A stretch of DNA of 24,329 bases from Paraphysomonas bandaiensis (Eukaryota; Protista; Chrysophyceae): NCBI GenBank assembly GCA_965644295.1, contig CBFFRP010000344.1:1-24329 (forward strand), written 5' to 3'. The translations under genes and the position numbers were made by a program. Every line of letters starts with the position of its first letter. Within the stretch, counting starts at the first letter, position 1. The notes beneath the pieces were generated by a model. The model had not been told where the DNA came from, ran no database searches, and worked only from the letters and a program-made list of their open reading frames with translations. Shown here piece by piece: positions 1 through 24,329 of the stretch.

Positions 1-261
1 AAAGTCGACCAGGGCTAAAAAGCATAGTTTTTGTTTGCTAAACAACGAAAAAAGGGCGATTTCTTGCATGGTCGACATACACTATTCCCCGTGCTGGATT
101 ATTTCCCACCCACAGAGGGATGTGTTGGAATTCTATGCATGGCACTATCGTCACCAGGATATTCTAATCGCCTCTAGAGTGTTCCATTTACTCCCAAGCA
201 ATCATCATAATAATAACACTGGAATACTGTCATACAAGCAACACTATCACAGTCTAATAAC

Positions 262-954
262 ATGACGAAATCAGTTCTTTTGGTCTTAACGAACCATGGA
301 GTGGTGGAAGGCACGGATGTAGCCACAGGATGGTATCTTCCAGAGTGCGCTCATCCATATTTTCGATTCAAAGATGCCAATTACGACATATCATTCTGCA
401 GTGTGTCTGGTGGCGATACAACAGTTTCTCCAAGTAGTCTTGATATGACGGATGAAGAGAACAAATCATTCTGGGAGAATGCTGAGACGAAATCACTGAC
501 AGAAAACACCAAACCACTCTCTGATTTTGATGGATCAAAGTTTGATTGTGTCTTTTTTGTCGGAGGATTTGGAACGATGTGGGATTTCCCTGATAATGAA
601 CATGTACAGAGGGTAGCGAGAGAAGTTTACGAACGGGGAGGTGTTGTTGGTGCTGTATGCCACGGCCCCATTGCACTTGCCAATGTCAGGCTGAGCAATG
701 GTTCCCTTCTTGTGGAAGGTAAAGGGTGTACTGCATTCTGCAACGAGGAAGAAGCCCAAGCTGGTATGGAATCTCACTTGCCTCAGCGAGAAGGCGGTAA
801 GTCGTGCGAAGATATTCTCGCAGCACGTGGTGGTCGTTTCAGCAAGGGCGCAGCCTGGTCTAACCATGTAGTTTCTGATGAGCGGGTAGTTACAGGTCAA
901 AACCCTATGTCAGCGAGATCTGCTGCTGAGGCTTGCATTGCTGCTTTAGCATAA
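262..954 (+). CDS. DJ-1/PfpI (class I glutamine amidotransferase-like) family protein, Hsp31-like glutathione-independent glyoxalase/chaperone, 230 aa, intronless
   Basis: Single ORF with Hsp31-type motifs: TGWYLPECAHPY (conserved Glu), VGGFGTMWDF (family GGHG position), nucleophile elbow GAVCHGP (Cys-His), AFCNEEE, and C-terminal VVTGQNPMSA. Confidence 0.92.
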   Translation: MTKSVLLVLTNHGVVEGTDVATGWYLPECAHPYFRFKDANYDISFCSVSGGDTTVSPSSLDMTDEENKSFWENAETKSLTENTKPLSDFDGSKFDCVFFVGGFGTMWDFPDNEHVQRVAREVYERGGVVGAVCHGPIALANVRLSNGSLLVEGKGCTAFCNEEEAQAGMESHLPQREGGKSCEDILAARGGRFSKGAAWSNHVVSDERVVTGQNPMSARSAAEACIAALA

Positions 955-1993
955 GTATTGTATTCTGGAGACAGCACGTGTGACCACTAGCATGCATACA
1001 AAGCTGATGTTTTGGGTAGCAAGTAAATATAAGAAATTATATCTGTAGTTATTACTTCTTTATCTCGGCACTTTTTAACGGATGCAATGGGCTGAAGGTC
1101 GAAAAATTCAGCTACTACGTATAACGTCGGTATATTAGAAATTATATATATGATTGTGCTCAACACTGCAAGTATTATTTAGCTGAATTCATGTAGAGAG
1201 TGCTTATCTATTTACAGTGTCAAATCTTCAGATTGCTTGATGAGATGCTTTCTAGGTATAGTAAAATCACACCATTATATAAACACGTGTTAGTTACCCA
1301 ATAGCCATAACTTATCTGCTCGATATTGCTTCATTAAACAATCTATCGCTAGCCGCAGAGCAAATAATATAATTCTATTATAAACGGATTACTCTGACAT
1401 GTATTTGATAGGCGGATTCTCCTTTATAGTCGACTTCTGTATCATATAAACATGCAGCTATTCTGCTTACAACATTAGCAGTCAAATTAAACTCGCATAC
1501 TTCTTTGTAGTGCCCAAACAGTAATAATCGCCCAGATACTGCCTTTTTAAAATAGATGACGTTTAATAGTTAAAAAATAAAAGTAGTTCTATAAATAACC
1601 TTATGTTTTACCAACTAATTCCAGACCACATACAAGGCGGTGGCCCATATGGATATTAAAGAACAAAGACACTCATACTCAAAGTATGGTCCTACTAAAA
1701 CAAGGGATCATAGAATAGAATGCAAGGCGGATGAGTGTGTATAAACTTTGTGAAGAATTTTCTCATGTAAATACGTCTCTGATACCTCTGCTCATGGTAT
1801 CTATAGATTGCAATAGATATCATACACTGTGCCGATAAGATACGGCCATATCAACCGTCAATATAATACAGTATAATACAGCATAATACCCTGCGACAAG
1901 GTATACTACAGTATACACGGTATACACCGGACCACTCTCTAGAAATCATCTTCTCTTATTACAGCAGTATACGTGTGTATTCTGCACTGTGCT

Positions 1994-2070
1994 GTATATG
2001 TATATGTGTATCTATATGTATGAATGTATATGTATGTATATGTATGTATATGAATGTATATGTATGTATG
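1994..2070. repeat. Degenerate (TATG/TA)n microsatellite upstream of the ARM-repeat gene
   Basis: Directly visible tgtatatgtatatgtgtat...gtatgtatg low-complexity tract. Confidence 0.85.
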
Positions 2071-2204
2071 CCTGTGTGCTCGTAGTCCGAGTCATGTGGT
2101 TGCTTCTCTAGAAGATACATACATAAACACCTTCACAGAGCCTGCTACCTCCATCTGATCCCTTCACTCATCACTCATCACCATTCCATGACCCGTTAAT
2201 CTTC

Positions 2205-4370
2205 ATGGATATACCGGATAACTTAGATGATATAGCGGATCAGTTATCAGCTGCTATTAACAGTGCATTGAACGACAATGCGACTGATCCCTTAACAAGA
2301 TCCCCTTTAATCCCTCTAACCCCCCCTAGAGGACGAGATGAAACATCCTCTAGTGTTGGAGGGAATGATATGAATCAGACTGTTGAGGAAGCCACGAGAT
2401 CTGCTGTGCGGTACGGAAACTACCGGCCACTGCTCCAATTGTGCACAAGCACCAATGAACAGACTGTTCGAGCGGCGAGTGAAAGTCTTGTTGGGATTAT
2501 TGGTATGCTTCCCAATCATAAGAAAGTTGAATTATGCAAATCAGCTGCTCTTCCTATTATTTTTTCCTTGATGCATGTGCCTCAGCTTGTTGTGAAAGAG
2601 CATATAATGGGCGTATTGTTTACTCTTGCGAAATTAAGTGCAAATAAGAGTATTTTACTAACTGGTGGCGCTATATCACACGCAGTAAGTTCACTGAAAG
2701 ACAGTACGCCTCTTCTGCAGGAACTCGCTAGTGGCGTTATAATGAACTTGTGTGCAGAGGAGAGTGGGAAACGAGAGATCTCTCAAACCGATGGCATTGT
2801 TTTGCTAGTAGAAGCAGTTAAGGTGGGCACAGTGCGGTGCCAAGAGTTTGCTACTGGTGCTTTGATGAACTTGGCTGTTGAAACATCTCTACGACCACAA
2901 ATAGTTAGTGCTGGTGCCTTGCCTGCTCTGCTCTCTGTTTTGAGATCTAGTCCTCCACAGGGAAATCTGGAGAATGCTTTGGGTGCCCTCATAAACCTTG
3001 CCATATCCACTGAAAATAAGGTTCCAATTGTGGAAGCTGGGGCGCTCCCGGTGCTTGTTGACTTGCTGCAGAGTGCTTCCACTACAGTACAAGAGGAAGC
3101 AGCCGGTGCTCTTCTGTCACTAGCTGTGGCGAAGAACAACAAGCATGCTATTGCTGAGTCGCATGCTGTGCCGCAGTTGCTCACTCTGGTCCGGTCTGGC
3201 AACACAGGGGTGCAATGTAATGCCTTAGGTGCTCTTGTAAACCTGTCTTCTGAGCAGGATATACGATTGGAGATTGTTCGAAAGGGTGGGGCTGATACGC
3301 TTGTATACGCACTCCGGTCGCATGCAGGGGTTGTTGCCCAGCGAGCTGCCACTGTCCTTCTGAGATTAGCAGATTCTTTGGTCCACCGAGTACTGATGTG
3401 TCAAGCAGGTATAGTCGATAGTCTTGTGGAAGTTGTTGGGAGATTCCCTACACCTCCCATGAGGACCACAGCATCGGCTCTGCTATTGTCGCTCTCGCAA
3501 GATGATCGTACCCGCGCTGCTTTTGTGACTGAGGGCAGCGGGGCATTACAGATGTTGCGCAATATGTTGGGCGACCCGGATTCTGATCCCGGACTTCATG
3601 TGATAGAAAATGCATCGGGGTCTTTGCTTAACCTTTGTAATCAGCCCAGTATATTGAACATTCTGATGTCATACGATCTTGTCCCTTTGCTTGTGAAGCT
3701 TCTACCGATTGTTCCCAAGGATAGAGACTCTGGGGGTGTAGAAATGAGAAGAATGGTGGTAGCAGAGAATGCAGTGGAGCTACTACGTCTTTTCTGTACG
3801 ACGGACACCTTGCGGAAAGAGGTTGTCAAGGCGGGGGCAGTACCCTTGATGATTCGGTTGCTGGATATGGGAAGCCAAACGGCGAAAGAGTCAGCCGCTG
3901 GGCTCGCTATGAGTTTGTGCTACGAAGAATCATGTGCCAATGCAGTGCTTTCTGCCGGTGGTTTGCGGTCGCTGATGAATCTGTTATCAACTGGCACTGG
4001 CGCGATGCAAGAAGAAGCAATTTGTGCGATGTTATATTTGGCTGACGATGAGGAGAATAGATTTACCTTGGTGAGAGAGGGAGTACTCGGTCCTGTAGTG
4101 AAACTACTGCGGGTTGGGTCGCTGCAGTGCACTGCGGATGCAGTTGAGATCGTATCTCTATTGGCCGAGGAGCCGGAACTAAAGGCAGCCATCGGTGCAG
4201 CAGGCGCGATTCCACCTTTGATATCACTCATGCGACAAGGTGGTGATGTGACAATTAAGCGGACGGCTACACTCACGCTGCGATTATTAGCGGATAACTC
4301 CGAGTGTAGAGAACACATGAGACAGGCGTATCTCACTCCTCAGAGCATTCTATATGTAGGACCCTGGTGA
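2205..4370 (+). CDS. Armadillo (ARM) repeat protein, 721 aa, intronless; Vac8/U-box-ARM-like repeats, function unassigned
   Basis: Long ORF with tandem ~41-42-aa repeats such as IVEAGALPVLVDLLQSASTTVQEEAAGALLSLA, IVSAGALPALLSVLRS...ENALGALINLA and IGAAGAIPPLISLMRQG. The N-terminal ~60 aa are low-complexity. There is no MG myristoylation start, so it is not called VAC8. Confidence 0.9.
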   Translation: MDIPDNLDDIADQLSAAINSALNDNATDPLTRSPLIPLTPPRGRDETSSSVGGNDMNQTVEEATRSAVRYGNYRPLLQLCTSTNEQTVRAASESLVGIIGMLPNHKKVELCKSAALPIIFSLMHVPQLVVKEHIMGVLFTLAKLSANKSILLTGGAISHAVSSLKDSTPLLQELASGVIMNLCAEESGKREISQTDGIVLLVEAVKVGTVRCQEFATGALMNLAVETSLRPQIVSAGALPALLSVLRSSPPQGNLENALGALINLAISTENKVPIVEAGALPVLVDLLQSASTTVQEEAAGALLSLAVAKNNKHAIAESHAVPQLLTLVRSGNTGVQCNALGALVNLSSEQDIRLEIVRKGGADTLVYALRSHAGVVAQRAATVLLRLADSLVHRVLMCQAGIVDSLVEVVGRFPTPPMRTTASALLLSLSQDDRTRAAFVTEGSGALQMLRNMLGDPDSDPGLHVIENASGSLLNLCNQPSILNILMSYDLVPLLVKLLPIVPKDRDSGGVEMRRMVVAENAVELLRLFCTTDTLRKEVVKAGAVPLMIRLLDMGSQTAKESAAGLAMSLCYEESCANAVLSAGGLRSLMNLLSTGTGAMQEEAICAMLYLADDEENRFTLVREGVLGPVVKLLRVGSLQCTADAVEIVSLLAEEPELKAAIGAAGAIPPLISLMRQGGDVTIKRTATLTLRLLADNSECREHMRQAYLTPQSILYVGPW

Positions 4371-5789
4371 TCAGAGAGTATTCAGCGGTTTATATCTTGG
4401 AGGATTTAATAGCTTCTAGCTGGGTGATTTTGGAACAATGTATTGTATCTCTGTACTAGATGACGTGTAGACGTACTTATAGAAAATATTGTATTCATTC
4501 GTGTACTGAGAAATTTAATTAATTTTAACATGAATTCTTTTTATTTGCAATTACAATCAATTTTCTTGCTGTCATGTTGAATATCCACCCACAGTACTAT
4601 ACCTATAGCTGTGTGCACGTACTGCTACGAAATGCAATGTACGAAAAATATGATGTATTATCTCCGTCAGCCCGATATATTATAGGCCAAGGATAGAGAA
4701 TATTGTTAGATAGCGTTCCGTCAATAGTACTGTACAATGTATTGCAATATATTGTGAGCTACTTTAACAGAAACCAGTCCACCCATCAATGTACTGTACA
4801 ATATATTGTTCCCTAACCCTGTTATAAGCATACCTGTCTAATATAAGGTAACTAGCGTGTACTGCCGTCACTATCAGGATCACTTAAAGGTAATACATAC
4901 TTCGACTCTAAGAACTTTAGAGTAGTTTTTTTAAAGGTAGGCAACATGTTCACACTTGTTTACTCGCATTCAATCTCCTTCTAGTAAGTTAACGTGCTGT
5001 TGATACCAGATATTTGAAGAGCTAGAGTTAATACAATTGCGTGTACAAGTGATTGAGAAAATTATCTCTTCTCAGAGCTAAATTAAAGAATTGTAATGAA
5101 AGTACTACCTTTGTGACGGCGATAGAAGAAAGGAACTGTTATAATAATTCGAATCGTTACTGTAGAGTCGAGTTTTACGCAATTACAGATCGAGAGTTCT
5201 TATAAATATGTAATCTCACTGTGTATGGTATATATTTACGTATAGCTCTATACGTTGCAAGGAAGACACATGTTGATATGGGCATAACTACAGGGCGAAT
5301 ATAAGGACATGAAGATGCTCATTACGTCTGAGGCTATTACAGCTTCACCTTTACATGTGAATAAGGTTATAGGTACACATACAGTATAGTCTATATGTAT
5401 GTAGCACTTGCATGTTCCAGTTATCTATAGTCTGCAGATGCATACGAGTAGCAAGATACTGGTGCAGGTAGCACACGGTATCATACATTATTGGGACAAA
5501 CGGCGTCACCAGATATACCATGGAGGGAGTATTCCACTGTATTTCACTGTATAATTGATGTACGTATTTTCACAGTATTCTAGAGATGTATTTGTAATCT
5601 AGAAGGCCCCCTACACGTACATATATACACGCTCCTTATGTATGAAATATCACGTAAGCACATCCCTCTACATACACATACATACACATATACTCATATC
5701 ACTGCTGTCAGCACTCCCTGTCAGTGGTAGCCATTTCTCACCAGTCGAGTCATCAATTCAAGTACTCTTGACGGAATCAACTTCACGGG

Positions 5790-7846
5790 ATGCGTGTGTG
5801 TATCGGGCTGTTGTGCTTATGGCTTACAACTGCCGCTACCTCACTATGTACGTATACATATGCATGTACATGTATATGAGGACATCTCTGTGTGTATGTG
5901 TGTATGTATGAGCATCTCTATGTACGCATATGCATATATGGGTATGTGAGTACAGGTCTCTATGTACGTATGTATGTATGCATGTATATGTATATGTATG
6001 TACCATATCTATACGAGGAGGTGTGTGTATACGTGTGGCAGCCTCTGCATATGCATCTCTATGAGGATATATATACACGTTATGAGTCTAATGGCTCTGC
6101 AGATGACCCCAATGCCCCTCAGATCGATCCTGTGCATGGCAATAGAGGCCTGATGATCGACGCAGGTGTGGTTCGGACATACATCTGAAGGTCACTTAAC
6201 GTTAAACGCATACAGGAAGCGGTGGATCCCGTCTGCATATCTTCTCATGGGAACCGGTAATACCATGTACATAAACTATTACGCCGTACATAACTATGTG
6301 TTGCTGTGTAGCGAGTATTCAACACCGCCCCCCCCCCACTATCCTTTCCCAAGTCTGACGAAAAAACCACTGAACGTATCAGTCCGGGAATGTCTTACTA
6401 TACAGACGACTACGAAGGACTGAAGAAGTATTTTGCGTATCTCATTGACCTCGCCAAGATTACTTTGGCTGAGTACAAGGAGTACTGGCATACTTACCCG
6501 ATATATCTGAGAGCAACTGGTATGACCACTGGTCGTTATAATATTATCTTGTGTGTTATGGTTGCGCTCATTCAGGAGGAATGAGATTGGTTCCAATGGC
6601 TCGCCGGGAAAGTATGATGGCGTATACACGCGAGCTATTCTCAGACAAGGAATTCTGTCCTTTCTTTTTCCAGTTCGACTTTGCTCGTGTTATGTCCGGC
6701 GAAGAAGAAGCTGTCTACGCGTGGGCAGCAGCCAACTATCTTTTTGGCACCCTCCTTCCTAATATACATGGTTCGGGAGCTGTTAATAAACCTATCAAGG
6801 GCACCTTTGGCACCGTCGACCTTGGCGGTGCATCTACACAGATCGCGTTTTTTGTTCCCTCACAGGACGTTTCAGAGGGTTTATTCAAATTACAAATTGG
6901 GTCTCAGCGCCACTGGAACGTTTACGCCAAGTCATTTTTAAAGTACGGTCATAATTCTGCTCGAGAGCGCCATTTTGACCGGCTAGTGGCCGCTGCTAAA
7001 GCCAATGACAGTGCCAGTGCAATAGACTACTGTTTCTACTCTGGCTACCATGAAACTATTTCTTCTGTTACGTTATCTGGCCCAGCCGACCCGATATCCA
7101 ACCAATTCGACTTATGTGCAAAGAGCTTGATGCCTCTAATGCAAAAAGAACTTAATTCTTTTTGCAATACTGTGTATGATGGCGAGTGTAGTATGGACGG
7201 CTTCTACCAGCCCAAATTGCCTAGCTATACTGACGGACACTTCATTGGCTCTGCCACGTACAAGTACCCATGGAACTTTCTCGAGATGCCCGAGACTGCG
7301 TCAATAGATGAATTTAAGGAGAAAGCCAAAAATATATGTGCTATGTCATATAAGGACATCAAGATATACAGCTCCAAGCTGAAATCAACCATCAAGAAGA
7401 ATGAATTGATTCCCTACTACTGTTTCTTGAGTGCATACATCACAGTACTACTAGAGAGTAAGTATAATCTGTGAGTATAGTCTGTATGTCATGTAATATC
7501 TTATTATGCAGATGGATATGGGTTCACGAGCAATCAGACGTTCACTGTCATTGACAACGTTGCTGGTCACAAGGTGGGATGGGCTCTGGGCTCAATGCTG
7601 TATGAAATAAACGGCCTCCCTTACATTTTGTCGCCTCCTACTTGGAAGGAATGCATCGGAAAAGTGACAGCTGGTGTTATTGGCGGTGAGATAGTTTTAT
7701 AATAGAATTACTTATTGTACAATATCTGACGCCTTTACATAGGACTAGTATTCGGGTGTGCCATAACTTGGTACTTTTTGAGCGTGACGAAAAAGCCCTT
7801 TACTCGCCGCAGTGGTTACGACACTATTCCGGGGAACGAGTTATGA
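5790..7846 (+). CDS. GDA1/CD39 family apyrase (E-NTPDase), ~509 aa, signal peptide plus C-terminal TM; exons 5790-5847, 6103-6165, 6216-6256, 6312-6519, 6576-7457, 7512-7685, 7743-7846
   Basis: All introns are GT-AG and the frame is continuous (1530 nt). The spliced product contains all five apyrase conserved regions: IDAGSGGSRLHIF, LRATGGMRL, SGEEEAVYAW, DLGGASTQI, VGWALG. The N-terminus MRVCIGLLCLWLTTAATSL is signal-peptide-like. The C-terminal hydrophobic segment is VTAGVIGGLVFGCAITWYFL. Confidence 0.92.
5848..6102 (+). repeat. Low-complexity TATG/CATCTCTATG-rich tract making up apyrase intron 1 (255 nt)
   Basis: Bounded by gtacgt...ctgcag. It contains recurring units resembling catctctatgtacgtatgtatg and explains the spurious MYVC-type ORFs in the track. 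Confidence 0.8.
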
Positions 7847-8298
7847 CACTGCTCTTATGTACAGAGCAGGTGTCACTACATTGAATTACTTTTCGAGCTC
7901 TTCTTTCAACTTTCTAGTAGAGATATTTTGAAGTATACCACGCAACACCAGTTTGGCGTTCCGAAGTAGTAATTTGTAATCTGATATCGTCAGACTTCGC
8001 TGCAGTGGCTCTGATAAGTAAATATAGCAACGAACATTACAGTCGTTGTTCAGTCTAGTGGATCAGTGCTGGTTCACCTTAACAAGTCTTTCTAAATCAA
8101 AATGACAGTTATATTGTCTGGCGTGCTTTTCTCGATTATTGTTTTTGCTTCAACTACGTTTTATAGGTACTCAGATATCACGTTGTTAATAATAATATAT
8201 ATAACCTGATATATTTACGGGGAGTATATTGTAGTTCTTTAAACCTAACTATAATCAATGTTGTATAGTAGTGAATGTCTTATTATTAGCAATAGGCG

Positions 8299-9071
8299 TG
8301 TAAGATTCAGAAGTAATGTAGCAAAACAATTTAACTAACTAGTGCTGAACTCTGATATCCTACTATTTGGCGCTACGAAAGCTGCTTGTGCGCCACCACA
8401 AGCCCCAAGGTGCAACCACTTTCGCTCTCTGTCCTTAAGGTGAACTAGTCCGGATGCGTGACTTCAGCAGGCAGCCCAATACCATCGTCGTACGAGAAAT
8501 GAGTGGTAGTAGAGACAACATGAAGTTGATGAATGATAAGATATATTGATCATAATTTATAATAGAGTATAAGTTACCTTCCGTTGTTAAGTTAATACTT
8601 CTCATATAATGTCAAACCTTGATAGTGTAGACGTTTTGACAAATAGGCAGACATCCGGGAATGGACCCACTTCAAGGGAATCCGGGGTATTGGACTGCCT
8701 GCTGAATTCAAGCATCCGGGCTGTGCTCCTTAAGGACAGAGAGCGAAAGTGGTTGCACCTTTGTCCTTTAACCTCTCAGGTATAAATTACAGTAAGATTA
8801 TATAACTCAATACTTAGATATGAAAACTGGTGAAATAGCTTTACCAGGTTTTGGTATTACATCGACTTTTGAGTCCTTAAGTCTGCAGATGCCAGGTATA
8901 TCAACATTCTGCTTGCTCACTGAGTTTGCTTTGAGTGATAGATCGAAAGTGGTTGCACCTTGGGGCTTGTTTGCGGTGACGCACAAGCAGCTTTCGTAAC
9001 GCAAAAAAGTAGCTTGTCAGAGTTAAACACTGGTAAGTTAACTTTTTGCTACATTAGTTCTGACTCTTACA
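8299..9071. repeat. Long imperfect inverted repeat (foldback/MITE-like): arm A 8299-8483, spacer 8484-8685, arm B 8686-9071 (interrupted)
   Basis: 8299-8424 is the reverse complement of 8944-9071 (roughly 85% by eye). 8407-8483 is the reverse complement of 8686-8761, including a perfect 34-nt match (ccttaaggacagagagcgaaagtggttgcacctt). The outer ends read tgtaag...cttaca. Confidence 0.9.
8744..8961. mobile_element. 182-bp insertion (8762-8943) flanked by a perfect 18-bp direct repeat (putative target-site duplication)
   Basis: cgaaagtggttgcacctt occurs at 8744-8761 and 8944-8961. Arm A carries the uninterrupted empty site (reverse complement at 8407-8424). A mobile origin is inferred, not shown. 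Confidence 0.55.
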
Positions 9072-9341
9072 AATAATCAAATAAGAAATTAATCAGTGTG
9101 TTTAGTTAATTACGTTTTGCATTTGTAGAGTTGTTTTATAATGTTCTGCCACCAACAAAACGTAGTAATTTTAACAGCGCCGTACGTTGCCACCCTGGCA
9201 ATGTGACAATTCACATACAATGTTGCCTGAAATGCTAATCTATTTACCTATTTATAGTCCATTAATATTCGATGTGATATGAGGCACTGTACGACAACAA
9301 CGAAATCCGAAAGAATATAGTGCAGCACTAGGCCAGATCGT

Positions 9342-10975
9342 TTATCTCGTGGCTAGTACAGTAGCACCGCTTGATGTGTTCATTGCAACTTGTCCACCAG
9401 CTTTCATCAACATTAGCTCAGAGAGCATCTCTGCTCTTGTAACACTGCCCGTGGATGCCCGAGAGCTCAATATCTCGTCACACAATAGCATGGTCTGAAC
9501 ATCCTTGTTATCAGAAGGCGTGATAAGCATATGATCATTGCTGGAAAGAGATGAAAAGACTTTAAGCTTTCGAAGGTTTGTCTCATGAATATTGTACTCT
9601 TTGAGTAATGGAGCGATTGTTCCTTCTGCATCGGCAGTGATCTCCATGGCCTTTGCATCGTTCCTCTCAACCTCCAGTTTTGCTTCCGATAATTTTTCGA
9701 CGCAATATAAGTCTGCTTCAGCCTGAATTGCCGCTGCCTTTGCTTTACTCTGCGCAGCAAGTTCTGAAGTGATCCTATTTCTTTCCTGAACCAACATGGT
9801 AACTTCCAAGTCTGCTTCTGCATCAATAGATTGCAACAGAACTTGATTTTCTTCGACCATTAATCGAAGTTTCTTGTCCTCTTGTGCTTTCATGGATTTA
9901 AGATTAACTGCCACCTCGTTTCTTTTTTGTTCACCGTCTTGCTTTTCTTTTAGTCGATCTTCCTCAAAGGACTGAGTCATTAGTTTCAGGTCCTCACTGA
10001 AGTTAAGCTGCGAAAACAGTTAAACAAAACACAAAATTCAAGTAAACGGAACGTACATCTTGCATTTCAAACTGCTGAGTCATTATTTCCTGTGCGTTGC
10101 TCGAAATGACCAAAGTCTTGTTTGTCATCTGTTGAACAATCTCTGTAGGAAGCTGAACATCAGTTATCATGACATCCGTGATCTGTACTCCCTGGGGCTG
10201 GAACTGCCTGTTGAGCAACTTGATCATTCGTGCAGTCGCTCCTTCTCCCTTGAACACAGCCCGGGAAGCCTGTGTCTCATCCCCAGCGTCATGTTCACCA
10301 ACCAATAGAGTTGAAGACTGATCTGTACTCGCCATTTCAACCCCGACTTCGTCCGTTTCGAAGTGTCCTCCATCATCGACAACGTATTCGACAGTACTTC
10401 CGCGAACAGTAAGGTTACGTAGCCCATACACTTCTCTGTGCTTCATACTACGAGCAAGCATGCGACATGCTTCATCAATCGCATCAGTCAGTTGCTGCTG
10501 CAGCCCACGTGGGCTGACCTCATGCACGAACTTACGGACTAAATTAGGGTCCTCGTTCTTGTCGGCATTTCCCATTATACGAAACACACAAGCGATGTCT
10601 ATTTGAATGGTGACGTTATCAAGGGATTTACACCCTTTGCACGGAGTATCAAATACAAGATATCCTTTTCTCACTAGATGAGACACTTTTTTCCATGGCA
10701 TCCCAAAATGATATCCCGGACCCCACACCTGTAAGAGTACATATATATGAGCCAACGGACATTCCTATACGCTAAATACTTACGCAAGATCCAGTGGCAG
10801 GGTCATTTATTTCAGCTCCATTACTAGTAACAAGTGCATAGAATCCCTCAGGTACTGTAAACCATGGGTTACAGTTTCTGCCTGGAGTTGCAACAAGTAA
10901 CTCTGGATTGGCTCCAAACTCCTCAGCAGCATTTAAAGTGGATGATATGGCGGCTTGCTGAAGATTATCTGGCAT
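9342..10975 (-). CDS. SPFH/band-7 (stomatin/prohibitin/flotillin) domain protein, ~509 aa; exons 10975-10784, 10728-10057, 10007-9342
   Basis: Two phase-0 GT-AG introns (55 and 49 nt) join three ORFs. SPFH-type motifs: FTVPEGFYALV, WGPGYHF, CKSLDNVTIQIDIACVFRI, LNRQFQPQGVQITDVMITDVQLP. The C-terminus is an Ala/Glu-rich coiled coil (AKAAAIQAEAD...ADAEG). Confidence 0.85.
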
Positions 10976-12317
10976 GATATTGCAATGATTTCGCTTCTGT
11001 TATGAGTAGGATAAGGGTATTAATGAGGAGGTGTGATATGTTTGCAAGATAAGCTATGAGATGCTCAGTTCTGTACTTAACTCTCCATCTATGCCACATA
11101 CACAATAGAACTATAGCATACGTACTGTACGTACAGCAGCAGTGTGTGTGTATGTATGGGGGAATTTTGGCGATAAGACTGCTGCGTAGTCAGGTATATA
11201 CATACTATACAGGGACTACCGCACTGTATATATCATATTTTGGCGATAATATGAGCTGTTTCTACAGCAGTATACAGCTGTATAAACTAATTGGGATAAC
11301 AAGACGCACGTTGGTTCATTCAGTGGATTTTTGCACTGGATTTTTATCTACTGTATGAAAATCATGCAAACGTTGTATAAAATCGAAGCACAAAACTAAA
11401 TTCTCTGGATTTTTCCTGCAGATGAGCATATTTTGGCAAGAAATCTGGCGCTTTTTTGGCCTACGACCCAAAAGTCCAGACAGTTACTGTCAGGCAGTAT
11501 CTTAAAGCCGTTCAGATCTTCACAGAGCTATTCGTACTGTTCTCTAAACACAGGATATAGGTATCTTATCATATATCTGATATTTCGTTGCACAGATATT
11601 GCATTGTTCGTTCTTAACGAAGCCTTTACTGTTATGAGTCACTCTTACTATAGAATTATAATCTATCCACATGAGTGCCGTACAGCTCATATGATAACAT
11701 ACAGTGAAATACACACACAAACCAAGCAACACACACAAGTTTAACATTAGATTTCAAAGAAGACTATGACAAGACGGAATAATACAAGGCCTGTGCAATG
11801 ATAAGGAAAACATCTCAAGTTTTAGCATGTAGTGCAATTTAAGACATATCGCGTAAGCAGTAGGAAAATAAATGGAAAATAAATGGAGAATAAATTAAAA
11901 TTTGTTGATGTACGTTTACTTATAAAAGTAAAGTTTCACCTAGTTGTCAGTAATTTACTACCTCCCATCGCCTTATACTGACCGGCTTTATGCTAATTTT
12001 GTGTCAATTAGTAACACGTGGACTCATTACAAGGACTAAAATACTAAGCGCGAACTCTAGTGCTTCTGACCGAGAATTGAATAAACACATCTACATATAT
12101 GCCTATATGCAAGCTATTTCAATGAATATTAGAAGTGTACAGTGTACAGCAGCTAAAAGCACACATCTGTTGCATTATTAATACTACATATAACGGCAAA
12201 GACCCTACTCCTAATTTATATTACGCATCATAGCACCCGCACTAGCAGTATCTATTGACCGGTCAAAGAGCTACCACCATCAATCGCACACCAAGTGCAG
12301 AATGATCAGTATATCTA

Positions 12318-15081
12318 CTATGAAAATGCAGCAATAGCTATAGCCGAGACAACAACAGCTGTCAAAGCCAAGGCCTCAAGCACTCTAGCTGTCCACTTCT
12401 CCCTCGAGTAGTTGTACACGGCGTATTTTCGCAGAATATCAACAGAGAATATGTGCTCTGCAGATAGCCCAAGAACCTCAATCCACTCCCAGTCACCAGC
12501 AACTATATGATCACCACTACTTTCTGCACTAGCTCCAATTTCCATTTTCTGCATCGACGTTGGCGCTAGACGGGATGCGCTTCCCTGCACTCATGCGTTA
12601 ATCAACAGGTAGAGAAAATGCCATTGTATACAGCGCATTCCTCATAATTAATTATCCCTATGTGGTAACACAGAGTTTCATTTGACATACCTCGCTACAT
12701 CGGGATTTTGCAGCCTCAAGCTCTAATTCCCCTCTTCTCTCTGGACTGACGGGAGCAGATCCAAACTTCTCTATGTGCTCCCACTCTAATCTAAAAAATC
12801 CCCATACCATCCTACGCACTATTTCGGCAGCAGCCATTACAGTCTGGAAGTTTCGGAAGATGTAATTATAAAGGACAGAATACCTATAGCATCCATGTTA
12901 GCCAAAAATAAGCATATATAATATGTATCATACCGCTGCAGATCTTGTGGAAGGAGTGTTATAGCCCAAGAAAATCTGAGAAGGAAATTGCAGCAGACTA
13001 CTGCGACGTACCACCCAGTACTGCATATAGACCTCTCTTTTCTAATGTATATACCTTTGGACACGGAATATCTTACAAGCCCCCAGTCCATCGTTATATC
13101 CCAGAAAAATTGATAGCATGTGGCGAATAGAAGGCCTAGAATCCAGACTGGGTTGTGTTGAATGGTTGGTCGGAACACCGCAAAAGAAAATACCACCATG
13201 GCGGAGCAGTACTTTAGGGCGTTAAAGTAATGTGGCCATCTTTGACCTGTCTCCACAGATCGACGAAGACATTGCATAAACCGGATCCACAGAGGGAATA
13301 TTGTCAAGAAGGGGATTAGTATGAAGCGATACAGAGTGGAGTACTTCCACGAGGGCGTGTGTACTGACTCAGCAGCATTGATATGGTTAGATATCCACCA
13401 GTACGCAGTCATTGCCAGATATATTAGAGAAAAAGATAAACTAATTGAGACTCTCACAAGAGATGTGAGTAAATCACCTGCACATTTCGCGCATGAATAA
13501 GAGACAATACATACATGAAATTCGTATACTTACCAATATAGCCATCCCTGAATATTACCGGGTGAGCAGGAGCAGTGAGCACATCCCCCAACATACGCAA
13601 GTACGTCGCCCTAGACTTGAGCGGAGAGAAGAAGCGTACAATGTAAACGACTAACAGCAGTGAAGGCAGAGCATGAGCCGCAGCAGGTTCTCCGTGCAGT
13701 GAGAAAGACCCTCGTAGAGCCTTGTTAAATAGGATAAAGCACACCAAGTAGGCGAGGGTCAGATCTGTAGTTGACTGAATGACAATGTCCTCTGCAGCCT
13801 CTGGAGAGTGAACGGCCGCCTGTGCTACATCGGTACCCCCCAAAGACAGAAGGGTAATGTAATCGATACCAGAAGTTCGCCACACCCGCATACTTACGCC
13901 CCACATCAGCAACAGCAGTGTAAGGTCCCCAAGGCATATAAATATTGAAAATGTAGGATCCTGTGAATAGTTGATAATAGTTAGCATAGCCACATCATGA
14001 TGGCTATGTCGGCACTTACTTCCCAAATATCTCTACCGAGGCGCTCGTTGTTCATACACTCTGAGACAGCCCACAAGAGAAGTATTACGACCATACCGCG
14101 CTTGAATGAGGACCAATCTAGTCCACTGCGACTAGACTTCGATCTCTGGTTGTTAAAATATAAGACATTCACGCATGAAGAAGACAAAATAACTCACATA
14201 TTGAGATAATCTACATTCTGCAAGATCTATACTGCCTCGCATATACCCCTCTGCCACCGCCTCCTTCACCCGCTTTAACAAATCCCGCTCCTGCGCCATA
14301 TCGCAGCATATTATTACGCATAATATGAAGCAGAACCGTGCGACATAAGAAAAAAAGAAGAGCTACCTACCTCAGCAGTGTCTAGGAACCGGTGCGCCGT
14401 TAAGTCGATAAGGTATGGTTGAACAACCATTCGCACACGTGCTCTGGCGTTTGCAATACTACATTCCTCCGCTAATTCCGTCAAGAGTGCTGCACACAAA
14501 AGTTATAACGTACCACGCCCACATATTTACAGTTAAAACACTACACTCTATACTAAATTTCACATACCTGTGTACTTAGCAAGAATTTCATCGATGAGCT
14601 CCATTGCATGTAACTTTATAGTTAGTATTTCATATACTTCATTGTGGAGTTTCTGAAGAGGAGGATGCATTTCCCTTTTTGTTTGAACTATAACACTACT
14701 ATTGTCAATAGTGGGTCGGTTTTCAGATGGAGCTGCAGGCAATGTGTCCCATGAGATATCAGCAACGACTTCCTTTGCAATGTCATCTCTCTCTTTGTCA
14801 CGCACTGCACTCACAGCTGTCACCATGCCATGCTGCAGTCTATCGTATTTCTCCCGTAACAGAATTAAAGTTGCCTGCTGATTAATAAGTCCAGTATTGA
14901 GCGTATCGGTGATGGCCTGACACATACGGCGAAGTCCAGGGATGTTACTATCACCGAAGCTCTCATCAGTGTCTACTTTAGCAAGACTCAGTGCGTCATA
15001 TCTGTCCATATGCTTCCCATCACACAACTGTTTGAATATCTGATCAAGTGTAATAGCAGTCTTTTCTACTGTAGATGACAT
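12318..15081 (-). CDS. XPR1/SYG1/PHO1-type SPX-EXS phosphate exporter homolog, ~760 aa, with a degenerate SPX domain; exons 15081-14568, 14489-14371, 14290-14198, 14145-14020, 13960-13534, 13477-12934, 12883-12691, 12584-12318
   Basis: GT-AG splicing gives one open frame (2283 nt). EXS motifs: FRDGYIGDLLTSLVR, PLWIRFMQCLRR, HYFNALKY, FWDITMDWGL, LRFSW, EIVRRMVWGFFRLEWEHI. The linker VKEAVAEGYMRGSIDLAECRL...WSSFKRG resembles the XPR1 SPX-to-TM linker. The last intron (106 nt) is the least certain. Confidence 0.88.
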
Positions 15082-16558
15082 GACGATATGCGGGTGATAA
15101 CACGAGAGTTAGTTGAGCTGTAGTGGTGTTAGTTATGTATGTCACTGTGTGTATGTATATATACGTTAACTACAGCATTAATAAGATATGAGAGCAATGG
15201 CACGAGTGAGACACTAGCACTGTGACTGTGACTGTCTACAGACGTGCTATCTATGATGTAATGCTGCTCGAGTCACCTAAATAAGATGCTCTTGGTTATA
15301 TGTGGCATGCTCCGCATAGAACTGTATATGGAGGCGCTCTGTACTATACACACAGCTGTCGTATGCGTACTGCTGTACAGAGCAGCCCATATACATATAT
15401 ATGGAGAGGATACATACAGACGAGTCCAGTAGTACACAACACACACCACACCACACATACATGCACTGTATCTCCGTCCACTCCTATCCATGTGGTATAA
15501 GCAAGCAATTTTAACCTATTTTTTAATATAGAAATATTAAAAAAGTGGCTTTTTAGTAAAAAACCACCTTTTCTTTGCACTTGCGAGATAGTCGCAGCCA
15601 GAAGATACTCGTAGCTGCCTGCCTGCCTGCTGTGCAGCAGTTGAGTCGTAGCTACTTCTATTGGAGCGATGTATGCAAGCAAAGAGATCGAGATAGAGAA
15701 GTAGGACTATAGGTGGGTGAGGTGGGTGGGATTTCATGTGATGGTGTGAACAGATCCTAGTTTTCTAGTATATATGCTGGTGATCCGGATCATTGCTACT
15801 CATATATACATATGATGGACGAAGTAGACTTGCAATGGAATCAATATAATTATCAGACAATGGATTCAGTGGTATTGCATCTCGTTATTTAGGGACAAAT
15901 GGAAAGGAATGTAATGGAAGAGTCAAATAAATGAATGTCCACATTAACATGATACTCAATCAGTCTGACATTCGAGTTGATGCACTGTGACAGTGCCTGC
16001 TCATACTTATCATAAATACAAATCCACTTTTCTAATAGCCACATAGCCGTCCAGACTGATGGCACTCTTTCATTCCTTAAAGTACATAACACCCCTTCTT
16101 TTCTTGACACCAATGTTATACTTGTATGAGGCAATAGTATTTACAAAGGCAGGGTTCTAGATTATATTCTTTGTCACATATATGTGTTGCGCATTGCGCA
16201 ATATATTGAAAATTTTATTGATACATTCTTAACTGTGCAAACTCTATGTATTATGTATTAAGTTTGCAGAGAGAGTTACTAGCTTCATGGGTTTTACCGT
16301 ACTTTCGTTTATGACCTACTGTAAGTTGTGAGATATGGCAACTTACTTAATAGGATGAAGCCTGCCTTCTAGTATATACCTCACAGTTCACAGATTTAGA
16401 CAAATCAAGTTATTGATGATAATTAAAACAGCTAATTTATTACTGTATGTATTCACACATAACTCTAATAGTTAATAATAGACTAGTATGTATCTTAAAA
16501 ATTAAAAAACCTATACTGTCCGTAAATAAGCTTTCGAATTTATGTAAAACACTATTCT

Positions 16559-17707
16559 CTATTCTATGCCCTCGGTAACTATTTTTATGGACCACCCGAA
16601 TATTTTTTCAAACAAACACAATGAGGGTATAAACACCCGTTTAGTGTTATCTATAATTCGCTTGTCGTCAAAAGTGTACGGCGGATGAATTTGCGTGGCG
16701 ATCCCAGCATTGGTTCTGGCATTATGGAGTGCTGGATCAGTATTTTTCTGGACAATCCCAAATCCGTTTGAGTCCACACTGTCCGACAAAGCTAGTACGG
16801 CGTTCTTCGAAACTGAAAGAAGGGTTCGATTTGCATAGTTATGGTGATGTAGACCCATGAAATCCTCAAGTTTTCGCATTGTTTCGTTCGGGTGATTCTC
16901 AAGATCGTAATGATCGATGACGTGAATGCTACGCATGCTAAACACTGTTAGCCAGTTCAATATTATTTCCGCGTAGAGATAGTCATTTACTCTAGCAAGG
17001 TGATACACAGCCCTACGACTCGTACGAATATTGTCCTTATACTGATGACTGATCATTTTGCTCTGCATGCGTTGTATAAGGGAAGTGTACTCCTGTGGAT
17101 CATTGTTGCGCTTTACCATTGCCATCCAGGAACCTAGACGCTGCCAAGGATCCCGAACCATAAACACCACTTTCGTTCTAGGGCTATAGTGCTTTATATA
17201 AACAGCAGCATTGAAATCCCGGAACACTCCACTCGAACAATCCATCCAATAATGTCCCTTCAGACTTCGTTTGTTATCAGATACTTTCCGTTCCAGAGAT
17301 TCCCATGAAAAAACATGGTACTTGGAGAAGATATTGATTTCCTTCTTTCTATAAGTCTTTATATCAGGGTGTGTGGATAGCTTCCTACATATCGCTGTAG
17401 TGCCACACTTGGACACCCCGACTACGATCACTGCAGGCAGACACCATGTGCATGATTCCCCTTTACGAGAGAGAGACTGACATGGCCATGTATAACATGG
17501 AATACCTGATATATTATCGATACAACGAGATGCGTTAATATCCTCAAGATTAGAGAATACATGAGCGATAGTGGACGATTTGTTTCGACGAGGCTCCGGG
17601 AGGGTTGGGATGTGATAGTGTTTACTGCATTTAAGGGAACTGGATGTGAGGTGAAGGATATAGGGGGCTATGAACAGGTATATGCATATCCTGGACAGAT
17701 ATCTCAT
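16559..17707 (-). CDS. PAPS-dependent sulfotransferase, heparan-sulfate 3-O/N-sulfotransferase-like fold, ~382 aa, intronless, probable type II membrane/Golgi protein
   Basis: 5'-PSB loop VVGVSKCGTTAI, KKEINIF, and 3'-PB motif MVRDPWQRLGSW. The N-terminus MRYLSRICIYLFIAPYILHL is hydrophobic. The track's start at 17746 is a GTG; the first in-frame ATG is at 17707. Confidence 0.85.
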   Translation of the reverse strand: MRYLSRICIYLFIAPYILHLTSSSLKCSKHYHIPTLPEPRRNKSSTIAHVFSNLEDINASRCIDNISGIPCYTWPCQSLSRKGESCTWCLPAVIVVGVSKCGTTAICRKLSTHPDIKTYRKKEINIFSKYHVFSWESLERKVSDNKRSLKGHYWMDCSSGVFRDFNAAVYIKHYSPRTKVVFMVRDPWQRLGSWMAMVKRNNDPQEYTSLIQRMQSKMISHQYKDNIRTSRRAVYHLARVNDYLYAEIILNWLTVFSMRSIHVIDHYDLENHPNETMRKLEDFMGLHHHNYANRTLLSVSKNAVLALSDSVDSNGFGIVQKNTDPALHNARTNAGIATQIHPPYTFDDKRIIDNTKRVFIPSLCLFEKIFGWSIKIVTEGIE

Positions 17708-18045
17708 CACAACAAGTATGCATAGAGCCCTGTGACCCACTCCCACATATAGCCTGAGGAAGGAGTGAGATACTCTGCCCAGTCATTATGTATGTATGTA
17801 TGTATGTATGTATGTATGTATGTATGTATGTATGTATGTATGTATGTATGTATGTATGTATGTATGTATGTATGTATGTATGTATGTATGTATGTATGTA
17901 TGTATGTATGTATGTATGTATGTATGTATGTATGTATGTATGTATGTATGTATGTATGTATATATGTGTGTGTATAGGTACGAGTAGAGGGGTACGGTGT
18001 TGAGAGGTGTTCGATGTGCTGTGGATTTTAAGTTAATTCGCTTCT
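17708..18045. promoter_or_regulatory. Putative compact bidirectional promoter/5'UTR region shared by the sulfotransferase (-) and TTI1 (+)
   Basis: Head-to-head start codons only 338 bp apart. Positional inference only. Confidence 0.5.
17787..17961. repeat. Perfect (TATG)43 microsatellite
   Basis: Uninterrupted tatg units from 17787 to 17958 plus a partial unit. Confidence 0.98.
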
Positions 18046-21000
18046 ATGAACCAGCCACTCGCATTCCGTCTATGTCTAGATCTCCTGGAAGCAGAGAAAG
18101 ATCTCTCCCCTGGAGGTATTCCTGCAGTAGTTGACACTCTTCGGAGGCTCTCCGAGTCCATCTCGTCGTCCTCCTTATCCACCAACACACTCCATCAGGT
18201 TACACACACACACCCATCTATAAGCTCATATACACACTAACACACACATACAGATCACTCCCATTATATTCAAGACTATCTCTAGACTGTTATCCTCCTC
18301 TATCGATGTGGGGACCTGCGCAGTGGTTCATATGAAGATGGCTGTCGCTTGTGTAGACTGTGAGCTTCAGTTAATTAAATCCTTATCAAACGGATCTAAA
18401 CTGGAGACTGTTTATCAAAATTCTAGTGATACTTTTAGTAAATTGTTGTTTCTTAATATTGCTGTACTTGAATGTGTGAAGGCGTCATCGAGTGGTTCTG
18501 ATGGGGAGCATATGCTAATCAGCTGTTTAGACTTCTTTGCTACAGTTCTCTGCACATGGGGTACACAGTTAGGATCTTCACCGGCCCTTACGGGACCCTA
18601 TTTAGCTCAACTAGTTCAATCTTGCCTTGTTTATGTCTCACATCGGTAAGGATAAATAATGCCACACAAAGTATTCATTTTGCTGTTATTATGGTTTTCG
18701 ATTATGGACAGCTTGTATAAATACTCTTTGTGATTATGAGTTAAACCCATGTAACCTAATTTACATTCTTCTAGGTCGAAGGAAGTTGCCCACAAAGCTC
18801 TTCACGTCCTGTCTGCTCTATTGTCATCATTGTATGATGGACACGTTTCTGACTGGCGAACTTTCTATCCTGGCATATTCGGTGGCTTGTATACCTCATG
18901 CTGCGCAGGCTATAAGCGGTAATTGGAATACTCAGAACTCGTTTTAGTTTATTTAACTGCGTGCTTTGTGCAGCGGCACAGCTGTTTTGGTTCTGTCGCT
19001 GGACTGTCTTTTGCGCGTGACTACTTTGGTCACTGCTGACGCTCGCAACGCACATATCATTGGCGCTTCACCTTCTACTTCTGCGTCATCCAGGGCTGCT
19101 TTTGACGAAATAGTTCGAAAAGCCTCTGGTATCAAAGACACTAATCCGACAAGCGCTATCACTAGCAGGGATACAGAGGGGAAAGGTAATATAACGCACG
19201 ACAGAGGGAGCACAGTAAATCGGAATGATGGTATGCCAATAACGGAGGCAAATCACAAGTGGCGGGCAGATACAGCCCAACGAGTTGCTCATCACCTTCC
19301 TGCTGCATTTAGGTGCTGGAAATAATCTACTTGTTAATATCTGGAATTGATATTTTTGCTCTTCAGGGTGGTCTGGTCCGGCATTCCTCCCACCGCAGTA
19401 CGTCAGCGCAAACAACTGATGTCGTCATTGTCGTGCCTCATTCAGTCCTCCTCTCTCTTTTTTGGCAGGGTTCCGACATCTGATTTCATGGTACTTCTCT
19501 TAGAGTGTACGCTTGACCCAATGCCAGAGATATCAGACTTTGCGAAGGAGCGTGTCGATGCGATGAAGTGCATACTGTCCCATGCAATGTGGACAGATCT
19601 ACAGTCATCGTTCATATCGGTACTTATAGTTTCCTTGATATTTCACGAATTGTTACTTTGGTGTTATTTCAACATTGGTTTTTTAGAGATTTGTGGATGC
19701 AGTATGGGAAGTGGGAAGGCTTGCTCCAAGTGATGGTGGCGGAAGCAAAGAAGAGGCTATAACTTCACAATTGTCTACTGCCCTGGCAAGTGGAATGGCG
19801 TTACCACGCCAGGCACTCGAGAGTTGCGTCGCTATCCTCCTTTCCTCGTCCACTACAAAGTCGGAAAGTTATGACAGCAAACACGAAGTAGTGGTACACA
19901 AACAAAGCCCTTGGAGAAAATACGAGCGGAAGTGGGGAGGACTTAGGTGTGATATCATATGATGTATGAAAGCATAGTTTTAACATCAGATACAGCTGTC
20001 TCCAGCGGCTCTTCGTTCCGGACATTTCGCCTTCCACCGGTCCAGCTAAAAGGACGTGTATTCTTTGCTCAAAGAGGTACTTTTCGAGTTCGAGGGAGAT
20101 CTATGTCGATGCGGGTTATTACAGGTGTGCATTAGATTTTGTTGCTCTTGGGATCTTATTTTTCCCAGGGCGCCCTATATGCACTTACGTGAGGGGGGTA
20201 GTATGGCAGGAAATCGTGCTAGTTCTGATGTGCCTCTACCGCCTTCAACTACTATTGGCCGAGGGATTGCGGTTGCAGCTCAATTGGCAGCACTTATTGG
20301 CTCTGTTGAGGGTACGACTGGTATACGCTTACGTAATTTCTTAGTGATTTTGTGTATAATAGTTGTGGCCGATGCCCTCGTTGAATTATGGCGATATGCT
20401 CTCAGAAAGTCGATTAAACATGCATCTCGCTCAAGCTACTTTCAACGCAATGCCAATACGGGGAGCGGAAATGACGACGATGAAGCCAGCAACTCTCACT
20501 TGAAAGATGACACACTATCCAAGACGAGTAACATTAAAATGGCTATAGCTGCCACGAATCTATTGATGTTCGCAGTGCAGCGCCAAGAAAAGGAAAATGA
20601 TGTTTGCGAAGACCCTTCATTGAATGACTTGCGCGTGGAATGTGGCTTTTGTGGAGCACCAGGTGTGAAAGGTGAAGCTGCACAGTCTTTACCTGTGAGA
20701 AAGGGTAGGGTATAAATATATTTGAGGTGACGTTTTGTAATAGCATTCCACAGAGTTACCAGTAATGTTGAGATGTTCGAAATGCAAAACGACTTATTAT
20801 TGTTCTAAATCTCACCAAATTAGTCACTGGTCTGTGCATAAGGTATACTAGATCTCCGATATATATGCCCATCCTGATCGCCATACACTAGGGTAAATGC
20901 AAAAAGACCACAGAAATTAAGACGAGGATAGTCGGTGATGATAGCATTGCTGATGACGTCAAAGTACCAAAAGTGCCTGAAAGGTTTTCTGGTTCAGCAT

Positions 21001-23944
21001 GTTCAGCGGAATTATGCAAGTCAATAATCACCTCCATAGTTTCTTTCTTGCAAGATTTTCTCTCATTGGAAACAACTTACCACAATAGTAGAAATAGTGA
21101 AACTAGTATCAATGCCACATTGATGGAATTACTTGTCTCTGGAGTACTCGAGTTACTGGCCGCGTTAGGTTGCGCCTTTCCGGAAACGCTCCGTGAGTGC
21201 TTGATGGAGGTACATCTTGTTACGCAACCTTATATCTGCCACAATGATTTTTTCCTTTCTAGGTGCTTGTTCCCTTGCTTTGTGTATGCATGCACGAAGG
21301 AGCAACTGGAAGTGGTGCTGGTTCGGTAGGAATAGCAAGACAAGCTTCTTTATCTACTTTGTCCCGTATAACTTTGGATCTGGGATATCGCTCTGGTCGG
21401 CATTTGTTGAGGTATATCATACACTAATTTTATCTTAGCTCTTACATGTCCACTAATTTTATTGAACGCTTACGCAGGCATAACCTAGATTACATTGTTG
21501 ATGAAGTGTGCTCGATCCTTCGGTTCGTTCGACGAACCGACATGCATTCGTCTGCTCTAGGTATTGGTCATCTTCACACTGGGCTCCGTGACGACAGAAT
21601 TATTCGTGTAGTTGGGGCTGTTTTCATGGAAATCAGTTCCACGGAAACTGATTCGTGTGATGCTTTACCCCATACCAGTAAATTAGTTTCGGGTGATGAT
21701 GATAGAGTTGAGATGTTGATGCGAGATATGGTGAATGATGCACTCGATGCTACGGATTCTCTTTGTTCAGATGCCACTCAATATGCTACACCAAGTACGC
21801 CGTTGATAGGGTATGTTGATGAGTTGAACGCCAGCCGTCGTGCAAAAGTAAACTTGTACTTTACTCTGATTATTGCTGACCAATGTGTTGTTTCGTAGCA
21901 CTTACTGGGTCCCCTACTCGGGCTCATGTATAGCTTAGTTGTCAGGTGTGTGGTTGTGTGATATCACTGTTATTCTTTGATAGCATCTCTGTAGAGCTTG
22001 TCTCCCCGTGTCGAACTTGCCTGAGAAATATATGCCGTCAAGTTCCAAACGCATTTTGTTTCCTTTTCCATTTGTCTTGACTTCAATGCCAAGGAACAGT
22101 GAAGTTCATGAATTACGGACAGATCGAACCAAATTGAAAGAAGACAATGGAAACGAAAGCTCTAACGTTTCATTGTCTTTTGATTACGACTATATTATTG
22201 CTTCCATCCAGAAGTTTCGAAAATCCTTAGATCGTCGCAAAGAGGTCTTTTCTGTGGTTCCTGAAGAACCAGATCTAACGTCGCCAGCAGCGGTGGTTGG
22301 GACTGAGGATGAACCAGAAGAAGCGTTTAGTGATGATGAGGAAGAAGACGCGCAGTACAAGAGGCCTCTAGAGATGATACGCAACATTCTTGAACGATGT
22401 TGCTATTTCATAGCCGTTAATGATATTCACGCCCAAGTAATTTAGTGTATAGTTATTCGTTAATTCGTTAATGTTGCTTTTTCTTTCGTCAGATAATGGT
22501 AGTAGCTACAATGACAGCGTCTTTTTCAAGACTTGCCAACAACAGGTAAATAATTCTAACCTATGACATATAGTTTATGTTTCAATGTTCGCACAGAAAA
22601 GTGCTACTGCCTGCTGCTCACAAAGCATGGCCGTCTATCATGAATCGCTTTAAGGAGCAGCGAGCGCTATTTTTATCCCCATACCTTCGTCCGTCACAAC
22701 TGGTATCGGAGTCAGGAAGTACTGTTGGGAGGTCTGCTTACCTGTTGCAACACTTACTTGATCTCGTGTCACTACTCGCTCTTATATGTGGGGACTTTAT
22801 GTCAATAAAATTTAAGGTTTGTTTATTACATTGTGTGTGCCGTAGTGTAATATTTGAAAAGGATGATCTCTGGGATGAACTTGTATTGATATTTCACGCA
22901 ATTTCGCGTGATGCGAATGACTCACTGGCCAAACACTTAGCACAGCAGCATAAACAGCTCGCGTCAATATCGGATAAACAACCAGCAATGCAAATGAAGG
23001 ATGTATTACTTGTAGAATCGAAGTCATCCGAAGGACGCGAATTGCCAAATGTTAGTCAACAATCGACGACGACGTCGAGTCTTTTCGTTCGAACAAGTCA
23101 CTCAATGGCTGATAAGTTGAAGCTAGCTATGCTGGAATGCCTCCGCCATTTAGCGGAAATCGATTTTTCTAATAGCGTCAGTCAATATGTTCGTAGAGGA
23201 AAAGAAAATAATGTAAACTCAAGTGATGAAATGTTTGGCCCTGATATAGAATTGTTTGCTGCGAGGGGAACCACGAGTTCGAATCCAATGAGAAGCATTA
23301 CGCCAGTTTGTGCGTTCTTATTACTTCCTCTTCTCGGTAGCCATGAGGTAAGGCAGATAATTTGAGAAGCTGGAGTTATATATTCATACCTATCTGCTTG
23401 TTATTATAGAAACAGTCTGTACGAGATTCCGCTGTGAAGACATTGCTATCTCTGCACAGGTATACCTATCTCAACTGCTAACTGCACCATGTTTCTTACA
23501 TACACGTACTGCAGTCTTGATAGTGCATGTGTTGGAGCCATGCTCCGAAGTGTCTACAGCAGTGGTTTTCACTCGGGTGGATTAGCCTCGAAGTACGCGG
23601 ACATCACTTCGAATACTGAGAATAGTACGCAGCTAGTAGAATCTAGAAGCACAGCAGAGTCTGTGTGGGCGGCGGTAATCACTCTCCCTGAGATTGTTGA
23701 ATCGTACCAGCGCTTTGGCAAGCTCACAGGGAATAAGAAGTCGACGTTAACGGCGAAGTATACTTCGGAGAGTAAATCTGGAGGGTTCCTTTTGAAGGAA
23801 AGGGAGGCATCAACTCGTGCCTCGGTTGGGGTTAGCAATAGTAGTTTCAATGATTCAGTTCCGAACGAGAAGGATTTGTTAAAACATTTTACACATGATA
23901 GTAGTGTTCTACTATCTATTCGACAAGTACTACTGAGGGAATGA
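18046..23944 (+). CDS. TTI1: TELO2-interacting protein 1 homolog (TTT complex HEAT-repeat subunit), ~1604 aa, ~20 exons, with an internal MYND zinc finger; exons 18046-18198, 18254-18645, 18775-18918, 18974-19312, 19367-19619, 19687-19946, 19990-20124, 20169-20311, 20363-20704, 20754-20842, 20892-21209, 21263-21411, 21478-21847, 21899-21945, 21995-22436, 22493-22545, 22597-22816, 22862-23347, 23410-23459, 23515-23944
   Basis: All introns are GT-AG and the frame is continuous (4815 nt). TTI1-type motifs appear in the expected order: WRTFYPGIFGGL, LGYRSGRHLLRHNLDYIVDEV, acidic linker EDEPEEAFSDDEEED followed by ILERCCYF, LLPAAHKAWPSIMNRF, ICGDFMSIKFKDDLW. Confidence 0.85.
20641..20900 (+). other. 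MYND-type zinc finger domain within TTI1, encoded across exons 9-11
   Basis: The spliced translation CGFC-x24-CSKC-KTTYYC-SKSH-QISHWSVH-KGKC matches the MYND pattern CxxC...CxxCxxxxYCxxx(C/H)QxxxWxxHxxxC. Introns 20705-20753 and 20843-20891 are both 49 nt and GT-AG. Confidence 0.88.
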
Positions 23945-24329
23945 ACAGTTAGGGTTAGCATTCTTAGTTTTCTAGTGGTAATATGGTATATTTTGATATG
24001 TATTTAGAAGTCGTGATAGGTGTACAGAGAATAAGTATAGGACTGTATCGTATTATAGGGTTACAGTAGAATGACATGTGCCCGATGCAGCTATAATCTG
24101 CCAAGTCTTTTAATACAGTTGAATGTCACGCCTGAAGCATAAAAATTTCCCGCTATAATTTTTTTAAAAAGTATTTAACGCAGAACATAATAGTAACCTT
24201 TGCTGAGTTTCGCCTTTTAAAATCTTCAAATCAAAGTTTCTGAAGTAATAAATTAGTCAGAGACAGGATTATATGAAATTTAATGAATACGCTATATGAG
24301 ATGGTTTACACGTTACACGAACTGTGTAT

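Follow-up and report, generated by a model that had tools for sequence, protein, structure and literature searches.

A divergent TTI1 protein with an internal MYND zinc finger encoded over three exons

The window analyzed here, a stretch of DNA of 24,329 nucleotides, holds a gene for a divergent TTI1 protein with an internal MYND zinc finger, and we are almost certain that this composite protein is real and expressed. TTI1 is the HEAT/TPR scaffold of the TELO2-TTI1-TTI2 (TTT) co-chaperone, which matures PIKK kinases of the TOR/ATM type. The explanation that we consider best overall, and reasonably probable, is that the finger would provide TTI1 with a docking site for a proline-containing motif, with a member of the HSP90 pathway as the likeliest partner.

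Gene structure and transcript evidence

The TTI1-like gene was rebuilt as a coding sequence whose frame remains open for 1,602 codons, and all 19 of its introns have GT-AG ends (Table 1). Fifteen of its splice joints were read from contigs aligned to the window. Introns 2–4, which account for three unlisted joints, were placed on the basis of their GT-AG ends and of coordinates within the X1 contig, while intron 1 was assigned from its GT-AG ends, the open frame and a weak homology of aa 6–53 to the locus L001. All introns of the gene are crossed within one single record, the X1 transcript contig of 5,016 nt.

Table 1. Coordinates of the TTI1-like gene and its features in the window
Feature	Positions	Strand	Remarks
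Coding sequence	18046–23944	+	20 exons; 1,602 aa
Exons 1–5	18046–18198, 18254–18645, 18775–18918, 18974–19312, 19367–19619	+	
Exons 6–10	19687–19946, 19996–20124, 20169–20311, 20363–20704, 20754–20842	+	
Exons 11–15	20892–21209, 21263–21411, 21478–21847, 21899–21945, 21995–22436	+	
Exons 16–20	22493–22545, 22597–22816, 22862–23347, 23410–23459, 23515–23944	+	
N-terminal helical region, ~aa 54–252	18260–19040	+	Homologous to the N-terminal TPR region of the relatives' TTI1
MYND zinc finger, aa 698–751	20641–20900	+	Over three exons; Pfam PF01753
Intron 9	20705–20753	+	49 nt, GT-AG, phase 1; GT at 20705, AG at 20753; X1 and X4 contigs
Exon 10	20754–20842	+	89 nt; codes ligands 3–7 of the MYND core, Q740 and W744
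Intron 10	20843–20891	+	49 nt, GT-AG, phase 0; GT at 20843, AG at 20891
'TTI1' central domain (PF21547) match	21478–21559	+	13.6 bits, E 0.062 with the exon alone; cut-off 27
C-terminal TPR domain (PF24181) match	22164–23347	+	Exons 15–18; includes LLPxAHKAWPS, ~22601–22633

The original prediction had proposed that the removal of two short introns reveals the finger in frame with TTI1 sequence on both sides. Both introns were recovered exactly as proposed, since their sequence ends and the transcript contigs of two studies agree. The joints flanking the MYND core were read at 20703>20753 (cut +1) and at 20840>20890 (cut +2); they leave out 49 nt with GT..AG ends each and are both present in transcript contigs of X1 (organism A, study P1) and of X4 (organism B, study P4). 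The junctions 20704/20754 and 20842/20892, the mapping of which had been put forward as a check, were thus spliced in both studies, direct reading of the joined frame across the two introns gave the peptide quoted earlier, and the unspliced form was found in the DNA run X13. Likewise, the core exon was indeed missing from the list of open reading frames, because its length (29 codons) is below the minimum of that list; in intron-rich protist genomes, tiny exons can therefore conceal whole domains from ORF-based annotation.

When all frames of the window were scanned, no MYND-like pattern was present in any unspliced frame, and therefore the finger arises only through splicing. In silico translation placed a stop at codon 721 when intron 9 was retained and at codon 750 when intron 10 was retained, and skipping of exon 10 caused a frameshift with a stop at codon 719. 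Since the open frame depends on the 89-nt exon, the protein contains the finger constitutively; among the joints listed for the contigs aligned to the window, none skips the exon, and contigs, unlike raw reads, leave minor isoforms invisible. These results also bear on the notion that the MYND exon is part of a separate gene, is alternative or cryptic, or reflects an artefact of assembly or annotation. Nothing was found in favor of it; the exon is invisible to ORF lists. The contig spanning the whole gene, the recovery of the MYND junctions in two independent studies and the truncation of the protein by exon skipping or by retention of either intron all speak against it. Furthermore, three relatives (P0003, P0011 and L004) hold the finger together with TTI1 domains in one uninterrupted ORF. 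We thus rejected this explanation as extremely improbable.

Identity of the host protein and of the finger

Judged from its relatives, on which its membership rests, the gene is the host organism's own TTI1, although a divergent one. The spliced protein matched these relatives over ~1,000 aa (blastp, E 1e-73 to 1e-51). At the position aligned with the central domain match of the window, the relatives scored 36–42 bits on PF21547 (cut-off 27), and on PF24181 they reached 50–75 bits, while the window exons, scored separately, matched two collinear stretches of the latter profile (33–112 and 128–153; cut-off 27) with 19.6 and 22.1 bits. A profile built from four relatives matched human TTI1 (7ole_H) with an E value of 5.9e-12 in two collinear stretches, as well as TTI1 9wjy_A (E 8.6e-10) and Tti1 9wjs_A (E 9.9e-10). 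Regarding the N-terminal region, aa 54–252 of the window protein matched the ORF upstream of P0011 (L002:73–720; tblastn E 6e-23), which itself scored 22.6 bits against PF24173 (TPR_TTI1_N; cut-off 27); no match was obtained when the N-terminal exons of the window were compared one by one with Pfam, including PF24173 and PF24176. The earlier assignment of the host gene to TTI1 was borne out, given that full-length relatives pass the Pfam cut-offs for TTI1 and TPR_TTI1_C and that their profile matches human TTI1.

Similarly to human TTI1 and yeast Tti1 (7OLE, 9WJY, 9WJS), the protein shows matches to the central TTI1 domain and then to TPR_TTI1_C, carries the hallmark LLPxAHxAWPS and is all-helical. 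It differs from human TTI1 (1,089 aa; PMC8278493) in being ~500 residues longer, in its strong divergence, the sole match of its C-terminal piece in the PDB being TTI1 9wjy_A with an E value of only 0.8, and in the zinc finger placed in an internal loop. In line with the earlier statement that no MYND finger is known in characterized TTI1 proteins, the papers found portray TTI1, like the rest of the TTT complex, as built largely from HEAT repeats, and they make no mention of a zinc finger.

With regard to the finger itself, the spliced peptide scored 41.1 bits against Pfam zf-MYND (E 1.8e-10; gathering cut-off 22.7), so that the MYND identity passed the Pfam check proposed for it, and its relatives scored 33–40 bits. 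The end of exon 9 encodes the first Cys pair and most of a 24-residue loop, exon 10 the core, and the start of exon 11 the last ligand. All eight zinc ligands anticipated, a C4-C2HC set with His as the sixth, were found in the 1,602-aa model (C698, C701, C726, C729, C735, H739, H747 and C751), in the order C-x2-C ... C-x2-C-x5-C-x3-[CH]-x7-H-x3-C against which the spliced protein was tested. Because the gap between the two Cys pairs amounts to 24 residues compared to the canonical 8, the Pfam alignment was limited to profile positions 7–39, and this unusual loop could change the first zinc site. The finger of a relative (P0006:335–405) was modelled by AF2 with a pLDDT of 81.4, and the top PDB matches of this model in Foldseek were all MYND domains, comprising that of ZMYND10 (2dan; probability 1.0, TM 0.55/0.64), those of SMYD2/3 and the peptide-bound ETO2 (9de2). 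As modelled in this relative, the finger has the MYND fold, in which a beta-hairpin and a C-terminal helix surround two zinc sites, and it probably binds zinc.

The loop that carries the finger follows a conserved helix and separates the N-terminal/second TPR region from the central TTI1 domain. In the full-length AF2 model of P0011, it is flanked by coil at 304–329 and 368–423, which is suggestive of a finger looped out on flexible linkers; this model is poor (pLDDT 52.8), and it was left out both of the fold search and of the mapping of the insertion on the human structure. The proposal that the finger loops out of the HEAT solenoid was hence favored by the coil on both sides, but tempered by the low confidence of the model.

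Distribution of the finger among TTI1 relatives

A MYND finger with the same His variant was found at the same loop in at least seven other TTI1 proteins (P0002, P0003, P0006, P0011, P0016, P0019 and the L004 ORF), which are 23–29% identical to the window protein. The number of seven is a lower bound, given that the word-indexed protein search was weak: four proteins were retrieved with the four-sequence profile and four with residues 500–810 of P0011, while the scan of metagenomes gave three loci, with L004 as the one new informative locus. In two feature searches of the ESM Atlas, all clusters retrieved were generic ones for MYND or HEAT/ARM and stayed below 0.9. Mean pairwise identity was 60% for the MYND core vs 37% for the whole protein, and the eight ligands together with the R, Q and W positions were invariant in the fingers of the window protein and the seven relatives, a pattern that speaks for selection on the finger. 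P0011 and L004 display the canonical 38-residue finger, with eight residues between the Cys pairs, whereas the clade of the window shows a variable, enlarged loop of 24–33 residues.

In three further TTI1 proteins (P0020, P0021 and P0022), a low-complexity loop instead of a finger follows the same conserved helix. Since P0020 is a related TTI1 devoid of the finger, the latter is dispensable in some lineages, and the position of P0020, nested beside a MYND-bearing TTI1, suggests from the sequences a loss. The MYND insertion is old and common to a deep clade of very divergent TTI1 proteins. The idea that the module had been added by this lineage is consequently contradicted by the at least seven very divergent proteins that share it and by the MYND-less protein nested beside a bearer. 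As to the survey of the architecture, its novelty stood insofar as none of the papers found in our literature searches reports TTI1 with a MYND finger, but the architecture is not private to this lineage.

Putative docking function and rival explanations

The prediction had also drawn a parallel to the MYND finger of PHD2, and the likeness was corroborated at the residue level. This finger binds PxLE motifs in p23, FKBP38 and HSP90 (PMC6916684, PMC4201282), and binding of the p23 motif by R32, Q47, W51 and K55 has been shown experimentally (PMC6916684). Their equivalents in the window protein, established from residue numbers in those papers and the canonical 38-residue ligand spacing, are R725, Q740, W744 and K748. 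In the seven relatives, the R, Q and W equivalents are invariant and the position of K55 is always K or R. The TTI1 finger thus resembles that of PHD2/EGLN1 (ZMYND6) in the His at the sixth ligand, which also occurs in ZMYND12, in basic residues that correspond to R32, R35, R37 and K55 and in Gln/Trp that correspond to Q47/W51, and the fingers of P0011 and L004 have the exact 38-residue spacing. Conversely, PHD2 is a prolyl hydroxylase with its finger at the N-terminus, whereas the finger of TTI1 lies within a HEAT scaffold and, in the clade of the window, has the enlarged loop between the Cys pairs. The likeness does not imply common descent.

Debate continues over the way in which TTT passes PIKK clients on to HSP90/R2TP; one bridge is known, in which the phosphorylated linker of TELO2 binds PIH1D1, and it is dispensable in some settings. 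According to the explanation that we favor, the finger, most likely carried on flexible linkers from the TTI1 solenoid, would dock a partner protein that offers a short linear motif with a proline, of the PxL or perhaps the PxLE type, and the likeliest partners would belong to the HSP90 pathway, namely the HSP90 tail, p23 or a co-chaperone similar to FKBP38/FKBP8. In this way, the HSP90 machinery would be tethered directly to the TTI1 scaffold. By analogy with other MYND domains, the finger probably binds a linear peptide motif, while an HSP90-pathway partner is plausible, though tentative. The most specific version, in which, in a deep, probably stramenopile clade of protists, the PHD2-type finger of TTI1 holds on to PxLE, either in the C-terminal tail of HSP90 or in a p23/FKBP co-chaperone, and thereby provides a direct, phosphorylation-independent link between TTT and HSP90 that supplements or replaces the bridge of CK2-phosphorylated TELO2 and PIH1D1, we regard as unlikely; under it, PHD2, ZMYND10 and TTI1 would represent three independent uses of one MYND-to-HSP90 docking code.

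Most MYND fingers share the Q and W residues of the groove and recognize diverse motifs of the PxLxP type in unrelated pathways; these two residues do not single out PxLE or HSP90. This generic character also favors an alternative to which we assign a modest chance, similar to that of an HSP90-pathway partner, namely that the finger docks a TTT member or client, through a proline motif in the TELO2 linker, TTI2, an R2TP subunit or a nascent PIKK, and strengthens assembly or client capture. In line with it, the central part of human TTI1 binds the TELO2 N-terminal domain and TTI1/TTI2 touch the kinase region of PIKKs (PMC8278493, PMC10178989), and the finger lies N-terminal of the central TTI1 domain. 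It is weakened by the lack of a conserved and exposed PxLE or PxLxP ligand in TTI1 itself, whose sole recurrent P.LE belongs to a buried HEAT helix shared by the MYND-less proteins, and by the retention here of the basic residues (R32, K55) that in PHD2 read the acidic end of PxLE.

A purely structural role is considerably less probable than docking to TTT. Here, the finger itself would bind no ligand; it would be a zinc module, or a relic, that stabilizes or rigidifies the hinge joining the halves of TTI1. The MYND domain of SMYD packs against the catalytic domain (PMC4201282), P0020 manages without a finger despite its close MYND-bearing relative, and the enlarged loop varies in length; however, Q, W, R and K/R of the surface groove, none of them a zinc ligand, show either no change or conservative replacement despite the low overall identity, and long coil flanks, rather than packing, are predicted, although with low confidence. 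The SMYD methyltransferases resemble the TTI1 case in that MYND is inserted inside another domain, and the local match in structure is strong, with an rmsd of 0.4–0.9 Å over 30–55 residues; they differ in their host, a SET domain, in the packing of MYND on the enzyme and in their unrelated function.

Concerning the HSP90-pathway partner that we favor, ZMYND10/DNAAF7 offers a functional likeness as a MYND-bearing co-chaperone that brings FKBP8-HSP90 to very large clients, and the MYND proteins ZMYND10, PHD2 and ANKMY2 all bind FKBP8 (PMC6044906). The MYND domain of ZMYND10 is also the best solved match to the TTI1 finger, both in structure and in sequence. Unlike TTI1, ZMYND10 is a small protein of its own whose MYND domain is C-terminal and has Cys as the sixth ligand, and its clients are dynein heavy chains, in the assembly of which R2TP-like complexes take part, and not PIKKs. 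If the proposal is true, TTI1 would join PHD2 and ZMYND10 as the third example of a client-specific adaptor in the HSP90 system that is equipped with a MYND domain. A TTI1 with a conserved, predicted docking finger would provide a simple, testable model that could reveal which extra contact benefits the TTT scaffold.

As a separate observation on the origin of the window, the GDA1/CD39 gene neighboring the TTI1-like gene shares 98% identity with an MMETSP transcript. Among its relatives with taxon names are Ectocarpus and Tribonema (46–53%) and a 'Symbiodinium' record (66%), which is maybe a contaminant, a profile that fits a stramenopile.

Splicing of the MYND exon and the gene model

The core of the finger lies in exon 10 of the TTI1-like gene, and joining the pieces in the frame of the upstream open reading frame (ORF) 20056-20715 reproduced the MYND peptide of the original prediction. 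Both joints of the 49-nt GT-AG introns postulated around this exon were carried by transcript contigs, aligned to window positions 18300-24000, from two sequencing runs of separate studies and organisms (X1 and X4). A 5,016-nt X1 contig spans all introns of the gene in one record, and the unspliced sequence was present in a DNA run (X13) from which the assembly probably derives. Seven of the runs listed contained half or more of the words sampled from the gene region. Transcripts also occur in marine polyA metatranscriptomes, one of which (X5) covers only the 3' half of the gene, with agreeing joints.

A model lacking the 89-nt exon shifted the frame to a stop at codon 719, and retention of intron 9 or intron 10 gave stops at codons 721 and 750, respectively. 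Since skipping or either retention leads to an early stop, exon 10 is an obligatory part of the transcript and not a cassette. The splicing was read from assembled contigs, in which minor isoforms could be missed.

All 19 introns of the gene are GT-AG, 17 of them being 44-67 nt long; introns 2-4 were set by their GT-AG ends, with an exact fit to the X1 contig's own coordinates, and the placement of intron 1 and of the start codon is predicted. Compared with these 19 introns, the orthologous region in three loci of relatives (L001, L002 and L004) is a single ORF of 1,141-1,247 codons, so that both introns hiding the MYND exon are lineage-specific. With phases 1 and 0, they do not enclose a symmetric, shuffled cassette. 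The 45-nt intron 22817-22861 is in frame and stop-free, such that its retention would add 15 residues without truncation; it was removed in every X1, X4 and X5 contig.

Positions of the TTI1-like gene, its MYND-flanking exons and introns, and neighbouring features in the window
Feature	Position	Strand	Source
DJ-1/PfpI	262-954	+	Pfam
ARM-repeat protein, single 721-aa ORF	2205-4370	+	Pfam
GDA1/CD39 nucleoside phosphatase	6551-7474	+	Pfam
Band 7/SPFH protein	10003-10755	-	Pfam
EXS/XPR1-like protein	12837-14026	-	Pfam
Sulfotransferase(-like)	16559-17746	-	Pfam
TTI1-like CDS, 20 exons, 1,602 aa	18046-23944	+	Contig joints
Exon 9 end	20704	+	Window sequence
Intron 9, 49 nt, GT..AG, phase 1	20705-20753	+	Window sequence, X1/X4 contigs
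Exon 10, MYND core, 89 nt	20754-20842	+	Window sequence, X1/X4 contigs
Intron 10, 49 nt, GT..AG, phase 0	20843-20891	+	Window sequence, X1/X4 contigs
Exon 11 start	20892	+	Window sequence

The finger and its host protein

The MYND assignment held for the spliced product, a 58-aa peptide scoring 41.1 bits against Pfam zf-MYND (cut-off 22.7, E 1.8e-10), and all eight expected zinc ligands were located (C698, C701, C726, C729, C735, H739, H747 and C751). Histidine as sixth ligand is a known MYND variant, shared with ZMYND12. The first two Cys pairs are separated by 24 residues, versus eight. When modelled alone (residues 335-405 of the related protein P0006 with six homologues), the finger reached an AF2 pLDDT of 81, and its best PDB matches were all MYND domains: ZMYND10, SMYD2/3, ETO2 bound to peptide, AML1-ETO and DEAF1.

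With regard to the host, single window exons matched Pfam weakly (PF21547, 13.6 bits; PF24181, 19.6 and 22.1 bits for two collinear parts of the profile), and the window piece alone had TTI1 as sole PDB match (E 0.8, via an LLPxAHxAWPS motif). An exhaustive phmmer search with window:22598-23347 returned 15 representative proteins. Those of full length scored above the Pfam thresholds for the two TTI1 domains, and their alignment with the spliced window protein extends over some 1,000 residues at 23-29% identity, with E values of 1e-73 to 1e-51. A four-relative profile matched, in two collinear segments, human TTI1 (7ole_H, E 5.9e-12) as well as two more recent TTI1/Tti1 structures. The N-terminal 250 residues had matches (E 6e-23 and 3e-16) in ORFs that directly precede the main ORFs of the relatives; one such ORF matches TPR_TTI1_N slightly below cut-off. 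By homology through these relatives, the host protein is TTI1, as proposed. One protein of the phmmer set, P0007 (774 aa), scored 331 bits for TPR_TTI1_C through 13 repeated stretches covering only profile positions ~125-162, and looks either like an LLPxAHxAWP segment copied in tandem or like an artefact of assembly.

Contrary to the proposal that this lineage may have added the finger, seven divergent relatives (P0002, P0003, P0006, P0011, P0016, P0019 and the 1,247-aa ORF of L004) carry it at the same site, N-terminal of the central TTI1 domain and right behind a conserved helix (consensus ALQWAIGAxExLHxTLLGL), always with His as sixth ligand. Its core shows 60% mean identity among proteins with 37% overall identity. 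The finger is canonical (38 residues) in P0011 and L004; its loop is expanded, to 24-33 residues, in the window protein as in the five relatives nearest to it. On the genomic contigs of P0003, P0011 and L004, finger and TTI1 domains are encoded together within a single unbroken ORF, which excludes an artefact of splicing or annotation.

Three other TTI1 proteins (P0020, P0021 and P0022) have merely a low-complexity loop at this site, Cys-free in P0020 (1,507 aa). In an unrooted maximum-likelihood tree, the window protein formed a group with its five long-loop relatives (support 100/98), and MYND-bearing L004 was sister to MYND-less P0020 (100/99). The simplest history suggested by these sequences would be a single ancient gain with one or more losses, and P0020 looks to have lost its finger secondarily.

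As for novelty, a full-text literature search for TTI1 with MYND found no paper on this architecture, and a 2023 TTT review does not mention a zinc finger (PMC10178989). In public collections the relatives are deposited only as unnamed or 'hypothetical' proteins whose precomputed Pfam lists show all three domains, so the architecture is visible in databases without a published description found. TTI1 with MYND varies an established protein and does not constitute a new kind of system.

Possible docking function

MYND fingers bind short proline-containing motifs, and in many eukaryotes the cytosolic HSP90 tail carries PxLE just upstream of MEEVD; HSP90 itself would then be a candidate to bind the TTI1 finger. 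In PHD2, mutagenesis showed contacts of Q47 and W51 with the PxL portion of the p23 PxLE motif and salt bridges from R32 and K55 to surrounding acidic residues (PMC6916684); this finger also binds PxLE of FKBP38 and of HSP90 (PMC4201282). On canonical 38-residue ligand spacing (21-58, C42 being a ligand), PHD2 R32, Q47, W51 and K55 are matched in the window finger by R725, Q740, W744 and K748, and R35 and R37 by K728 and K730. Across all seven relatives the R, Q and W positions never vary, and only K or R occurs at the position of K55.

FKBP8 is bound by ZMYND10, PHD2 and ANKMY2, the first of which guides FKBP8-HSP90 to dynein heavy chains (PMC6044906). In human TTT, the TELO2 N-terminal domain binds central TTI1, TTI2 binds the TTI1 C-terminus, and the phosphorylated TELO2 linker is the sole described tether to R2TP (PMC8278493; PMC10178989). 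Given these precedents and that single tether, a flexibly looped finger on the TTI1 scaffold would be well placed to add a second one, and we infer such a role. As to whether the finger loops out, the full-length AF2 model of P0011 places a small hairpin-plus-helix unit between ~25 and ~55 residues of coil bordered by long helices, which is no more than suggestive, the model being poor (pLDDT 52.8, nine sequences).

Genomic neighbourhood

An MMETSP transcript matched the neighbouring GDA1/CD39 gene at 98% identity; among named taxa, the gene's relatives are brown and yellow-green algae. A perfect (ATGT)n microsatellite of ~43 units (17788-17962) sits in the ~300 bp that separate the TTI1 start from the divergently oriented sulfotransferase-like gene, where a shared promoter would be expected.
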